A stretch of 64,000 nucleotides of DNA from a virus (IMGVR_UViG_2890725172_000001:46448-110447); one strand, 5' to 3'. Numbered from the stretch's first letter, positions 1 through 64,000 are shown. Notes: generated by a model not told the origin, from the sequence alone. Numbers and translations are program-made.

Positions 1-35
1 GTTGATCGCGGCAGAGATATTGCTGAACTGGATAC

Positions 36-491
36 TCACGAGTCCTCGATCTCGTCTGGCAAATGGGCAAGCGCACGGTCGTGATCGGCTTCGATCGCCG
101 CGACGAGCTCGGCCCACTGAGGTGCTGGGGGGAGGGGTGTGTAGGCGCGGGGGTTGATCCACAGCAGGTGGGATTGGCCGATGCTGAACAGCGGATGGGC
201 CAAGCTGGGATCCCCGATGACGACGAGGTCGAGGGCTCCGGTAGCGCGCAAGGTGCGGATCTGCTGAAGCCGGTCAATGTCCGGCGTGGGGTTGTAGGTG
301 ACGTTCGCGTGGCGGTGGAAGCCTTCACGAGTCAGCCAACTAGTCGTGAAACTCTTGTCGTGGTCGGCAAGGATGGTGACCCGGTAGTTGTTGACGAGGG
401 CGTTGTAGAGGGCCTTGCCGTCGTCGTCGGGCAAGCCAGTGAGGGTGTCCCGGAGGATGCCGTCGAGGACGAGCGCGATGTGTCGGCTCAT
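36..491 (-). CDS. HAD-superfamily-like protein (phosphatase fold, possibly degenerate)
   Basis: Start MSRHIALVLDGIL overlaps the upstream stop (ATGA at 488-491); N-terminal strand followed by xDG resembles HAD motif I; C-terminal VVIGDP resembles motif IV. Confidence 0.5.
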   Translation of the reverse strand: MSRHIALVLDGILRDTLTGLPDDDGKALYNALVNNYRVTILADHDKSFTTSWLTREGFHRHANVTYNPTPDIDRLQQIRTLRATGALDLVVIGDPSLAHPLFSIGQSHLLWINPRAYTPLPPAPQWAELVAAIEADHDRALAHLPDEIEDS

Positions 492-1471
492 GTGGTTGCT
501 CCGTGTGTGAGTTGGGCCGAAATCCGTGAAGCGGCGGCGTCCGGGAGGATGTGGCCGTAGACGTTGCGCTGGTACATGGCGTTCGCGTCGGCGCCGATTT
601 TGGTGATCTTCTGGAGTGCGCCGACGACGCCGTTGGCCTTGTGGCTCTGCCACCTGTAGTTGTGCCAGTCGCCGTAGCCCTGGCCGCCCTCGGCGAAGGC
701 GTTGCGGCGGCCGAGATGGATACCCTCGTACAGGCTCTCGGCCTGGGCGACGGCGAGCTTGGCGATCGACAAGGCGTTGGTCCAGGCGCCGGAGCCGGGG
801 ACGGCTCGGCTGGCCTGAGTCGCGGCAGTGTTGTAGCGGTCGACGACGTCCTGGGCGAAGCGCTGCTCGCGGACGATCTGGGATCGCCAGTCGGCCGGGT
901 AGAGCTTGGCCGGGTCGTGCGGCAACTTCGGCGGCCGAACGGTCCAGGTGTCAGAGATCAGGTCGTACGCGGCGTACGGGTGGATTGTTCGGATGTCAGT
1001 GGAGTTCTGGTTGAGGTAGTAAGTGACCTCGTAGGATTGGCCGTGGAAACGCGTCAGCGCGGTTTGCGGCCACAGGTGGTCGCGCAGCTCGGTGTTGATC
1101 ACCGTGGCGATGTCGGCGTTGTCCATGTCGCTGAAGACCGGATTGAGCTTGCGCAGCTGAACCCAATCGGCGCCGAGCAGAACGTCGAGGTCACCGTTTC
1201 CACGGCTGGCCGACCATTGGTAGGTGATACCCGAACCGGCCAACCAGCAGCGAGCCCAGGAATGAGGGGCGTGCCAGCGGGTTGCCATGAAGGCGAAGAG
1301 AGTGCTAACCAGGTGTACCCGGACGTCACCCTTGAGCCTGTCACCGTTGAAGAGGTGAGGGTCAAGAGTTTTCTCAGGGGCCGAGAAATAGCCGGAAGCT
1401 CCCGTTTCGATTCGAATGGGGTCGTGCCCCATCGACTTGCGGAGATAGAAATTCGCGGCGCTTTCTGGCAT
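488..1471 (-). CDS. DNA polymerase beta-superfamily nucleotidyltransferase
   Basis: LAGSGITYQW...GDLDVLL matches the hG[GS]-x-D-h-D signature; third carboxylate candidate in YEVTYY; GGAG RBS. Confidence 0.75.
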   Translation of the reverse strand: MPESAANFYLRKSMGHDPIRIETGASGYFSAPEKTLDPHLFNGDRLKGDVRVHLVSTLFAFMATRWHAPHSWARCWLAGSGITYQWSASRGNGDLDVLLGADWVQLRKLNPVFSDMDNADIATVINTELRDHLWPQTALTRFHGQSYEVTYYLNQNSTDIRTIHPYAAYDLISDTWTVRPPKLPHDPAKLYPADWRSQIVREQRFAQDVVDRYNTAATQASRAVPGSGAWTNALSIAKLAVAQAESLYEGIHLGRRNAFAEGGQGYGDWHNYRWQSHKANGVVGALQKITKIGADANAMYQRNVYGHILPDAAASRISAQLTHGATT

Positions 1472-1544
1472 AACTCCAGAATATCGTCGCTGTGATCAGT
1501 AATCAGAATGCTAGTGAATCAGCACCGGAAAGGGCTGTCAATAG

Positions 1545-1853
1545 ATGCTCACGACCACCGTTATCGTCGCGCTAGTCGTCCTCTGGACCTCGATTGCGTT
1601 TTGGCACGCACACCTGAGCCTCGTGGATTCGAAGAAGCTACAAGCCGCAGACCCGTTAACTCTCTGCGATACCTGCCGAAAGCATCGACGGGACACATAC
1701 CCCCTTACCAAGATGTCGCCGACATTCGTCGCCCTATGGTTTTATCTCACGAGCATCTTCGTATGGTGGGTCGATGCGGTCCCTAGGGCCATCGAATACA
1801 TGCGAGGAATACCGCAACACTCATGTGGTCGTAGCAGGAGGAGGAGCTCATGA
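1545..1853 (+). CDS. hypothetical membrane protein with CxxC
   Basis: GGAAAGG RBS, two hydrophobic segments, ATGA overlap with the next gene. Confidence 0.6.
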   Translation: MLTTTVIVALVVLWTSIAFWHAHLSLVDSKKLQAADPLTLCDTCRKHRRDTYPLTKMSPTFVALWFYLTSIFVWWVDAVPRAIEYMRGIPQHSCGRSRRRSS

Positions 1854-2128
1854 AGATCAAACAGCGTAAGACCAAGCACCCTGCCGCCTATGACCTCGTC
1901 ACTGAGGATGGGGATGTCTGGTACTGCTTTCAATTCGCCTACGAAGGTCTGATCAATCGTGGTGACCGGAAGGACGTTCCCACCTGGTACTGGGATCACC
2001 GCCGTGAGATCGATCTGTATGACTTCTGGCATCTCATGCGTCCTGATGGCAAGTGGGAGAAGTCTTTCACGCACCTCTCCAAGGCGAAGCAGTACCTGGC
2101 CGAAAAACTAGGAGGACAAGCGAAGTGA
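1850..2128 (+). CDS. hypothetical protein
   Basis: AGGAGGAG RBS, translationally coupled. Confidence 0.75.
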   Translation: MKIKQRKTKHPAAYDLVTEDGDVWYCFQFAYEGLINRGDRKDVPTWYWDHRREIDLYDFWHLMRPDGKWEKSFTHLSKAKQYLAEKLGGQAK

Positions 2129-2856
2129 CCACCGAAAAGCGAGCAGAAGAGATTGGTAAGGTCCTCGCCGCCCACATCGAAAAGCTGTCGGCGGACCCGA
2201 TGCAGCTGCTTTCGAAGCAGGATGCCCTCAGGAGGGTAGCCCGGAGGTACAAGGCGAGGATGCACGAAGTGGAGACCCCTCTCTACGACGCCGTCTACTA
2301 CGGGCACCTGGTCATGCTTCAAAGTGCGGTGCAGGGGCGCCATCTCTCACGCCTCCGCCGCCACCCAAAGCCGGAAATCCATCGATTCCAGTGGGACGGC
2401 TTGGTGGACGACGAAAACGACGCTCCAAAAAACGCTGACTTCATCCTGGATAGCACCGGGTACATTCATCGGGGAAAGGAGACCCGACTAACTTATGATC
2501 TTCCAGACGGGCATGTTCATGCCGACGAAGACTCCGTGTGGGTCACCACTCCCGCAAGGTTCCAAGAGATCCTTCAGGCTCTCCGTGAGATGGGCTGGGA
2601 TCGATCGGTCCGTCAGGGTGCTGAGCGGCTTACTCGCAATGCCTTGATCGAAGCCCTCAGCGACGACATCGATCAGATTGCCGGACTGCTGTGGCTGGCG
2701 GGCATCAAGAATCCGGGGTCGGTGTGGGTATGGGCCAACGAAAAGGGAGTTCAGGTGGATCTCAGCACGAAGGGTGAAGAGCAGATTCGCGCTCTCGCCG
2801 AGATCCTGCGTAAGGCCGGAATTCCGACCGACACCAACTGGCGTAAGTTCGTCTAG
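2125..2856 (+). CDS. hypothetical protein
   Basis: GTG start at 2125 with GGAGG RBS and GTGA overlap. Confidence 0.7.
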   Translation: MTTEKRAEEIGKVLAAHIEKLSADPMQLLSKQDALRRVARRYKARMHEVETPLYDAVYYGHLVMLQSAVQGRHLSRLRRHPKPEIHRFQWDGLVDDENDAPKNADFILDSTGYIHRGKETRLTYDLPDGHVHADEDSVWVTTPARFQEILQALREMGWDRSVRQGAERLTRNALIEALSDDIDQIAGLLWLAGIKNPGSVWVWANEKGVQVDLSTKGEEQIRALAEILRKAGIPTDTNWRKFV

Positions 2857-2912
2857 GAGGCCCGACATGGATGGGTTGGAACTTCCGCCGCTTGAAGGAA
2901 AGGAGAATCGAA

Positions 2913-3200
2913 ATGGATTTCACGGATCTTGAAACATCTCTCCAGATGGAGAAGGTCAAGTACACCAAGGAAGAACTCAGGGACGGCACTCAGCTCACGG
3001 TGCCCGCGCGAGACGACGTGGACATCATCATCACGGCGTACGACCGGCACGCAGAGGAAGGGCTGAAGTACCACATCGCCTGCTTCTGGGACGGCGGGGT
3101 GGAAGCGGTACCAGTAGCGATCATGAGCAATGTGAAGATGCTGGCCCGCTACGTGAGCAGCCTGATCGACGACGACACCCTCGACCACTGGATGGACTAG
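2913..3200 (+). CDS. hypothetical protein
   Basis: AAGGAG RBS before ATG 2913. Confidence 0.7.
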   Translation: MDFTDLETSLQMEKVKYTKEELRDGTQLTVPARDDVDIIITAYDRHAEEGLKYHIACFWDGGVEAVPVAIMSNVKMLARYVSSLIDDDTLDHWMD

Positions 3201-3202
3201 CC

Positions 3203-3505
3203 ATGGAAACTGACTACAAACCCGGCGACGAGCCGATTCCCATCGGCTCTGTCGTCGAGTACTTCGGCAGTCCAAGCCCTGGTCGATATCGGGTCGACGA
3301 CCACGCCGACCCGGCCAAGCATCCCTTCCCTCAAGTCTTCAGGGAAACGGACATGGACAAGGCCTATCCGGACAGGACTGCCTACCATCTGTGGCCAGTT
3401 GGAGTACCACACAAGATAGGTAATCGACACCGCTCGGTTAGCTGGGTGCGGCGCACGTCCTTCACCGTGATCTCACGGCCGACAAAAAGCAGCAGCACTT
3501 CTTGA
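3203..3505 (+). CDS. hypothetical protein
   Basis: Starts 2 nt after the previous stop and ends at a terminator. Confidence 0.65.
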   Translation: METDYKPGDEPIPIGSVVEYFGSPSPGRYRVDDHADPAKHPFPQVFRETDMDKAYPDRTAYHLWPVGVPHKIGNRHRSVSWVRRTSFTVISRPTKSSSTS

Positions 3506-3510
3506 GATGT

Positions 3511-3553
3511 AAAAGCCCCCTCTCCAGCCAATTGGCTGGAGAGGGGGCTTTTT
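3511..3553. terminator. bidirectional intrinsic terminator
   Basis: Perfect 42-bp palindrome AAAAGCCCCCTCTCCAGCCAA/TTGGCTGGAGAGGGGGCTTTT between convergent units. Confidence 0.9.
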
Positions 3554-3646
3554 GTGTTTCTGGCGTACGGCGCCAACGCAGTGATCGCCATCGTGCTGTA
3601 CCTTTTGTCCGGCTCAAGGGACAGAAAGGTGAGTCGAACTATACAG

Positions 3647-3720
3647 TACCGACGCAGGGACTTGAACCCTGAACCTCCCGATTTTGAGTCGGGCACCTCT
3701 GCCAGTTGGGCTACGTCGGC
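3647..3720 (-). tRNA. tRNA-Leu(CAA), short variable arm
   Basis: GCCGACG/CGTCGGT acceptor, CCCGA-CTCAAAA-TCGGG anticodon arm, GGTTCAAGTCC T-arm. Confidence 0.9.
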
Positions 3721-3724
3721 CGGG

Positions 3725-3796
3725 CTCCCCATGGAGGGTTCGAACCTCCATTACCAGAGCCAAAATCTGGCGTCCTGCCGATTGGACGAACGGGGA
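3725..3796 (-). tRNA. tRNA-Gln(TTG)
   Basis: CCAGA-TTTTGGC-TCTGG arm, G73. Confidence 0.9.
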
Positions 3797-3797
3797 A

Positions 3798-3873
3798 TGG
3801 CTGACCATCCTGGACTCGAACCAGGGATGGGCGGATTAACAGTCCGCTGCTCTGCCAGCTGAGCTAATGGTCA
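3798..3873 (-). tRNA. tRNA-Asn(GTT)
   Basis: GCGGA-CTGTTAA-TCCGC arm, encoded CCA. Confidence 0.93.
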
Positions 3874-3878
3874 TTGCG

Positions 3879-3952
3879 TGCCGGTGCGAGGACTCGAACC
3901 CCGACTGGCCCGATCCTAAGTCAGGTGCCTCTTCCAATTGGGCTACACCGGC
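3879..3952 (-). tRNA. tRNA-Leu(TAG), short variable arm
   Basis: CCTGA-CTTAGGA-TCGGG arm, A73. Confidence 0.9.
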
Positions 3953-3953
3953 G

Positions 3954-4028
3954 TGCCGACACAGGGACTCGAACCCCGGACCCGCGCGATTAAAAGTCGG
4001 CTGCTCTAACCAGCTGAGCTATGTCGGC
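3954..4028 (-). tRNA. tRNA-Lys(TTT) with bulged anticodon stem
   Basis: GCCGA-CTTTTAA-TCG(C)GC. Confidence 0.85.
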
Positions 4029-4146
4029 AAATTTTGTGGCGCAGAAACCTATTGAGAATGCTTCCCCTCAGGGGGCCTCGACACGATTTCTACCTACTGC
4101 GCATCAGTTAAAGGTGTCATAAGCCTACTCAAGTAAGTCGAACACG

Positions 4147-4218
4147 TACCGACGCGGGGATTCGAACCCCGATTTTCCTGACCCCATGCCAGGCGCCTCT
4201 ACCATTGGGCACATCGGA
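4147..4218 (-). tRNA. atypical tRNA: Leu-like body with TGG at anticodon position (possible pseudo-tRNA)
   Basis: CCTGG-CATGGGG-TCAGG arm with A33; U1-U72 mismatch; position 9 missing; canonical T-arm. Confidence 0.6.
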
Positions 4219-4219
4219 G

Positions 4220-4295
4220 TACCGCCAGCGGGAATCGAACCCGCGCCTTCGAGATTGAAAGTCTCGCGACCCTAACCAACAGAGTCCATGGCGGC
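4220..4295 (-). tRNA. tRNA-Glu(TTC)
   Basis: CGAGA-CTTTCAA-TCTCG arm. Confidence 0.88.
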
Positions 4296-4296
4296 T

Positions 4297-4372
4297 TGGA
4301 GCCGTAGGGGGGATTCGAACCCCCAACATGCTGCTTGGAAGGCAGCCACTCTACCAATTGAGTTACTACAGC
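4297..4372 (-). tRNA. tRNA-Gly(TCC)
   Basis: GCTGC-CTTCCAA-GCAGC arm, U73, encoded CCA. Confidence 0.93.
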
Positions 4373-4373
4373 T

Positions 4374-4450
4374 TGGAGCCGGGACGGGGATTTGAACCCC
4401 GAACCTGCCGCTTACAAGGCGGCTGCTCTATCCAGTTGAGCTATCCCGGC
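4374..4450 (-). tRNA. tRNA-Thr(TGT)
   Basis: GCCGC-CTTGTAA-GCGGC arm, encoded CCA. Confidence 0.93.
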
Positions 4451-4451
4451 G

Positions 4452-4524
4452 TGCCAACGCGAGGAATCGAACCTCGGACCTGTCCCTTTTCAGGGGACCG
4501 CTCTTCCATCTGAGCTACGATGAC
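4452..4524 (-). tRNA. tRNA-Phe(GAA)
   Basis: GTCCC-CTGAAAA-GGGAC arm; one T-T mismatch in the acceptor. Confidence 0.88.
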
Positions 4525-4525
4525 G

Positions 4526-4598
4526 CACTAGCGACGGGACTTGAACCCTCATCAATCTCATCGACAATGAGCCTCCCAGCCAATTGGGCGACGCTAGC
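4526..4598 (-). tRNA. tRNA-Asp(GTC), divergent
   Basis: CTCA-TTGTCGA-TGAG arm, G73, imperfect D and T stems. Confidence 0.7.
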
Positions 4599-4599
4599 T

Positions 4600-4677
4600 T
4601 GGTTGCGGGTGCCGGATTTGAACCGGCGATCCCGGACTTATGAGGCCCGTGAGGACTCCGAACTCCTCTAACCCGCA
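4600..4677 (-). tRNA. tRNA-Met(CAT), initiator-like
   Basis: CGGGC-CTCATAA-GTCCG arm, TGCGGGT/ACCCGCA acceptor, encoded CCA. Confidence 0.88.
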
Positions 4678-4678
4678 G

Positions 4679-4751
4679 TGTGAACGAGCGGAATCGAACC
4701 GCCTCAAAGGGAGTCACATTCCCTTGTGCTAACCATTACACCACATTCACC
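4679..4751 (-). tRNA. tRNA-His(GTG) with encoded G-1 and A73
   Basis: AGGGA-ATGTGAC-TCCCT arm. Confidence 0.85.
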
Positions 4752-4752
4752 A

Positions 4753-4827
4753 TGGATAGTCGGCGGGATTCGAACCCGCGTTTCCGCTTTTGCAGAGCGG
4801 CGTTCTTGGCCTCTGAACTAGCGACTA
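4753..4827 (-). tRNA. tRNA-Cys(GCA), irregular acceptor stem
   Basis: CCGCT-CTGCAAA-AGCGG arm, U73-CCA. Confidence 0.85.
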
Positions 4828-4887
4828 CGTAAAACTTAGCAGGCGTCGATCATCCGACGCATCTGATTTACGGCGAGGTATCGATAC

Positions 4888-5220
4888 CTAGTCGACGACG
4901 TACCAGTCCTCTTCCAGGAGGTCGGTCTGGGAGACGACCCAGGGGACGAACGAACCGTCCGCCGTCCGCATCATGAGGTAGGACCTGAAGACACAGACGG
5001 TGCCCTCGGCGAGGCCTGTGGCCTCGGCCGTGTTCTTGTTGATGGCGATGCCGTCCGGGTAGCCGTTCTGGTGGACGATGAACATGTTCACGCCGTTCCA
5101 GCCCTCGCGGGCCAGCTTCTCGCCGTCCTTGAGGTACTGAAGAGCTTCGCTGAAGGTCAGCTGGATTCGATCGTCGCAGCCGCAGGAGCAGGCTTCTTGG
5201 ATCCACTCGTCGTCTTCCAT
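4888..5220 (-). CDS. tad2: DUF2829 / Thoeris anti-defence 2 (Tad2)-like sponge protein
   Basis: FSEAL..LKDG.KLAREGWNG..MF and VPWVVSQTDLLEEDW motifs typical of DUF2829. Confidence 0.8.
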   Translation of the reverse strand: MEDDEWIQEACSCGCDDRIQLTFSEALQYLKDGEKLAREGWNGVNMFIVHQNGYPDGIAINKNTAEATGLAEGTVCVFRSYLMMRTADGSFVPWVVSQTDLLEEDWYVVD

Positions 5221-5558
5221 CAGGAGCCCCTCAGGCCGGTCGCGGCGAGGATCTGGGCGTTGCGCTGCTGCTCGGCGGCGGCCTGGGCGGCGCGGATCAT
5301 GATCGCATGGGTTGTCATGGCGATCTCCTGGGCTTGGATCCGGCCGATGCCGATGTGCATGGAGGACAGGACCTCTTCTGGGGTGACGTCGCGCTCGGTG
5401 ATGATGGCGTTGGAGTCGAGCAGGCGCCGGTCGGAAGTGGTGACGGCGTGACCGTCGTGGTCGATGTAGGTGACGTAGGCGGTTCTGGCGACGACGGGAC
5501 CGTGGTCGCCGGTGCCGAGGTCGCTCTGACCGAGGTCAGTTGCGCCGGAGGCGTTCAA
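5220..5558 (-). CDS. hypothetical protein
   Basis: Coupled ORF with phage-like codon use. Confidence 0.65.
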   Translation of the reverse strand: MNASGATDLGQSDLGTGDHGPVVARTAYVTYIDHDGHAVTTSDRRLLDSNAIITERDVTPEEVLSSMHIGIGRIQAQEIAMTTHAIMIRAAQAAAEQQRNAQILAATGLRGS

Positions 5559-5568
5559 GTTCGTGTTC

Positions 5569-6090
5569 CTAGTTGGTGTAGTCGTATGTGCCAGCTGCGG
5601 CGCGTTGGCGCTGCATGACGATCGAGTGGTAGGGGCAGAAATCGCACAGGAAGGTGTTGGAGACTGGCCGGGTCGATAGCCCGGCTTCCTTGCGCAATTC
5701 CTTGGTGTCGGGGATGAGCTTCTTGCGGTCGGATCGGTAATCGCCGCAGTTCTTTGTCCGGCCGTGGTATTTCCAGCAGGAGTGGGCGTCGGCCGAGAAT
5801 GTGTTGCGGGTGTCGTAGAACTTCGTGCCGAGTCCGTCGCTACCGCCCGCTGCCATTACCTTGTTGGCCTCGTCGAGAATGGCCTTGCGGTAGGTGGGGT
5901 TTTCCCACTCGCTCTTGGCGATGATCCCGAGCGGCAGGGCGGCGATGTGTGTCTGTCCGCTCTCGGTGGTGTGCCGGGAGGAGATCAGGTATTCGAGTGT
6001 GGTGTCGTATTCGGCGGGACCGTCGTAAAAGGGGAGTTCATCGACGGTCCCGCAGGTGCCACAGAAAAGAAGCCGGATTTTCTCGCTCAT
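5569..6090 (-). CDS. hypothetical Cys-rich (Zn-binding) protein
   Basis: CGTC and CDFCP motifs. Confidence 0.7.
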   Translation of the reverse strand: MSEKIRLLFCGTCGTVDELPFYDGPAEYDTTLEYLISSRHTTESGQTHIAALPLGIIAKSEWENPTYRKAILDEANKVMAAGGSDGLGTKFYDTRNTFSADAHSCWKYHGRTKNCGDYRSDRKKLIPDTKELRKEAGLSTRPVSNTFLCDFCPYHSIVMQRQRAAAGTYDYTN

Positions 6091-6896
6091 AGGGTGAGAG
6101 CCGCCCAGGTGATGATTCCGGCTTCGCCGTCCGCGACGATTCCGGCCTTCGTCTGGAAGTCGATGACGGCCTGCTTGGTCTTGGCTCCGTAGATGCCGTC
6201 GACGGTGAGCTTGGCTCCGGCGGTGTTCAGCAGCTGCTGGAGCTGCTTGATCTTGAGCTGGTCGTCGGGGTTGGTGCCGGAGTGGTTGCGCGGGTCGTCG
6301 GACTTGATGCCGAACCAGTGGTCGGGCGCCAGCGGGAACTTCGGCCGGGTGCTGCCGGGCTTGGTCGGCTTGGATGGCGTGGTCGGTGCCGGGGTCGCCT
6401 TGGTGGCCCAGCGTGGGTAGCCGAAGCCGACGAAGACGTTGTCGTACCTGGCGCAGACGGTGACCTTGTTGGAGATGTTGCCGTCAATGGTGACGACGCG
6501 GCCTTGCTTGTCGCGGCCGAGGACGACGCCGACGTGGTCGACTCCCGCGACGGTGTCGGTGCGCTGGTAGTCGACGAAGGCGATGCTGCCCCGGGTGGCG
6601 GTGTTGCCGAGGCGGCCGTTGCTGGCGAACCATCGGGCGTGGGATGGCGTCCAGGCGAAGCAGCCGACCTGTGCGAGCGCGGCTTCGGCGGCGTCCAGGC
6701 CGCCCTTCTTGCGTCCGGCTTCCCAGGCGGCCCAGCCGGTGAACACGTCGCACCAGGCGGCCTTGTCGAATCCGCTGTCCTTGACGCGGTCGCCGTACCA
6801 GATGCCGTAGGTGCTGGCGCCGTTCTTTTCGCCCTTGCCTTCTTGTGAGAGAAGGACGGCGATGTATTCCTCGGCGGTGATGATCAGGTCGCTCAC
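6087..6896 (-). CDS. endolysin: CHAP domain plus peptidoglycan-binding domain
   Basis: AWCDVF catalytic Cys, DHVGVV, TIDGN; C-terminal LTVDGIYGAKTKQAVIDFQ...ADGEAGIITW. Confidence 0.9.
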   Translation of the reverse strand: MSDLIITAEEYIAVLLSQEGKGEKNGASTYGIWYGDRVKDSGFDKAAWCDVFTGWAAWEAGRKKGGLDAAEAALAQVGCFAWTPSHARWFASNGRLGNTATRGSIAFVDYQRTDTVAGVDHVGVVLGRDKQGRVVTIDGNISNKVTVCARYDNVFVGFGYPRWATKATPAPTTPSKPTKPGSTRPKFPLAPDHWFGIKSDDPRNHSGTNPDDQLKIKQLQQLLNTAGAKLTVDGIYGAKTKQAVIDFQTKAGIVADGEAGIITWAALTL

Positions 6897-7009
6897 CGGA
6901 TCTCCTCGAACTCCGGGAGCTCTACGAGCTCGACCTCGGCGAGGCTGGCGGGCTGCGGACCGTCTTCGGGGCGGATGGCTCCGCCTACGGGTGGGGTGGG
7001 GTAGCTCAC
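6893..7009 (-). CDS. 38-aa acidic micro-ORF coupled to the endolysin
   Basis: GTG start with AGGA RBS, MSYPTPPVGGAIRPEDGPQPASLAEVELVELPEFEEIR, stop overlaps the lysin GTG (GTGA). Confidence 0.5.
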   Translation of the reverse strand: MSYPTPPVGGAIRPEDGPQPASLAEVELVELPEFEEIR

Positions 7010-7027
7010 GTGCGAAGTCCTGATGGG

Positions 7028-7183
7028 TTAGCGGAGGGATTCGGCGCGGCGGGCGGCGCGGAATTCGGGCGCGGTGGGGGCCGAGACGTTTCCGCCGCGA
7101 TCTGGGGTGTCTGTGCGGACGCCCTTTTCGGTCATTCCCTTGCGGAGGTCCGCGTTCATTGACCGTGGGGCTGGTAGAGCCAT
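7028..7183 (-). CDS. small hypothetical protein
   Basis: AGGAGA RBS before MALPAPRS. Confidence 0.6.
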   Translation of the reverse strand: MALPAPRSMNADLRKGMTEKGVRTDTPDRGGNVSAPTAPEFRAARRAESLR

Positions 7184-7196
7184 GGGGGGTCTCCTG

Positions 7197-7700
7197 TTAG
7201 CGCCAGGAAGGCAGTAGCTTGCGTGCCTGCCCGGCTGCGATATTGAGGGGTTCGCTCGATCGGACGCCGTATTTGACGGCGAGGTCGGTGAGCTCTTCAG
7301 GGGACATGTCGATGTTCTTGCCGTCATTCACCAGACGTTCGGCCGGAATTCCCTTGGGCGCGAAGCGCTTCCCTTGGGCTTGGAGCCGAAGTGAGGTCTG
7401 CGGGTTGAAATCTTCAGGCCATGAATAGTCCTCGGATGGGACTCGTTCGCCGACGTGGACTCCACGCTGGTAGCTGCGCTTGTTGAGGCTTTGCTTGACC
7501 GCGTTGAGCAGCCGGTCTTCGCGCCGCGATCGGACGGTGCCGAGATATCCGTCTGGGTATTCGGCGTATGGCGCCGCGTTTCCTGTGCGGCGGGCGTCCA
7601 GTTGGTTTCGCCACGGCACGACCGGGACATTGGGGGAGCTGCCGATCGTGCCGGGCTGGCCTTGGGGGGCGTTGTAGGACCAGTCGCTGTATCCGGGCAT
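7197..7700 (-). CDS. hypothetical protein
   Basis: AGGA RBS, 167-aa ORF. Confidence 0.75.
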   Translation of the reverse strand: MPGYSDWSYNAPQGQPGTIGSSPNVPVVPWRNQLDARRTGNAAPYAEYPDGYLGTVRSRREDRLLNAVKQSLNKRSYQRGVHVGERVPSEDYSWPEDFNPQTSLRLQAQGKRFAPKGIPAERLVNDGKNIDMSPEELTDLAVKYGVRSSEPLNIAAGQARKLLPSWR

Positions 7701-7706
7701 GACGTC

Positions 7707-7925
7707 CTACAGGGAGACGGTGGTGGGGTTCCGTCGCGGTTCGTTGTCGACGGCGACCGGTTGGCGGTCTTGGGTTGCTCGGTTGGCCAGGGCTCCGCCG
7801 ACAAAGGCTCCGTAACGGCCTGCTGTCCCTGCGCTCGCGGCGCTGGCGCCCAGCTCGGTGGCAGCGCCGCGAGCGACGGCGCTACCGGCGGCGCGGGCGG
7901 CGACGCCCAGCAGGAGGGGGAGCAT
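7707..7925 (-). CDS. small Ala/Gly-rich protein
   Basis: GGAGG RBS, TAATG overlap. Confidence 0.6.
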   Translation of the reverse strand: MLPLLLGVAARAAGSAVARGAATELGASAASAGTAGRYGAFVGGALANRATQDRQPVAVDNEPRRNPTTVSL

Positions 7926-8236
7926 TAGTTGCCTCCGCCGAGCCGACGCCGGGCGTCGAGGAACTCGCCGGTTCCCTTGGCGCTGGGGACGCGCCGGGTG
8001 TTGCGGAGATTGGCCGAGGCGGCTGGGTCCTCCATGGGGGCCCATCGCGAGCTCGGGGCGTAGCAGGCGCCCAGGCGCTCGTTGACGTTCCGCTTGTGGC
8101 CGCCGGTGAGGTCGACCATGGCCGAGCCCTTAGGCCCGCCCTTGGGGCGAGAGGCAGTCGAGGGCTTGCCGGAGGTGTTGGTGGCCGTCGCGTGAGCGGT
8201 GCCGACCTTCGGGAACGTGGTTGTGGTCTTGTCCAC
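7925..8236 (-). CDS. basic hypothetical protein
   Basis: AAGGA RBS. Confidence 0.65.
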   Translation of the reverse strand: MDKTTTTFPKVGTAHATATNTSGKPSTASRPKGGPKGSAMVDLTGGHKRNVNERLGACYAPSSRWAPMEDPAASANLRNTRRVPSAKGTGEFLDARRRLGGGN

Positions 8237-8286
8237 TGGGTTTCCTTTATTGTGGCCGGGGCCGAATTAAGTCCAGTGGCGCGTGT

Positions 8287-8568
8287 TTAGTAAAAGACTT
8301 GGAAGACGAGGCCGGTTACTTCGCCGTCGTCCATTTGGATGATGGTGAATGCCGGTCGGAAGGTGAGCGAAAGTCCTCGTGGGCCGACGTAGCCTTGTGC
8401 GATGGCCATGGCCTTGCAGGTCTGGTTGACCGCTCCGGCGCCGATGGCGCGGATGAAGACTTCCTTGCCCTCGTAGATGGCGTGGCTGATGGCCGATGCC
8501 AGCTTTGGTGCGTCGCTTTTGCCTGAGACCTTCAAAAGCATGGTGTTTGAGGCGGTCTCGGTATCCAA
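8287..8568 (-). CDS. spoVS: stage V sporulation protein S family
   Basis: LKVSGKS..PKLASAI...IRAIGAGAVNQTCKAMAIAQGYV.P.G..L...PAF. Confidence 0.92.
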   Translation of the reverse strand: MDTETASNTMLLKVSGKSDAPKLASAISHAIYEGKEVFIRAIGAGAVNQTCKAMAIAQGYVGPRGLSLTFRPAFTIIQMDDGEVTGLVFQVFY

Positions 8569-8644
8569 TGGTTCCCCTAATTACGTGTCTAGTTCCGGTA
8601 GTTTTCCGGGTTCTATTTCACGTTAAGGGAATTGCGTCCTGAGT

Positions 8645-9241
8645 TTATAATGCCGGGACCGGTATGGATGATTTCCAGTGCGCGGGGAGGTCCGTGTGCT
8701 TGGTCAGGCCCTGAATAACCTTGAATTCCTCGGGAAGATCGCTTCTTCCCCTATGTAAGTCACAGGCCATTCGTGCCAACACGTAGGCGTCTGCCTCGTT
8801 GTCATTCTTTGTGACGAATCCCCACTTTTCCTTGCAGAACTTCATCACCTTCTTCTTGTCGGCGTTTCCCTTACCGGTCGCGTACTGTTTCAGTTCGCTT
8901 GGGCTGACGATCGTCGGATATCCGGCCTGACTGGTGTAATAGCTCAGCAGGCGCAGCCGTACGGCGGCCGATATCTCCCCGACTTCCTCGCGGCGGAAAG
9001 CCCGTCCTCGCGCATACCCTTCCATTGCGATGTGCATGACCGATGCCGGGGGGTGAATTCCACCCCAGCGGCCGAAGAGCTCGTCGAGCCATTCCTGCAC
9101 GGCGATCAGGCGTCCCACACCCTTACCGAACTTGGCTGGCGGGAAGGCCTTGCGGTGGACCGCCGGAGCTTCTCCAGGTGCGTAGGCGACTACCGCGAAC
9201 CCGGAGAAGCTCTGGTCGATGCCGATGTACCGGCCGATCAC
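8645..9241 (-). CDS. RuvC-like Holliday junction resolvase
   Basis: IGIDQS, AMEGYA, LKQYATGKGNADK, NDNEADA. Confidence 0.88.
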   Translation of the reverse strand: MIGRYIGIDQSFSGFAVVAYAPGEAPAVHRKAFPPAKFGKGVGRLIAVQEWLDELFGRWGGIHPPASVMHIAMEGYARGRAFRREEVGEISAAVRLRLLSYYTSQAGYPTIVSPSELKQYATGKGNADKKKVMKFCKEKWGFVTKNDNEADAYVLARMACDLHRGRSDLPEEFKVIQGLTKHTDLPAHWKSSIPVPAL

Positions 9242-9945
9242 TGCTCTCCTGAGAGGTGCTTCCAGGCCCCTCGCTGCGCAGATGCCATCGCCGCGACCGC
9301 TCCGGGAGAGTAGTTGGTTCCCATGACCTTGGCCGCGACCTTGAGCGCGCTCTCCTTCTCGATCTGGTTGGCACGGTCGCGCCAGTGCCTCTCTGCCCGA
9401 TCGACCAGTTCAGCCGCGACCTTAGGCATGCCCTCAAGGGAACACTCACTGAGGTCGATCACGATGTCGGGCACCCAGTCGGCTGCCTTCTCAGAGATGT
9501 GCTGGTTGACCGGCCCGACACCTTCGCGGATGACATGAACGGACACGACATGGGAGTGTGCGTCGACCAGGGCCTTGAGCTCGTTGGGATAGCGCAGGTC
9601 GGTGATGACGACCTTCTCCCGGTTGTTGGCGATCTTGAGGGGCTGTGTGAGCCACACGTCCTGGTCGATGACCGTGCGTGCGCCTTCGCCGAGATCTTGG
9701 AGCAGTTTGCGGACCTCGGGGAACATGCGCTTGGCCAGGTCCCAGCCCAGCTCATAGACCACTTCATTGAGGTGGATCGACTTGCCGTCCGCGTCCTCGA
9801 TGACCCGTGGGTTCACGGCCTTGGCGAGCTCGCGAACCTGATTGGCGAAAGCGATGCGGTGGTATCCGTGCTGGAGCTTCAGCAGGGAGGCGAGGGTGTC
9901 CTTTCCGACGCCTCCGTAGCCGTAGAGCGCGAGGACCTTGCTCAA
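9238..9945 (-). CDS. deoxynucleoside monophosphate kinase
   Basis: GYGGVGKDT P-loop, AFAN, RKLLQDLG, VITDLRYPNE, HISE. Confidence 0.88.
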   Translation of the reverse strand: MSKVLALYGYGGVGKDTLASLLKLQHGYHRIAFANQVRELAKAVNPRVIEDADGKSIHLNEVVYELGWDLAKRMFPEVRKLLQDLGEGARTVIDQDVWLTQPLKIANNREKVVITDLRYPNELKALVDAHSHVVSVHVIREGVGPVNQHISEKAADWVPDIVIDLSECSLEGMPKVAAELVDRAERHWRDRANQIEKESALKVAAKVMGTNYSPGAVAAMASAQRGAWKHLSGEQ

Positions 9946-10214
9946 GCCGTGACCTTGACGATGTTGTTCCAGCGCCGGATGGTGACGGTCTTTCCGAGCA
10001 GCTGGGGGAACTCAGGGGCGATCACCCGGAGATCGACGAGGTAGCTGTGTCGCCAGTGGGTCTGGACGATGCGGACGACCTTGCCGACGAGCTGCTCGGT
10101 GGTGTTGCCGACGCGGAAGGGGAAGACGACGGTGTCCCCCTCGGTCACGACCTTGCCGAAGATGTCGGTGAGACGAATCTCGATAGCCGGGGTGACCGTC
10201 TGAATGGTGGTCAT
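9942..10214 (-). CDS. hypothetical protein (SH3/YopX-like)
   Basis: DIFGKVVTEGDTVV motif; GGAG RBS. Confidence 0.65.
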   Translation of the reverse strand: MTTIQTVTPAIEIRLTDIFGKVVTEGDTVVFPFRVGNTTEQLVGKVVRIVQTHWRHSYLVDLRVIAPEFPQLLGKTVTIRRWNNIVKVTA

Positions 10215-10237
10215 TTGTTGTTCTCCGTGTAGGGGAT

Positions 10238-11416
10238 TCAGGCGGAACGACGGATCGTGTCGTTTCCGAATGGCTGGTTGGGAAAGTCGCTGAAGCTGTT
10301 GGGGGCGACCCGGCGGAGGATTGTGAGGAGTTCTCCGGCGAGTTCCCGGATTTCCGCGTCGGCGGCGATGTGGTAGCGCTTGGTCAGCACTTCGCGCCAG
10401 GCCCGGAGATTTCCGGTGACGACCATGGAGACCGGCTGAGAATTGAGCAGGACGCTGCGGGCGGCCTCGCGGATTTCCTTCTTGGTGAGCTTGTCGCCGT
10501 CCGCCTGCCGCGCCATGAGCGCGGTGATGATCTCCTCGTAGTCGCCGATGGAGGCCTTGTGTGCGCAGATCAGGACGTCCGTGATGGCGGGGTACTTACG
10601 CAGCAGCGGAGGGATGACCGGTTCACCTTCGTCTTGAGGGACGTAGCGCTGGCTCTCGACACTGAGTGACAGGTGCCGGTGGCGGGAGAGTTCGGCCAGG
10701 AGGCTCCGGGAGACGCCGGTGATCAGGAACGTCGCGCTGGCGTGTTCTAGAACACTGAAGTGTTGGTGGTCGATCACATTGCGCAGGTATCCGGCGTTGG
10801 TTGCCGTCTCCGGGTTGGGCTTCGACCAGCTCTGGTAGCACGTGCGACCGGCGTACTCGGCCAGGATGTCAGCGTCCATGTAGCCGACGTTGGTCGGGTC
10901 GTCCTGGTGGTCGAGCTTGTCGTACACCTCGGCCGAGACGAAGGTCCAGGCGATCAGCTGCACCCGCGAGGGGGTCTCGTCGACGGTGACGGTGCTGGCC
11001 TGCGGAGGCGGAGGGAAGACGGTGTCCTCGGAGACGATCGTCAGCTTGGGCCGTGGGATGCAGCAGCCATCACAGTCGTGCTCCTGCCACTGGTCGGCGT
11101 CGCTGTACTGGTCGATGAAGTAGGCGAGGCTGTCAGGGTCGGTGTGGGCCTGGTTGTGCTGGCAGATCCGGTAGCCGAGGTAATGCCGGTCGCTCCGGAA
11201 GACCAGCGGCCACTCGATCATGTGATGGTTGGACGGGTTGTGCAGGACGCAGATCTCTCCGGCGCCGCGAATGGTGTTTCCGCACACGAGAGCGCTGTGG
11301 GTGCGGAGGACCTTGTCGTCCCCGAGGGAGTGGTGTTCAGTCTGGCGTGCGGCGAGCTTCCGCAGTTCGTCTTCGAACTCCTGGAAGAGGTCACTGGTGG
11401 CGATCATGTTGTCCAT
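10238..11416 (-). CDS. thyX: FAD-dependent thymidylate synthase with N-terminal Cys/His-rich extension
   Basis: [53 protein letters not shown]. Confidence 0.92.
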
Positions 11417-11925
11417 CGATGTCTCCGGTTGAGGTCGGGTGTGTCAGTGCGGCGGGTGAGCTCGCGGGAGAGGTAGGCGGCCCGGCCGGAAGCCGATTTC
11501 GCGATGGGCTCGATCAACTTCCGCAGGGCGTAGCACTCGGTCTGGAGTGCGGTGGCCTCGGCTACGAGAGGGTCGTCGGCCGCTCCGGCTTTGAGCGCCG
11601 TGGCGGTCTTGCCGGTGCCCTTGACGATCGCGGCGGCGCGGCGGCGGCCGAGCTCTTCCTGAACCCACTGCTCGCGGATTTCCGCGAGGGCGAGCTGTCC
11701 GCTGGCGTACTCGCTCCAGGCGATCATTTGCTGATAAAGCGACATCAGCTCCGGGCCGTCGAGCTCGGTGACGTCGTCGGGGAGGCCGGGGAGTGATTCG
11801 GCTGGCCGGTCAGGTGGGGCGATCCCGCTCCGGCGCAGCTGGCTGACGGTCGCGTCGACGAAGTCTTCGAGTTCCGTCTTGAGGGTGGGCTTGGAGGTCA
11901 GTGACCTGCGGTGCAGGGTTCGCAT
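11404..11925 (-). CDS. helical hypothetical protein
   Basis: Coupled ORF ending ..LSRELTRR. Confidence 0.65.
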
Positions 11926-12862
11926 CAGGTTCGGGCCAGCAGGTGGAGAGGAAATGGCATGAGGTACATGCCTTGGAGGTGAAGACGTGGGCGCGGTCCG
12001 GTGGCGGGGCGTCGTGGTGGATCGCGTTGAAGATCTGGGTGGCCTTGTTCAGCAGATCGTCGAGAATTAACCGGGTCGCTTTATCGAGGCGAAGGCTGAA
12101 TTCCTTTGTTTGCTGATTGGCCTTGAACTCGTACAGGAAGACGATCCTGCTGACCTCGTAGCCGAGCTGCTGTGCCATCCACAGGTAGATGGCCCCCTGC
12201 TTTACGTGTGAGGGAAGTGGCGCCTCTAGCTGCCGCCAAATCTCGTCGAGGTCTGGGATCTTCTTACCGTCCGGCCTTTCGGCCGTGTATTTCCGCACCA
12301 ACGATGGTGCGTCGATCCGGATGGTCCCAAGCCCGATGCTCTTGATCTCGATCAGACAGTGTTTGCTGGGGACGAATCCGTCTGTGTGGCCTGCGATCAA
12401 ATGTGAGTCTTCGGCCGATAGCGGAAGCTCCGCATACTCAAAGGTGCGGGTTTCACAGAACGGGCACCAATGGGGTTCGGGGCCGACTTCTGTGGTGACG
12501 ATGCACTTACATACCAAGCAGCGCCAATGGCCGGACAATAGACCAAGCTCGGCGAGCCAACCCTGCCACTTGCTGTGGATCGAATGACCTTCGGCGAAGA
12601 TGTTCTCCGTGACCCACGAGTGGACCTCCGGCGGGATTGTTTCGCCGCGTCGAACTGCGTCGATGCGGTAGTAGGTCTGCCGGGGGCACCAGTCGTCGTG
12701 GGCCATTTCGGAGGGGTGAATGATGTCCTGGCGCCGGTCGTCGGGGAGGCTGGCCTTGTGCTGAACGTGACCGACGATCGTGCCCAGGAGAACCGTGGGC
12801 TGCTTGGTCGCGGCGGCGATCTCCGCGAGTGAGCCGGTCAGTTTAACGTTGGCCATTGCCAT
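11810..12862 (-). CDS. Cas4-like PD-(D/E)XK exonuclease
   Basis: HPSE...CPR, GHTDG, IEIKS, QxxxY, C-terminal CTSCHFLSTC; internal CxxC..CxxC. Confidence 0.85.
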   Translation of the reverse strand: MAMANVKLTGSLAEIAAATKQPTVLLGTIVGHVQHKASLPDDRRQDIIHPSEMAHDDWCPRQTYYRIDAVRRGETIPPEVHSWVTENIFAEGHSIHSKWQGWLAELGLLSGHWRCLVCKCIVTTEVGPEPHWCPFCETRTFEYAELPLSAEDSHLIAGHTDGFVPSKHCLIEIKSIGLGTIRIDAPSLVRKYTAERPDGKKIPDLDEIWRQLEAPLPSHVKQGAIYLWMAQQLGYEVSRIVFLYEFKANQQTKEFSLRLDKATRLILDDLLNKATQIFNAIHHDAPPPDRAHVFTSKACTSCHFLSTCWPEPDANPAPQVTDLQAHPQDGTRRLRRRDRQPAAPERDRPT

Positions 12863-13170
12863 TCCGATCGGGGCGCCAGGTCCGGCCGGAGCCGGTATCG
12901 GTGTTTGACTTCCTGGCGCATTGCGTGTCGTTCTTCGGGGGTCTTTCCACCCCATACGCCGTCGCTTTCGTTGTTGACGGCGGCGTATTCGAGGCATTTA
13001 TCGCGGGTCGGGCAGACCACGCCGTCCCAAGTGCCGTTGCAGATGTCAACGCAGTCCTGCTCGTCGGCTGGCGTGAACCAGGGGTCACAGTCGCGTCGAG
13101 GTTCGAACTTGATGCACTTGGCTCCCCGGGCTATCCAATCGGGGGCGTGCAGGCGTAGGTGCATGACCAT
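12838..13170 (-). CDS. whiB: WhiB-family transcription factor
   Basis: AKC...DPWF...IC...CPTRDKCLEYA...GVWGG.TPEER. Confidence 0.9.
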   Translation of the reverse strand: MVMHLRLHAPDWIARGAKCIKFEPRRDCDPWFTPADEQDCVDICNGTWDGVVCPTRDKCLEYAAVNNESDGVWGGKTPEERHAMRQEVKHRYRLRPDLAPRSEWQWPTLN

Positions 13171-13484
13171 TACTGAGGGTCTTCCTCCAAATCGAGTTCG
13201 GCGATGAAATCCTCTTCGGCGAGGAGGATCCAGTTGCGTCCGCCGATTTCGATTCCGAAGAGCATCGTCCGTCCGTCGAGGAGTGCGTGCTTTTCGGCTT
13301 GGAGTAGTTCGTCTTTGGTGATGCGGTAGCTCTTGGCGCCGGTGGTTTTGTATTCGATGCTGAACTTTTTGCTGCGGACGTCATTTTTTCTCCGCCACTG
13401 GTTCCCGCTTCCGGCGTTCACGGTGCCGCCGAAGAGCTTGGCACCGCGTTTCTCCTGTCGGCGGGAATCCTTGTAGCCACTCAT
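13170..13484 (-). CDS. small PD-(D/E)XK nuclease (Hjc-like resolvase)
   Basis: QEKR..GSG..KNDV..IEYKTT. Confidence 0.75.
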   Translation of the reverse strand: MSGYKDSRRQEKRGAKLFGGTVNAGSGNQWRRKNDVRSKKFSIEYKTTGAKSYRITKDELLQAEKHALLDGRTMLFGIEIGGRNWILLAEEDFIAELDLEEDPQ

Positions 13485-13660
13485 TAAGGGACGAGTGCCA
13501 TGGTGTACTTCGCGGAGTGCCAGCGGCCGGAGGTGAAGACGCCGAGGAGCTCGTCCTTCTCGCCAAGAATGTGCAGGGTGCCTATGTTGACCACCTCGAA
13601 CCTTTCTCCGATGAAGAGATCGTGGCTGCCACCGGGCAGGTCAACCTTGATTACGCGCAT
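13484..13660 (-). CDS. small hypothetical protein
   Basis: MRVIKVDLPGG... fills the gap exactly; TAATG overlap. Confidence 0.6.
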   Translation of the reverse strand: MRVIKVDLPGGSHDLFIGERFEVVNIGTLHILGEKDELLGVFTSGRWHSAKYTMALVP

Positions 13661-13661
13661 T

Positions 13662-14246
13662 TCATGCCGCCAATGCTGTGGTGTCGTCGATGACGTGGGC
13701 GTCGGGGGTTTTGTCGAGGATGACTTTGTAGATGCGTCGGTCTGCTCGTCCGAAGATGCAGATGCCTTCCGGCTTGTCGAAACCCGGTGCCGCAACTGAT
13801 CCATCACGACGCAGATTTTCAAGTGCAGAAGCCACAGCACGGTCGCTCCAGATGCCGTCGTAGAGTTTGGGGACGACGCCCAGCTCCGGGAGAGGGCTGT
13901 CGAACTCCAGAAAGCCGAATCTATCGACATTGAAAAGCGAGAAGCGCTTGTCGCCGTTCTTGAGACCGTAGCCTCGCTGGATTCCGTTTCCCCACCATTC
14001 TCCGAAATGGTGGCCGGGGCCGAGGACTTCGATCAGGGTTTCGTAGTTCTGTTCGACCCAGCGGGCGAAGCCGTGGTTGTCGGCGTCGGGGGTGATGAGC
14101 CTCTTACGGGACTGTGCGCCTACCTGCCCGTCGTCGGTGATAATGACGGCGGCATTTGTTCCGTCGAGCTTCTCGGTGATGCAATAGCCCTTGGGGTCGT
14201 ACAGCCGGGGGGTTTTCGGCCAGGGCAAGAAGGTGATGTTGTCCAT
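13662..14246 (-). CDS. RNA ligase (Rnl2-like adenylation domain)
   Basis: WPKTPRL, ITEKLDGTN, QSRKR, FGEWWG, FSLFN, EGICI, YK. Confidence 0.88.
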   Translation of the reverse strand: MDNITFLPWPKTPRLYDPKGYCITEKLDGTNAAVIITDDGQVGAQSRKRLITPDADNHGFARWVEQNYETLIEVLGPGHHFGEWWGNGIQRGYGLKNGDKRFSLFNVDRFGFLEFDSPLPELGVVPKLYDGIWSDRAVASALENLRRDGSVAAPGFDKPEGICIFGRADRRIYKVILDKTPDAHVIDDTTALAA

Positions 14247-15151
14247 TAGAAGTTTCCTTCGGCGACCTGGAAGCAGGTCAATCCGAGCGTGCGCCACATC
14301 TGAACAACTTGATCGCGGTCGTCGAATACGCCGAGGATGTTGTAGTGGTTGCGGATTTCGTTGTCGAAGATTTCGGACTTGACGATCCAATCGGTCCGGA
14401 AATCTCCGTGCTTTCGCATGTGAAGGGCGATGGGTTCGAAGTCGAGGTGCTCGACGAGCCAGGTCCAGGTTTCGCGCTGGCAGGAGTCGTCTCGGCCGGA
14501 GACGAAGATCAGGTCGTTGCCGGTGCGGTAGAGGTCGTTGAGGACCCTGATCACCGGCCAGTTGGGGCGGTCCTCGACGACGCGGGTCATGTCGAAGGGG
14601 CTCCGGTCGCCGCGTAGGGCCACGGTGCCGTCGATGTCGACGATGTAGGCCTGCGGCTTGGACTCGTCGGCGAGGTAGTAGTGGAGTAGGTCAGGGGCCG
14701 GTTCCCACGGCAGCTCCGGCACGGGGAGCGGGGAGCCCTTACCGCGCACGTAGCGGTCGTGGTAGTCGCGGATGGTGGGTCCGCCGACCGGATTCGGCCG
14801 GGCGGCGTCACGGGCGATGCAGACCTCAAGGGGGATGTGAGTGAGGTCGACGATCCTGACTTCGGCCTTGTGCCGCTTGGCCAGGGCCTTGAGCTCGCGG
14901 ACGGTGCGGGAGGGGAGGTTGGTGTCGTCGACGACGACGCTGACGCCGCGTCCAAGCAGGTCGGAGATGATGGCGTCGCGGAGGAAGATGACGCGGCGCT
15001 CCACGTCGCCGTGGTAGCCGGAGTGGGCCATGGCGCGGATGTCGTCGCGATTGACGCGGGCTCGGTGCTGAACGTCTTCCGAGACCCAGCCGTGGGCCCA
15101 GGTGGACTTGCCGGAGCCTTGGATGCCTCGGAGGATAACGAGAGTGATCAT
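14246..15151 (-). CDS. pseT: polynucleotide 5'-kinase/3'-phosphatase (T4 PseT-like)
   Basis: GIQGSGKST, NRDDIR, DDTNL; HAD domain DIDGTVA, SGR, FDDRDQVV.MWR. Confidence 0.92.
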   Translation of the reverse strand: MITLVILRGIQGSGKSTWAHGWVSEDVQHRARVNRDDIRAMAHSGYHGDVERRVIFLRDAIISDLLGRGVSVVVDDTNLPSRTVRELKALAKRHKAEVRIVDLTHIPLEVCIARDAARPNPVGGPTIRDYHDRYVRGKGSPLPVPELPWEPAPDLLHYYLADESKPQAYIVDIDGTVALRGDRSPFDMTRVVEDRPNWPVIRVLNDLYRTGNDLIFVSGRDDSCQRETWTWLVEHLDFEPIALHMRKHGDFRTDWIVKSEIFDNEIRNHYNILGVFDDRDQVVQMWRTLGLTCFQVAEGNF

Positions 15152-15831
15152 TCGGGCTTGAGCATTCTGGTTCGGGTGCGGATTAGCCATTGCTCTACGA
15201 GCGCGGCGTCCGGCTGTTGTGGAATGGCCGGGGTTGCGGTGTCGAAAATGTCGCGAGCGCGGGCGATGAGGTATTCCGCCTTGACGATCTGCCCACTGGC
15301 GATGTCTTCGCCGAATTGCAGGTAGTTCTCCGGGTTCTTCAGCCGGACGGGAAGAAAACCGGTGGTGTAGAGCGTGGTTCCTTGATGGACCAGGCGCATG
15401 AGGTGCCTGGCGTGTTTGGCGGTTCTCTTGCGGGTATCGGCGCTGAATGAGCCGTCACCGCGACGCTTCAGCTTGTTGAACTGCTGGACGGCGTAGCCGA
15501 GATAGGCGTCACGGACGCGTTCCGCAGAGAGGAATGCTGTGCGAATGTCAATCAGCTCTTGGCCGAGTTCGGTCTTCTCGGTGTAGAGGTCATCGGGCAG
15601 CCACATGAGTTCTTGGAGTGTGGGGTTGCCGTTGAGGGCCAGGCCGACGTATTTACGGACCTCATGGATGGTGCAGTCGAGATCTGTGGCGTTGATCGTC
15701 GCCGGAGGCGAGCTGAGGCCGAAAAACGTGCTGGGGTGTGCGGCGTAGACGCCGAGGTAGTCCAGATCGCTGTCCGGCCCTGCCAGGCCGTAGGCCGTGG
15801 AGCCGACGACACCCTTAAGCAGAATGTTCAT
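15148..15831 (-). CDS. Pol-beta nucleotidyltransferase (RlaP-like, RNA-repair associated)
   Basis: VVGSTAYGLAGPDSDLDYLGVY, NPT..E, YLGYA..Q, K.ARH..RL. Confidence 0.85.
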   Translation of the reverse strand: MNILLKGVVGSTAYGLAGPDSDLDYLGVYAAHPSTFFGLSSPPATINATDLDCTIHEVRKYVGLALNGNPTLQELMWLPDDLYTEKTELGQELIDIRTAFLSAERVRDAYLGYAVQQFNKLKRRGDGSFSADTRKRTAKHARHLMRLVHQGTTLYTTGFLPVRLKNPENYLQFGEDIASGQIVKAEYLIARARDIFDTATPAIPQQPDAALVEQWLIRTRTRMLKPE

Positions 15832-17021
15832 TCGGTGCTAGCCCACGCGCGGCTGGCAGGCGGGTAAACGGCCTTCCAGCAGTACGGGAGGAGGTTCTTG
15901 TCGTCGAGGGAGGCGAAAATCCCGGCCTTGTGCGGGTGGTCCTTGATCTCCTCGGCGATCTCGGCTCGGGTCTTTCCGGAGCCGAAGTATCCGGCCTCGA
16001 CATCGTCGATTTCGTCCCAGACGGCGAACATCTGCGCTTGCAGGCTCCTGGCGGTGTCGCACAGCCAGTCGGAGAAGTCCTTCGGCATACTCTGCACGAA
16101 GATCTCCAGCCAGTTGGGGCCGGTCGCGAGAATCCCTGCTGCGCGCTTGGGGTCGATTCCGAGTTTCGATCCCCAGTGCTTGGGGTCGTGGATGATGTGC
16201 TGGCAGGAATTGACGGCCAGATACTCCCAGATGACTCGCGGATTGGTCCGGGTGACAATCCGATGTTTTGCGACGTAGTCCTGCTGCTTGATCTTCACCT
16301 GCTGATTGGAGAAGAGGTCGAGCACGACCACTCCTTCAGCGTTTTGCCGGTCGACGAGCGCGAGGGCGTCAGCGAAGGTGTCGGCCGGAAGTGTGGCGGC
16401 TACAGGTCCGGTCCACTCGGGGATGGCTTCTTGGCTGAAGATCAGGCCGCTGAAGTTGGCGACCGCGCCGAGAAGGATCAGGTCGTCCAGCGCCCCGTAG
16501 TCGACGACGATGCGGTTCTGCGGGTAAACGATTTCCACCAGGACGGTAACCCCGTCCGGAGGCCGGAAAGTCGGGTACTTCTCCCGCAGAACCTTCGTCG
16601 CGTGGATAGCCTGGGCGGAGACGAAGCTGCCTCGGGTGGCGATGTATGTTTCGCCTTCCCAGACATAGATAACGCCTAACGAGCCGTCGAGCTTATCCGT
16701 GACACGCACAGTGTTCGCAGGATGAATGCTCGGGGCGTGCGCCTCGTTGTGGTTGAAGAACTTGGGGAAGGGCCGGGCGATAACTCGACCGGTGTTGTCG
16801 ATGATGAGTCCCCTAGACGCGCGAACCGCCGGGCTCCACGCAGCGTCCTGCACCGCCTTCTCGGTGTAGTTGAAAATGGCCAGAGGAAATTCGGGGTGGT
16901 AGCTGACTCTCACATAGCCTTGGCTGATGGCCTCGACGAGCTCGTCGAGCTTGACGACCTTGTTCTGGTAGGTCTCCAGCAGCTCAGTGACGTGTGCGAG
17001 CTCGGTAATCTGCATGGTCAT
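15828..17021 (-). CDS. T4 Rnl1-like RNA ligase
   Basis: RGLI..IARPFPKFFN, TDKLDGSLG, ATRGSF.S.QA, EIVYPQNRIVVDY, EGVVV, KIK..Y...HR. Confidence 0.92.
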   Translation of the reverse strand: MTMQITELAHVTELLETYQNKVVKLDELVEAISQGYVRVSYHPEFPLAIFNYTEKAVQDAAWSPAVRASRGLIIDNTGRVIARPFPKFFNHNEAHAPSIHPANTVRVTDKLDGSLGVIYVWEGETYIATRGSFVSAQAIHATKVLREKYPTFRPPDGVTVLVEIVYPQNRIVVDYGALDDLILLGAVANFSGLIFSQEAIPEWTGPVAATLPADTFADALALVDRQNAEGVVVLDLFSNQQVKIKQQDYVAKHRIVTRTNPRVIWEYLAVNSCQHIIHDPKHWGSKLGIDPKRAAGILATGPNWLEIFVQSMPKDFSDWLCDTARSLQAQMFAVWDEIDDVEAGYFGSGKTRAEIAEEIKDHPHKAGIFASLDDKNLLPYCWKAVYPPASRAWASTE

Positions 17022-17257
17022 CGCTTGGTGCTCTTCGGGGGGCTGTAGGGGATCGGCTTGGGGTTCGGGTAGGCGGTTCGGGGTCGAGGGGGGATGTATC
17101 GGGTGACGTTCTTACCGGGGTCCGGGATTTTGATCTCGATCTGCACCGGCCGGTTACGCCAGGTCCCCATGTTGTGTATGGCGTTGTAGGCGATCAGGCC
17201 GAAGACGATGAGAACCGCGATGACGATGGTGATTTCCATGAGCTTGATGCGGTTCAT
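17018..17257 (-). CDS. small membrane protein
   Basis: N-terminal TM segment, coupled. Confidence 0.65.
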   Translation of the reverse strand: MNRIKLMEITIVIAVLIVFGLIAYNAIHNMGTWRNRPVQIEIKIPDPGKNVTRYIPPRPRTAYPNPKPIPYSPPKSTKR

Positions 17258-17388
17258 CAGAAGCCCAGGAACAAGCCGATGGTCTGCCCGAGAGCGAAGG
17301 CGAAGAGCCAGAGGCCTATGACGATGAAGACCGCGCCGAGCAGTTTCGGCCAGGAGATGTTGTAAAAGTCGTTGTTGTTCTTACTCAT
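17257..17388 (-). CDS. small membrane protein
   Basis: MSKNNNDF... single TM segment, ATGA overlap with the recA stop. Confidence 0.55.
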   Translation of the reverse strand: MSKNNNDFYNISWPKLLGAVFIVIGLWLFAFALGQTIGLFLGF

Positions 17389-18446
17389 GCGGCGTCTCGC
17401 AGTCGTTCGCTGTCCGGGCGGCTCGCCTCGGCGAGGATCCTTTCCCGGAGTTCTTCTTGGAGGTCGACTTCTTCGCGAAGGCTGGCCAGGAGTTCTTCCT
17501 TGCCCTTCCACTTGCGGTCGCCGTAGCTGTAGATGGAGCCGCCACGGCGGATGATGTCGAAGTGGATCGCGTAAATCATGTACTCCTTCGCCAGGTCGTA
17601 GTCGCCCTGCTGGAAACCCAGGTACGGGGCGTCGGCGAAGTAATAGTCGGTGGTAGCCACCCGCTGCGGCGGAGCGGATTTGTTCTTAACGGTTTTCACC
17701 TTGATGACTTGCCCGACGCGGGTTTTTCCCTTTCCCGGACGCGGTTCGTCGATAAATTCATCGCGGGTGACTTCCACACGGACGTAAAAAGCGTAATTCT
17801 TGGCCTTTCCCCCCGGGGTGATCTGTGGGATCCCTCGGGGGGAGAAGCCGCCGATCTGGTCGCGCCACTGGTTGATAAAGAAGCAGGTAACGGGTCGTTC
17901 GGACCCATCCATGGCGCGCGTCATGTGCGCGCCGACCTTTCTGAAAAACTTTCCTGTGAGCCGGGCCCCGATCGCGACGACGCTTTCCCCGATGCTCTTA
18001 TCGGCCTCTTCGCTTGGTGTGAGCGCCGGATAGGAATCGAGGACGATGCAGTCGACGGACCGGGACCCGGCAAACTCCAGGATGGTGTCGTACGCCATCT
18101 CCATTTCCTGGGTGTTCAACACGATGACGCGTGTGTTGTCGACTCCCAGGGCGGTGGCGTACTCCCAGTCGTAATGCTCGGCGGCGACCCACAGAGTGGT
18201 GAATTCAGGATCGCGCTGTTGATTGGCCGCTACAGTCTTGTAGACAACGGTGGTCTTTCCGTTCGATTCGCGGCCGATAATTTCGATCCACTGGTTGACC
18301 GGCCAGCCGCCGCCGAGCGCTACATCAATGGCGAGGCTTCCACTGGTGATGCGGTCACTGTTGGAGAGGGCTGACGCCGTGATAAGCGCGTCGCGCCCGA
18401 GCCCCTTGTTGACTTTCGCGACTAGCGCGAGTGCATCGGTGTTCAC
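17385..18446 (-). CDS. recA: RecA-family recombinase
   Basis: SGSLAIDVALGGG, GRESNGKTT, FFINQWR, TPGGKA..Y, VKNK.APP. Confidence 0.95.
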   Translation of the reverse strand: MNTDALALVAKVNKGLGRDALITASALSNSDRITSGSLAIDVALGGGWPVNQWIEIIGRESNGKTTVVYKTVAANQQRDPEFTTLWVAAEHYDWEYATALGVDNTRVIVLNTQEMEMAYDTILEFAGSRSVDCIVLDSYPALTPSEEADKSIGESVVAIGARLTGKFFRKVGAHMTRAMDGSERPVTCFFINQWRDQIGGFSPRGIPQITPGGKAKNYAFYVRVEVTRDEFIDEPRPGKGKTRVGQVIKVKTVKNKSAPPQRVATTDYYFADAPYLGFQQGDYDLAKEYMIYAIHFDIIRRGGSIYSYGDRKWKGKEELLASLREEVDLQEELRERILAEASRPDSERLRDAA

Positions 18447-18574
18447 TTACTTCCTCGCCGGTGTTGTTGTCCTTGTGGTGACAACGCTAGGCGGTGCGCA
18501 AGGGGTACTTCCACTGTCGTATCAAATACCTGTTGGGACAAATTTCTGGGCAGGCTTCCGGGGTTGTGAATTGT

Positions 18575-18664
18575 GGGGGTGATGCTGTAATGTCGAACAC
18601 AGCATCACCTCCTCTCGTTCTACGGTGCTAAACCTCCCGAGCTGAGACTAGGCGGCTCGGGAGG
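18575..18664 (+). ncRNA. two-hairpin structured leader/small RNA upstream of tRNA-Pro
   Basis: GGGGGTGATGCTGT/ACAGCATCACCTCC and CCTCCCGAGCTG/CGGCTCGGGAGG stems, both with G-U pairs on the + strand. Confidence 0.4.
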
Positions 18665-18669
18665 ACCAT

Positions 18670-18746
18670 CCGGGTGTAGCGTAATTTGGTTGAGCGCGCC
18701 TGCTTTGGGAGCAGGAGATTTGCAGGTTCAAATCCTGCCGTCCGGA
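18670..18746 (+). tRNA. tRNA-Pro(TGG)
   Basis: CCGGGTG/CGTCCGG acceptor, CCTGC-TTTGGGA-GCAGG arm, A73. Confidence 0.92.
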
Positions 18747-18749
18747 CGG

Positions 18750-18779
18750 GAAGCCCCCGTGCAATTGCACGGGGGCTTC
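18750..18779. terminator. terminator between convergent tRNA-Pro and nrdJ
   Basis: GAAGCCCCCGTGCAA/TTGCACGGGGGCTTC palindrome. Confidence 0.8.
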
Positions 18780-18791
18780 ATCTATTTCCGG

Positions 18792-20726
18792 TCAGATTTC
18801 GCATCCGGCGGCGGTGCACGCCAATGTCTGCGCTCCCTCTGTCTGGTCGGTGAGCTCGTAGAAGGTCAGGTCCTCCCAGCGCACCTCTGGCATGGCGGCT
18901 AGCGCCTCTTCGTACATGTCCTGTGTGCACTCGGTGTACGGGGCCTGCTTATAGACGTGGTCGCTGTAGGGCAGGAAGGCCACGCCGCTCAGCGAGTCGA
19001 GGTGCTCCCAGACCCATTCCTTGACGTCGTCCCACTCCTTGTCGCGGATGCTGACGGTCACGGACGGCTTGTGCTCGCACCAGTGGTTCTGAAGGTCGAG
19101 CCACAGGTCCAGGTGTTCGATCGCGGTCAGGTCCTCCCGGGTGATGGCGCCCTTGGGAGCGGCGATCGGGAAGTAGAAGACCTGGTTGGTGTCGCTGGTG
19201 ACGTCCGGCTCGTTGGGGACGCCGGAGTCGATCATGAGGCGGGTCAGCGGGTCCTTGCTGTCCTGGCGGATCGCGCGGATGTAGTAGGGCGAGTGCCGGG
19301 GGTGCATGCCGGAGGCCGAGTCGACGAGCTGACTGGAAGTTCCCTCCGGCTTGACCGTGGTCACGGCGGCGCTGGCGTTGATGCCGAGTTTCTCGGCCAT
19401 GCGCTCGTTGGTGGCGACGGCGACCTCCCGCAACCACTCCTGAGCGTCCTCGCGGAGCATGCCCGCCGGGTCATGTCCCGTCAGGATGGCGTTGTCGTAG
19501 ATTCCGTTGAGGCTGACGCCGAGGAGTCGTTCCTGTTCGCCGTTCTGGCGCCAGCGGTCCCGGAGCAGAGGGAAGTCAGTGAGTGTGCTCTGCCAGGTAC
19601 CAAGAATGGTGGCGAGACGAACCTTCCGGCCGAGATCCAAAAGTGAATCTCCAGGTCGGGCGATAACCGATGTCAGGTTACAGAATTCGTATTTGCGCAG
19701 AATGATTTCGTTACATGGATTACTTCCGTATTCCATGTCCAATTCTCGCCTGCCGCTATTCATAGCCTGGCGCCGGGCGGCGTCGCGGTTGAAGATGCCG
19801 CGCTCACCGCTGCCTGACAGGTAAAGATTGCCCCACTCGACGTCGAACGCTTCGCGGGTGGTTCCGTCGTGGTAGACCGCGCTGATGTTGGCCAGGGCGC
19901 GGTGCGGGTGAGTCCGCCACCAGTCGCCTGACTTTGCGAGGGACATCTCATAGTCGTCGAGGTCGGACAGCGAAATCATCGCGCTGCGTCGGACACCACC
20001 GACGACGACGACCGAGGCGACCTTGCAGACGAGGTCATGCACCTCGACGGTCGTGAGCCTGCGGCCCTGGGCTGTCTTGGCGAGGTCGACGGTGTAGCTG
20101 AACAGCTCGTTGAGCGGGCCGGGGCCGGAGGCGCGTCCGCCGAAGGTCTTCAACCGGCTCCCGGCCGGGCGGATGGCCGACAGATCCCAGTCGGGGATCA
20201 CCCCGTGATCGAAGATGTCGTGCAGCAGCGTCTTGTAGGCCAGGGCCCAACCCTCCTTGGAGTCGACGACTCCAATCATCCGGGCGTGGGGCTGGATAAG
20301 CCGGGGAGGCACCATGGGGAGCTTTTCGACGTAGCGCTTTTCGACGCTGTAGCCGAATCCGGTCCCATTCATGAGGATGTAGAGCGCCTCCCACAACGTG
20401 TCTACATCCTCAATAGGTGCGTAGGCGCAATTGTAGGCCGCGATATTACTGCGTTCGAGGGCGGGTCCGGCGGTCATCAGAGCGCGCATGGAGGGGAGGA
20501 CTTCGTGTTCACGGATCGCGTGTTCGATTTGAGCGCCGAGTTCGGGATCGATGTGGTAGTCGAAGTTCTCCAACAGGTGGTTGTACATGAAGTCCATGTA
20601 CCGGCTGACGGTTTCCCCCCACGTCTCGCGCCGATTTTCCGCGTCCAACCAGCGGGCGTAGCGGGAGAGCGCGATGAAATTGCGATACGGATCCTTGATG
20701 GATCCTTCGGGGGTCAAGATCGACAC
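18792..20726 (-). CDS. nrdJ: class II (adenosylcobalamin-dependent) ribonucleotide reductase
   Basis: PSMRALMTAG, YNCAY, VGGVRRSAMISL, GSNPCNEI, TVKPEGT, C-terminal LACTAAGCEI; no beta-subunit gene nearby. Confidence 0.93.
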   Translation of the reverse strand: MSILTPEGSIKDPYRNFIALSRYARWLDAENRRETWGETVSRYMDFMYNHLLENFDYHIDPELGAQIEHAIREHEVLPSMRALMTAGPALERSNIAAYNCAYAPIEDVDTLWEALYILMNGTGFGYSVEKRYVEKLPMVPPRLIQPHARMIGVVDSKEGWALAYKTLLHDIFDHGVIPDWDLSAIRPAGSRLKTFGGRASGPGPLNELFSYTVDLAKTAQGRRLTTVEVHDLVCKVASVVVVGGVRRSAMISLSDLDDYEMSLAKSGDWWRTHPHRALANISAVYHDGTTREAFDVEWGNLYLSGSGERGIFNRDAARRQAMNSGRRELDMEYGSNPCNEIILRKYEFCNLTSVIARPGDSLLDLGRKVRLATILGTWQSTLTDFPLLRDRWRQNGEQERLLGVSLNGIYDNAILTGHDPAGMLREDAQEWLREVAVATNERMAEKLGINASAAVTTVKPEGTSSQLVDSASGMHPRHSPYYIRAIRQDSKDPLTRLMIDSGVPNEPDVTSDTNQVFYFPIAAPKGAITREDLTAIEHLDLWLDLQNHWCEHKPSVTVSIRDKEWDDVKEWVWEHLDSLSGVAFLPYSDHVYKQAPYTECTQDMYEEALAAMPEVRWEDLTFYELTDQTEGAQTLACTAAGCEI

Positions 20727-20754
20727 AAGCTGGGGCTTTCTTTATATGGAGGTG

Positions 20755-21165
20755 CTAGAGCTTTTCTTGGATGGCCCAGGAGAATTCGCGCTGACCATGT
20801 GCCGTCTGGCGGGCGGCCAGGGGCTTTTCTGAGGTCACGACGGATCCCAGTGGCTGGAGAGTGGCGGCACGTGCCTCGGTGTATCCGCACTGGTAGCAGC
20901 GGGGGACGACGTCTTTCCTGGCCGAGAAATAGTCGGAGCCGCCGCAGGATGGGCAGTGACCTGTCGTCTGGCGCAGGCTCTCGGCCGACCGTGGCTGAGC
21001 GGTCGCCCCGTAGGGGGCTTGATGCTGCTGCGGGGGTTCTGGCTGCGCAGGTGGCGGGGGATCCTGCCACCACTGGTTTCCGTACTGCGGTGGTGGCTGG
21101 GGCGGTGCTACGAGGCCTGGACGAATGCCTTGGCGCTGTGCGAGCTGCCTTGCGTAAAAACTCAC
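20755..21165 (-). CDS. Pro/Gln-rich protein with Zn ribbon
   Basis: CPSCGG...RCYQCGY. Confidence 0.7.
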   Translation of the reverse strand: MSFYARQLAQRQGIRPGLVAPPQPPPQYGNQWWQDPPPPAQPEPPQQHQAPYGATAQPRSAESLRQTTGHCPSCGGSDYFSARKDVVPRCYQCGYTEARAATLQPLGSVVTSEKPLAARQTAHGQREFSWAIQEKL

Positions 21166-21581
21166 CAGGGCGTCAACCCTTCTGAATCGAGGTAGTCGTA
21201 GGTGTTCTGCGCGTGAATAGCGGCTGCACCGGCGAAGATTGCGGCAGCCGTTTGCTCGGTCATTTGAGCGGCGACTTCCGGAGGAATGGATGCCGCTTCG
21301 TTGGCCGGTGAATTCAGGATAACTGCGGCGCAGATTTGGGCTGCAATTTGCGAGAGAGCCATGAGGTGCTCTTCGGTCTTCTTGATGTAGAGCCGCCGGA
21401 AACGGGACTGTTCTTCGGCGAGGTCGCGGCCTTCTTCGCTGGGTGGCGTCATTCCCAGGGCCGAGTAAATCGCTGGGATGCGCTCGGGGACGCCGAAGGT
21501 GTGCGCCATGTCGTAAATCATCCGGCTCGCGTACGCGGTGTAGATGATCTGCGGGTCCTGCTCTTCGATCTCGTTATGCAC
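21162..21581 (-). CDS. hypothetical protein
   Basis: Coupled ORF. Confidence 0.7.
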   Translation of the reverse strand: MHNEIEEQDPQIIYTAYASRMIYDMAHTFGVPERIPAIYSALGMTPPSEEGRDLAEEQSRFRRLYIKKTEEHLMALSQIAAQICAAVILNSPANEAASIPPEVAAQMTEQTAAAIFAGAAAIHAQNTYDYLDSEGLTPW

Positions 21582-23561
21582 TTACTTGGCTTCATTCCAG
21601 GATTGGACGATGTGAATGTCGACGGTGAGAGGGACACTGATCCGCTCTTGGATGCCGGGGCCGATCATGGCGTCGCGCAGCAGCTCGGCGACCATGTCGG
21701 CGACCTCGTCGCGGGCCTCGATTACCAGCTCGTCGTGGATGGTGAGGATGAGGCGGGCGGAGTCGTCCAGGCCGCGCTCGCGCAGGGCGCGACGGATGCG
21801 GATCATGGCGAGCTTGATGAGGTCGGCCGCGCTGCCTTGGATGAGGCTGTTGACGGCCTGGCGCTCGGCGCGGGAGCGGTATTCGCTGTCGTAGGAGTTG
21901 AGATCGCGTAGACGGCGCTTGCGGCCGATCAGGGTCCGGATGAAGGGGACGGGGCCCCGGCTGCGAGCGACCTTGAGGATCTTGGCCTTGAGCTTGTGGA
22001 CCTCGGGGAACTGCTGACCATGCTCGGCGAGCATTTGCTTGGCGAAGGTCAGAGAGATGCCCGCCTGGGTGGCGACGGTCTTGGGGCCCGCTCCGAAAAC
22101 GATCGCGAAGTTGATCGTTTTGCCGATGGTTCTCTGTTCTTTGGTGACCTGGTCGAGCGGAACGCCGAAGATGGCGGCGGCGGTGATCGTGTGCGGATCG
22201 TGGCCTTCGTGGAAGCCTTCGAAGAGTTTGCCGCCTCCGGCGAAGTGCGCCAGCACGACCAACTCAATTTGGCCGAGGTCGCCCACCACGAGCTTCCAGC
22301 CGTCCGGCGCGGTGTAGATTCCTCGGATCTTCTTGCCGGATTCGCTGCGGGTGGGGATGTTCTGAAGGTTGGGGCCGTAGCTGCTCCACCGGCCGGTGAC
22401 GGTGCCGTGGGGGTCGAGCGTGGTGTAGACGCGGGGGCCGGTCTCCGACTCAAAGATGATGCAAGGCTTCTTCGGGTCGTCCTCGATCCCGAGGTAGCCG
22501 TCCACGTAGGTGGACAGGAGTTTGACCGACTCCTGGTAGCGGAGGATGGCCTGGGCGACCTTGTTGCTCGGGTATTCCTTGAGCGTGTCGGCGTCGGTGC
22601 TGTAGTCGGTGATCAGCAGCGGTTCGCCGCGTTTGGCCTTCTTCTCGCCGCCGTCCGTCAACTTCTTAGGTCTCAGGCCCTGGCAGCCCTCGGCCTTGGG
22701 ACCGAAAAGGATGTTGGCCTTCTGCTGGCTGCTGCCGACGTTGAACAGTTGCCCGGCGGCGGCGTAGACGGCGGCCTCACGCTCTTCCACCTCAATGGCC
22801 AGGTCGACGCGCAGCTGCTGGAGCCAGGGCACCAGGACGGGTGCTCCATGGCTGAGCATGTCGATGATGACCTGCTCAAGCAGGTCGTTCTCCATGCGCT
22901 GGGCGTCGTCGAGGCGTTCGTGGGCGATGGCGTCTCGCCAGCGCCGGTACAGCAGCCAGGTGAACTTGGAGTCCAGGCGGGCGTACTCGGCGACCTTGGA
23001 GAAGGGGAACTTCTCCACGCACTTACCGACGCCTTCCTTGTCGTAGTCGACGCGGTAGACGCGCTTGGTGGTGGGTTTGAGGCCGGTGCGCTCGTTCTCG
23101 TCGAGCAGCCAGGCGATCTGCCTGGTGTCGGCGTACGGCGGTGCTGCCGGGGCGGGCAGGTACTTCGCGGTTGAGATGACGTCGAAGGGGAGGTTGTGCG
23201 CGACCTTGGTGTGGTCGGGGCTGTTGAACAGGGGCCAGAGCTTCTCGAAAACCACGTGTCGGCGGAGCTGCGGTGGCGGAGGTTCCCAGATGGGGTGGCG
23301 GTAGTGACGGGTCTTACCGTCTTTGCCGACCTTGGGGATCTTCTCTTCGCCGATGATCTTGTCGCCGATGGGGTGGCCCATGGGGATCGCGACGGCCATG
23401 CCGTGGCTGGCCAGTGATAGCCAGGTCACCTCGTTCTGGGTGGGCACGCCTCGGTGGTCGCCTGTGGTTTCGACATCGAAGGCGAAGGCGTCTTGCCGCT
23501 TCAGATAGGAGACGACGTCGTCGAGCTGGCCCTCCGTCAGAATCGTGGAGGAGGGGAACAC
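21582..23561 (-). CDS. polA: family A DNA polymerase with 3'-5' exonuclease domain
   Basis: AFDVETTG, HNLPFD, YARLD; TGRWSSYGPNLQNIP, DLGQIELVVLAH, R..GKTINF.IVFG, IQGSAAD, IHDEL; start placed at GTG 23561, downstream of the hairpin. Confidence 0.95.
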   Translation of the reverse strand: MFPSSTILTEGQLDDVVSYLKRQDAFAFDVETTGDHRGVPTQNEVTWLSLASHGMAVAIPMGHPIGDKIIGEEKIPKVGKDGKTRHYRHPIWEPPPPQLRRHVVFEKLWPLFNSPDHTKVAHNLPFDVISTAKYLPAPAAPPYADTRQIAWLLDENERTGLKPTTKRVYRVDYDKEGVGKCVEKFPFSKVAEYARLDSKFTWLLYRRWRDAIAHERLDDAQRMENDLLEQVIIDMLSHGAPVLVPWLQQLRVDLAIEVEEREAAVYAAAGQLFNVGSSQQKANILFGPKAEGCQGLRPKKLTDGGEKKAKRGEPLLITDYSTDADTLKEYPSNKVAQAILRYQESVKLLSTYVDGYLGIEDDPKKPCIIFESETGPRVYTTLDPHGTVTGRWSSYGPNLQNIPTRSESGKKIRGIYTAPDGWKLVVGDLGQIELVVLAHFAGGGKLFEGFHEGHDPHTITAAAIFGVPLDQVTKEQRTIGKTINFAIVFGAGPKTVATQAGISLTFAKQMLAEHGQQFPEVHKLKAKILKVARSRGPVPFIRTLIGRKRRLRDLNSYDSEYRSRAERQAVNSLIQGSAADLIKLAMIRIRRALRERGLDDSARLILTIHDELVIEARDEVADMVAELLRDAMIGPGIQERISVPLTVDIHIVQSWNEAK

Positions 23562-23578
23562 GTGATCTCTTGTGACGT

Positions 23579-23629
23579 GAGCCCCGGTCACGGGGCGGGG
23601 GGCAGGACCCGTGACCGGGGCTCGTTTTT
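23579..23629. terminator. intrinsic terminator-like hairpin
   Basis: 16-bp stem GAGCCCCGGTCACGGG/CCCGTGACCGGGGCTC followed by a T-run. Confidence 0.75.
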
Positions 23630-23640
23630 CCGGAGGTGGT

Positions 23641-24540
23641 CTAGGCGGCGCGGCGGCGAGCGCGGGGGGAGGTCAGCTCGTCGACGATCTCCTGGAGCGT
23701 GTCGTGGTCGTCGACCGTGACGCAGGACTCGTCGTAGAGGTTCTCCAGCAGCTCGGCGTACTGCTCGGCCGTGATCTCCTCGTACACCTGCTCGTCATCG
23801 AAGTCCGCCAGGGCGTCTCGCGAGACAGGGCTCAGGTTGAAGGTGTAGTCATCTCGGCCGCCGACCTTCTTGACGTGGCGGGAGACCGCCCAGTACAGGA
23901 CGGGGACGCCGTCACGGTTCTTGTTGATCGGGCTGGTGCGGGACTGCTCGCTCCACGACAGAATGATGTCGAACAGCTTCTGTCCGATCTCCAGCCGCTT
24001 GACCTCAGGCTCGCCGCCCGGTGTCAGCAAGGCGACGTTGAAGAACGCCTTGAACGCCGGACGCGGGTGGTACTTGCGGCCTTCGGGGAGCGGCTTGCTT
24101 TCCTCGTAGGCGCACAACGGGCACTCGTCCTCGGCCGTGAGGCAGACGTAGGACTTCCGGCCTTCCTTCTCCTGAAGGAAGTGCTGCCGGAAGGCCACGA
24201 AGCAGTCGCTCTCCAAGAACGCGATCACCTGCTCTTCGGGGCCGAGGGTGATGCGCTCGGCGTCGAAGTCCCGGCCGCCGGAGTTGCCGACACCTTCGGA
24301 GACGGCTTTGAGGCCACCGCCATCGGTGCGGTGCCGGGACAGCAAGGTGTTGGAGCTGTTGGTGCGGGTGGCACGGCCGGAGGGACGGCGCTGGGGGATC
24401 TCGTCCTCGACGGCGTCTTCCTCATCGGGGACGACGCTGAGGCGGCGCGTGGTGGGGGCGGCAAAGTCGTCTTCGAACTCCTCATCCTCGCGGGTCTCGG
24501 GGTTCACCGGGCGCTCACGCCGGGCGATGGTACGGGTCAT
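23641..24540 (-). CDS. putative gp32-like ssDNA-binding protein
   Basis: H..K.YVC...CPLC Zn site, acidic termini, located next to the polymerase. Confidence 0.7.
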   Translation of the reverse strand: MTRTIARRERPVNPETREDEEFEDDFAAPTTRRLSVVPDEEDAVEDEIPQRRPSGRATRTNSSNTLLSRHRTDGGGLKAVSEGVGNSGGRDFDAERITLGPEEQVIAFLESDCFVAFRQHFLQEKEGRKSYVCLTAEDECPLCAYEESKPLPEGRKYHPRPAFKAFFNVALLTPGGEPEVKRLEIGQKLFDIILSWSEQSRTSPINKNRDGVPVLYWAVSRHVKKVGGRDDYTFNLSPVSRDALADFDDEQVYEEITAEQYAELLENLYDESCVTVDDHDTLQEIVDELTSPRARRRAA

Positions 24541-24788
24541 GCAGGTGGTGCTCCTGTAACAGTGATTCTGTGGACGACGGAATACGAGGGTGCGATTCTT
24601 CGCAGCTCGGCGATGTCGAGGCTGAGGACGCGGCGGACCACTTCACGGGCCTGCTGAAGGAGGAGTTCGGGTGCGTAGTCGCCGGTGTCGCCGAAGTCCT
24701 CATCGGTGAAGGTGGCGGAGGCCGCGATCTCGACCTTCTCCACCCCGCCGAAGTCGACGATGACCTTGCGGGCGTAGTTGACCTCCAT
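24537..24788 (-). CDS. hypothetical protein
   Basis: Coupled ORF. Confidence 0.65.
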   Translation of the reverse strand: MEVNYARKVIVDFGGVEKVEIAASATFTDEDFGDTGDYAPELLLQQAREVVRRVLSLDIAELRRIAPSYSVVHRITVTGAPPA

Positions 24789-25282
24789 CAGGCAGCCTGG
24801 CCCGTCAGGTCGACGTCGCCGCTCTGGTTGATCAGCAGCTGGTCGAACAGCTCCTTGGCCCGCTCGCGGAAGCGAGTCTTGTAAATGGGGATGCCGTACT
24901 GAATGAGGATCTTCTCCTCGCGGGCCAGGTTGACCAGGCCGAGGATCATCTCCTCGGAATACAGCCGGATGGCGCCGAGCCGCTTTTCGTGCTTGAGGGT
25001 GTACGGGGTCTTGGGGATGTATCCGAGGCGTTCCAGCTTGCGCATGGTGACGCTCTCGCGGCCGAGCATGCTGGCCAGGACGCCGATCCGGTACAGCACC
25101 AGGGGGCGGCCGTTGACCATGTAGGTGTGGTCTTCAAGGACCATGCGGCTCTTGATCTCGTCCATGCGGACTTGATCGAACCGAGGTTCGAACAGCCGGA
25201 CGTCGTCAGAGTTCAGCTTGTTCAGCCGTTCGCGACGTTCAACGACCGGAACGCCTGCCACGTCGTGACTGATCTTGGTCAA
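24788..25282 (-). CDS. MerR-like HTH DNA-binding protein
   Basis: YRIGVLASMLGRESVTMRKLE..G.IP...RLYSEE. Confidence 0.8.
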   Translation of the reverse strand: MTKISHDVAGVPVVERRERLNKLNSDDVRLFEPRFDQVRMDEIKSRMVLEDHTYMVNGRPLVLYRIGVLASMLGRESVTMRKLERLGYIPKTPYTLKHEKRLGAIRLYSEEMILGLVNLAREEKILIQYGIPIYKTRFRERAKELFDQLLINQSGDVDLTGQAA

Positions 25283-25283
25283 G

Positions 25284-25745
25284 TCACAGCCCCCTGATGC
25301 TATAGGTGTAGTCGCGGTCCATGCACGCGTCGATGTCTTGCCGCGTGATGGCCCCTTCTTGGAGAGCGACCCAGAGCTCGTCGGGGTCGATGACCTCGAC
25401 CTCTCTGGTCTTCACTATTCGGTTGGTCAGACCCTTCCGCCGGGCCAGCCTCAGGACGTCCGCTTCGTTCAGCCGCGTACTTACGCTGCGTGATCGACGG
25501 TAGCCAGAAGGTGCGCCGGGCAGGTTTGACAACTCCTCCGGAAGTACAACTCGCTGCCCACCCTTGCTGTCTCGCGTACCCTCCCGGAGGGCGATCTCGT
25601 GCAGCTCCTCGACCACCTTCGCGCGGCGTTTTGTGTCGCGGGCGAGCCGGTCGTCGAGGAGTTTCTTCTCCGTTAGGAGGGCGAGAATACGCTGGTGAGA
25701 GGTATCAACGCGCGCCAAAGGCGTGCGTGTCAGAACGCGGGGCAT
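25284..25745 (-). CDS. hypothetical protein (coiled-coil N-terminus)
   Basis: 153-aa ORF at the head of an operon. Confidence 0.7.
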   Translation of the reverse strand: MPRVLTRTPLARVDTSHQRILALLTEKKLLDDRLARDTKRRAKVVEELHEIALREGTRDSKGGQRVVLPEELSNLPGAPSGYRRSRSVSTRLNEADVLRLARRKGLTNRIVKTREVEVIDPDELWVALQEGAITRQDIDACMDRDYTYSIRGL

Positions 25746-25864
25746 GTGGGGGTGGATCTTCCGGAAGTAGGTACCGGATCGGTAACGCCGACCCTACCCC
25801 AGTTTAGGGCGGTGGTATCGGGCGCACCTAGGGCAACATCGGTAACAATCGGGCGCACGCCGTA

Positions 25865-27463
25865 TCAACTACTCTCTGTGAGAGCGCCTCTGACGTGCGC
25901 GGATAGGCTGATTACGTCGTTGTCGAGGCCTCCGGAGGTATCGATACCTTCGCCGTCGATCGATGCATCGGCTACACGAGTTTTAAAACTCAGGGCGTCG
26001 AAGGCCCTCTCCTCGATCGTCCCGGGGGTGACGAGGTCGATCACAGCCACCTGATCGTGCTTGGACGACGCCCGTACGTGACGGGCTGAGATCTGGACAT
26101 ACTGCCCGTGCGATCTTGGGGCGTCGTAGTGGATCAGGTGTGTCGCCTCGGGCAGGTCGAGGCCGTAGGCGCCCGCGTGGCTCATCAGCAGCAGGCGGCA
26201 GTCCGGGTCGAACTTGAACTCGTCGATGAGCTGCTGGCGCTTGGCCAGCGACGTGATCTCGCCGGAGTAGATGACCGACCGGTGCGAGGGGAAGGCCCCG
26301 GCAATCAGGTCCAGCATGTGGACATACCTGGACACGATGATGATTTTGTGCTCAGGCATGTCCAGTAGCGGGATGACCCGGCGCCGGAGCTCGTCGAGCT
26401 TGGGCTGCATGTGAAGGTCGGTTACCGGCGCCAACCGGCCGCTGGCGACGATCTTGAGGGCGTAGGCGTTGGTGCCGCGCTCGGCCGCCCGGACCACCAG
26501 CAGAGGGTGGCAGAGCAGCATGCTGATCGTGGTATGGATCGCCTGCACCTTTCCGGCCCCGACCGCGTCCGACTCGCCGCCGTAGTAGGCCTCCGGGTCG
26601 AAATCGCCTGGGTCGGCGAGGTTGTTCAGCTCGGCGGCAAGGTCATGGAGGACGTCCTCGTAGACCGTGCGCAGGGCGGGGGTTATGGGGGCCAGCCAGC
26701 GTTCGTGGACAACGGAGGGCATGTACGGGGCCACGTCCGGGTCTGACTGGCGTTTGCGGTAGGAGATCTCCAGCCACTTGCGCCGGAACGTCGCCAGGTT
26801 CACGTACCGCAGGACCCTGCCCCAGCGGTTGCGGCGGACGAAGCTGTCTTCGAAGTCCCGGTAAGTGCCGAAATGACCGGGGGCGACCCACTCGCTGATG
26901 GCCAGCGCTTCTTCGAGCCGGTTTTCCACGGGGGTTCCTGTCAGGCCGATCCGGTAGGGCGTCTGAAGCCTGCGTAAGGCCTTGGCGCGCTTGGACTTCC
27001 AGCCCTTGAGCACGCTCACCTCGTCGATGATCAGCAAGGCGTCGGGGATGCCTTTCTTGATCTTCCGGGCGTTGCTGGCCACGAAGTCGTGGGTGGCCAG
27101 GATGTAGTCGGTCTGGTTGGTGATGGCCTCGTCCAGCAGCCGGGCCTTGACCGTGGGCGAGCCGTCGATGATGACGCCCCACTCCTTGTCAGGCCACAGG
27201 GTCCTCTTGCCATCGCGGCTGACGCGGACGCTGCATGAGACGTCGGTGGTCTCGGCGATGGCCTGACCCCACTGGGTGAGCAGGGCCTTGGGGACGGCGA
27301 TGATGACGGTGGTGACCAGGCCCTCGGCCAGCAGGTATTCGGCGCACGCCAGTGCGGTGACGGTCTTGCCGACTCCCATCTCCATGGTGAGCAGCAGTCG
27401 GCCGTGGGCGGTGAACTGTGCGAGTGCGGGGGTTTGGTAGTCGCGTAGATCAACAGTGAGCAA
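25865..27463 (-). CDS. SNF2-family helicase
   Basis: LRDYQ, EMGVGKT, IIDEV, LTGTPVEN, AGAYGLDL, Q..ARHVR, TIEE. Confidence 0.9.
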   Translation of the reverse strand: MLTVDLRDYQTPALAQFTAHGRLLLTMEMGVGKTVTALACAEYLLAEGLVTTVIIAVPKALLTQWGQAIAETTDVSCSVRVSRDGKRTLWPDKEWGVIIDGSPTVKARLLDEAITNQTDYILATHDFVASNARKIKKGIPDALLIIDEVSVLKGWKSKRAKALRRLQTPYRIGLTGTPVENRLEEALAISEWVAPGHFGTYRDFEDSFVRRNRWGRVLRYVNLATFRRKWLEISYRKRQSDPDVAPYMPSVVHERWLAPITPALRTVYEDVLHDLAAELNNLADPGDFDPEAYYGGESDAVGAGKVQAIHTTISMLLCHPLLVVRAAERGTNAYALKIVASGRLAPVTDLHMQPKLDELRRRVIPLLDMPEHKIIIVSRYVHMLDLIAGAFPSHRSVIYSGEITSLAKRQQLIDEFKFDPDCRLLLMSHAGAYGLDLPEATHLIHYDAPRSHGQYVQISARHVRASSKHDQVAVIDLVTPGTIEERAFDALSFKTRVADASIDGEGIDTSGGLDNDVISLSAHVRGALTESS

Positions 27464-27466
27464 GGG

Positions 27467-28477
27467 TCATCGGATCAGGTAGGAGGGGATGGCCTCGGTG
27501 ATGAGCTCTGCGAGCTCGTCGAGGGGGAACAGGTAGCCGGTGCCTCGGTGGGTGTAGCCTCCGGGGTCGGTACCTCTGGGCAGGCCGCTCCAGGTCACGG
27601 TGCGGATCAGCGGGACGCGTCCGCGCAGGCCTCGGATGAGGGAGCTGGTCGCCTGCCATCCGGCTTCGTCGTTGTCGAGCATGGTGATCACCTCGCCGGT
27701 GGCACGGTCGGCGATCAGGTCGATGTGGGTGTCGGAGATCTTGCTGCCCCAGGTGGCCACCGCGCCGGGGGCGACCTCACCGACGATCGCGGCGTCGAGC
27801 GGCGATTCGACGACCACCAGCGGTCCCGGTGGCGGCGGCAGGTGGACGCCGAAAAGGGTCTCGTTCCTCTTGGCCAATCCCTTGGGGTAGTTGCGGACCC
27901 GGGAGCCTCGCTTCTCCTGCCAGCCGATCAAGGCCGTGGAATCGGGGTCCCACATAGGCAGCACCCAGGAGTCGGTGGCCGGGTCCCACATGACGCGGTA
28001 GTCGGCGGCGATGTCGGGGTTGATGCCCCGGCGTCTCAGCTCCCGCTCCGGCGCAGCTGTACACAGCGCCAGCGACGCCCGGGAGATCGGCCGAAGGACC
28101 GGCTCCTTGGGGAGACCGGCCCGCTCCAGCATGCGGATGGTGGCGCCGATGGTGCCCTGGGCGCGGACCCACGCGGTGGCCATGTCGAGGTCGACGGCCA
28201 GCATGTCCCGCGCCAGGTGAACGAACGCTCCGGCGTAGCCGCAACTCCAGCACAGGAACAGGCCGGTGTCGGAGTTGATGGAGAAGCTCGGGTTGCGGTC
28301 GGGCTTGTTGAGCCGGGCCTCATGCGCGGGGCAGCGGCAGGTGATCTCGTCGCCGTCCTCGCGGATGATCTCCAGGCCGAGTTTCTCGACCGCCGAGAGC
28401 ACGTCGCCGGGGACCACGAGAGGCTCATCGCGCAGGCGGCGGGCCTCGCTTCCCCGGCCGCACATGATGATCGACAT
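27467..28477 (-). CDS. DNA primase (CHC2 Zn finger plus TOPRIM)
   Basis: CPAH..D.NPSFS..CWSCG; VVESPLDA; LDNDEAG; DPG. Confidence 0.9.
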   Translation of the reverse strand: MSIIMCGRGSEARRLRDEPLVVPGDVLSAVEKLGLEIIREDGDEITCRCPAHEARLNKPDRNPSFSINSDTGLFLCWSCGYAGAFVHLARDMLAVDLDMATAWVRAQGTIGATIRMLERAGLPKEPVLRPISRASLALCTAAPERELRRRGINPDIAADYRVMWDPATDSWVLPMWDPDSTALIGWQEKRGSRVRNYPKGLAKRNETLFGVHLPPPPGPLVVVESPLDAAIVGEVAPGAVATWGSKISDTHIDLIADRATGEVITMLDNDEAGWQATSSLIRGLRGRVPLIRTVTWSGLPRGTDPGGYTHRGTGYLFPLDELAELITEAIPSYLIR

Positions 28478-29745
28478 CAGAACATGTCCACGTCATCGTC
28501 GTCGTCACCGAGGTCGTCGGTGTCGCCGAACGGGTCGTAGGCGAGCTCGGTCATGGTGCCGTGGTCCCAGTCGCGCCGAATCCAGAATTCGAACGGTGCG
28601 ACGGTCCGGCCGACCAGAGACTTCATCTTGGTGATGTCGTGGTCGCTGGTCGGCTGGGCAGCGATGATCAAGTCGGCGTCCTCTGCGAAGGACGGCCCGT
28701 AGCCGATGGACGCGGCGGTGATCTCGCCACCGTGGATCTTGGAGAGCCGGACCTGCGTGCTGATGATGATCGGGATGCCCAGCGACTTGGCAGCCCTCTT
28801 CAGGCCTCGCGTGATGTTGGCGATGGCCTTCCAATCGCCGGGCTTCTCCCCATGGTCGTCGCTCATCAGGTAAACGCCGTCGATGAACAGGATGTCGGGC
28901 TTGAGCCGCTGCGCCTTGGCGACGATCTGACTGACCGTCGAGGCCGAGGACGCGTCCTCGGTGAGCCAGTAGGACGGCCGGAGCTCCATGGATCGGAGCC
29001 GTTTCTCGACGCGGTCGAGGTCGGCCTTGGTGAGGGTGCCGTCGCGCAGGCCGTTGGGGGAGACCTTGGATTCGAGGGCGTCGAGCCGTTCTTCCATCTC
29101 GCGGGCGGTCATCTCGAATGTCACAAACATCGGACGTTTCGGGGCTGACCAGGCTGCGAGCGAGGAGAGCAGGAGGTAGGTGGATTTGCCCGCCTTGGGC
29201 GGGCCGACCAAGGCCACCAGCCATCCGGGACGCCAGCCGCCGGTCAGCTGGTCGACGGCGTCGAATCCGGTCGGGATGCCGTGCATCCGCAGTTCCTGAC
29301 CGGCGCGCTCCCGGTAGGCGGCGGCGCGCTTGAGCGCCGTGGTGGTGATGTCGACGTCGACCGTCGAGGGGACTTCGGCCTCAAGCTCGGCCAGCGCGGC
29401 GGCCAGCTCCCTGGCCGTGGCCTCCGGGTCGCCGGTGGTGAACCTCTGAGTGGCGCGGCCGAGGGCCGCCTCCAAGATCGACATCTTGCGCTGTTCACGC
29501 AGCTTGTCCAGGACGTAGTCGAGGGGTTCAGGCTGCTTGGCGAGCTTGTAGGTCGGGAATTCGGCCTTGAGGGCTTCGGTGGTGGGGGCTTTGCCGTGGC
29601 GGATCTGGAACTCGGTGAGGAACTGCCACACCTGGAGTGCCTTGGGGTCGGCGAGCCACTCGCTGGTGACTCCGGCGTCGAGGGCCTGGGAGAGGTCGCC
29701 GCCGGTGACGATCTGGGTGATCAGGTGGCGGGGAAGGTCCATCAC
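28477..29745 (-). CDS. dnaB: DnaB-like replicative helicase
   Basis: GIPTGF..D..TGG, GPPKAGKS, FEM, FIDGVYLM, EDAD. Confidence 0.92.
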   Translation of the reverse strand: MMDLPRHLITQIVTGGDLSQALDAGVTSEWLADPKALQVWQFLTEFQIRHGKAPTTEALKAEFPTYKLAKQPEPLDYVLDKLREQRKMSILEAALGRATQRFTTGDPEATARELAAALAELEAEVPSTVDVDITTTALKRAAAYRERAGQELRMHGIPTGFDAVDQLTGGWRPGWLVALVGPPKAGKSTYLLLSSLAAWSAPKRPMFVTFEMTAREMEERLDALESKVSPNGLRDGTLTKADLDRVEKRLRSMELRPSYWLTEDASSASTVSQIVAKAQRLKPDILFIDGVYLMSDDHGEKPGDWKAIANITRGLKRAAKSLGIPIIISTQVRLSKIHGGEITAASIGYGPSFAEDADLIIAAQPTSDHDITKMKSLVGRTVAPFEFWIRRDWDHGTMTELAYDPFGDTDDLGDDDDDVDMF

Positions 29746-29787
29746 ACCGCCCTGAGGGCGCGCAGCAAACGCTCTCTCGCGCGCTGA

Positions 29788-30486
29788 CTACGCCGCACGG
29801 GCCTCTGCCCGGAAGTCGATCCCCGCCACGATGTACTCAGGGAAGGCCTGCTTGGCGAAGCTCGGGAGTGACAGTTCGTAGCGGTGCCAGTCGGTCTGGG
29901 GGTGGTTGGATGTGATGATGGTCGGCCGGGCCCTGTGGAACCGGCGGCGGAACAACTGCGTGAGCAGGTTCTGGGAGTAGCCTCGCGGGCCGGTGTACTC
30001 CTGGCCGAGGTCATCGACCACCAGGAGGCTGACGCGGCCGACCCGGATCCGCTCATTGAGCAGGGACTGGTACAGCTCCGGGTTGGCCTCCCGCTTGTCG
30101 CGGTCGGACTCCAGGTCGAGCAGCTTGTGGGCGTGGGAGACGTAGTCGGCTGCCCGAAGGAAGTGAATGCTCGCGCCGTGGATACGGTGCGCGGTGGTGA
30201 GTGCGCTGACCGCCAGCTGGGTCTTGCCGGTCCCAGGAGGGCCGCACAGGCTCACGCCGACGCCCACGAGGGATCTCTGCCGCCGCGTTGGGTTTTCGGG
30301 CGTCTTACGCCGTTCTGGGAGCTCTCCGACCAGATCGTGGACGGCGTTCCAGGCGACGTCGGTCCGCGTGTTGTAGGGGACCCATTCGCCGAGCTCCACT
30401 CCGTACAGGGCCTGGGGGATGTTGGCGGTCTCCCAGCGGAGGCGGTAGTCGATCTCTGTCTCGACCGGCAGGGTGATTCGATTCAT
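29788..30486 (-). CDS. DnaC/IstB-like helicase loader ATPase
   Basis: GPPGTGKTQLA, LLVVDDLGQE, R....PTIITSN. Confidence 0.88.
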   Translation of the reverse strand: MNRITLPVETEIDYRLRWETANIPQALYGVELGEWVPYNTRTDVAWNAVHDLVGELPERRKTPENPTRRQRSLVGVGVSLCGPPGTGKTQLAVSALTTAHRIHGASIHFLRAADYVSHAHKLLDLESDRDKREANPELYQSLLNERIRVGRVSLLVVDDLGQEYTGPRGYSQNLLTQLFRRRFHRARPTIITSNHPQTDWHRYELSLPSFAKQAFPEYIVAGIDFRAEARAA

Positions 30487-31472
30487 GTGTTTTTGTCCTG
30501 ATTTGATGCTTTGTCGTAGAGGGTGAGATCCTCGGCTGTGACACCCCATCGATCGAGGGCTGCCTGGCTGAAGGGGTCTTCGCGGGAGACCAGCGCCTTG
30601 GAGGCCAGCTGCATCAGCGGGGCACGCCGGTAGATGAAGTCCACCCAGGGAACGAAGCCGGGCCTGGGGCCTTCCTTCACGTAGGCGTTGATCATGGCTT
30701 TGATCTGCGCGGCGGTGAGGGGGTGCTCTCCAGACATCCACGAGCGCAACTTCTTCACCATGGCGGTGAACACGATTGCGTCGGGGACCTTCAGGGCTTC
30801 GCGGCCAGCCGGGGTGAGCAGGAGCTGCTCTTTGAAGTAGAAGACCAGATGCCCGGCGTCGTTCTGCGGGGCCGGAGTCGGCTCAGGATCTTCACGGAAG
30901 GCGTCGGCGGCATCAAGGCCGTCATCGTCGTTCTTCCGCTGTGTTGACGATCGGCGGGCCTGAGTTCTGGGGGTGGTTCTTGCCGAGTTCTTTTCAGCCG
31001 CCGGAGGCGCGCTGAAAAATTGGTTAGAAGGTAGTTGGTTATATGTATTTGGTTCGGGCGACATTTTGTCCCCCTCATCCCGGACAAATTGTCCCCCCTC
31101 TTCCGGACAATTTGTCCTGGGGGGGCGACAATTTGTCTGGACGACATCCTCGCCCGTCTCCTGATCGAAGATCAGCTTCCACTCCTCCCGGGGGAGGATT
31201 CGCCGGGAGACGGAGGGGTACTTGCGGGTGCGCTCTGGCACCTCGTCCTCCGGGACCGTCTCGATGATGTTGAGTCCTTCGAGCGCCTTGATGGCCCGCT
31301 GGACGCTCTTCTCAGACGATCGAGTGTCTCTGGACATCCGATGATTCGACAGGCAGACGATGCGGTCGTCATGGTTGGCGCTGTCGGCCAGGTCGCGCAG
31401 GAGTAGGAGGGTGACGGCGGTCAGGGCCGCAGGCGCGTAGCGGCGCACCTCGGCTTCGATCTCTCTGGCCAT
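30483..31472 (-). CDS. replication initiator (N-terminal winged HTH, lambda O-like organisation)
   Basis: LLRDLAD.AN....S...S.KSVQRAIKALE HTH; iterons inside the gene; upstream of loader and DnaB. Confidence 0.75.
   Translation of the reverse strand: MAREIEAEVRRYAPAALTAVTLLLLRDLADSANHDDRIVCLSNHRMSRDTRSSEKSVQRAIKALEGLNIIETVPEDEVPERTRKYPSVSRRILPREEWKLIFDQETGEDVVQTNCRPPRTNCPEEGGQFVRDEGDKMSPEPNTYNQLPSNQFFSAPPAAEKNSARTTPRTQARRSSTQRKNDDDGLDAADAFREDPEPTPAPQNDAGHLVFYFKEQLLLTPAGREALKVPDAIVFTAMVKKLRSWMSGEHPLTAAQIKAMINAYVKEGPRPGFVPWVDFIYRRAPLMQLASKALVSREDPFSQAALDRWGVTAEDLTLYDKASNQDKNT
31016..31137. repeat. putative replication origin: four GACA(A/T)(A/T)TTGTC iterons plus AT-rich tract
   Basis: Copies at 31060, 31083, 31106 and 31127; AT-rich 31016-31054. 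Confidence 0.8.
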
Positions 31473-31585
31473 TGAGCTCCGTGATGGGTTGTTGAACTAG
31501 TTAAGGAACTGCTAGCGTTCATCGCGCATCACCCAAACGCGACAAGTCATCTTGGCCGCGTCCCCGAGGGTCGGATGCATGCTGG

Positions 31586-31642
31586 AGATGTGCCCCGGAG
31601 ATCGTTAACCGTCGTCGCGTTCACTCCGGGGCACATCTTTTT
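31586..31642. terminator. 15-bp inverted repeat / terminator
   Basis: AGATGTGCCCCGGAG...CTCCGGGGCACATCT followed by TTTT. Confidence 0.7.
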
Positions 31643-31649
31643 CCCCAGG

Positions 31650-32768
31650 TCAGGACGCCAGAAGGTGCTCGGCCTGCTCCTTGGGGACGATCTTCCGCGT
31701 CAGCCCACGGCCGGGCTTGCCCTTCCCCGCGAGCTTCACGATCTCACCGAGTTCATTGACTAGTACGGAAACCTCTCCAGCCTTCGCGCGGGTGCGGCCG
31801 ACCGGCTTGGGGGGCTCGGTCTCGGCGCTGGCGGATTCGATGGTGAGCTGCTCCGGCTCCGGCTCCGGCGTCACCTTCTCCCGCCACTCCTGCGCGATGT
31901 CGCGGAGGTCCACCACGTCGCGGTAGTGACCGAGCCAGTGGGTCAGCGGGCGCAGACGAGTCGGCTGGCCATGCGCGGAAGCGTTGGCGATGTCGGTGTG
32001 CAGGAAGTGGTCGTGGGCCAGTCGGAGCACTTCTGCCAGCTTGGGGATCTCGTCGGGTTCCCGCGTGGTGATGACGGCGGCGGGCAGGGCCTGGGCCTCG
32101 TCGGCGACCGGCTCGGCGGGCATGTCAGGGAGTGTCTGCTGAACGGCTTTTCCCGCCGGGTGTCTGTCCATGGCCTCGGCCAGGGCGGCGTCACGAGCCT
32201 CTTTGGTGATCTCTTCGGCGACGTTGATCTCCTCTTCGGGAGCGTCCTCCAAGTCGAAGACCAGCTCGTCGAGGCCGAGGGCGGCCAGTTCCAGGATCGT
32301 GATCCCAGCCTCCTGGGCGGCCAGCAGGAGGTCCTCGGTGTTGTCGTCCGGGGCCTCGTCGTCGGCGCCGAACGCCAGGATCACGTACGGAGTTCTTCCG
32401 TAGGTCTCCTGGTCCTCCTGGAGCAGGGCGATGAGGTTGTCGGTCATTCCGGCCTTGTCGGAGGTGATGCCCTCCTTGGCGCCCGCGATGAGCTGCTTGA
32501 CCTTGCGGCTCTGGGTGGTGTGATCGGTGACGACGGAGTAGCCGGGGCCCTCGCTGCCGAGGTCGACGAGCAGATCGGCGGTGTACAGGACGGCCTTGGT
32601 GACCCAGTCGTCGGCGGCGGGCAGGTAGACCCAGGCGTCGGCCGGGTTGTCGGTGTTGACGCGCAGCCAGTCTTCGAGAAGGTCGTTCACCAGGTCGGTG
32701 CTGACAGCAGCGCCTCCGGCGACGACGACAGAGATCGGACCGGAGGCGGGCATAGCTGAAGAAGACAC
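31650..32768 (-). CDS. acidic hypothetical protein
   Basis: 372-aa ORF, GGAG RBS. Confidence 0.75.
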   Translation of the reverse strand: MSSSAMPASGPISVVVAGGAAVSTDLVNDLLEDWLRVNTDNPADAWVYLPAADDWVTKAVLYTADLLVDLGSEGPGYSVVTDHTTQSRKVKQLIAGAKEGITSDKAGMTDNLIALLQEDQETYGRTPYVILAFGADDEAPDDNTEDLLLAAQEAGITILELAALGLDELVFDLEDAPEEEINVAEEITKEARDAALAEAMDRHPAGKAVQQTLPDMPAEPVADEAQALPAAVITTREPDEIPKLAEVLRLAHDHFLHTDIANASAHGQPTRLRPLTHWLGHYRDVVDLRDIAQEWREKVTPEPEPEQLTIESASAETEPPKPVGRTRAKAGEVSVLVNELGEIVKLAGKGKPGRGLTRKIVPKEQAEHLLAS

Positions 32769-32872
32769 AGTTGCTCCAGGGGAGGATGAGGTCGGTAACT
32801 GGTATTTAACCGACCCGAAAGCCTCGCTCCTAGGAGAGGTATCGATACTTGCTTAACTAGTTGAGGAACTCG

Positions 32873-33139
32873 TCACGGCCGTGAGGTGAGCGAGATGATG
32901 AGCGCGCGGATCAGTGTCGCGGCTCCGCCGATCCCCAGGGCCAGCACCACCCAGTCGAGCGAGGCCCACGCCAGCAGCGCCGCGCTCGCAGAGCACAGGG
33001 CTGGCCGGAGCCAGTCGGGGGTCCGGCGGCCGAGCGGCGACATGGCCCACATCTCGTACATCACGTAGGAACCGAAGACGAGCAGGACCACGTCGGCCAG
33101 GACGCCGTACGGGTGCAGGAGTCCCAGGAGATTCGGCAC
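32873..33139 (-). CDS. membrane protein (holin accessory?)
   Basis: Several hydrophobic helices. Confidence 0.6.
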   Translation of the reverse strand: MPNLLGLLHPYGVLADVVLLVFGSYVMYEMWAMSPLGRRTPDWLRPALCSASAALLAWASLDWVVLALGIGGAATLIRALIISLTSRP

Positions 33140-33145
33140 GTCAGG

Positions 33146-33454
33146 TTAGTCCTTGACCAGCGTGTTCTTGACCGCCGTGGAGATGCCGGTGGGCTTGAGG
33201 AAGCCGAGATGGACGCCGACACCGGTCAGCGCGACCAGCAGCCAGGTCAGCAGCGCGGCGGTGAGATCGAAGGACGTGTTGAGGTCGAACGACCCCTTGA
33301 GTTCGGTGAGAAAGCCGGTCGCTCCGGACAGCACGGCCAGAACAAAGGCTCGGAATCCCGCGCCCCAGGACTGTTTGGTGACGAGGCCAGTAAGGATGGG
33401 AAGAACGGTTCCAATGGCAATCGCCAAAGCCATTGAGGCGTGAAGGGTAACCAC
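33146..33454 (-). CDS. putative holin
   Basis: Three TM segments, GTVLPILTGLVTK...H.GFLKPTG pattern of actinophage holins; follows the tail genes. Confidence 0.65.
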   Translation of the reverse strand: MVTLHASMALAIAIGTVLPILTGLVTKQSWGAGFRAFVLAVLSGATGFLTELKGSFDLNTSFDLTAALLTWLLVALTGVGVHLGFLKPTGISTAVKNTLVKD

Positions 33455-33474
33455 AACGAGACTCCTATACGGGG

Positions 33475-36087
33475 CTATACATCGATATGAGGAATTGTGA
33501 AGAACTCGGCTTCTTCGATGCCGATACCTGTCGGCCGCTGGTCTTCCAGGGCCTCTTTCAAAATATAGGCGCGGCGTAGCCGGTCGTTGTAATAGAAGAT
33601 GCCGCCGGTGGCGTCGGAGAAACCATTCCGGTAGCCGATGTCGGGGCCAGGTCCGTCCGGCCAGAAATACGGGTTGAGGTTGATACCAGATTCGACCAGC
33701 ATTCCCGCGACGTCGAACGATTCATCGGCGACCTGATCGGGTGCGACCGGCGTGAGAACAAGGACCGCAGTTCCTGTTTCCGGCGCCGCGAATTTCACGT
33801 GGATCCGGCGCCAGCCTTCGTCGAGGTCCTCGACCTGGACGGCGTCCGACCACGCGGATTCCTGCGAGATCGGGACTCCGGAGACGCTGGTGTAGGCGGC
33901 CAGGAGGATGTCGGTGATCGTGCCGGACGGCTTGAGATACATGCTGGCCGTGTACATGGTGCCGGGGATCAGCCAGTCCAGCGCTGTGCTGATCGTCAGC
34001 GTGTTCCCGGCCAGCACCTCGACATTGAGGCCGCCGGTCGTGTCACCGTCCAGCGGGCTGGTGATCGGTGTTCCGGCGTAGTCGGCCGCCGGGTCGGCCG
34101 CGACCGTGACGGCGTGTGGGTGGACGTTGAGCCGGTCGGGGTAGACCAGAGGGCGCAAAGACGCGCCGTTGCTGAACGCACTCGGCCCGGAAGGGCCGGA
34201 GATCTCCAGCTGCACATAAGTGAACTCCTGCCAGTCCCCGGCGGCGACGCCGGAGAACTGAATGCCCGGAATGGCGAACGCCGCCCTTCCCCATTGTTTG
34301 TTTCCCTGCGGCGCGGCGAACTCTCCGTACACGCGCGTCCATTCAGCGCCGGTCGCGCCAGAGTTGATGCCTCCGTTGCTGCCGGAGGTGATAGACCTCA
34401 GCGGGTCGGTCTCGGTCGTCGCGAAGATCGCGAAGTCGGCGAAGGACCCGGCGGGGATGAGCTGCACCACGTCCAGCGTGCCGGTGAAGCTCATTTCCCC
34501 ACGGGATGAGGTCTGACCGGCGATCGAGGATTCCAGCGTTCCGCCGAAACCGATGTCGCCCGACATTTCCATGTCTGGCGGGAGGCTCATCTCCAGGGTG
34601 CCAGTGAAGCCGACACCGCCGATGATGGTCTCGCTCATGATCGCGATGTCGGTCTCGACCGTGCCGGAGAAGCCGATGCCGCCGCTCATCTCGACCGGAA
34701 GCAGGGCGGCCAGCTCGATCGTGCCAGAGAAGGACGCTCCGGCCTCGGCCGAGACAGGACCGTAGGGCCAGACGTCCAGCGCTCCGCTGAAGGAGGTGTG
34801 GCCGGTGGAACTGGTCGAGCTCAGGAAGCTGATCAGGCTGCCGTTGAACCCGATCCCGCCGGAGGCGACCAGGTAGGTCTCCAGGCGGGTTTCCAGGGTG
34901 CCGGTGAATCCGGTCTGGCCGGTCGACTGCAACGGCGAGGTCGAGATGGTGAAGGCGCTGTTGGCCGCGCCGCGCCAGGTGTAGCCGGGAGTGGAGCCGT
35001 CGAGATAGTCAGTTTCAGTGGCGCTGGTGAGGCGGATGTAGTCGATCGTGGCCGACACCGCGTGGCTGGCGCTGGTGAATCCGGTCTGCGTGAGGATCTG
35101 AAGAGCGACACGGGCGTAGACGACATTGGCCGGGACGGTGACCGCGCCGCCGGAACGCCCTCCGGCCGTGGGCATGGTGATGGAAGACGAGCTGCCCAGA
35201 TTCACCATGTTGCCGTCGAACCAGGCGATCAGCAGCCGGATAGCGTCGCCGGTACCCAGCCCGGACACGCTGCTGACGGTCGCCGACAGGTAGGCCGTGC
35301 TGCCGGACATCTGGCCGACAAGCAACGTCTGGGACAGGCCGACGTCGCGGTAGGTGCTGCTGTTGGTCCGGGAGATGTTGCCCGACACACTGCGAGCGCC
35401 TGGTCCCGAGGTAACCGTCATGCCGCCGGAGGTCTGGCCGGAGGCCTCCCAGTAGGGCACCCATGCCGTTGTCAGGGAGCCGGTGGTGCGCGGCTGACGC
35501 CACCAGTTGGCGATGACGGAGTCGGACTCGTCTATCGTGGTGGACCGCAGTTCGGTGCCCGACCAGCCATAGCCGTAGGAGGTGCCGTCCAGCGCCGTAG
35601 TGGAGTTCTGCGTGCTGACGCGGATCCGGTCGATGGAGAAGGTCACCGACCGGCTGGACGCGGCGTTCATCGACGCGAAGACGAAGAACTTGATGAACGC
35701 GGTCCCGGCGGGAGGTGCCCCGGTCCTGGTCCGGCGTCCGCTGCTGCTCACGGAGATCGCGCCGTGGCTGCTGATGAGTTCGGCGTCGGCGTCAAAGAAG
35801 TTGATGCCCCACCAGTATTCGACGCCGCCGCTGGTGCTGCCGATGGTGTGGTCGAAGCTGATGTACAGCGGGACGCCGGTCGGGACGGGGATCAGGCCCG
35901 GACCGGGTTCGGGGCCACCGTTGAAACCGGCCGACTGGTAGCTGCCTGTGGACGTGAACGTCGCCGTACACGACAATGCCGAGCTGCCGTAGGTCAGGGA
36001 AGGGAACGGCGCGCTGTTGCGCTCGGTGCTCCAGACAGCGTCACCCAGGCCGGGCCGTGGGAACGGACAGAGGTTGTAGGTAGCCAT
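33475..36087 (-). CDS. minor tail protein with carbohydrate-binding-like modules
   Basis: Repeated beta-sandwich modules (W..F.D..G..S; YLDGS..GY.W.G..S) and central G.F.G.L repeats. Confidence 0.7.
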   Translation of the reverse strand: MATYNLCPFPRPGLGDAVWSTERNSAPFPSLTYGSSALSCTATFTSTGSYQSAGFNGGPEPGPGLIPVPTGVPLYISFDHTIGSTSGGVEYWWGINFFDADAELISSHGAISVSSSGRRTRTGAPPAGTAFIKFFVFASMNAASSRSVTFSIDRIRVSTQNSTTALDGTSYGYGWSGTELRSTTIDESDSVIANWWRQPRTTGSLTTAWVPYWEASGQTSGGMTVTSGPGARSVSGNISRTNSSTYRDVGLSQTLLVGQMSGSTAYLSATVSSVSGLGTGDAIRLLIAWFDGNMVNLGSSSSITMPTAGGRSGGAVTVPANVVYARVALQILTQTGFTSASHAVSATIDYIRLTSATETDYLDGSTPGYTWRGAANSAFTISTSPLQSTGQTGFTGTLETRLETYLVASGGIGFNGSLISFLSSTSSTGHTSFSGALDVWPYGPVSAEAGASFSGTIELAALLPVEMSGGIGFSGTVETDIAIMSETIIGGVGFTGTLEMSLPPDMEMSGDIGFGGTLESSIAGQTSSRGEMSFTGTLDVVQLIPAGSFADFAIFATTETDPLRSITSGSNGGINSGATGAEWTRVYGEFAAPQGNKQWGRAAFAIPGIQFSGVAAGDWQEFTYVQLEISGPSGPSAFSNGASLRPLVYPDRLNVHPHAVTVAADPAADYAGTPITSPLDGDTTGGLNVEVLAGNTLTISTALDWLIPGTMYTASMYLKPSGTITDILLAAYTSVSGVPISQESAWSDAVQVEDLDEGWRRIHVKFAAPETGTAVLVLTPVAPDQVADESFDVAGMLVESGINLNPYFWPDGPGPDIGYRNGFSDATGGIFYYNDRLRRAYILKEALEDQRPTGIGIEEAEFFTIPHIDV

Positions 36088-36090
36088 GTG

Positions 36091-38082
36091 TTATGCCTCC
36101 ACGGCGAGGCCGAAATTAGTCGCCGAGCTGTTGAAAGAGCTGGTTGCGGTTCCGACCTGCGTGCCGTTGCGCAGGATCGTGTAGTTGTTACCGGTCACGG
36201 TCACGGTCAGCCGGTCGCCGTCGCCGATAGGTGTGCCATAGGTGACCAGGTCGGTGACGGTCGCGCCGGAGACGGTCTGGAGCTTGGTACGGGTCGCCCG
36301 GACGTAGCTGGTCGAGGACGACTGCCGCAGGATGATCGCCTGCTGCTTGCCGCCGTCCGGGACGGCCACGAACGTGCTGGCGACGGTGGCGTTGGCGGAG
36401 CCGTAGTTGATCACGCTCATGGAGCGGGTGTCGCCTGCGTTGGGCTTGACCACGCCGTACTGGTAGGAGTCGCGGACCAGGGAGCCGACCGGTGAGCTCC
36501 AGGTCTTGGCGCCGTATTCGGTGGTGCGGCTGGTGATCGCGGAGGTCGCCGAGCCGGAGTAGGTGGTGAAGGTGTCCAGGACGCGGGTGTCTGTGGGGTT
36601 GCCGAATTCGCGTCCGATCAAAACACCGCGATCGTCGTACCAGTCGATGAACACCGTGGCGGCGTCGACCGGCTTACCGCTGTTGGTGTGCGGCTGGTGG
36701 GTGTAGGCCGACAGGGTGACCTTGATCCGGTTGTCGGTGCCGACGACCTGCCAGCGGTCGCTGTTGTCCCGGGGGTTGACGCCGAGTTTGGATGGCCGGA
36801 TCGCGTGGTAGCACCTGCCCTGGAAGGACACCAGGTCACCGGCGTCGTAGCGCCGGGTAGGACTCCAGTCGTACAGGACCGGCAGCGGGACACCATTCTG
36901 AATCGCCGCCAGGGGGTCGGTGGTCGCGACCGCCGGGTTGGTCGGCACGCAGCGCGCCGCGACGGTGATCGCGCTGGAGTGGTTGTTGTGCAGGATGACG
37001 CCGTTGGTGCTGTGCAGCGAGTCCAGCGGGCGCGGCGCACCCAAGATCATCTTGGTGAGGACCTTGTCGTTACCGACGCCGCCGGTCAGGGACAGCGGAT
37101 GCCAGGTGTGCTGCGCCTGGGCGGCCGAGTCCCACGCCACGGTGCGGTCGTCGACCGCGAGCAGCGCCTGCCACCAGGTGTTGGAGACGCGCTCACCTTC
37201 GGGACACTGCTCATAACCCAGTGCGGCGGTGACGCAGACGTAGGCCGCGTCGAAGAACGTGACGCGGCTGCCGACCGGGTAGTAGACCGCCGGGTCCCAC
37301 TCCAGCGGCTTGGGATTGATCATCGCCGCGCGGTCGGTGCTCAGCATCCGGTTGCGTGTCGGACGGAGCACGACGTCCCAGCCGGAGATGATTCGACCGG
37401 CCGCCTGCGCGGTCTCCGTCGCCCCTCGCTCGGCCAGCAGCGGCGTCGCGTTGGCGGTCAAGCTGCGCTGGCGGATGCCGGGCAGGCCGCCGTAGCGGGG
37501 GAGGCCGAGCTGGTCGGCGATCAGCTCCACGATGCCGATGTGGCTGTAGTAGACGTCGGCCCGGTAGGTGGCGGCCTCGGTCGCGGTACGGATCCGGTCC
37601 ACACCCCAGCCGATGACGGCCATATACCTGGCCAGGTCATAGTTGTAGTCAGCCTCAAGCGTCAGCTGGTTGCTGCGCAGCATCTGGTAGTGGATCGGCA
37701 GACGGTCCCACAGCCAGCGGTCGCTGTGCTTGTTGCGGATGTGCAGTGCGCTGCATGTCGAGGCCAGCAGCCAGACGCCGTTGATCCGCAGGAAGATGCT
37801 GTAGTAGACGAACCTGGCCGCGCCCAGATCGGTGTCGTCGTATCCGGTGTCGGCCACGTCGGAGTCGATCAGGATCTGACCGTCGTTCTCGTTGGCCGGG
37901 AATCCGAAGATGCCCTTGACCAGACGGAACCTGTCGAACTCCCCGGTCGGGGAGTTCCACGTGACGTGCATCGTCTGGTAGTCGACCGAGTACGCCTTGA
38001 ACGACGTGACATCAAATGTCGGCAGATCCGGCTCAGGGCCGTAGAACCGTTCACCATATCGGTGGACTACATAGATGGCCAT
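36091..38082 (-). CDS. baseplate wedge/tail protein with FN3-like and CBM-like repeats
   Basis: LWDRLP.HY..DLARY wedge motif; WDPAVYYPVGSRV and WSPTRRYDAGDLV CBM5/12-like repeats. Confidence 0.7.
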   Translation of the reverse strand: MAIYVVHRYGERFYGPEPDLPTFDVTSFKAYSVDYQTMHVTWNSPTGEFDRFRLVKGIFGFPANENDGQILIDSDVADTGYDDTDLGAARFVYYSIFLRINGVWLLASTCSALHIRNKHSDRWLWDRLPIHYQMLRSNQLTLEADYNYDLARYMAVIGWGVDRIRTATEAATYRADVYYSHIGIVELIADQLGLPRYGGLPGIRQRSLTANATPLLAERGATETAQAAGRIISGWDVVLRPTRNRMLSTDRAAMINPKPLEWDPAVYYPVGSRVTFFDAAYVCVTAALGYEQCPEGERVSNTWWQALLAVDDRTVAWDSAAQAQHTWHPLSLTGGVGNDKVLTKMILGAPRPLDSLHSTNGVILHNNHSSAITVAARCVPTNPAVATTDPLAAIQNGVPLPVLYDWSPTRRYDAGDLVSFQGRCYHAIRPSKLGVNPRDNSDRWQVVGTDNRIKVTLSAYTHQPHTNSGKPVDAATVFIDWYDDRGVLIGREFGNPTDTRVLDTFTTYSGSATSAITSRTTEYGAKTWSSPVGSLVRDSYQYGVVKPNAGDTRSMSVINYGSANATVASTFVAVPDGGKQQAIILRQSSSTSYVRATRTKLQTVSGATVTDLVTYGTPIGDGDRLTVTVTGNNYTILRNGTQVGTATSSFNSSATNFGLAVEA

Positions 38083-39086
38083 TCGAATCCTGTAATTACG
38101 CTGCGAGCATCGTCTTGCCAGTCGCGCTCTTCATGGTCGGGACGCAACTGCATCCACAGCTCCTGCCGGAATTCGGCGGCCTCATCAAAGGTCTCAAATT
38201 CCGGATAAGGGTTGTCGGTGAAGAACCGGCTGGTGTTGTCGATGATGCAAATGTCGAGAGGGGAAAACGCCTGCCTGCCGGTCCGCGTCAGATAGCCGAC
38301 GATGCCTCCCCGGGGCAGGCAGTAGGGCTTGTACCGGCGGCGCGGGTTCGGCCGTGGCTCCGGATCTGGGCAGCTGGTCCCGGGCCCTCCCGGATCGTCA
38401 TCCGGGATTTGCTCAAAAGGGACCGAACCACCTTCCCCCGTGTATGGCGCACTGCGGACCCAGTGGGCTCGCAGATAGGCGTGCAGCGCCAGCTGACGGC
38501 TGGCCCCGGTCATGTTGGTGCGGACACCGATGGAGATCGTGGTTCCGGACGGATAGGTGTCCGACCAGGTGATGTGGTTGTGCAACGTCGCCCGGTTGGC
38601 GGTCGATTCCACGACCGAGTCGCGGACGCCGATGTCGTTTCCGTTGATCTCCAGCCGGAGCATGCGTGTCGCTTCCCGGCTGGTGGTCTCGGTGTAGGCA
38701 GCCCAGTCAGCCTTGATGCTGAAAGACCAGTAGCCGCTTTCGTTCAAGGTGAGTCCCGAGCCGGTATACATACCGAACGGATCGTCGTCGGCGCGCAGGC
38801 TCGGCCGGAACCAGCCGTTCGGGGTGATCTTGTACTCGCGGATTGAGCCGCGAAAATACGGGACATGTTCACCGCGCGCCACGCTCTGAATACGGGCGGC
38901 CACGGTACCGTGATCAGGAGTGCGATTCCCCGGGTTGTTCGTCGCCCGCTGAGGAATGACTCCAAGCGTCCGCTGAGTGCCTTCGATTTCCTCCTGGACG
39001 CGATTCATGTGATCGGCCCAGACAATGTCGAGATAATTGCGCTTGGTGGACCATGTAGGAATCGCGGCGGGATAAGACGCGACCAT
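38067..39086 (-). CDS. minor tail/fibre protein (paralog A)
   Basis: ASYP..WSTK.N..D..WA.H.N..QEEI..TQRTLG. Confidence 0.65.
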   Translation of the reverse strand: MVASYPAAIPTWSTKRNYLDIVWADHMNRVQEEIEGTQRTLGVIPQRATNNPGNRTPDHGTVAARIQSVARGEHVPYFRGSIREYKITPNGWFRPSLRADDDPFGMYTGSGLTLNESGYWSFSIKADWAAYTETTSREATRMLRLEINGNDIGVRDSVVESTANRATLHNHITWSDTYPSGTTISIGVRTNMTGASRQLALHAYLRAHWVRSAPYTGEGGSVPFEQIPDDDPGGPGTSCPDPEPRPNPRRRYKPYCLPRGGIVGYLTRTGRQAFSPLDICIIDNTSRFFTDNPYPEFETFDEAAEFRQELWMQLRPDHEERDWQDDARSVITGFEWPSM

Positions 39087-39097
39087 TAACTATATAC

Positions 39098-39988
39098 CTA
39101 TCGATTCCAGGGCCAAGCACTCGGATCAACGTCAGACGGCCAGTTGTACGGGTTGTGGTTGGTGCTGGTGACGTGACCGCCTTCGTCATAGGTGACGATG
39201 CCCAGGCCGACGCCGTCACCTGAGGAGACGGGCCTGCTGGGTGGACGGTCCGGTGGTCGTGGTTCCGGCCGTGGGCCGGGAGGAGGCTCTTCCGGCGGCG
39301 GCGGCTCGGGCTCGAATTCCGGTGTGGGAATACCAGGCCCGCCACGGTCCAGGCAGCGCACCAGGTGGGCCCGCAAGTAGACGTGGGCGACCGCGTCCGG
39401 CGCCGGGGTGTTGGGGTTGACGACGGTCAGCGCGACCGAGATGGTCGTCCCCTTCTCCAGCGTCTCTTGCCAGGTGACCATCGTGGTCATGTCGTCGATG
39501 ATGTCGACGCTCTGGGTGATGACGTCGCGGATACCGCAGTCCTCACCGTCGATCTCCAGGGAGATCATCCGGATGATCGGCTTGTCGGTCACCGACTCGA
39601 CCGGCAGCCAGTCGGCCTTGGCGGTGAAGACCCAGAAGCCGGTCTGAGGGATCCGGTAGCCCGTGGTGATCGCACCGTTGTGGGTGTCTTCGCTGGCGGT
39701 CAGCGTCGGCCGGAAGTACTCATTGGCCTCGATCTGTGCGACCTCGTGGATGCCCCGGTAGGCGATCATCGGCTGCGCGCGGGCCATCTGGCTGATGCGG
39801 TTGGCGACCGTGGTGTAGTTCGGCGTGCGCTCGGCGGGATCGTTGGTGGCGATCTGAGGACGGATCCCAATCGTCCGCTGGGTGGCCGAGATTTCGTCCT
39901 GGCTCTGGTTGAAGTGCAGAGCGAAGATCGGGTCGATCCAGTCCCTCTTGGTCGCCCAGGGACGCAGGGAATTGGGGTAGGAGGCCAT
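39098..39988 (-). CDS. minor tail/fibre protein (paralog B)
   Basis: ASYP..WATK.D..D..FA.H.N..QDEI..TQRTIG. Confidence 0.65.
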   Translation of the reverse strand: MASYPNSLRPWATKRDWIDPIFALHFNQSQDEISATQRTIGIRPQIATNDPAERTPNYTTVANRISQMARAQPMIAYRGIHEVAQIEANEYFRPTLTASEDTHNGAITTGYRIPQTGFWVFTAKADWLPVESVTDKPIIRMISLEIDGEDCGIRDVITQSVDIIDDMTTMVTWQETLEKGTTISVALTVVNPNTPAPDAVAHVYLRAHLVRCLDRGGPGIPTPEFEPEPPPPEEPPPGPRPEPRPPDRPPSRPVSSGDGVGLGIVTYDEGGHVTSTNHNPYNWPSDVDPSAWPWNR

Positions 39989-41454
39989 CAGGTCACTCCG
40001 CCGACCGTCTCGATCGTCGCCGTCCCCATCACCGGGATCTCCCAGGGCTGGAGAACGATGTCGGCCACACCGGTCTGCGGGGAGTCGGCGCGGGCCATCA
40101 CCGGGATCGTCACGTTGACCACGCCGGGGATCGCGGCCAGCGCGCCGTACACCTCGCCCACCGAGATCCGGGACCCGAAGGCGTTGTCCGCACTGGCGAC
40201 GATCGTGTTGAGCTGGGTGCGAACCAACGTCTCCACGACGCTGCGCCGGTAGGTCGGCGCGACGGTCAGCCGCATCGGCGTGGACACCGACCCGAAGTTG
40301 ACGCTGATGATCGTCGGCCCGGACACCGTCACCCGGGTCCCGGCGGCCGAGGCCGAGGCCAGCTGGTCGATGACCGACACCACCAGCTCATCAGCCGGGA
40401 CGGTTCGGCCGGGACCGGCGATGTAGACGATCACCGAGCTGGCCACCGACGAGATGGCGTTCGCCGCGACGACACCGGGAACGGTCAACGCGATCTTGGC
40501 GAAGTCCGCCGTGGTGACCGCACGCCCGTACGCGCTGTAGGCCAGCGCCGCGTTACGCCGGATCTCCTCGATACTCTCCCTGTCGGCGCCGCCGTCCAAC
40601 GCGGTCACCATCGGCTTGCCCGCCGAGTCGACCTGAATGGTCACGCCACTGACGGGCGAGGAGATGACCGGCAGCGAACCGGCCGGAAGATTACCCGCGC
40701 CGCCCAGGCCGACGCGATAGGTCGCATAGATCTTGGCACCCAGCGGCGGGACGGCGCCGGTGACGCCGTCACCAAAACTGATGATCGTCGCGCCGGAGGC
40801 GTCCGGACGGGAGGTGAAGACCAGGTCGCTTCCGGAGGCGTAGGTCAGCCGGGGAATCCACAGCCACTCCAGGTCGGCGTGTTCGTCCTGCACGTAGATG
40901 CGGACCGACCCATGGAGGATGCGCTGCTGGGGGATGACGATGCGCTGCGCCTGCTGGCCGGTGCTCATGCCGATTTCGGCCTTGACCACGGTCCGGCCCT
41001 CGACGATGTCGACGTCCAGCTCCGCGCCGTCAGCGGGGACGGTCACCGTCTCGACCGTCTCGTAGTAGATCGGCTGGTCAATGGCGTCGATGTAGTCGGA
41101 CACGAACACGGTCCCGGCCGGAATCTCGACCTCGGGACCGCCAGGATCGGACACCAGCGTGATCTGTCCTTGCGCTGGCACCGGGCCGTGCGGGATGTAG
41201 CCCAACATCTCGGCGAGCAACAACACATTGGTCAATGTCGAGGCGGTCGGCAGGAACGATTCCCGCAGCAACCGGTCGATTCCATAGTTGTTGAGGTCGG
41301 CCGTGTGGGCGAACAGCTCGGCCATGACGACGCCGAAATCGGCCTCTGACCGGGAGGTCCATTCCGGAATCAGCCGTTCAGCACGCCGGAGGACGTCCGC
41401 CCGGATATCGGCGTAGTCGGCCGCCGTATAGTCGACCGGAATAAGATCAGCCAC
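39988..41454 (-). CDS. baseplate J/gp47-family protein
   Basis: DYTA.DY..IPEWTSRSEADFGV, FGDGVTGAVP, GGADRES.EEIR, RAVT.ADF. Confidence 0.9.
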   Translation of the reverse strand: MADLIPVDYTAADYADIRADVLRRAERLIPEWTSRSEADFGVVMAELFAHTADLNNYGIDRLLRESFLPTASTLTNVLLLAEMLGYIPHGPVPAQGQITLVSDPGGPEVEIPAGTVFVSDYIDAIDQPIYYETVETVTVPADGAELDVDIVEGRTVVKAEIGMSTGQQAQRIVIPQQRILHGSVRIYVQDEHADLEWLWIPRLTYASGSDLVFTSRPDASGATIISFGDGVTGAVPPLGAKIYATYRVGLGGAGNLPAGSLPVISSPVSGVTIQVDSAGKPMVTALDGGADRESIEEIRRNAALAYSAYGRAVTTADFAKIALTVPGVVAANAISSVASSVIVYIAGPGRTVPADELVVSVIDQLASASAAGTRVTVSGPTIISVNFGSVSTPMRLTVAPTYRRSVVETLVRTQLNTIVASADNAFGSRISVGEVYGALAAIPGVVNVTIPVMARADSPQTGVADIVLQPWEIPVMGTATIETVGGVT

Positions 41455-41872
41455 GAATTACCTCGCGCTCGATACCACGCGGGCCGAACGAGGCGACATG
41501 CACATAACGCGCACGTGACGTCGGGGCGGACGGGTCGTCCGTACGCTCATACTTGACGTCGACGATCGCCGTCTTACCGGTGTCGTCATGTTCGGGAACA
41601 ACCGCGATCACATTCAATCCGGGTTCCCACATCGCCGTCTGCTCCTCGGTCAGGCCACGAAGCTCAACGGCGACTAAGGTCGCATCCGGTTCGAAAACAT
41701 ACGACGCGGCGGGGACGCCGAATTGCGGCAGCATCACACGCTCGGTCGGCTCCGTGCCGACAATGCTGGTCAGACGCTGAATGATCTGACGATGCACCTG
41801 ACGTGTCGCGGCGACGCCCCCGTCCGCGCCGAATCGGAAAGGCAGATCGATCGCGATGGGAGTGGCCGTCAC
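41447..41872 (-). CDS. GPW/gp25 baseplate wedge subunit
   Basis: T.PTERVMLPQFG, WEP. Confidence 0.88.
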   Translation of the reverse strand: MTATPIAIDLPFRFGADGGVAATRQVHRQIIQRLTSIVGTEPTERVMLPQFGVPAASYVFEPDATLVAVELRGLTEEQTAMWEPGLNVIAVVPEHDDTGKTAIVDVKYERTDDPSAPTSRARYVHVASFGPRGIEREVIRG

Positions 41873-42147
41873 AGTTCCCGCGCCTTCTTGCCCCGGGCCA
41901 GCTCATCGGCAATGGCTTGCCCAAAGGCGGCGGGGTCGACGTTCCCAAAATGAATCGTCGCCGCATTCTCGGGAGGACTGGCTAGAATCAGCTCATTCTC
42001 CAGCTCGCGGATACGTTCATGGGCAGCACGAAGTCGCGCTTCCGAGATAACCAGCTGATCTTGCGCAGCCGTTCGGAAGTCACGATTGGCTTCCACCAGC
42101 CTCCGCAAATGCTGGATTTCCTCAAGTGTCACGAAACACCAAGCCAA
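41869..42147 (-). CDS. small coiled-coil protein
   Basis: GTGA-coupled ORF. Confidence 0.5.
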   Translation of the reverse strand: MAWCFVTLEEIQHLRRLVEANRDFRTAAQDQLVISEARLRAAHERIRELENELILASPPENAATIHFGNVDPAAFGQAIADELARGKKAREL

Positions 42148-42190
42148 ATTGCCGACAATAATTAATTCAAGTGTATTGTCGGGCGCCTAG

Positions 42191-42910
42191 TTATTCTGTG
42201 TTCGTGCTCTTCGGCCCGTAAAGTCTATTCTCCAGCAGCTCAACGCGGATCGAGAGGTCGTGAACGGCCTCCCACAGAACGCTGACAAGGGCTTGAGGAT
42301 CCAGATTGTCGCCCGATCGGAATTCCTCGGGAAGCTGTTCGAGCAGTGGTCCCATATGGTCCCGCTGATCAGCGGAATACTCGGGAACGTATTTCCAGAC
42401 CTTCACCGGCGCGTTCTTGATGACTTGGAACGGATCGAAGTCGTGATCGCGGATATCGTGCTTCAGACTCACCGAAGAGGCGATTTCATGAACGGTCGCC
42501 ACGCACGGAACATAGCCGGAGGCATCCTTGCCCATGCAATGGACCTTGCCGCCGGACATGACCACGCTGCTGGTGTTTCCGCTCATGTACGCTGTGTCGT
42601 TCTCGGCCCGGACGGTCACCGGCCCGACCGGATGGGTGAGGTCGACGAAATCCGTGGCGTTGCGCAGGTGGGCGCGCTTTTTGTCCCACGGGACGTGGTA
42701 GACCATGTGCCGGGTGTCGCCGTCCAGGCAGCGGACCCAGACGCGGTCCCCGACCTTGAAGACCGACACGGCCAGGGAGTCGGGCTCGACCCAGTCGGTG
42801 ACCTCTTCGCCCATCATCCTCGGGATGCGGATCTTGAGCCGGTCACGCTGCTCGGGGTCGTTGGTCGACATGACGATGCCCCAGTGGGAGCCTTCGCGTA
42901 GTTTCGTCAT
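42191..42910 (-). CDS. baseplate spike (gp5/gpV OB-fold) with C-terminal S74-like chaperone domain
   Basis: G.V..TNDPEQ.DRLKI.IP....W..P, VGDRVWV..DGD; SS.SLKHDI...W.Y...H.G...L..A..EL..RVE.LE. Confidence 0.8.
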   Translation of the reverse strand: MTKLREGSHWGIVMSTNDPEQRDRLKIRIPRMMGEEVTDWVEPDSLAVSVFKVGDRVWVRCLDGDTRHMVYHVPWDKKRAHLRNATDFVDLTHPVGPVTVRAENDTAYMSGNTSSVVMSGGKVHCMGKDASGYVPCVATVHEIASSVSLKHDIRDHDFDPFQVIKNAPVKVWKYVPEYSADQRDHMGPLLEQLPEEFRSGDNLDPQALVSVLWEAVHDLSIRVELLENRLYGPKSTNTE

Positions 42911-44052
42911 AGTGTGATGTCCTGCATCGATGCGGCCTTCCAGCCGTCCGAACCGGGGACGCATTTCTGGTTGAGGCGGGGCATGGTGGTGTCGGAGGTG
43001 GCGTAGTCCTCGCGGGCGTTGCGGGCGAGCTTGACGTCGGTGAGGAACATGGAGTTGCCCACGGCGGCCGAGCCGTAGGAACGCAGCCGGTGGTCGGCCG
43101 CGACGATCATCCAGACTCCGTGCGCGTCCTTGGGGACGGCGCGGCCCTTGATCTTGATGGGCTGGCCGGGGGTCAGGATGATGTCACCGGCGAGCGTGGC
43201 GCTGGCCCCGACCCATTCCGAGGTCGAGATGGTGTGCGCGTCGAGCTGGTAGTTGAGGTCTTCCATGTTGTCGGCGCGGGTGTAGCCCAGCACGTCGTGC
43301 CGGGCCTTACTGTCGTCGGCGTTCTTGCTCTTGATCATCTTTCCGGTCTGGTGGTCGACGCCGTGGATCGCCCGCCGGTACTGCCGTCCCTGCTGGGGCA
43401 TGTCGGCGCCGACGTCGGCCTGGAACCGCAGCACGTCAGTGGGCAGGTTCGGGTCCTTGTGCACGTCGTATTCCGGCATCACGATGCCCTTACCGGCGCT
43501 CCACGCGGCGACGTCGACGAAATAGAGGACGGCGTTTTCGACCCAGAACTTCCGGCCGGACTCCTTGGCGCGGCGGGTGAGGAACGCCATGTCGCTCTCG
43601 CCGTCCTGGAGCAGCCACTCGTGGACCTTGGACGTCTTGTGCACCACGCTGGACAGGCCGTACTGCTTGGCGATCTCGCGGGCGATGGCTGAGTCGGACA
43701 TCTTGAGCCACGTCTTGCGCCGCTGGTCGGTCAGCAGGTGCCCGGTCCCCACCATCAGGTAGTTGATTTCCACGTTGCCGTTACGGTCCGGCGCGCTGGA
43801 ATCGAATTGCGGGTGGTGGATATAGCCGAACCAGGTCTCATTGCCGGTCGGCTTGGTTCCCCAGTTCACCTGAATTAAGGAATCCTCTTTGAGGATCTTG
43901 GGGTTCTTCACCTGATGGTAGGCATGGTGGACGCGCGCCGACATGATGGTGTTCTCACCGAGGCGCTGCTGTACCCGCAGATCCATCGGCCCGGGATTGA
44001 TGATCCTGCCCTGCGCGTCCCGCAGCTCGAAAAATACCCTACGCCAATACAT
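42907..44052 (-). CDS. baseplate hub / late control D protein
   Basis: S.IA.EIAK.YGL, Q.GESD.AFL.RRAKE.G, G...L.PG. Confidence 0.85.
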   Translation of the reverse strand: MYWRRVFFELRDAQGRIINPGPMDLRVQQRLGENTIMSARVHHAYHQVKNPKILKEDSLIQVNWGTKPTGNETWFGYIHHPQFDSSAPDRNGNVEINYLMVGTGHLLTDQRRKTWLKMSDSAIAREIAKQYGLSSVVHKTSKVHEWLLQDGESDMAFLTRRAKESGRKFWVENAVLYFVDVAAWSAGKGIVMPEYDVHKDPNLPTDVLRFQADVGADMPQQGRQYRRAIHGVDHQTGKMIKSKNADDSKARHDVLGYTRADNMEDLNYQLDAHTISTSEWVGASATLAGDIILTPGQPIKIKGRAVPKDAHGVWMIVAADHRLRSYGSAAVGNSMFLTDVKLARNAREDYATSDTTMPRLNQKCVPGSDGWKAASMQDITL

Positions 44053-44308
44053 ATGGCAGCCGGATGACTTGGCCCGGACGGATGTCGAACGGGTCGAGGA
44101 TTTCGGGATTGGCGTCGAGGATCATCCACCAAAGGGTGACGTCCTTCAGGTACTCCGACGCCAGCGTGTCCCACCGGTCCTTCTCCGACATCTGGTGGAA
44201 CGTGAACCGGATGACGCCTTCCGGCGGGGTGCGCAGATCCCGGCCGTACAGGATTCCCGGCCGGAAGGACGTCTTGACCGGCTGCATGTTCTCGTAACGC
44301 GATGCCAT
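44039..44308 (-). CDS. LysM/tail-X-like baseplate protein
   Basis: DRWDTLA..Y....LWW.I.DANP...PGQVIRLP. Confidence 0.85.
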   Translation of the reverse strand: MASRYENMQPVKTSFRPGILYGRDLRTPPEGVIRFTFHQMSEKDRWDTLASEYLKDVTLWWMILDANPEILDPFDIRPGQVIRLPYVLA

Positions 44309-44310
44309 GG

Positions 44311-44988
44311 TCAGTCCCTCCGGGTCCGGAGAATGAAGAGGTCGTCGAGAATTCCGCCCGGATTACTCTGAACTCCCGGCTGGAGAACACCGCCGCCACC
44401 GGTGTCCACACCTGCGCCATTGAAAACCGTTTTCGGCATGAGCTTGATGCCGACGTCCAGCTGGGCGCGAATCGGAACCTGGGCGTAATTGAAAATGGTG
44501 TAGTTCATCGACAGGGACTCGATGACGCCGAAGAACTTCAAAGGGCTCGTCGTGGCCAGCACGATGTCCACCGGCGCGAAAAGCATGATGCCCGTCGTCG
44601 ACCCGGACAGGGTTCCGCCGGAAACCGTCTCGTACAATCCGACGACGGCTTTGGCCACTTCCATGTCAATCTCGACACCCTTGGGAATGGATCCCTCGTA
44701 CACCTCATAGGTGCGGTCGAACAGCAGACTCAGGTTCAGATGCTGATTCGGGAGAACACGCATCCGTCCCTGGTCCCGCTGGTCCCACGCGTTCATGATG
44801 TTGAACGACAGATTGGTTTCCAGCCCATAGGAAGTCGACAGACCACCCGGGTTGAACAGAAAGTTGAGCTTGTACTTGCCGTCCTCGTTGCGGATATATC
44901 CGCGCCGAACGGTGATGCTGCGCCCATCGGGACCGATCGTGGCGGCCAACTTGGGGTGAATGGGGGGATTGGTTGACGGTGGCGCCAT
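44311..44988 (-). CDS. tail tube initiator protein
   Basis: FLFNP, L.LLFDRT, F.G.IESLS..YT.F...P.RA. Confidence 0.75.
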   Translation of the reverse strand: MAPPSTNPPIHPKLAATIGPDGRSITVRRGYIRNEDGKYKLNFLFNPGGLSTSYGLETNLSFNIMNAWDQRDQGRMRVLPNQHLNLSLLFDRTYEVYEGSIPKGVEIDMEVAKAVVGLYETVSGGTLSGSTTGIMLFAPVDIVLATTSPLKFFGVIESLSMNYTIFNYAQVPIRAQLDVGIKLMPKTVFNGAGVDTGGGGVLQPGVQSNPGGILDDLFILRTRRD

Positions 44989-47900
44989 TACACGCCAGCC
45001 TGAATCTTGCGGTGCACGGTAATCCTGTCGAGCTCTTCGAAGAAACGCGCGGCCAGCGCCTTCCCGGCCTGTTCGTCAACGCCGGGGCCTAGCTGGATCT
45101 GCACGCTGCCGGGGCCGAAAACGATGCCGCCACCGCCGGTGGCGGCCGAGGTCGGGACGTTCTCCCGCAGCAGCGCGTCGCGGATGGTTTCGGCCTGCTT
45201 GGCGGGCACGACCATCTCGCCCTTATGGACGACCGCCGGTTGATCAGCGGGGACGTCCCAGGCGCCCTTGTCGTACCAGCCAACCTGCTGGCTGTGGCCC
45301 CAGGCCTTGACCGGGTTGCCGTAGCGGTCGCCGATGTAACCCAGGCCCCATTTGATCTGGGTGGCCGGGTTGGTCCGCCAGTCGGATCCGGCGCTGGCCA
45401 TCTTGTCGGCGGGCAGCGACTGCGGGATGCCGTAAGCGCCCGACGACTTGTTCTTGGCCAGGTGGTTCCAGTTGGACTCGCGCTCCCACAGCTTGTCCAG
45501 AGCGGTCCATTCGCCGTCGTCCCAGCCCCGGGCGGCGGCCATCCGCTTGCCCAGGGCCCGGTTCGCCGACCTGCTGGTGTTCTTCGGCTGGGGGTTCCTG
45601 CCCTTGGTCTTCTTGCTCTTGTTGTTCTTGTTGGCCGATGCGACCCATCCGGCGCCGCCGGTGTCCGGTGCGCTGACGGACTTGTCGCCCTCGATCGCGA
45701 CACCGCGCACGGCAGGCCCGTCGTCCCGGGAGGATCCTTCACCCGAGCCGGATGAGGCGATGTCATCGCCGAGCAGCCCGATGAGGACGTCCAGCTCACT
45801 GGACCAGCCGCCCATGCTTCCGGCCAGACCTTGCAGACCTCCCGCTGTGCCGGGACCGCCGGAGCTTCCGCTGCCATCGGCCGTACCAGCCGCAGAGGAA
45901 TCGGCCGAACCGGTCGAGCCGGTCGACACGCCCCGGGGCCCGGCAGAGGAGTTGTCCCACACGTCATCACCGAGAGACGTCTCACCGCCGCCGCCACCGA
46001 GGAACCGGCGGGCGCGGAACGCCTTGGACGGCATGCCCTTGACGGTCTGGATACGCGAGCCGGTGCGCGGGGCGTGAACGTATCCGTCGCCCAGCCACAT
46101 CACCACGTGAGATCCACCGGAGCTGAAGATGAGGTCGCCCGGCTGAACATTCTTCAGCGGAACGTCGCGCCCGTTCTTATTCCGCATCTGCGTCCACGTG
46201 GTGCGGCTGATGTCAATTCCAGCACCCTGCCAGTACGCATATTGCATAAGTGACGAGCAGTCAAAGCCGAAAATGTCCTTGCCCTGCTCGATTCCGTAGC
46301 TGGGGCCCTTCTTGCCTCCGCCACCCCACGAATAAGGGAGACCCTTCTGGGAAAGCGCAGCCGCGATGACAGCACTAGCGCTTCCGCGTGCTGTCTCGGT
46401 GTTCTGCTTACCCTTGGCGTCCTTACCCTTGGTGTCTTTCTTACCGCCGGGCTTCTGGCCGTCCTTCTTCGGCGGGACGATCGGCCCGGTCACCTTGGGC
46501 ACGTTCAGAGGGGAAACCGACGACGGGGAGGCCGGGGTACCTCCCTGAGTTGTAGAATGCTGCTGCGACATCCCACCGACAGGGTCGCTGCCCGGTCCCG
46601 CCTGGAACCTGTTGAACGAATTCAACGCCTCGGTGCCGAACGTCTTCGGACGCTTGGCGATGTCCACGGGATCACCGAGCCACCAGCCGAGAATCGATTT
46701 ACCGGGATTGGACCAGAACTTGTCCCAGGCGCCGGACACCTCTCCCAGATCGCGGACGGGCCACCGGTCGATCAACTCCTTCCAGTGCTTGTTGCCGTCC
46801 GTCAGGAGTTCGTTCTGCTCCTTGAGCAGGCGAACGTATTCGGCCTGCAATTCCTTGTCCCAGCCACGTTCCTGGGCCGAGAGTTCCTTCTCGAAAGAAA
46901 GGTTGCTGTACTTGATGCCCATTCCGTCGAGGCGCTTTTTCGCCTCTTCGTGCATCGGCTTGGACGGGTCACCGGCGGCTTGCAGCCAGTATTCGGCCGT
47001 CAGGCCCTCGAAGCCCTGCTGCTGCATCTGGACGTAGGCGCGCATCGTCTCGGTGAGCGCTGCCTGTCCCTTGGCAGACAGATTGAACTGGCTCAGGTTG
47101 ACGAAGCCGGATTGGCCGCGCGCCATCGACGCCTGGAAATCCTCCGGCGTGATGCTGCTCGCCTTGTCGCCATAGGTGTGCTTCAGGAACCTCTTGGTGA
47201 ATTCACCCGTGCCGATGAACGACCCGTCCTCATTGAACAGGTCGCCCATGCCCAGGCCGATGGCCGTCTGCTGGTTGACCGGCGCGGTGAGGTAGCTGAT
47301 CGTCTCGGCCGAGTCTTCTGCGGTCATCCATGGGTTGGCCGTGGCCAGCGCACGCCAGGACCGGTCGAAGCTCTTGTCGCGAGGGTTGTCCAGGACGATG
47401 CCGCCGGAGACCTGAATACGTGCCATCTCGGCAGCCAGGGCATCTTGCGTTGAAAAGGCGCTCGCCGAGCGAGGGGCGCCGGGGTTGCCGAACGTCTGGT
47501 CGAGGAAGGCCTTGTTGCCCACCGCCGGATCACTGGTCCCCAGTCCGGCGCTATTGGCGGCGATCTCCATCAGATGCTGATTGACGCGCTGCTCGTTGCC
47601 GTATTGCGCCAAGACCTTGCCACCGGCCAGCATCCAGCTCGTGCCGGTCAGGGCCCGTGTCGACATGGCGCTGCTGGAAAATCCCGGAGACGACGGCGCT
47701 GACCCCGACGAGGCCGGAGGCATGCCGCCGTTACCACGGCCCCCGTATTGAGCACTTGGAGATGGCGGGGGAGTGGTGCCGGATCCTCCGGACGGTGGTG
47801 GTGGTGTGGACCCGCCGCTGGGGGTGCTACCGCCGGACGTGTTGTGGCCACCGTTGCTGCGACCTCCGTACTGTGAGCGGGGATTTACGCGGCTCCACCA

Positions 47901-48296
47901 GCTACCGCTCTTGCTTTTGCCCGAACCGCCAGCTGTCGTGCCTGGGAACGCGTGGTCCGTCCACGGGTCGTCCTCCTCAGGCCAAAGGCCCGGAAAGTCC
48001 CGATGGCCGCCGTTACCACGCCCCCCGTACTGCCAGGCGGAATGGGTTATGGACCCAACACCACCCGAGCGACCAGCCGCGAAGGTGGCCTTGCCGCCCT
48101 GAGCGGTGCTCTTGCCGAGCTGACTGGTGAGCGTGGTCAGCGCCTTGGTCAGCCCTTGCAGGTCCTTGGTGAGCGATCCGGAGATCACCCGGCCGAGGCT
48201 GGAGACACCGGAGTGCAGCACCTTCCAGCCGACCGCGCCACCGGCCGAGCCGGACATAGAGCCGCCGCCGAGGCTGCCGCTGAGGGCGACGCTCAA
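44988..48296 (-). CDS. tape measure protein with NlpC/P60 and lytic transglycosylase domains
   Basis: PYSWGGG..FDCSSL..PGDLIF..HV; LWERESNWN..AYGIPQ..NPATQIKWGLGYI..RYG; C-terminal HKGEMVVPA. Confidence 0.85.
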   Translation of the reverse strand: MSVALSGSLGGGSMSGSAGGAVGWKVLHSGVSSLGRVISGSLTKDLQGLTKALTTLTSQLGKSTAQGGKATFAAGRSGGVGSITHSAWQYGGRGNGGHRDFPGLWPEEDDPWTDHAFPGTTAGGSGKSKSGSWWSRVNPRSQYGGRSNGGHNTSGGSTPSGGSTPPPPSGGSGTTPPPSPSAQYGGRGNGGMPPASSGSAPSSPGFSSSAMSTRALTGTSWMLAGGKVLAQYGNEQRVNQHLMEIAANSAGLGTSDPAVGNKAFLDQTFGNPGAPRSASAFSTQDALAAEMARIQVSGGIVLDNPRDKSFDRSWRALATANPWMTAEDSAETISYLTAPVNQQTAIGLGMGDLFNEDGSFIGTGEFTKRFLKHTYGDKASSITPEDFQASMARGQSGFVNLSQFNLSAKGQAALTETMRAYVQMQQQGFEGLTAEYWLQAAGDPSKPMHEEAKKRLDGMGIKYSNLSFEKELSAQERGWDKELQAEYVRLLKEQNELLTDGNKHWKELIDRWPVRDLGEVSGAWDKFWSNPGKSILGWWLGDPVDIAKRPKTFGTEALNSFNRFQAGPGSDPVGGMSQQHSTTQGGTPASPSSVSPLNVPKVTGPIVPPKKDGQKPGGKKDTKGKDAKGKQNTETARGSASAVIAAALSQKGLPYSWGGGGKKGPSYGIEQGKDIFGFDCSSLMQYAYWQGAGIDISRTTWTQMRNKNGRDVPLKNVQPGDLIFSSGGSHVVMWLGDGYVHAPRTGSRIQTVKGMPSKAFRARRFLGGGGGETSLGDDVWDNSSAGPRGVSTGSTGSADSSAAGTADGSGSSGGPGTAGGLQGLAGSMGGWSSELDVLIGLLGDDIASSGSGEGSSRDDGPAVRGVAIEGDKSVSAPDTGGAGWVASANKNNKSKKTKGRNPQPKNTSRSANRALGKRMAAARGWDDGEWTALDKLWERESNWNHLAKNKSSGAYGIPQSLPADKMASAGSDWRTNPATQIKWGLGYIGDRYGNPVKAWGHSQQVGWYDKGAWDVPADQPAVVHKGEMVVPAKQAETIRDALLRENVPTSAATGGGGIVFGPGSVQIQLGPGVDEQAGKALAARFFEELDRITVHRKIQAGV

Positions 48297-48458
48297 GAGG
48301 TCACCGGCCTTTCCAAACGCAGCCGCCAGGCGGCGGCGTCCAAGTAGAACTGGCGTTCACGCGGGGTCATCTCCCTCACGTCAGCCAGCCGCCACCCGTC
48401 GTAGAAATGGATCAACGTCTCGTAGGTGGCGTGCAAGGAGGGGTAATCAGGACTGAAA
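48293..48458 (-). CDS. tail chaperone C-terminal extension (probably reached by +1 frameshift)
   Basis: Y..L..FY.GW.L.DVREM..RER.FY pattern; no clear start or RBS. Confidence 0.6.
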
Positions 48459-49289
48459 CAGGGCGTCCAACGTGACGGTGATCTCCTTGGACTCACCGCA
48501 GTCGGGGCAGGTCACCTTCACCTCGTCCAGGCGGGGGCCAGGACGCTGCTTGCGGATCGCCTTGAGGATGGAGGCACGGTCGGCCATGCTCATCTGCTCG
48601 CGGACGGCCTGGCGGTTCCCGACCGTGCTGTGCTCGTTGCCGTTCACGTCGGTGACCGACATCACCGTCCGCATCAGCAGCTCGGTGTCGATCTCGGCGC
48701 CGGTCTTGGCCTTGGTCTGGGAGATGGCGTCCTGGTCGGCGCCGGTCGCCATCCGCACGGTCGCCGTCCGGCCCTTGCGCAGCGGCACAGTGAGGGTGTT
48801 CTTGCCAGGCTCGTCGGAGGTGACCACGGGGATGTCGTCCAGGGACACCGACAGTTCGAACTCGCCCTGGCACTCCGGACACACCCAGCGCTCGTACTCG
48901 ATCGTGTCGCCGTAGGTCATCCGGCGGATCTCCAGGACCAAGCAGTCGCGGTCGCCGATCGTCAGCTGGTTGAGCAGCTTGTCGGTGGCCTCCAAACGGC
49001 CGAGCTTGACCACGCCGTGCTCCAGCAGCGCCGCCAGCGCTCGCTCACCCCGGCCGGAACTGGTGGCCGCCCGCGCGATGGCTTCCTCGGCCAAGCCGGT
49101 GAGCTCACGTACCTGCGCCGTGGTGATGACCGCCTCGCCGGGAACCATCAGCCCGCAAGGCAGGGTGACGACGTCAGCGGGAGGTGCCTGCATGACGGGC
49201 TGCTCGATCTGCTCGTCGAGAACCGAGCTGATGGCCGCCATGGTCCGCTGAGCGCCGAAATCCTCAGCCTCGTAAAAAGTGCCGTGCAT
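48447..49289 (-). CDS. tail assembly chaperone / T4 gp26-like hub assembly protein
   Basis: VRELTG..EE, L.IGDRD.L..IRR.TYG, CPEC and CPDC; between tube and TMP. Confidence 0.8.
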   Translation of the reverse strand: MHGTFYEAEDFGAQRTMAAISSVLDEQIEQPVMQAPPADVVTLPCGLMVPGEAVITTAQVRELTGLAEEAIARAATSSGRGERALAALLEHGVVKLGRLEATDKLLNQLTIGDRDCLVLEIRRMTYGDTIEYERWVCPECQGEFELSVSLDDIPVVTSDEPGKNTLTVPLRKGRTATVRMATGADQDAISQTKAKTGAEIDTELLMRTVMSVTDVNGNEHSTVGNRQAVREQMSMADRASILKAIRKQRPGPRLDEVKVTCPDCGESKEITVTLDALFQS

Positions 49290-49303
49290 TGTCTCTAAAA
49301 GTC

Positions 49304-49354
49304 TCCGGGTCGATAATCGATACCTATAAGAAAGGTACCGACTATCGACCCGGA
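49304..49354. terminator. hairpin downstream of the tail tube gene
   Basis: TCCGGGTCGATA...TATCGACCCGGA. Confidence 0.65.
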
Positions 49355-49368
49355 TTTATGAAGCCGAA

Positions 49369-49923
49369 TTAGGCGGCCAGCTTCACGCCGCTGTTGTTCA
49401 GGTTGTCCGCGAGAGCGAACTGGAACCCTTCGTGGACCACGGTCATCTGCTGCACGACAACCGCGTTCGCGCCAGCGTCCAAGTCGGAGAACGCGATGCT
49501 CGTAGGCCACGCGTGGTGCAACTTGAAAATCGCCATCGGCACGCCCAGACCACCCTTGGCCGGGTGGGAGTAGATGTCGATCTGAATCGTGGTCCGGAAG
49601 TCGTTCATCGAATTACCCGCAGACGGAGTATCCGTCGTGCCTTGGGTGAAGTCGAAGATCTCCGTCATCCAGTCCATGATCTGCGTACCCCCGCCGACCG
49701 CCAGTCCACGACTGAAGGTGACTGGCGGGAAGTCGCTCTGACCAGGCAACTTATGCGGGGTTGTGTTATACCCACCTTCACGGTAGGGAATAACGTCTGT
49801 CGAGATGGACAGGCCGGTGATCGACATGAAGCCCATGTTCGCCCAGCCGGAACCACGACCGACCGAGACGCGGAACTTGAAGTTCCGCAACGGGTCGGAT
49901 TCGAGCCTCTTGAGCTCAGCCAT
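49369..49923 (-). CDS. tail tube protein (T4 gp19-like)
   Basis: DPLRNFKFRV, GF..ITGL, YREGG..T.HKLPG, AWP...SDLDA, HEG. Confidence 0.93.
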   Translation of the reverse strand: MAELKRLESDPLRNFKFRVSVGRGSGWANMGFMSITGLSISTDVIPYREGGYNTTPHKLPGQSDFPPVTFSRGLAVGGGTQIMDWMTEIFDFTQGTTDTPSAGNSMNDFRTTIQIDIYSHPAKGGLGVPMAIFKLHHAWPTSIAFSDLDAGANAVVVQQMTVVHEGFQFALADNLNNSGVKLAA

Positions 49924-49939
49924 TTAAACGGCGCCTTTC

Positions 49940-51481
49940 CTAGCTAAAAGAAATGTCAGTTCCGCCGTCGTACTGGCCGAGCTTGATCACGATGAATTCG
50001 GCTGGATACCTCAAGGCGACCGCGACTTCGATGTTGACGTAACCCGCACGAATAGAGGCGGGAGGGTTCAGGTCGGCGTCACACCGAACCTGGAATGCCT
50101 CGGACTCAGTGGCTCCAGCGAGCACACCGGCGCGGGCGATCGTGCCCAAGAACTTCCCGATGACCAATTCCAACTGGGTCCACAAGTCCGGGCCGTTCGG
50201 CTCGAAAATCGCGAACCGGGAAATGTCGGTGAGCTGCTTGGTGAGCATCATCAGCGTGCGCCGGATCGGCACGTAGTGGTCCGGGTGCGTCCGCTTGAGG
50301 GTGCGGGAGCCCATGATGCAGATGCCGTGGCCAGGCACGTTGCGGATGATGTTGATGTGGGAGTCGTTGGCCTCGTCGAGCTGCGTGGCGGTGAACTTGG
50401 TCTCGGTGGCCAGCGCCGTGTCGAGCCGGGTTTCCACACCGGCCGGGGCCTTGCCGACGTGGCGCACGACGTCGTTACGCGAGTACTTACCGAGTACCGC
50501 GCCACCCGGAGGGATCAGCCGGACCGCGCCGTACAGCGACGAGGAGGTGTCCGGCACCATGATCCACGGCGCGTAGATCGCACCATGGCTGGAGGCGACG
50601 ATCGCCGAGCCGCCGGTGATCATGCCGGTGTAACCGGCCAGCACCTGCGCGGAGGTCGAACCTTCCAGCGCACGCGGGCCGTCGATCACCAACATGGCCT
50701 TGCCACGCTCGTCGGCCCACTCGATCAGCGGGTTCAGCGTCGAGGCAGCGGTGATGCCCGGCAGGTTGATGTCGTAGTTGTCATCAGAGTCGGCCAGCTG
50801 CTTGGTCGAGTTGATGTAGTCATACGGCTGCACGCCGTCCACACCAGAACCGAGGTTGGCCGTCTGGGCGGGCAGGACGTCGTTGGTGGCGTTATAGACG
50901 TAGGACTCGGTCACCTTGAGGTTGGACAACTTGATCAACCGGGAACCAGCGAACGGGCTGTTGACGATCGCCGTCACATACCGCGCGTCGGTCGGGTTGA
51001 CACTGAGGTCCTCGAAGATCTCCAGCTGCTGCGTTCCCTCAAGGACCCGCAGATTGAACCGGCCCGGGACGCCCGTGGGGACGACCTGCGCCTTCAGCGA
51101 GTTACCACCCAACCCGGGAGCCAGCGCCGTGACCTTCAACGCGGGCAAAGGCCCGTTGTTCGGGGCCCCGGCAGGTGTCGAATCAACCAGGTTGACGAAC
51201 GCCGCAACCGCGTCCGACCGCACCGCACGGATAATCGTGCACCGGCCGCCGCCATTCTTGAAAAACTGATCGACCGCGTAAGGCAGCAAACTCTGCGACG
51301 CGGTGAAACCGCCATAGATATTGTTGAACTGCGTCCAACTGGTGATCAAAGTAGGAACGGCCGGACCCTTGGCCGCGATACCAACAAAGCAGGCGATGGC
51401 CCGAGCGTCCCCGTAACCGTTACCGGTCCGTGGTGTGAGGTCTTCCTCGATGTAAACGCCGGGCGTCAAATACGTCGCCAC
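49940..51481 (-). CDS. tail sheath protein
   Basis: YLTPGVYIEE, FF.NGG, PP.G.V.G..R.D..KAPAG, G.RTL, VRR, FEPN, PAEFIV. Confidence 0.95.
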   Translation of the reverse strand: MATYLTPGVYIEEDLTPRTGNGYGDARAIACFVGIAAKGPAVPTLITSWTQFNNIYGGFTASQSLLPYAVDQFFKNGGGRCTIIRAVRSDAVAAFVNLVDSTPAGAPNNGPLPALKVTALAPGLGGNSLKAQVVPTGVPGRFNLRVLEGTQQLEIFEDLSVNPTDARYVTAIVNSPFAGSRLIKLSNLKVTESYVYNATNDVLPAQTANLGSGVDGVQPYDYINSTKQLADSDDNYDINLPGITAASTLNPLIEWADERGKAMLVIDGPRALEGSTSAQVLAGYTGMITGGSAIVASSHGAIYAPWIMVPDTSSSLYGAVRLIPPGGAVLGKYSRNDVVRHVGKAPAGVETRLDTALATETKFTATQLDEANDSHINIIRNVPGHGICIMGSRTLKRTHPDHYVPIRRTLMMLTKQLTDISRFAIFEPNGPDLWTQLELVIGKFLGTIARAGVLAGATESEAFQVRCDADLNPPASIRAGYVNIEVAVALRYPAEFIVIKLGQYDGGTDISFS

Positions 51482-51510
51482 AGACTACTCTCCTAGCAAG
51501 GCGGCACGCC

Positions 51511-52140
51511 TCACGTGTAATCGATCTCGAAATCTGAGAGAAGGCGGGTCTTTTCCCGGTTGTAGATCGTGCCGCCAACGTGATCCGGAAAGGACAACTG
51601 CTCGATGTCCCACGGGTAGAACTCCGAAGCGATCCGGACCGTGTAGAGAATCTCAAAAAGCCGCTTACCGTCATCGTCCACCGACCGGCCGAACTGCGGC
51701 CCGCCGATCACGTCCAGCGACGCCACCATGTCCCGGCTGGTGATCTCCAGAAACCCGCTCGTCTGCGGCAGCCGGTCGAATTTCGCCAGCGCACCTGCGA
51801 GCTCGATCTGATGACTACGCAAACGGGTGAGGACCCGCACCGAATAATCCAGGTCATAAGGATCGGGGAAAGGCGCGTACCAGCCCCAGCGAGCCCCCTC
51901 CTCGGGGAGCACGCCACCTTCCGGCCCCGCGTCCACCCGGACCGTCCCACGATGCATGCGATCGGTCGCCAGCTCCGCGCCGACGTGCTCGATCACGATC
52001 ATCGGATAGTCCATCGACGGCGCCTCCACCTCCGGATACATGAATCGCACCGGAACCGGGATCACGCCGTTCGCATGCGAAACCGTGAGACCAGAAAGAT
52101 GCGCCTGAAAGGCTTCATCCTCGTTAAGGATCCACGGCAT
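51511..52140 (-). CDS. tail terminator/completion protein
   Basis: Immediately upstream of the sheath; YP.IVI..DR..P.P..LDY.V pattern. Confidence 0.6.
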   Translation of the reverse strand: MPWILNEDEAFQAHLSGLTVSHANGVIPVPVRFMYPEVEAPSMDYPMIVIEHVGAELATDRMHRGTVRVDAGPEGGVLPEEGARWGWYAPFPDPYDLDYSVRVLTRLRSHQIELAGALAKFDRLPQTSGFLEITSRDMVASLDVIGGPQFGRSVDDDGKRLFEILYTVRIASEFYPWDIEQLSFPDHVGGTIYNREKTRLLSDFEIDYT

Positions 52141-52234
52141 CCGCTTCGAATTCCCCTGCTAATCGGAAAGAGACATTTCTCTATTCCAACTGTAGAGGTC
52201 ACAAATGCTTAGATATTAAATTCTCGGCCCGGAA

Positions 52235-54511
52235 TCAGTTCTTCGAGAAGATAATTCCGTCGAGCGACACCCAGTTCGCCGACGAAACCGTACGACCCGA
52301 CACGACCTGACCGTTCGTCCCGATGGTCACACCGATGTACGTCGACTGGCCGTTAGGAACCTGAGCCCGGATCGCCTTAGCCGGACGCGCACCAACAGGC
52401 AGCGTCGTGATCACGTCAGCCGATGTCACGTTGGTCACGGTAAAACGTCCGCGCAACCGCACGATCTCGTTCGCCGCACCCTCAAGCCGGTACGCGGGCT
52501 CATAATCAGAGTCACCCGCACCGACTGCCGTATAAGCACCGTTCGTCGCCGTCAAAGCTGTCCACGCGCCATCGGAGTAGTTCGACGCCGAAATCGCACC
52601 CGTCGCCACGATGTTGCCATTCGGCTTCACGCACGCCAGCACCGTGGCAGACGTCCGGTTATCCAGCACCTGCCAAATATCGGCAGCCTGACCCGAACGA
52701 CCATAAAGCCGCTCAGCCGCTTCCGTCGTCTTCGCCGACTGCGCGCGGGGATTACCGTTCTCGTTCAACCACCACGTCGGCGCCCCGTCCTGCTCCACAT
52801 GCAGCATGTCCTCGGAGGTGACCGGGTCGGTGGAACTGGCCGGGGGAGCGACCAAGCGCACCAGGCGCGTCTGGTCGTTCGGAGAGACCATCTCCAGCTC
52901 GTCGACCGTCAGCTTGTCCTGCACCGTGACCGCGCCGGACACCGTGCCACCCGTCAGCGCCAGCCGCGTTGCCGCCTGAGCCGCCGCCGTCCCGGCAGGG
53001 TCGTAGGTCCCCGTGTGGTTGTGGCCCGAGGTCGCCGCGCCGATCGACGCCGGAGAGATCGCGTCCGACTGGCCGGTGCCGTGCGAGGCCGCGTGCGCGG
53101 TCGGCGTCCGGGCGTTGCTCAGCCGCGAATCGTTCCCGGCCGCGACGGTCCCCGCCGTGGTGCCGACAAGGACACCGATGGTCTGTGTCTCGTCGTCATA
53201 GGTGGCCGGAGCCGTGGCCGCCACGACACCCGGAGGACCGGCGGGACCATCAGCGCCGGGAGCGCCATCGGCGCCGTCCTGTCCGGCAGGACCCTGCTCG
53301 CCGGGCTCACCTTGAACACCCTGGATACCCTGAATGCCCTGGATACCTTGATCACCCTGGACTCCCTGGGGGCCTCGGATGTTGCCCGCCAGCGTCCACA
53401 CACCCGCGATCTGCGAGTACAGATCACCTGTACTGGTCCGCAGGTACAGGTCGCCGTTGGCCTGGAGAGCGACCGGCGCGGCCGTCCCGGAGTACAAGCG
53501 CGGCGTGTGGCCGTCAGCGCCATCGGCGCCGTCCTGCCCATCGGCACCCGGCGGGCCTTGTTCACCCGGCTCGCCTTGCTCGCCCTGAGGTCCTGGCTCA
53601 CCTTGAGGTCCCGGCTCGCCCTGCGGACCCTGGCCGCCGCCCTCACCGCCGAGCGTCCCGGCGAAGATCCACGCGCTGGACTGCTGCTGGTACAGGTCAC
53701 CGTTGACCGTGTTCAGATACAGGTCACCGCTGACATGCAAAACCGTGGGCGCACCCGCGCCCGAATGAAGCTGCGGCGTGTGACCGGCCGGACCAGAAGG
53801 ACCCTGCGGGCCCATCAGGACGCCCATCAACTCCCAGGTGCCGTCCTGCTGCTGGTAGAGCTCGCCGTTGCCGCGCAGGTACAGGTCGCCGTTCTCGCGC
53901 GGAATCGTCGGCAACCCCAGACCGCTGTACATGACCGGTGTGTGTCCGGCCGGTCCCGGAGTGGAAATCACTGCGTCTTCCTCATTGTCTGCGTCCTCGA
54001 CGTTCCACCAGGCCGCGAACTGTGGATCACCGACCAAGTCAGAGGGCTTGAGCTGCTGCACGGAGATGGAGGCCATAAGGTCGCGGCGGCCAACCTGCCC
54101 GTGAATCTGAATGCGCGTGACCCGAAAAACCCGGTTGTCGTAGACGATGCGGTCGCGCTGATAGTCGCCGTGGTCAAGGTCGATCCGGTGAAACCCGGCA
54201 CGGACCAGACCGGCGAAGGGGATGACGAAATAACCCGAGTCGACCCACCACAGACCGCCCGGCTGCTGCCGGTACATCCCCTCTTCGCGGACCAGCGTCA
54301 TGATCGGCAGACGGTGCGGGCCACGGAAAACCCGGCCAGGACCCTGCGACTCCTCGTACACCGCATCCTGCGAAGAGGCGGCGGCGTCGTACCGGTAGTA
54401 CTCCAGCCAATCGCCCCAGACCTGCTCGTAGCCGAGCATCGCCCGGTCGGCCTCGGTCGTCTCGTAGCGAGGTGAGAACCGGCCGGTCGCCTTGTGGTCC
54501 AGACGCGCCAT
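52235..54511 (-). CDS. head-closure domain fused to collagen-like fibre
   Basis: N-terminal ~170 aa (DRIVYDNRVFRV) then GPQ/GEQ triplets and three SG.GAP...GDLYL repeats; C-terminal fibre tip V.LRG..TLP.GARP. Confidence 0.75.
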   Translation of the reverse strand: MARLDHKATGRFSPRYETTEADRAMLGYEQVWGDWLEYYRYDAAASSQDAVYEESQGPGRVFRGPHRLPIMTLVREEGMYRQQPGGLWWVDSGYFVIPFAGLVRAGFHRIDLDHGDYQRDRIVYDNRVFRVTRIQIHGQVGRRDLMASISVQQLKPSDLVGDPQFAAWWNVEDADNEEDAVISTPGPAGHTPVMYSGLGLPTIPRENGDLYLRGNGELYQQQDGTWELMGVLMGPQGPSGPAGHTPQLHSGAGAPTVLHVSGDLYLNTVNGDLYQQQSSAWIFAGTLGGEGGGQGPQGEPGPQGEPGPQGEQGEPGEQGPPGADGQDGADGADGHTPRLYSGTAAPVALQANGDLYLRTSTGDLYSQIAGVWTLAGNIRGPQGVQGDQGIQGIQGIQGVQGEPGEQGPAGQDGADGAPGADGPAGPPGVVAATAPATYDDETQTIGVLVGTTAGTVAAGNDSRLSNARTPTAHAASHGTGQSDAISPASIGAATSGHNHTGTYDPAGTAAAQAATRLALTGGTVSGAVTVQDKLTVDELEMVSPNDQTRLVRLVAPPASSTDPVTSEDMLHVEQDGAPTWWLNENGNPRAQSAKTTEAAERLYGRSGQAADIWQVLDNRTSATVLACVKPNGNIVATGAISASNYSDGAWTALTATNGAYTAVGAGDSDYEPAYRLEGAANEIVRLRGRFTVTNVTSADVITTLPVGARPAKAIRAQVPNGQSTYIGVTIGTNGQVVSGRTVSSANWVSLDGIIFSKN

Positions 54512-55332
54512 CAGATGCCGCCATAGGGGTAGATCCACGGCGACGGCACACCCGAGGTGTCCTCGTGCGGGGAGTCGACCGGCGGCAGCAGCCGCGTCGG
54601 CAAAGAGTTCGGCCCGCCCTCGTCGTATTCGCGCCCGATAAAGAGAGGCACATAACGGCCGGTCGTCTTGGAGATGCGCCGCAACTGGGACGTCTCCATG
54701 CGGTAGGCGCCGATGTTGTATTGGGTGCAGATTTCCTTGTACCGGGCCTGGAGCTGGACGACGTGCATCATCATCTGCTCGTAGCGCTGGCCACGGCGAA
54801 GGTGGGTGCCCTCGGCCGTGATGATGTCCATATCGGTCGCCGCGTCGGTGGCGGCCGAATACAGCGCGTTGATCGTCGCCAAGATCGTGAGCGGGACGAT
54901 CTCGATGTCCGGCAGGTTCGCCAGCGTCATCGGCGTCCGCGTGTAGGTGATGAAGCCGTTCTCATTGCGGCCACGGACCTTCAGCTCACGCTCATGGCAG
55001 TGCTGCCGCTCGGCGTCGGCGACGAACTGTGCGAGCTCGCCGTCGCTGAACAGCGGGTAATGCGAGCCGGTCGTGATGACGGTCGCGTTGTCGGGCAGCG
55101 GGTCGAGCAGCGTGATGATCCCCGTGCGTGCCAGCAGCGTGTACCGCGACGGGTCGATGACCACACTCGGCTGGCCGGGGATCTGCTTGACGACCGTCAG
55201 CCCAACCGTGGAGACATTACGAACACCCAGCTCAAGAACCGGACGGGAGCCGAAAATCGGGACCACGAAATCCTCGGCAAGGTCACCGAGCTCAGTGCGT
55301 ACCCGGGCGATGATGTCGGCGGAAGTCGCCAC
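54511..55332 (-). CDS. head-to-tail adaptor
   Basis: RVRTELGD, FSDGEL, position between capsid and tail genes; AGGAGA RBS. Confidence 0.7.
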   Translation of the reverse strand: MATSADIIARVRTELGDLAEDFVVPIFGSRPVLELGVRNVSTVGLTVVKQIPGQPSVVIDPSRYTLLARTGIITLLDPLPDNATVITTGSHYPLFSDGELAQFVADAERQHCHERELKVRGRNENGFITYTRTPMTLANLPDIEIVPLTILATINALYSAATDAATDMDIITAEGTHLRRGQRYEQMMMHVVQLQARYKEICTQYNIGAYRMETSQLRRISKTTGRYVPLFIGREYDEGGPNSLPTRLLPPVDSPHEDTSGVPSPWIYPYGGI

Positions 55333-55354
55333 GAAAATGGTCTCCTGCTAGGGT
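55326..55354 (+). promoter_or_regulatory. sigma70/HrdB-type promoter driving antisense RNA
   Basis: TCGCCA-N17-TAGGGT with TGn extended -10. Confidence 0.5.
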
Positions 55355-55815
55355 GATCCCACCTCCGCAAGAGGTGGATCTGTTCGAAGAAATCGGTGGC
55401 GCCGGACGCTCATTCGGCGTCACCACGCCCTGTGCTGATCTCAATAGGCACGGGAGGGCTTGTCACAGCCATGACCGGCTCTGAGACCCTCAACTCGTTA
55501 CACCGGGTTGGGGGTTTTCGCCTTTTCCGGCCAAAACGCCGTAGCAACTTGGTAGAGTCTTGGTTGGTTGCTTAGTCGGGTGACACGGACGAAGCACATG
55601 TGGAACTGGCGCTGGACTGTCGAACCCCCGCGCCGGTGAAGAGCCCCTGCCCGACGATCTGCGGGCGGGGGTTCTTCGTTCCTGGCCGATTGAACATCGT
55701 GATAAGTTGTGCAACCTCAAGCGCCCCTGTGTACTTGAGGTCTGTCAGGAATCGGTCCAGATGGCCGATCCGTCTCCCCCGGCCTGATGCCACAGAGCCA
55801 GGCCGGGGGTTTCCT
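55355..55815 (+). ncRNA. putative large structured non-coding RNA (~460 nt), antisense within the virion operon
   Basis: About 11 consecutive hairpins plus long-range stems, G-U pairs on the + strand, no credible ORF, terminator at 55776-55813. Confidence 0.7.
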
Positions 55816-55818
55816 GTT

Positions 55819-56238
55819 CTAGTTCGCCGTCAGGACGAGCTTGCCGATCGCGATCTGCAAAGCCTGACCGTTGACCGGCTGCTGTGGAGCGTCCAGCAGC
55901 CACTTGTGGATGATCTTTCCGGCCGTGCCTGTCGACACGGTCACCAGCGCCGCGTACGTCACCGGCACCGGCATGTCGGCCGTCACAGGCCCGAAGGTGA
56001 TCACGGCGGAGTTCGCGGCCGAGCTCGGCCGCGCGTTGCTGGGGGCGCCCCAGGTGACCGCCTGCCGGGCGTACCCAGCGGTCGTCACCTCCGGCATGGC
56101 CGACATCAGAGCGTCGTCGGCGATGTTGCCGGTCAGCAAGGCCAGGTAGGTGGTCCGCGCCGAGGCGTAGTCCAGGGCCCGGCCGGTGAGATAGTCCAGG
56201 GCGATTTGGCAGCCGTAGACGCTTGGATTACCGGCCAT
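55819..56238 (-). CDS. virion structural protein (head decoration/fibre-anchor family)
   Basis: YLALLT..EV...GYARQAVTW..N...ITF..T...V. Confidence 0.75.
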   Translation of the reverse strand: MAGNPSVYGCQIALDYLTGRALDYASARTTYLALLTGNIADDALMSAMPEVTTAGYARQAVTWGAPSNARPSSAANSAVITFGPVTADMPVPVTYAALVTVSTGTAGKIIHKWLLDAPQQPVNGQALQIAIGKLVLTAN

Positions 56239-56240
56239 GT

Positions 56241-56492
56241 TCAGCCAACCTTCGAGAACTGCGCGTAGAACGAGGGGACGTCCAGCGCGATCGTGCGGAT
56301 GTTTCCTGCGGCCTCAGGGAAGTCAGCGGTGACCTGGTCGTCATTACTGACGCCAAGGCCGGGAGTGCCCGGGGGATGAACACCCGTGACAGTGACCTGC
56401 TGACCGGCCGTCAAAGACCCGGCGCCAATGCCGAAATCGGCCTGGAGCTCATAGACATCACCCTCAGCGGGTGGAACAAGCTTGCCGCCCAT
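56241..56492 (-). CDS. hypothetical virion-region protein
   Basis: TAATG-coupled. Confidence 0.65.
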   Translation of the reverse strand: MGGKLVPPAEGDVYELQADFGIGAGSLTAGQQVTVTGVHPPGTPGLGVSNDDQVTADFPEAAGNIRTIALDVPSFYAQFSKVG

Positions 56493-56818
56493 TAGTGGTA
56501 CACCAGCCCGCACTCTTCGAGGTGGTTGTACAGATCCGTGGGCACGGAATAAATGACGCCGCGCTTAAAGGTGTAGTGCTTGTCCTTGCCGAACGTCATG
56601 TCGATGATGTCGTCATTGACGCGCAGGCGCTTCTTGGCGCCCTCGACCGTGATGCCGCTTACCTCAACCGCGCCGACCGGGTCGACAGTAACGCCCGGAC
56701 CACCGCTGATAGTGGTCAGAGAGCCCGATCGGCCCTCCAACTCCTCGGCGTGCTGCTCATACAGCTCGGCGGCCTTCTTGGCGGTCGTGTCCCGGCTGGA
56801 AATGCGCTTGGAACTCAA
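56492..56818 (-). CDS. hypothetical head-associated protein
   Basis: TTG start with GGAG RBS; RVN.DI.DMTFG..Y.F.RG..Y.VP. Confidence 0.65.
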   Translation of the reverse strand: MSSKRISSRDTTAKKAAELYEQHAEELEGRSGSLTTISGGPGVTVDPVGAVEVSGITVEGAKKRLRVNDDIIDMTFGKDKHYTFKRGVIYSVPTDLYNHLEECGLVYH

Positions 56819-56916
56819 AAGAATCTCCGTGTCTTGAAACTGAGTACTCCATTTCAGTGTTCCGTAAAGACGCCTTGACTTATTAATCTCGTCGATCAAC
56901 TCGAATGGAAATGCGA

Positions 56917-56949
56917 GAAGCCCCTGAGGAGGCACGTCTCAGGGGCTTC
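56917..56949. terminator. terminator after the major capsid gene
   Basis: GAAGCCCCTGAG...CTCAGGGGCTTC. Confidence 0.75.
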
Positions 56950-56983
56950 AAGAATGGCGCGGTACGCCTTGTGAGGCTAAGGG

Positions 56984-58024
56984 CTAATTCGTTTCAGCCA
57001 CGATAACAGACTGGTCTGTAATTAGTCCCCAGCCAAAAATGCTATACCAGGCCAATGCGTGTTCACGGCCAAAATCGAGGATACCGCCATCGCGCAATTC
57101 GACGGGCAAAGAAATGGCGTGACCAAACGCGTTGTCCCCAACGAAGATCGACTGATACACGCTCTTACCTGCGGGAACGTCCGTCGCGAGGTCCGGGTTA
57201 TCGGCAGTCGGGGTACCGGTAGTAAGCTTCCGGACCTGAGTCGTCTCGATAAAGACAACGTCGTCGATCTTGCCAATCTCGCCCAGGGAGAACATTCCCG
57301 GCTGCGCGTACTTGCTCATTTCGATCCACTGCGGGTCGTCACGCAGACGCCGCGATTGGTGCGGGTGAACAAACGCCACATAACTGTCTCCCAAACGGGG
57401 GACATTCTTGGTCGCGAGGGTCTCGACAGCGTCCTTGACAAGGGCCGTCGTGAAGTTGAAAGTGCCGTCCAGGCCAGCGCGGTTGGCCGCAGCAGTGCCC
57501 TGGTCGTACGGCGACATCGGGGTGGCCGGTGGCTCCAGCGCGTACTTGTTGTAGCCGAACAGTCGCGACGTGGCAGTAAGCAGAGTATTCCGCGCGCCTT
57601 CGTCGAGATAAGTCGCCATGTTTCGGCCGAGCAAACGCGAGGCCGTGGCCATGACGTCGTCGAACGAAGCGTTCAGAAGCAATTCCGAAACGGCGATGGC
57701 ATAGCCATGCTCAGCGACGGTAATGCTGAAGGTATTAGCGGTAAGGGCCGCTGTCTGCATCCGGATACCTTCAACCAGCTGCGAGGCGCGGCCGAGGTTG
57801 TTGTATCGAACGAAATGCACTGTCAAGCCAGGTTGAACTCCGAGTTCAGTCTTCTTGACAGCAAATTGTTCGAATCGGAGAATTGGCATGGCCTGAAAGA
57901 GAATTTCCTTCGACCACAGTTGTTGGATAACCGCACCCAATTGTGTGGAACCACCAACTCCGGGAGCCGCATAAGCGGTCGGAGAAGCGGAAAGATTGGG
58001 GGTACCCGTGATTGCGCTAGGCAC
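56984..58024 (-). CDS. major capsid protein (N4-gp56 family)
   Basis: RFEQFAVKKTELG..PG, EHGYAI.VSE, HPHQ..LRDD, GEIG..DV.FIET, DFGREH.LAWY. Confidence 0.92.
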   Translation of the reverse strand: MPSAITGTPNLSASPTAYAAPGVGGSTQLGAVIQQLWSKEILFQAMPILRFEQFAVKKTELGVQPGLTVHFVRYNNLGRASQLVEGIRMQTAALTANTFSITVAEHGYAIAVSELLLNASFDDVMATASRLLGRNMATYLDEGARNTLLTATSRLFGYNKYALEPPATPMSPYDQGTAAANRAGLDGTFNFTTALVKDAVETLATKNVPRLGDSYVAFVHPHQSRRLRDDPQWIEMSKYAQPGMFSLGEIGKIDDVVFIETTQVRKLTTGTPTADNPDLATDVPAGKSVYQSIFVGDNAFGHAISLPVELRDGGILDFGREHALAWYSIFGWGLITDQSVIVAETN

Positions 58025-58042
58025 TTCTGAATCGCTTTCTTA

Positions 58043-58900
58043 TCAGCCGAACATTCCATATCCGTTACCGGACGCCGATGCTCCGTGCAGGCGGTGACGG
58101 TTCGCCGCGTACTCGTTCATCGGCATGGACCTGATTTCGTCGGCCGTGTACGTCTTAGTGCCCGATTGCTGTTCCAGCGGTCCAGTCGCGCCATATCCCG
58201 TGAGGGAGGCGCCACGCGACATTGCGCCAAGCTCGGCCGAAGCCGCGCTTACCTGGTCGAGAATCTTCGCGCTCCGCGCCTTCATGGCGACGATGGAGGC
58301 TTCGATTTCGTCCCGTGTGTTTCCCGTGATCAGGTCGAGAAGCTCAGGGAGAATGTTCTCCGACTCCTCAGTGACCCGCTGACGGGTGAAGTTCTGAAGT
58401 TCAAGGAATTCCCTCTCCTTGGCTTCAAGCAGGCGCTCGTTCTCACGGGCGGCACGCTCTTGAGCGCGCTCGGCCTCAATGGCGTCGAGCCGGGCCTGCC
58501 ACTGCCGGGTGGTCTCCTCTAGCAACTCCTTGGCGGACATCTCTTCGCGCCGTTGCTGATTGACCTGTTCCTCGGCAGCCTTACGGGCTTCCTCTTCGGC
58601 CTGAGCAGCCGCTTCCCGCTCGGCCTGCCAGGTCTTCAGGATCTCGTCCTGCGAGTTGACCTTGGTAGCCAGCTGGTTCATGCGGTTGTACAGCTTGTCC
58701 TTCTCCTCGCGCCGTGCCTTCTCCAGGTCCTCGGCCGTGTAGAACGGTCCGTTGGCCGGTGGGGCAGCAGGGGGAGTGGTCGAGCTGGAGTCAGTCCACT
58801 GAGGGGCGTCATCGCTGGAACCGCCGCCGATCAGGTAGATCGGGTCGCCGTTCTTCCGATGACCAATAAGGGAGCCAGGGGTGGTGATGTTGTCTTGCAC
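58043..58900 (-). CDS. capsid scaffolding protein
   Basis: Coiled coil, EKARREEKDKLY, C-terminal IRSMPMNEYA..R; between portal and MCP. Confidence 0.85.
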   Translation of the reverse strand: MQDNITTPGSLIGHRKNGDPIYLIGGGSSDDAPQWTDSSSTTPPAAPPANGPFYTAEDLEKARREEKDKLYNRMNQLATKVNSQDEILKTWQAEREAAAQAEEEARKAAEEQVNQQRREEMSAKELLEETTRQWQARLDAIEAERAQERAARENERLLEAKEREFLELQNFTRQRVTEESENILPELLDLITGNTRDEIEASIVAMKARSAKILDQVSAASAELGAMSRGASLTGYGATGPLEQQSGTKTYTADEIRSMPMNEYAANRHRLHGASASGNGYGMFG

Positions 58901-58912
58901 TTGTCGCGAGTC

Positions 58913-60607
58913 CTAGGCGCTATCGGTGTCCGGGTCTCGGCGCTGAGGAGTTCTGCTTCCATGCGCCAGTGTCACGAGTTCGGTCATGATTTTGTGTTCA
59001 GTACCGGCCATTACCGTTGCCTGATTGGCAACAGGGTTGGTCGGGGGAGCACTCGCCGAATCCGAATTAGCGCCTGTGGGCGGTGCGGGGGCATTTTCAC
59101 CTTGCGGTGTCATTCCCGTCATTGCCAAGATAGCAGAATTGATTTGCGCCCTTATAAATTCAAGTGCGCCCTGCTCAATGGCGTCATTGCGAAGCTCTTC
59201 GAAAATCTCGGCGGCCTTTTCATCCGGGAACTCAGTCCCCAGATCCTTGAGCGCGCCGCGCTTGCTTTCGAGGCCCAGGCCCATCTTGAGCTGGATCTCG
59301 TTCAGCTTGATGAGGGTGTCGACCGGCAGCGGCGGCGGCCAGTGACACTCGGTGCGGTAGACCAGCGGGTCAGTGGGATCGATGACACTGGGCTGGCCGG
59401 GCTCGATGATCCCGTCTGTGTCAGGGTCGTAGAGCAGCGTCTCCGGCTCGAACAAAAACAAGGTGCGGAGCGCCAGTTCGTTGATCTTCCGCAGGCCGAC
59501 GCTGTAGTTGCGGACCTTGGCCTCATGCTGGGACATCAGTGGGAGGTACTGAATGGCCAGCGCAACACCCGAGGTGTTGGAGATCGCCTGCTGCTGGCCC
59601 AAGGCCGTTTCGGGGACGCCCGACATTTCGTGCATGGCGCGCTTGATCAGCTCCATGTACTGGAGCGGGCCTACGAGGTCGACGCCGTTTTCGAGCGTGT
59701 AGACCTTGGCCTCTTGGGGGACGTGCCACACCTTGTGGGCACCGACCTCGGTCGAGGGATTCTTGGCCCCCTGCATGACCGTGATCGGCTGCGAATGGTA
59801 GTTGACGATATCGCTGATCTCCGTGGCCTTTTCGTTATATTCCCTGTTCAGCGCGATGAGGTTCTCAATGTCGCTGATGCCCCAGGGCGATCCGGAGACG
59901 GAGATGTTGGGGATGTGAACGACGGGGATCTGGCCCAACCGGTTGGGCCTACGGTCGATCAACTCGTCGTTGACGTACTCTTCCACGGTGTCGTCTGTCA
60001 AGACTTCCGTGTAGGTGAATACCTGTCGAGTCCCCTCCAAGTTAGTACCCCAAAAGCGATACTTTAGCTTGAATCGGACCAAACGCTCACGATCGTGAGG
60101 ATGCCACTCAGGAAAGCATGTACTTGGATTAAGTGGCAAAATTCGGACACGCCCGGGATGGACATTCCGGGCCGAGTCGACCCAGGCCGGGTCGTAGGCG
60201 ATCTTGGCGAACGCGTCGCCGGTCACACCCCCGTTCTGCGCGACCTCGGCCAGCACGGTGGCCTTGTCGTTGTCACGCTCCCAGATCCGGTTGACCAAGG
60301 CCGGGATGATGTGCTGGTACTGCTTGGCGGCCGAGAAGGTCACGCCGCGACTGAACGAGAAGTTGTTCTTGTAGTCGCTGAGAGCCTGCGTGTAGTTGAA
60401 CGTGAGCTGAGGCTCACCCGGTGCGCGGCGGTGAGTCCAATGCATGCCCATCCACCACGCCCAATTTCGGGCATAGCGGGACAAGCGAGGACCATTTACC
60501 TCAAACTCCTCATCAGAAAGCTCCACCAGGCCTAGGGGGCTAATCGACACCGTGAGGGTCGAACCCAGGGCCTGGTGGCCAGGAGTGTAGAAATTAATGC
60601 CGCTCAA
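58913..60607 (-). CDS. portal protein (SPP1 gp6-like)
   Basis: GGVTGDAF, N.LG.IPVVH.PN, G.SDI, SGVAL, W.PPLP.D. Confidence 0.92.
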   Translation of the reverse strand: MSGINFYTPGHQALGSTLTVSISPLGLVELSDEEFEVNGPRLSRYARNWAWWMGMHWTHRRAPGEPQLTFNYTQALSDYKNNFSFSRGVTFSAAKQYQHIIPALVNRIWERDNDKATVLAEVAQNGGVTGDAFAKIAYDPAWVDSARNVHPGRVRILPLNPSTCFPEWHPHDRERLVRFKLKYRFWGTNLEGTRQVFTYTEVLTDDTVEEYVNDELIDRRPNRLGQIPVVHIPNISVSGSPWGISDIENLIALNREYNEKATEISDIVNYHSQPITVMQGAKNPSTEVGAHKVWHVPQEAKVYTLENGVDLVGPLQYMELIKRAMHEMSGVPETALGQQQAISNTSGVALAIQYLPLMSQHEAKVRNYSVGLRKINELALRTLFLFEPETLLYDPDTDGIIEPGQPSVIDPTDPLVYRTECHWPPPLPVDTLIKLNEIQLKMGLGLESKRGALKDLGTEFPDEKAAEIFEELRNDAIEQGALEFIRAQINSAILAMTGMTPQGENAPAPPTGANSDSASAPPTNPVANQATVMAGTEHKIMTELVTLAHGSRTPQRRDPDTDSA

Positions 60608-60626
60608 CGGAGCGCTACCTCAGCCT

Positions 60627-61046
60627 TTAGTCGTTGACGACAGACGCGTTGTGACGCATGTAGTGGTCACCGCTACGTTGCACCATCTGGTAATGCACCT
60701 CGGCGTCGCGAGAGAACGCGCCCTCGGAAAACTCGCCAAGGAATGTCGGCGCTTCAACCCAGGCAGCACTACCGAGGTGGGCGCGCTCCTTCAGAGTCTC
60801 CGAAGCGGGCTTAATCCACACGGCCTTGTTGTGCGTCGGATGACCGGGCGGAGTTTCGTAACCGCTCATGACGCCCACGCCAAAGTCGCGAGGAACGTCC
60901 TGGTCAGTGCCCACACCCTCCTGGAACCGCAGCTCACCACGCCGGGCAGTGTTCGACGCGGCCTTACGCTCATACACCGAGGTCAGACGCTCCGGGTAAC
61001 GCGGAGTCGGCGCAAGCGGCGAATTGCGCTCAGGGTCGTTATACAT
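60627..61046 (-). CDS. hypothetical protein between terminase and portal
   Basis: AAAGG RBS; LRF.EG..TD.DVP..F. Confidence 0.75.
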   Translation of the reverse strand: MYNDPERNSPLAPTPRYPERLTSVYERKAASNTARRGELRFQEGVGTDQDVPRDFGVGVMSGYETPPGHPTHNKAVWIKPASETLKERAHLGSAAWVEAPTFLGEFSEGAFSRDAEVHYQMVQRSGDHYMRHNASVVND

Positions 61047-61116
61047 TCGCAGCCCTTTCAAATCAGCTAGCTCTTTCCAGGCTAGAGTTCAAGGGCCGAA
61101 ATATATAAATGTCGTA

Positions 61117-62676
61117 TCAATACCGGCGGCGATAGAACGGGTTATCCGAGAACTGAACAGTCGGAACCGCATAATCCAAAGTCAAAACGCACGCCATCGC
61201 CAAACTGTCGGCGAAGTCGTCATGCGCGTTGGGCTCCTTCGGAGCCTCAGCCATCAGGTACGGACCCGCAAACACCTTCTCCAGCGACGTCATCTGCTGG
61301 TGAAACCGGCGCCACAACTTGGTCTCCCGCGTCTTGGCGTGCGCAGGCCACGTGATCAGACCCCGGTCCATGAGGTTGGCCAGATGCTTCCACCTCTTGG
61401 ACTGGCTGGCACGGTCAGAACCGAGCTCCTCGATCTCCGTATGCGGCATCAGCACCCGCAACCGTGAGGCCACCACATCACCCAGGCCGCCCGCGTCGAT
61501 CCCGACCTTCATGATCTTGTAGTTCGCGCAGAAATCCGTGATCCGCTCGTACTGCCGCTCCCAGTCCTGGCCGGTCAAGTCGAGCCAGTTAAGGATCCGG
61601 TGCGGATAGATGCCGTTCTCATCCGGACGATCCCAGTCGACGTGGACCACCGTGACGATCGTCGAGTCCTGCTTGCGAGCCGGATCGATCCCGATCACGA
61701 CCGGCGTGCGATGCCAGGTGTGCTCGACCTTCATGCTCTTGTCGCCGAGGGACTCCAGGCGCTCCTCGGTCGTGAACATGCCCTGCTCAAGCAACCAGAT
61801 CAACCGGTACGACAGCTTGAACTCATCCGAGTCCTCGCCGATCCGGATCATCTCCTTGCTGACGTACTTCTTATAGGAGGGGTTGGCCTTCGCCGCCTCC
61901 CTCCAATCAGCCTGGAAGTGCAGCGGCTTCTTGCCTCGGCCGAGCTGCTCCCGCTTGTTGTCCTGAATCAGCTTGTAAAAGGCGCCCTTCTCATACGAGG
62001 GCGTGCCCGTCAGGACCAAGGTCGCGTTGGTCGAGGCACCCATCGGCGAGATCGACTTGAACAGCATCCGAGCGTCAACGCCCTGAGCCTCATCCATCAG
62101 GATCAGGTGATAGGTCCGGCCTTCGATGATCGCCCGAGGATGTGCGGTCTGCCGACGCACCAACGACCCGTTCGACAGAGACAGCGTCCGGCCCTTGCCC
62201 GCGATCCTAATGTTCAAGTCCGGGTCCGACATCAACGCGACCGCCTGCTCCGAAGTCAACCGCGACACGATCCGCGAGTAGAGGTTTTCCGCCTGGTCCT
62301 CGACAGGAGCGAACGCACCCACCCACAAGCCCTTGCGGAACTTGCCCAGCAGATCCGGGTACGCAATGGCCAGCGACGGGAAGAGAATCATCGCCGTCGC
62401 CACAGTGTTGGCGACCGTCTCACTTTTTCCACTCTGCCTGGAAAATAGCGCAGTCAGCGCCGCACCGTCCCCAGTAATAAGGGACTCAAAAATCCGCCGG
62501 GCAAAAGGCCGCTGGTACGGATAAAGCGGATTGCCGCTCAACTCGTCCGTGACGAGAAGCAACCTATCCAGCAAATCCTCGACGAACTCGCGCGACAGCT
62601 CATCCAGCTCATCGTCGAGACTCGCCCGCGCTTCCTTCTCGCCATCCGTCTCGTCATCCAGAAAATCGTCGGCCAC
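61117..62676 (-). CDS. terL: terminase large subunit
   Basis: SRQSGKSE Walker A, ILMDEAQ Walker B, TGTP, IGIDPA, HDDFADSLA. Confidence 0.95.
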   Translation of the reverse strand: MADDFLDDETDGEKEARASLDDELDELSREFVEDLLDRLLLVTDELSGNPLYPYQRPFARRIFESLITGDGAALTALFSRQSGKSETVANTVATAMILFPSLAIAYPDLLGKFRKGLWVGAFAPVEDQAENLYSRIVSRLTSEQAVALMSDPDLNIRIAGKGRTLSLSNGSLVRRQTAHPRAIIEGRTYHLILMDEAQGVDARMLFKSISPMGASTNATLVLTGTPSYEKGAFYKLIQDNKREQLGRGKKPLHFQADWREAAKANPSYKKYVSKEMIRIGEDSDEFKLSYRLIWLLEQGMFTTEERLESLGDKSMKVEHTWHRTPVVIGIDPARKQDSTIVTVVHVDWDRPDENGIYPHRILNWLDLTGQDWERQYERITDFCANYKIMKVGIDAGGLGDVVASRLRVLMPHTEIEELGSDRASQSKRWKHLANLMDRGLITWPAHAKTRETKLWRRFHQQMTSLEKVFAGPYLMAEAPKEPNAHDDFADSLAMACVLTLDYAVPTVQFSDNPFYRRRY

Positions 62677-62751
62677 AAATCATCCCTCATAAGAAAACCA
62701 TTCAATTCGAGGGTAGAAATCAACCGGCCATTTTTATGAATCCTGGAAACG

Positions 62752-62790
62752 CGAAAGCCCCCGAGCTGATTCAGCTCGGGGGCTTTCGTT
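62752..62790. terminator. intrinsic terminator
   Basis: CGAAAGCCCCCGAGCTGA-T-TCAGCTCGGGGGCTTTCG. Confidence 0.85.
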
Positions 62791-62797
62791 CCCCTAC

Positions 62798-63676
62798 CTA
62801 CTGGACGAAGAGCGCCGCTTCCTCATCCAACTTCTCCTCGGCCTCGTTCAGAGCGTTCCGCCACGCCTTCGGGGTAGAGACGATCCCGAACTTCTCCAGC
62901 ATCGCTGCGCCCGTGGGACGCGGCTTCCCCAGCTTCCGTGCCCGGCGGCAAGCCGCCATCGCGATCCTCAGCACCGCGCGGTAGCCGATGTTCTCGGCTT
63001 CGATGTCGAGGTTCTCCAGGGACACAGTGGCTTCCGCGTCGTCCGCCTCGACTTCCTCTTCCTCGCTCTCGTCTTCCTCTGCGTCCTCCGTGAGGTTCTC
63101 CGGCGTCTCGTCGTCTTCCCCGGGCTGGGGAAGGTCTTCCACGAGCGTCTTGGGGCCCTTATCGGTTTCTTCCTCGGGCTGTGTTAGTTCAATGGTCGGA
63201 GGGACGGGAACTTCCCCTACCTCTCGCGCCCGGCGCCGATTCTTGATGCGGGGGGAAATGGCGGCGGCGGCGAGGACAAGCATGTGCAGGAAGGCCGCCG
63301 CAACGAGGGAAGGTACGGGGGTGACGGCCTCGACGAGGAAGAGGTTCACTTCCAGCGTGTCGTGGTCGAGGGCGTGGTTGACGCCGCCCAGGACGATCGT
63401 GAGGATCAGGCCGAATCCGGCTCCCCAGGCCGCTGACCGGCGCAGCCACTTCAGGTGCTTGGGGATGAACATGAACAGCAGGGTGCTGACCATCTCGTAG
63501 AGCACGACCATGGCGGCGACGACGATGCTTCGCCACTCCAGGCCGAGGCGCTGGCCGAGCTCGATGATCTCGGGGCCGTTGACGGCGGCGGTACCGGCCA
63601 TGCCGGTGAGTGCGCCGAAGACCAGGCAGTAGAACACCCATCGGGGGAGTTCGGCCGTATCGTTGTGCGTGGACAT
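62798..63676 (-). CDS. four-TM membrane protein with acidic linker (Spd/DUF2637-like architecture)
   Basis: AGGAGG upstream; four hydrophobic helices, acidic tract, basic C-terminal helical domain. Confidence 0.6.
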   Translation of the reverse strand: MSTHNDTAELPRWVFYCLVFGALTGMAGTAAVNGPEIIELGQRLGLEWRSIVVAAMVVLYEMVSTLLFMFIPKHLKWLRRSAAWGAGFGLILTIVLGGVNHALDHDTLEVNLFLVEAVTPVPSLVAAAFLHMLVLAAAAISPRIKNRRRAREVGEVPVPPTIELTQPEEETDKGPKTLVEDLPQPGEDDETPENLTEDAEEDESEEEEVEADDAEATVSLENLDIEAENIGYRAVLRIAMAACRRARKLGKPRPTGAAMLEKFGIVSTPKAWRNALNEAEEKLDEEAALFVQ

Positions 63677-64000
63677 CTGGAGCCTTACCTCCTGGTGTCT
63701 GGAGAGCCCCGGAGCTGCCAAGCCATCCGGGGCTCTCGTGCGTTTGGGGACCCATTACAGGTGGCCTCACCTGCGGCTTTGCAGGAGGCCGATCCATTGG
63801 TTTCTCAGCCGATCCATCCATCCGAGACCCATTCGGGGATGGATCCCCATTGAGGATCCATCGGAAGGGGGTGGATGGGGCATGATTCGCCCGGATTGTC
63901 CGGGATCGGAAGGGAACCAGAAATCGGGCTCTGACCTGCAAGGACGCGTGGTTAGGGCTTCAACCTGCATGGATGAAACGCTTGCAACTATAAAGCGCCG

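Follow-up and report, generated by a model that had tools for sequence, protein, structure and literature searches.

A non-coding cassette with three putative tandem small-RNA units in the head/tail operon of an actinobacterial phage

The g139/g273 gap and the same site in related phages

The window analysed here is a 64-kb stretch of DNA (64,000 nt) that forms the right-hand part of contig C45 (110,447 bp), which belongs to an 8.3-Mb actinobacterial assembly. Nearly all genes of the window are carried on the minus strand. These include a tightly packed head/tail operon, whose virion module has the order portal, 285-aa scaffold-like protein, major capsid protein (MCP), g147, g90, g139, g273 and collagen-like fibre protein. 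A gap of 486 nt (55333-55818) was observed between the stop codon of g139 and the GTG start codon of g273. The initial annotation of this region had described a gap of ~485 bp in an otherwise tightly coupled structural operon; this gap is real and is dense with local hairpins. The upstream flanking gene g139 (55819-56238, minus strand) is assigned to the phrog_240 head proteins and to the Pfam family PF23140 (Gp80 fibre-like). The downstream flanking gene g273 (54511-55332, minus strand) encodes a conserved virion-module protein of no known family that is homologous to LuckySocke gp82, and its AGGAG Shine-Dalgarno sequence is located 9 nt ahead of the GTG. The whole insert, hereafter the cassette, is described on the plus strand and has a GC content of 0.60. 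Across the gap, GC ranges from 0.57 to 0.62, compared with 0.65-0.76 in the flanks; a composition unlike that of the surrounding genome is typical of phage morons. Reads covering the region come from the source assembly only, and an identical 151-nt piece from a soil metagenome matches 55781-55931.

Homologues of the g273 protein with 41-43% identity are found in the Streptomyces myophages BRock, LuckySocke, Alone3, GiJojo and pSt2308, which have genomes of ~112-116 kb. LuckySocke exhibits the gene order of the window in an equally tight packing. The nearest relatives of g273 (P0002-P0005; Logan, ENA) share 57-61% identity, and a further homologue (P0006) is encoded by Streptosporangium sp. 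NPDC023825. Since many of the viral contigs with this module measure 105-116 kb, and these myophages ~112-116 kb, C45 is probably the whole genome of a phage of the BRock/LuckySocke-like group. BRock has been described as a virulent myovirus (PMC7453282). Some relatives of the module sit within large Nonomuraea and Streptomyces scaffolds.

The corresponding site was compared among 9 genome loci, 80 viral contigs and 16 metagenome contigs, which were obtained from an alignment of g273 homologues. The synteny from the portal through the scaffold-like protein, MCP, g147, g90, g139 and g273 to the fibre gene is kept in these loci and in the isolated Streptomyces phages. In ~50 of the 81 genome and viral loci in which both genes could be placed, g139 and g273 abut, with gaps of ~28 nt or less (mostly 2-16 nt). 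The 486-nt cassette therefore lies between genes that are adjacent in relatives, as is typical of phage morons. Among the compared loci, inserts (85-1236 nt) were observed only in the clade closest to the window, with g273 identities of 46-56%; their lengths are 85, 176, ~192, ~238, 327, 353, ~460, 493, 528-534, ~586, 604, 614 and 1236 nt. In seven relatives (L012, L013, L026, L028, L033, L038 and L041), the slot contains an ORF in reverse orientation that is 92-152 aa long and includes one or two TM-like hydrophobic segments, and BLASTP links six of the seven ORFs. In all seven loci, the motif CTGGTA is conserved at a distance of ~33 nt from the start of g273, and each locus has its own hairpin terminator, which faces g139. 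Extra sense-strand ORFs occupy the slot in three other relatives, and the short-gap relatives (L023-25, L027/30, L032 and L034) have a sense-direction or bidirectional terminator between the two genes. At least eight unrelated slot contents were found among the relatives. No sequence shared between the cassette and any of these contents was detected by nhmmer or blastn in all fetched loci. Because the flanking genes abut in ~50 relatives, the inserts of the nearest clade are variable and the reverse cassettes have their own terminator, the g139/g273 site is a fast-turnover moron slot.

Strand-biased hairpins, extended -10 motifs and coding content

The cassette is predicted to be highly structured, primarily as plus-strand RNA. 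The whole gap folds at -233.8 kcal/mol on the plus strand (z -6.17, 0 of 100 shuffles as good), compared with -204.7 kcal/mol (z -3.88) on the minus strand. When the whole window was scanned for local folding with a correction for GC, the gap (residual z -3.66) shared the top rank for structure among 486-nt plus-strand stretches with an RNA island at 18.3 kb. The plus-strand MFE structure contains 22 G-U pairs and a single C-A 1x1 mismatch, which agrees with the earlier remark that most of the non-Watson-Crick pairs are G-U on the plus strand and would be A-C on the coding strand. Plus-strand folding favours the hairpins at 55395-55677 by 2 to 9 kcal/mol. The hairpins at 55715-40, 55751-69 and 55776-55809 are strand-symmetric.

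Most of the local stems proposed by the initial annotation persist in the predicted ensemble. Mean pair probabilities are 0.87 for the stem at 55359-77, 0.98 for 55395-55424, 0.90 for 55429-54, 0.97 for 55484-55517, 0.96 for 55605-37, 1.00 for the 16-bp stem at 55638-77, 0.91 for 55715-40 and 0.99 for 55776-55809. Of the other proposed stems, 55751-69 reaches 0.55, 55467-80 gives way to a two-tier stem at 55455-82 (0.59), and 55543-72 drops to 0.15. The long-range stems that had been suggested to enclose junctions fail in the ensemble: the TGTCAC/GTGACA stem has a pair probability of 0.00, and the stem at 55678-86/55744-52, which is present in the whole-gap MFE structure, has 0.37. The hairpins and the plus-strand RNA signature are real; a multi-domain architecture with long-range contacts is not supported by the folding model.

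Within the gap, the plus strand contains exactly three TANNNT hexamers (55349, 55553 and 55703), all of them part of a TGnTAnnnT motif. The minus strand contains none. The first motif, TGCTAGGGT (55346-55354), overlaps the g273 Shine-Dalgarno sequence on the other strand; it is the bounding TGcTAGGGT element of the earlier description and was found as described. The second, TGGTAGAGT (55550-55558; -10 hexamer at 55553), and the third, TGATAAGTT (55700-55708; -10 hexamer at 55703), are located inside the gap. The motif TGNTANNNT is depleted in the 64-kb window, with 9 sites found on both strands against 26.5 expected. Local dinucleotide shuffles of the gap yield a mean of 0.15 TGNTANNNT sites, with a probability of 0.0002 for at least three, two of the motifs having been spotted by eye before the statistics. 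Elsewhere in the window, the motif is found, among other places, immediately ahead of the tRNA array, ahead of a small hairpin unit on the plus strand at 31.5 kb and within a tRNA gene; because this last match is one of the 9, TGnTAnnnT is not always a promoter. Across the 110-kb contig, TGNTANNNT is followed within 260 nt by a strong hairpin with a T-rich tail only at the three gap sites and at 57008, a minus-strand site 81 nt before the hairpin after the MCP gene. No recognisable -35 element was found at the three gap motifs. Their sequence and their location in non-coding DNA upstream of the putative RNAs correspond to an extended -10 promoter of the sigma-70/HrdB type.

A strong GC hairpin with a terminal G5 run and a T-rich tail lies 100-165 nt downstream of each TGnTAnnnT of the gap, and the next motif starts 14-22 nt past the end of the preceding tail. 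This arrangement delimits three putative units on the plus strand. Unit A would be an RNA of ~165 nt (55361-55528; fold z -5.27) from the candidate promoter TGCTAGGGT. It comprises hairpins at 55359-77, 55395-55424, 55429-54 and 55455-82 and the terminator-like hairpin T1 (55484-55517; -20.7 kcal/mol), which is followed by the tail UUUUCGCCUUUU. The body of unit A without T1 is structured on the plus strand (z -3.03) compared with the minus strand (z -0.91). The candidate promoter of unit B, TGGTAGAGT, starts ~22 nt past the T1 tail. Unit B itself would be ~120 nt long (55565-55688; fold z -3.29), with a hairpin bearing a C-rich loop at 55605-37 and the 16-bp terminator-like hairpin T2 (55638-77), whose 3' arm and tail read GGGGGUUCUUCGUUCCU. 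T2 folds at -32.5 kcal/mol on the plus and at -23.8 kcal/mol on the minus strand. Taken alone, the body of unit B does not exceed shuffles in structure (z -0.57). Unit C, of ~100 nt (55715-55818; fold z -4.10), would start from TGATAAGTT, ~14 nt past the T2 tail. It contains the strand-symmetric hairpins at 55715-40 and 55751-69 and the perfect 11-bp terminator-like hairpin T3 (55776-55809; -26.0 kcal/mol), followed by the tail UUUCCUGUU. Without its terminator, unit C has similar z-scores on both strands (-2.34 on the plus and -2.79 on the minus strand). T3 corresponds to the GC hairpin plus T-run at 55776-55813 that had been recognised initially as the other boundary, and it is present as described. 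The g139 stop codon is 5 nt from the final base of the T3 U-tail and 9 nt from the T3 stem.

Three of the ~9 strongest plus-strand terminator-like hairpins in the 64 kb are located in this gap. T1 and T2 are more stable on the plus strand by 7-9 kcal/mol. All three hairpins have 5-7 T in the next 10-12 nt on the plus strand only, in interrupted tracts, none of which was accepted by a strict scan for the terminator consensus. The minus strand of the gap has no U-tailed hairpin. Paralogy of units A, B and C was rejected, as their alignment has only the promoter and terminator motifs in common. A Trp-leader attenuator was also considered, in which a 13-codon ORF with three Trp codons lies upstream of T2 and a 10-nt alternative pairing (55622-31/55665-74) is available; it was rejected because no regulable element lies downstream.

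The gap is non-coding. The GC3 periodicity of g139 and g273 (~0.85-0.95) falls to ~0.55-0.7 across 55330-55770, with no clear frame. The candidate ORFs are a 59-codon ORF on the plus strand (55396-55575), a 73-codon ORF on the minus strand (55572-55793) and the Trp-rich 13-codon mini-ORF (55599-55640). That one or more of them encode a small protein is very improbable. The ORFs do exist, and a weak GC3 > GC1 > GC2 pattern at 55620-55770 lies in the frame of the 73-codon ORF, but the GC3 of the gap ORFs is 0.54-0.70 compared with 0.75-0.9 in real genes of the phage, and none is preceded by a Shine-Dalgarno sequence. A search of 5.8 billion clustered proteins returned no homologue of the 73-codon or the 59-codon ORF, a 76-codon gap ORF yields only a low-complexity match among 1.8 billion representatives, and tblastn of the gap ORFs in the related loci gives no match. 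Moreover, the 59-codon ORF passes through T1 and the 73-codon ORF passes through the 16-bp T2 stem. A conserved translated ORF, which had been named as a finding that would speak against an RNA, was thus looked for, and no gene-like ORF was found by periodicity, Shine-Dalgarno sequence or homology.

Searches for RNA families and homologues

The cmscan search that had been proposed as a check was run against Rfam 15. At E <= 10, no match in the gap was obtained for GOLLD, ROOL, HEARO, 6S, Ms1, 6C, tmRNA, RNase P, introns or riboswitches. The sole Rfam match inside the gap is NsiR1 on the terminal hairpin, with 16.6 bits compared with a gathering score of 39 (E 3.2), which is not a strong match. 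ARAGORN identifies 15 tRNAs in the window, none of them in 55333-55818, and no tmRNA there. These results agree with the earlier statement that hallmarks of tmRNA, RNase P and group I/II introns are absent. The resemblance of TGGTAGAGT to a D-arm raised the idea of a tRNA remnant, which was rejected on the same ARAGORN and Rfam results.

Sequence searches also failed to identify a homologue. No match to the gap was found by blastn or megablast in the phage and plasmid collections. A DNA search of 400 host-family genomes returned only matches of 32-45 nt, which are chance similarities without the hairpin of the gap: nine fall on the T2 stretch and one on 55736-55767, apparently in GC-rich host coding sequence. 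Three single-sequence covariance models picked up only unrelated terminators in 99 related loci, such as the pair that follows the MCP gene in L032, and gave no match in the host genome. The best host-genome match to the gap is 23 nt long (E 0.013), which is at background level, and no repeated host segment was found. Repeats within the gap are chance pairs of 8-17 nt with no direct-repeat family. A CRISPR-repeat mimic (RNA anti-CRISPR) and a type III antitoxin RNA were rejected, as neither a direct-repeat family nor a repeated host segment was found. Taken together, ~120 loci of related phages, 400 genomes of the host family, the phage and plasmid collections and the host genome yielded no homologue of the cassette, which appears as a singleton among the searched collections. 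A claim of a new class of structured RNA is therefore not sustainable at present.

Interpretation of the locus

The cassette is likely a non-coding RNA locus on the plus strand with signals of its own. The reading we favour, with a probability of about 0.5, is that of a horizontally acquired non-coding moron that would carry three tandem plus-strand sRNA units antisense to the spacer of the late mRNA. From the arrangement of motifs and hairpins, we infer that units A, B and C (~165, ~120 and ~100 nt) would each start at an extended -10 promoter (TGnTAnnnT) that is independent of a -35 element and would each be terminated by a GC-rich hairpin that has a G5 run and is followed by a U-rich tail. 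From these units, the host RNA polymerase would produce small structured RNAs whose synthesis does not depend on the late operon, for instance, at an early stage of infection or while the phage is in a carrier or lysogenic state. Since the minus strand of the gap has neither a -10 motif nor a U-tailed hairpin, late transcription presumably reads through from g139 to g273. The plus-strand RNAs would then be perfectly complementary to the 486-nt spacer that the late head-to-tail transcript crosses. Pairing with the read-through mRNA may generate dsRNA for RNase III, and transcriptional interference may arise at the g273 ribosome-binding site, which the putative unit A promoter overlaps. By these two effects combined, the expression of g273 and the tail genes would be uncoupled from, or damped relative to, that of the head genes. 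As a second option, the RNAs might act in trans on mRNAs of the host. Of the two, cis-antisense control of the late transcript seems preferable because the minus strand lacks a -10 motif and a U-tailed terminator.

The initial annotation had read the block as one independently transcribed ncRNA of ~450 nt. Its plus-strand structure, promoter-like motif and terminator-like boundary stand, but the internal motifs and hairpins point to three tandem units and the long-range stems reach only 0.00-0.37. It is accordingly unlikely that one large RNA of a new class, with several domains including T1 and T2, runs from the TGcTAGGGT promoter to the terminator at 55776-55813. The strong fold of the whole plus strand (z -6.17) would suit such a molecule, the interrupted U-tracts of T1 and T2 could permit read-through, and the whole-gap MFE structure includes some long-range pairs, such as 55678-86/55744-52. 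Compared with the local hairpins (0.87-1.00), however, the long-range helices are poorly formed, and TGnTAnnnT motifs that recur 14-22 nt past terminator-like tails have the look of tandem genes rather than of domains. Neither an Rfam family at E <= 10 (GOLLD, ROOL, 6S, Ms1 and others) nor a homologue that could display covariation was found. A comparably doubtful reading places the function in the minus-strand late mRNA or in the DNA, as a cis-acting spacer between head and tail genes that makes no functional stable plus-strand RNA. The hairpins could pause, process or stabilise the polycistronic transcript, or the plus-strand terminators could insulate the head genes from antisense transcription. 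The sense-direction terminators at the same boundary in the short-gap relatives fit this reading and would make a regulatory boundary here ancestral in the clade; the minus strand is also more structured than shuffles (z -3.88), and the unit C hairpins and T3 are strand-symmetric. Against it, the best hairpins are 7-9 kcal/mol weaker on the minus strand, where the body of unit A reaches a z of -0.91 compared with -3.03 on the plus strand and where U-tailed hairpins and TANNNT are absent. The asymmetry of 22 G-U to one C-A also speaks against it, and the three plus-strand extended -10 motifs would be left unexplained.

The cassette could instead be a decaying remnant of a reverse moron, or of successive insertions, that lost its coding sequence and retains fossil signals; its RNA, if made, would be functionless. 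We regard this as improbable to a similar degree. Rapid turnover of the slot, with its at least eight unrelated contents, the singleton status of the cassette and the lack of significant structure in the body of unit B are consistent with decay, as is the plus-strand frame of the 59-codon ORF, which has just two stops across the gap. Conversely, no trace of the relatives' moron protein was found in the gap. Erosion of hairpins would be expected to be symmetric, yet the mismatches are nearly all G-U on one strand, and three intact TGnTAnnnT motifs are kept in a genome that otherwise purges them. Slightly less probable still is an undescribed RNA module, an 'RNA moron', that would set head/tail timing or balance by antisense cleavage of the late polycistronic mRNA or would counter a host factor or defence in the manner of a decoy or sponge, and that would share its slot with a membrane protein possibly involved in superinfection exclusion. 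Because the slot is filled by a membrane protein in sister phages, RNA and protein cargo would then be interchangeable solutions.

The favoured reading, an sRNA-carrying moron, is best compared with known phage elements. Phage morons, as described for HK97/lambda, are independent units of promoter, gene and terminator that have entered between two genes that are neighbours in related phages. The cassette resembles them in its position between otherwise abutting genes, its opposite orientation, its promoter-like and terminator-like signals and its GC content below that of the flanks, and classic protein-coding morons occupy the same site in relatives. In contrast to these, it has no ORF, and its putative payload is RNA in three tandem units instead of one gene. 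Lambda OOP and P22 sar are short, terminator-ended cis-antisense RNAs of phages that lie opposite a phage mRNA, and antisense RNAs have reportedly been mapped by ONT-cappable-seq in the structural regions of Pseudomonas phages. The putative units share with these RNAs their short length, their terminator-like ends and a plausible action through dsRNA, RNase III or transcriptional interference. To our knowledge, the known phage cis-antisense examples overlap coding regions or ribosome-binding sites of regulatory genes, whereas the target here would be a non-coding spacer that exists only through the insert, and unit A stops short of the g273 ribosome-binding site.

Prophages also encode trans-acting sRNAs. 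DicF, IpeX and AsxR/AgvB (of Shiga-toxin phages) are Hfq-dependent, enterobacterial and have known targets. The putative units are likewise small and structured, end in intrinsic terminator-like hairpins and form accessory cargo in a phage late region; unlike those sRNAs, they yielded no target, seed or homologue in our searches, the best host match being the background-level 23 nt. GOLLD, ROOL and 6S/Ms1 are comparable in being non-coding, highly structured and phage-borne or actinobacterial. The cassette differs from them in its lack of a cmscan match at E <= 10 and in its predicted fold, a string of local hairpins without supported long-range domains. The locus is best filed as an RNA-only phage moron or phage sRNA locus, and it more probably comprises ordinary small transcription units than a giant RNA of the GOLLD/ROOL kind.

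A literature search found no transcript map for the BRock-like group of ~110-kb phages. If transcribed, the cassette would be a clean example of non-coding cargo in the moron slot of an actinophage, with three tandem sRNA genes in antisense orientation to the one long spacer that the late operon has. It would then offer a handle on the head-to-tail expression ratio in such phages and on the accessory RNAs that phages carry in Hfq-less actinobacteria.

Promoter-like motifs in the phage and its host

The extended -10 motif TGNTANNNT is strongly under-represented in the phage (contig C45, including the window), with 9 sites in 64 kb compared with 26.5 expected from shuffled sequences. Its density in the phage (0.16/kb) is nevertheless five times that in the host chromosome (0.03/kb). 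Outside the gap, TGCTAAGTT is located on the minus strand at 4833-4841, 5 nt upstream of tRNA-Cys (4828-4754), which is the first gene in the 14-tRNA array of the window. This position suggests a putative extended -10 promoter, from which transcription would start almost at the mature 5´ end of the tRNA.

Mini-ORF and hairpin arms of the putative plus-strand RNAs

A plus-strand mini-ORF of 13 codons (MWNWRWTVEPPRR, 55599-55640), three of which encode Trp, lies just upstream of T2, the second terminator-like hairpin of the gap. Nucleotides 55622-55631 pair perfectly over 10 nt with 55665-55674, forming an alternative structure that competes with the T2 terminator. The combination of mini-ORF, terminator and alternative pairing resembles the layout of an attenuator; unlike an attenuator, however, the arrangement has nothing downstream to regulate. 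The 5´ arm of the first hairpin in unit A, a putative RNA of the gap (55359-55377, +), contains CCACCUCC, a sequence similar to the end of 16S rRNA that carries the anti-Shine-Dalgarno. At 18.6 kb, a hairpin arm of the plus-strand RNA island (18575-18612, +) contains AUCACCUCCU. The likeness of these arms may be a coincidence. A 151-nt contig from a soil metagenome run (X2) is identical to window positions 55781-55931; soil therefore contains this phage, or a very close relative, at low coverage.

Reverse-oriented genes in the equivalent slot of relatives

In seven related loci, small membrane-protein ORFs in reverse orientation occupy the slot between the homologues of g139 and g273, the structural genes flanking the gap (L012:3467-3907 and L013:3601-3942, both on the minus strand; the same slot in L026, L028, L033, L038 and L041). 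The encoded proteins form one family of 92-152 aa with one or two TM-like segments, and several share the motif P-x-TGE...G-x-P...ER-x-P. No Pfam match was found for these proteins, which may be prophage-expressed cargo, for example for superinfection exclusion. In all moron-bearing relatives, a conserved hairpin element of ~30 nt, CCCGGCGGTAGCGAGGGAACCGGG-like with the loop GGTAGCGA, sits between the reverse moron's terminator and the stop codon that ends the g139 homologue (L012:3390-3470; L013:3510-3560; same place in the other five). This element is not present in the window.

The major capsid gene and the region behind it

In three Streptomyces/'Saccharothrix' prophage relatives, the alignment of the major capsid protein (MCP) homologue is broken into two or three pieces (L017:646-2326; L019:1247-2667; L020:1240-2636), separated by ~250-300 nt without similarity to the MCP of the window. 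Introns, inteins, insertion domains or frameshifts could account for these interruptions. Immediately 3´ of the major capsid gene, the window carries a terminator-like hairpin (56919-56947, -). A terminator in this position is the usual means of raising capsid mRNA over that of downstream genes. At L032:1717-2500, another related locus, the MCP gene is followed by two tandem terminators, past which lies a reverse-oriented ORF of 156 aa (2029-2499, -); in this locus, the region behind the capsid gene is a second moron slot.
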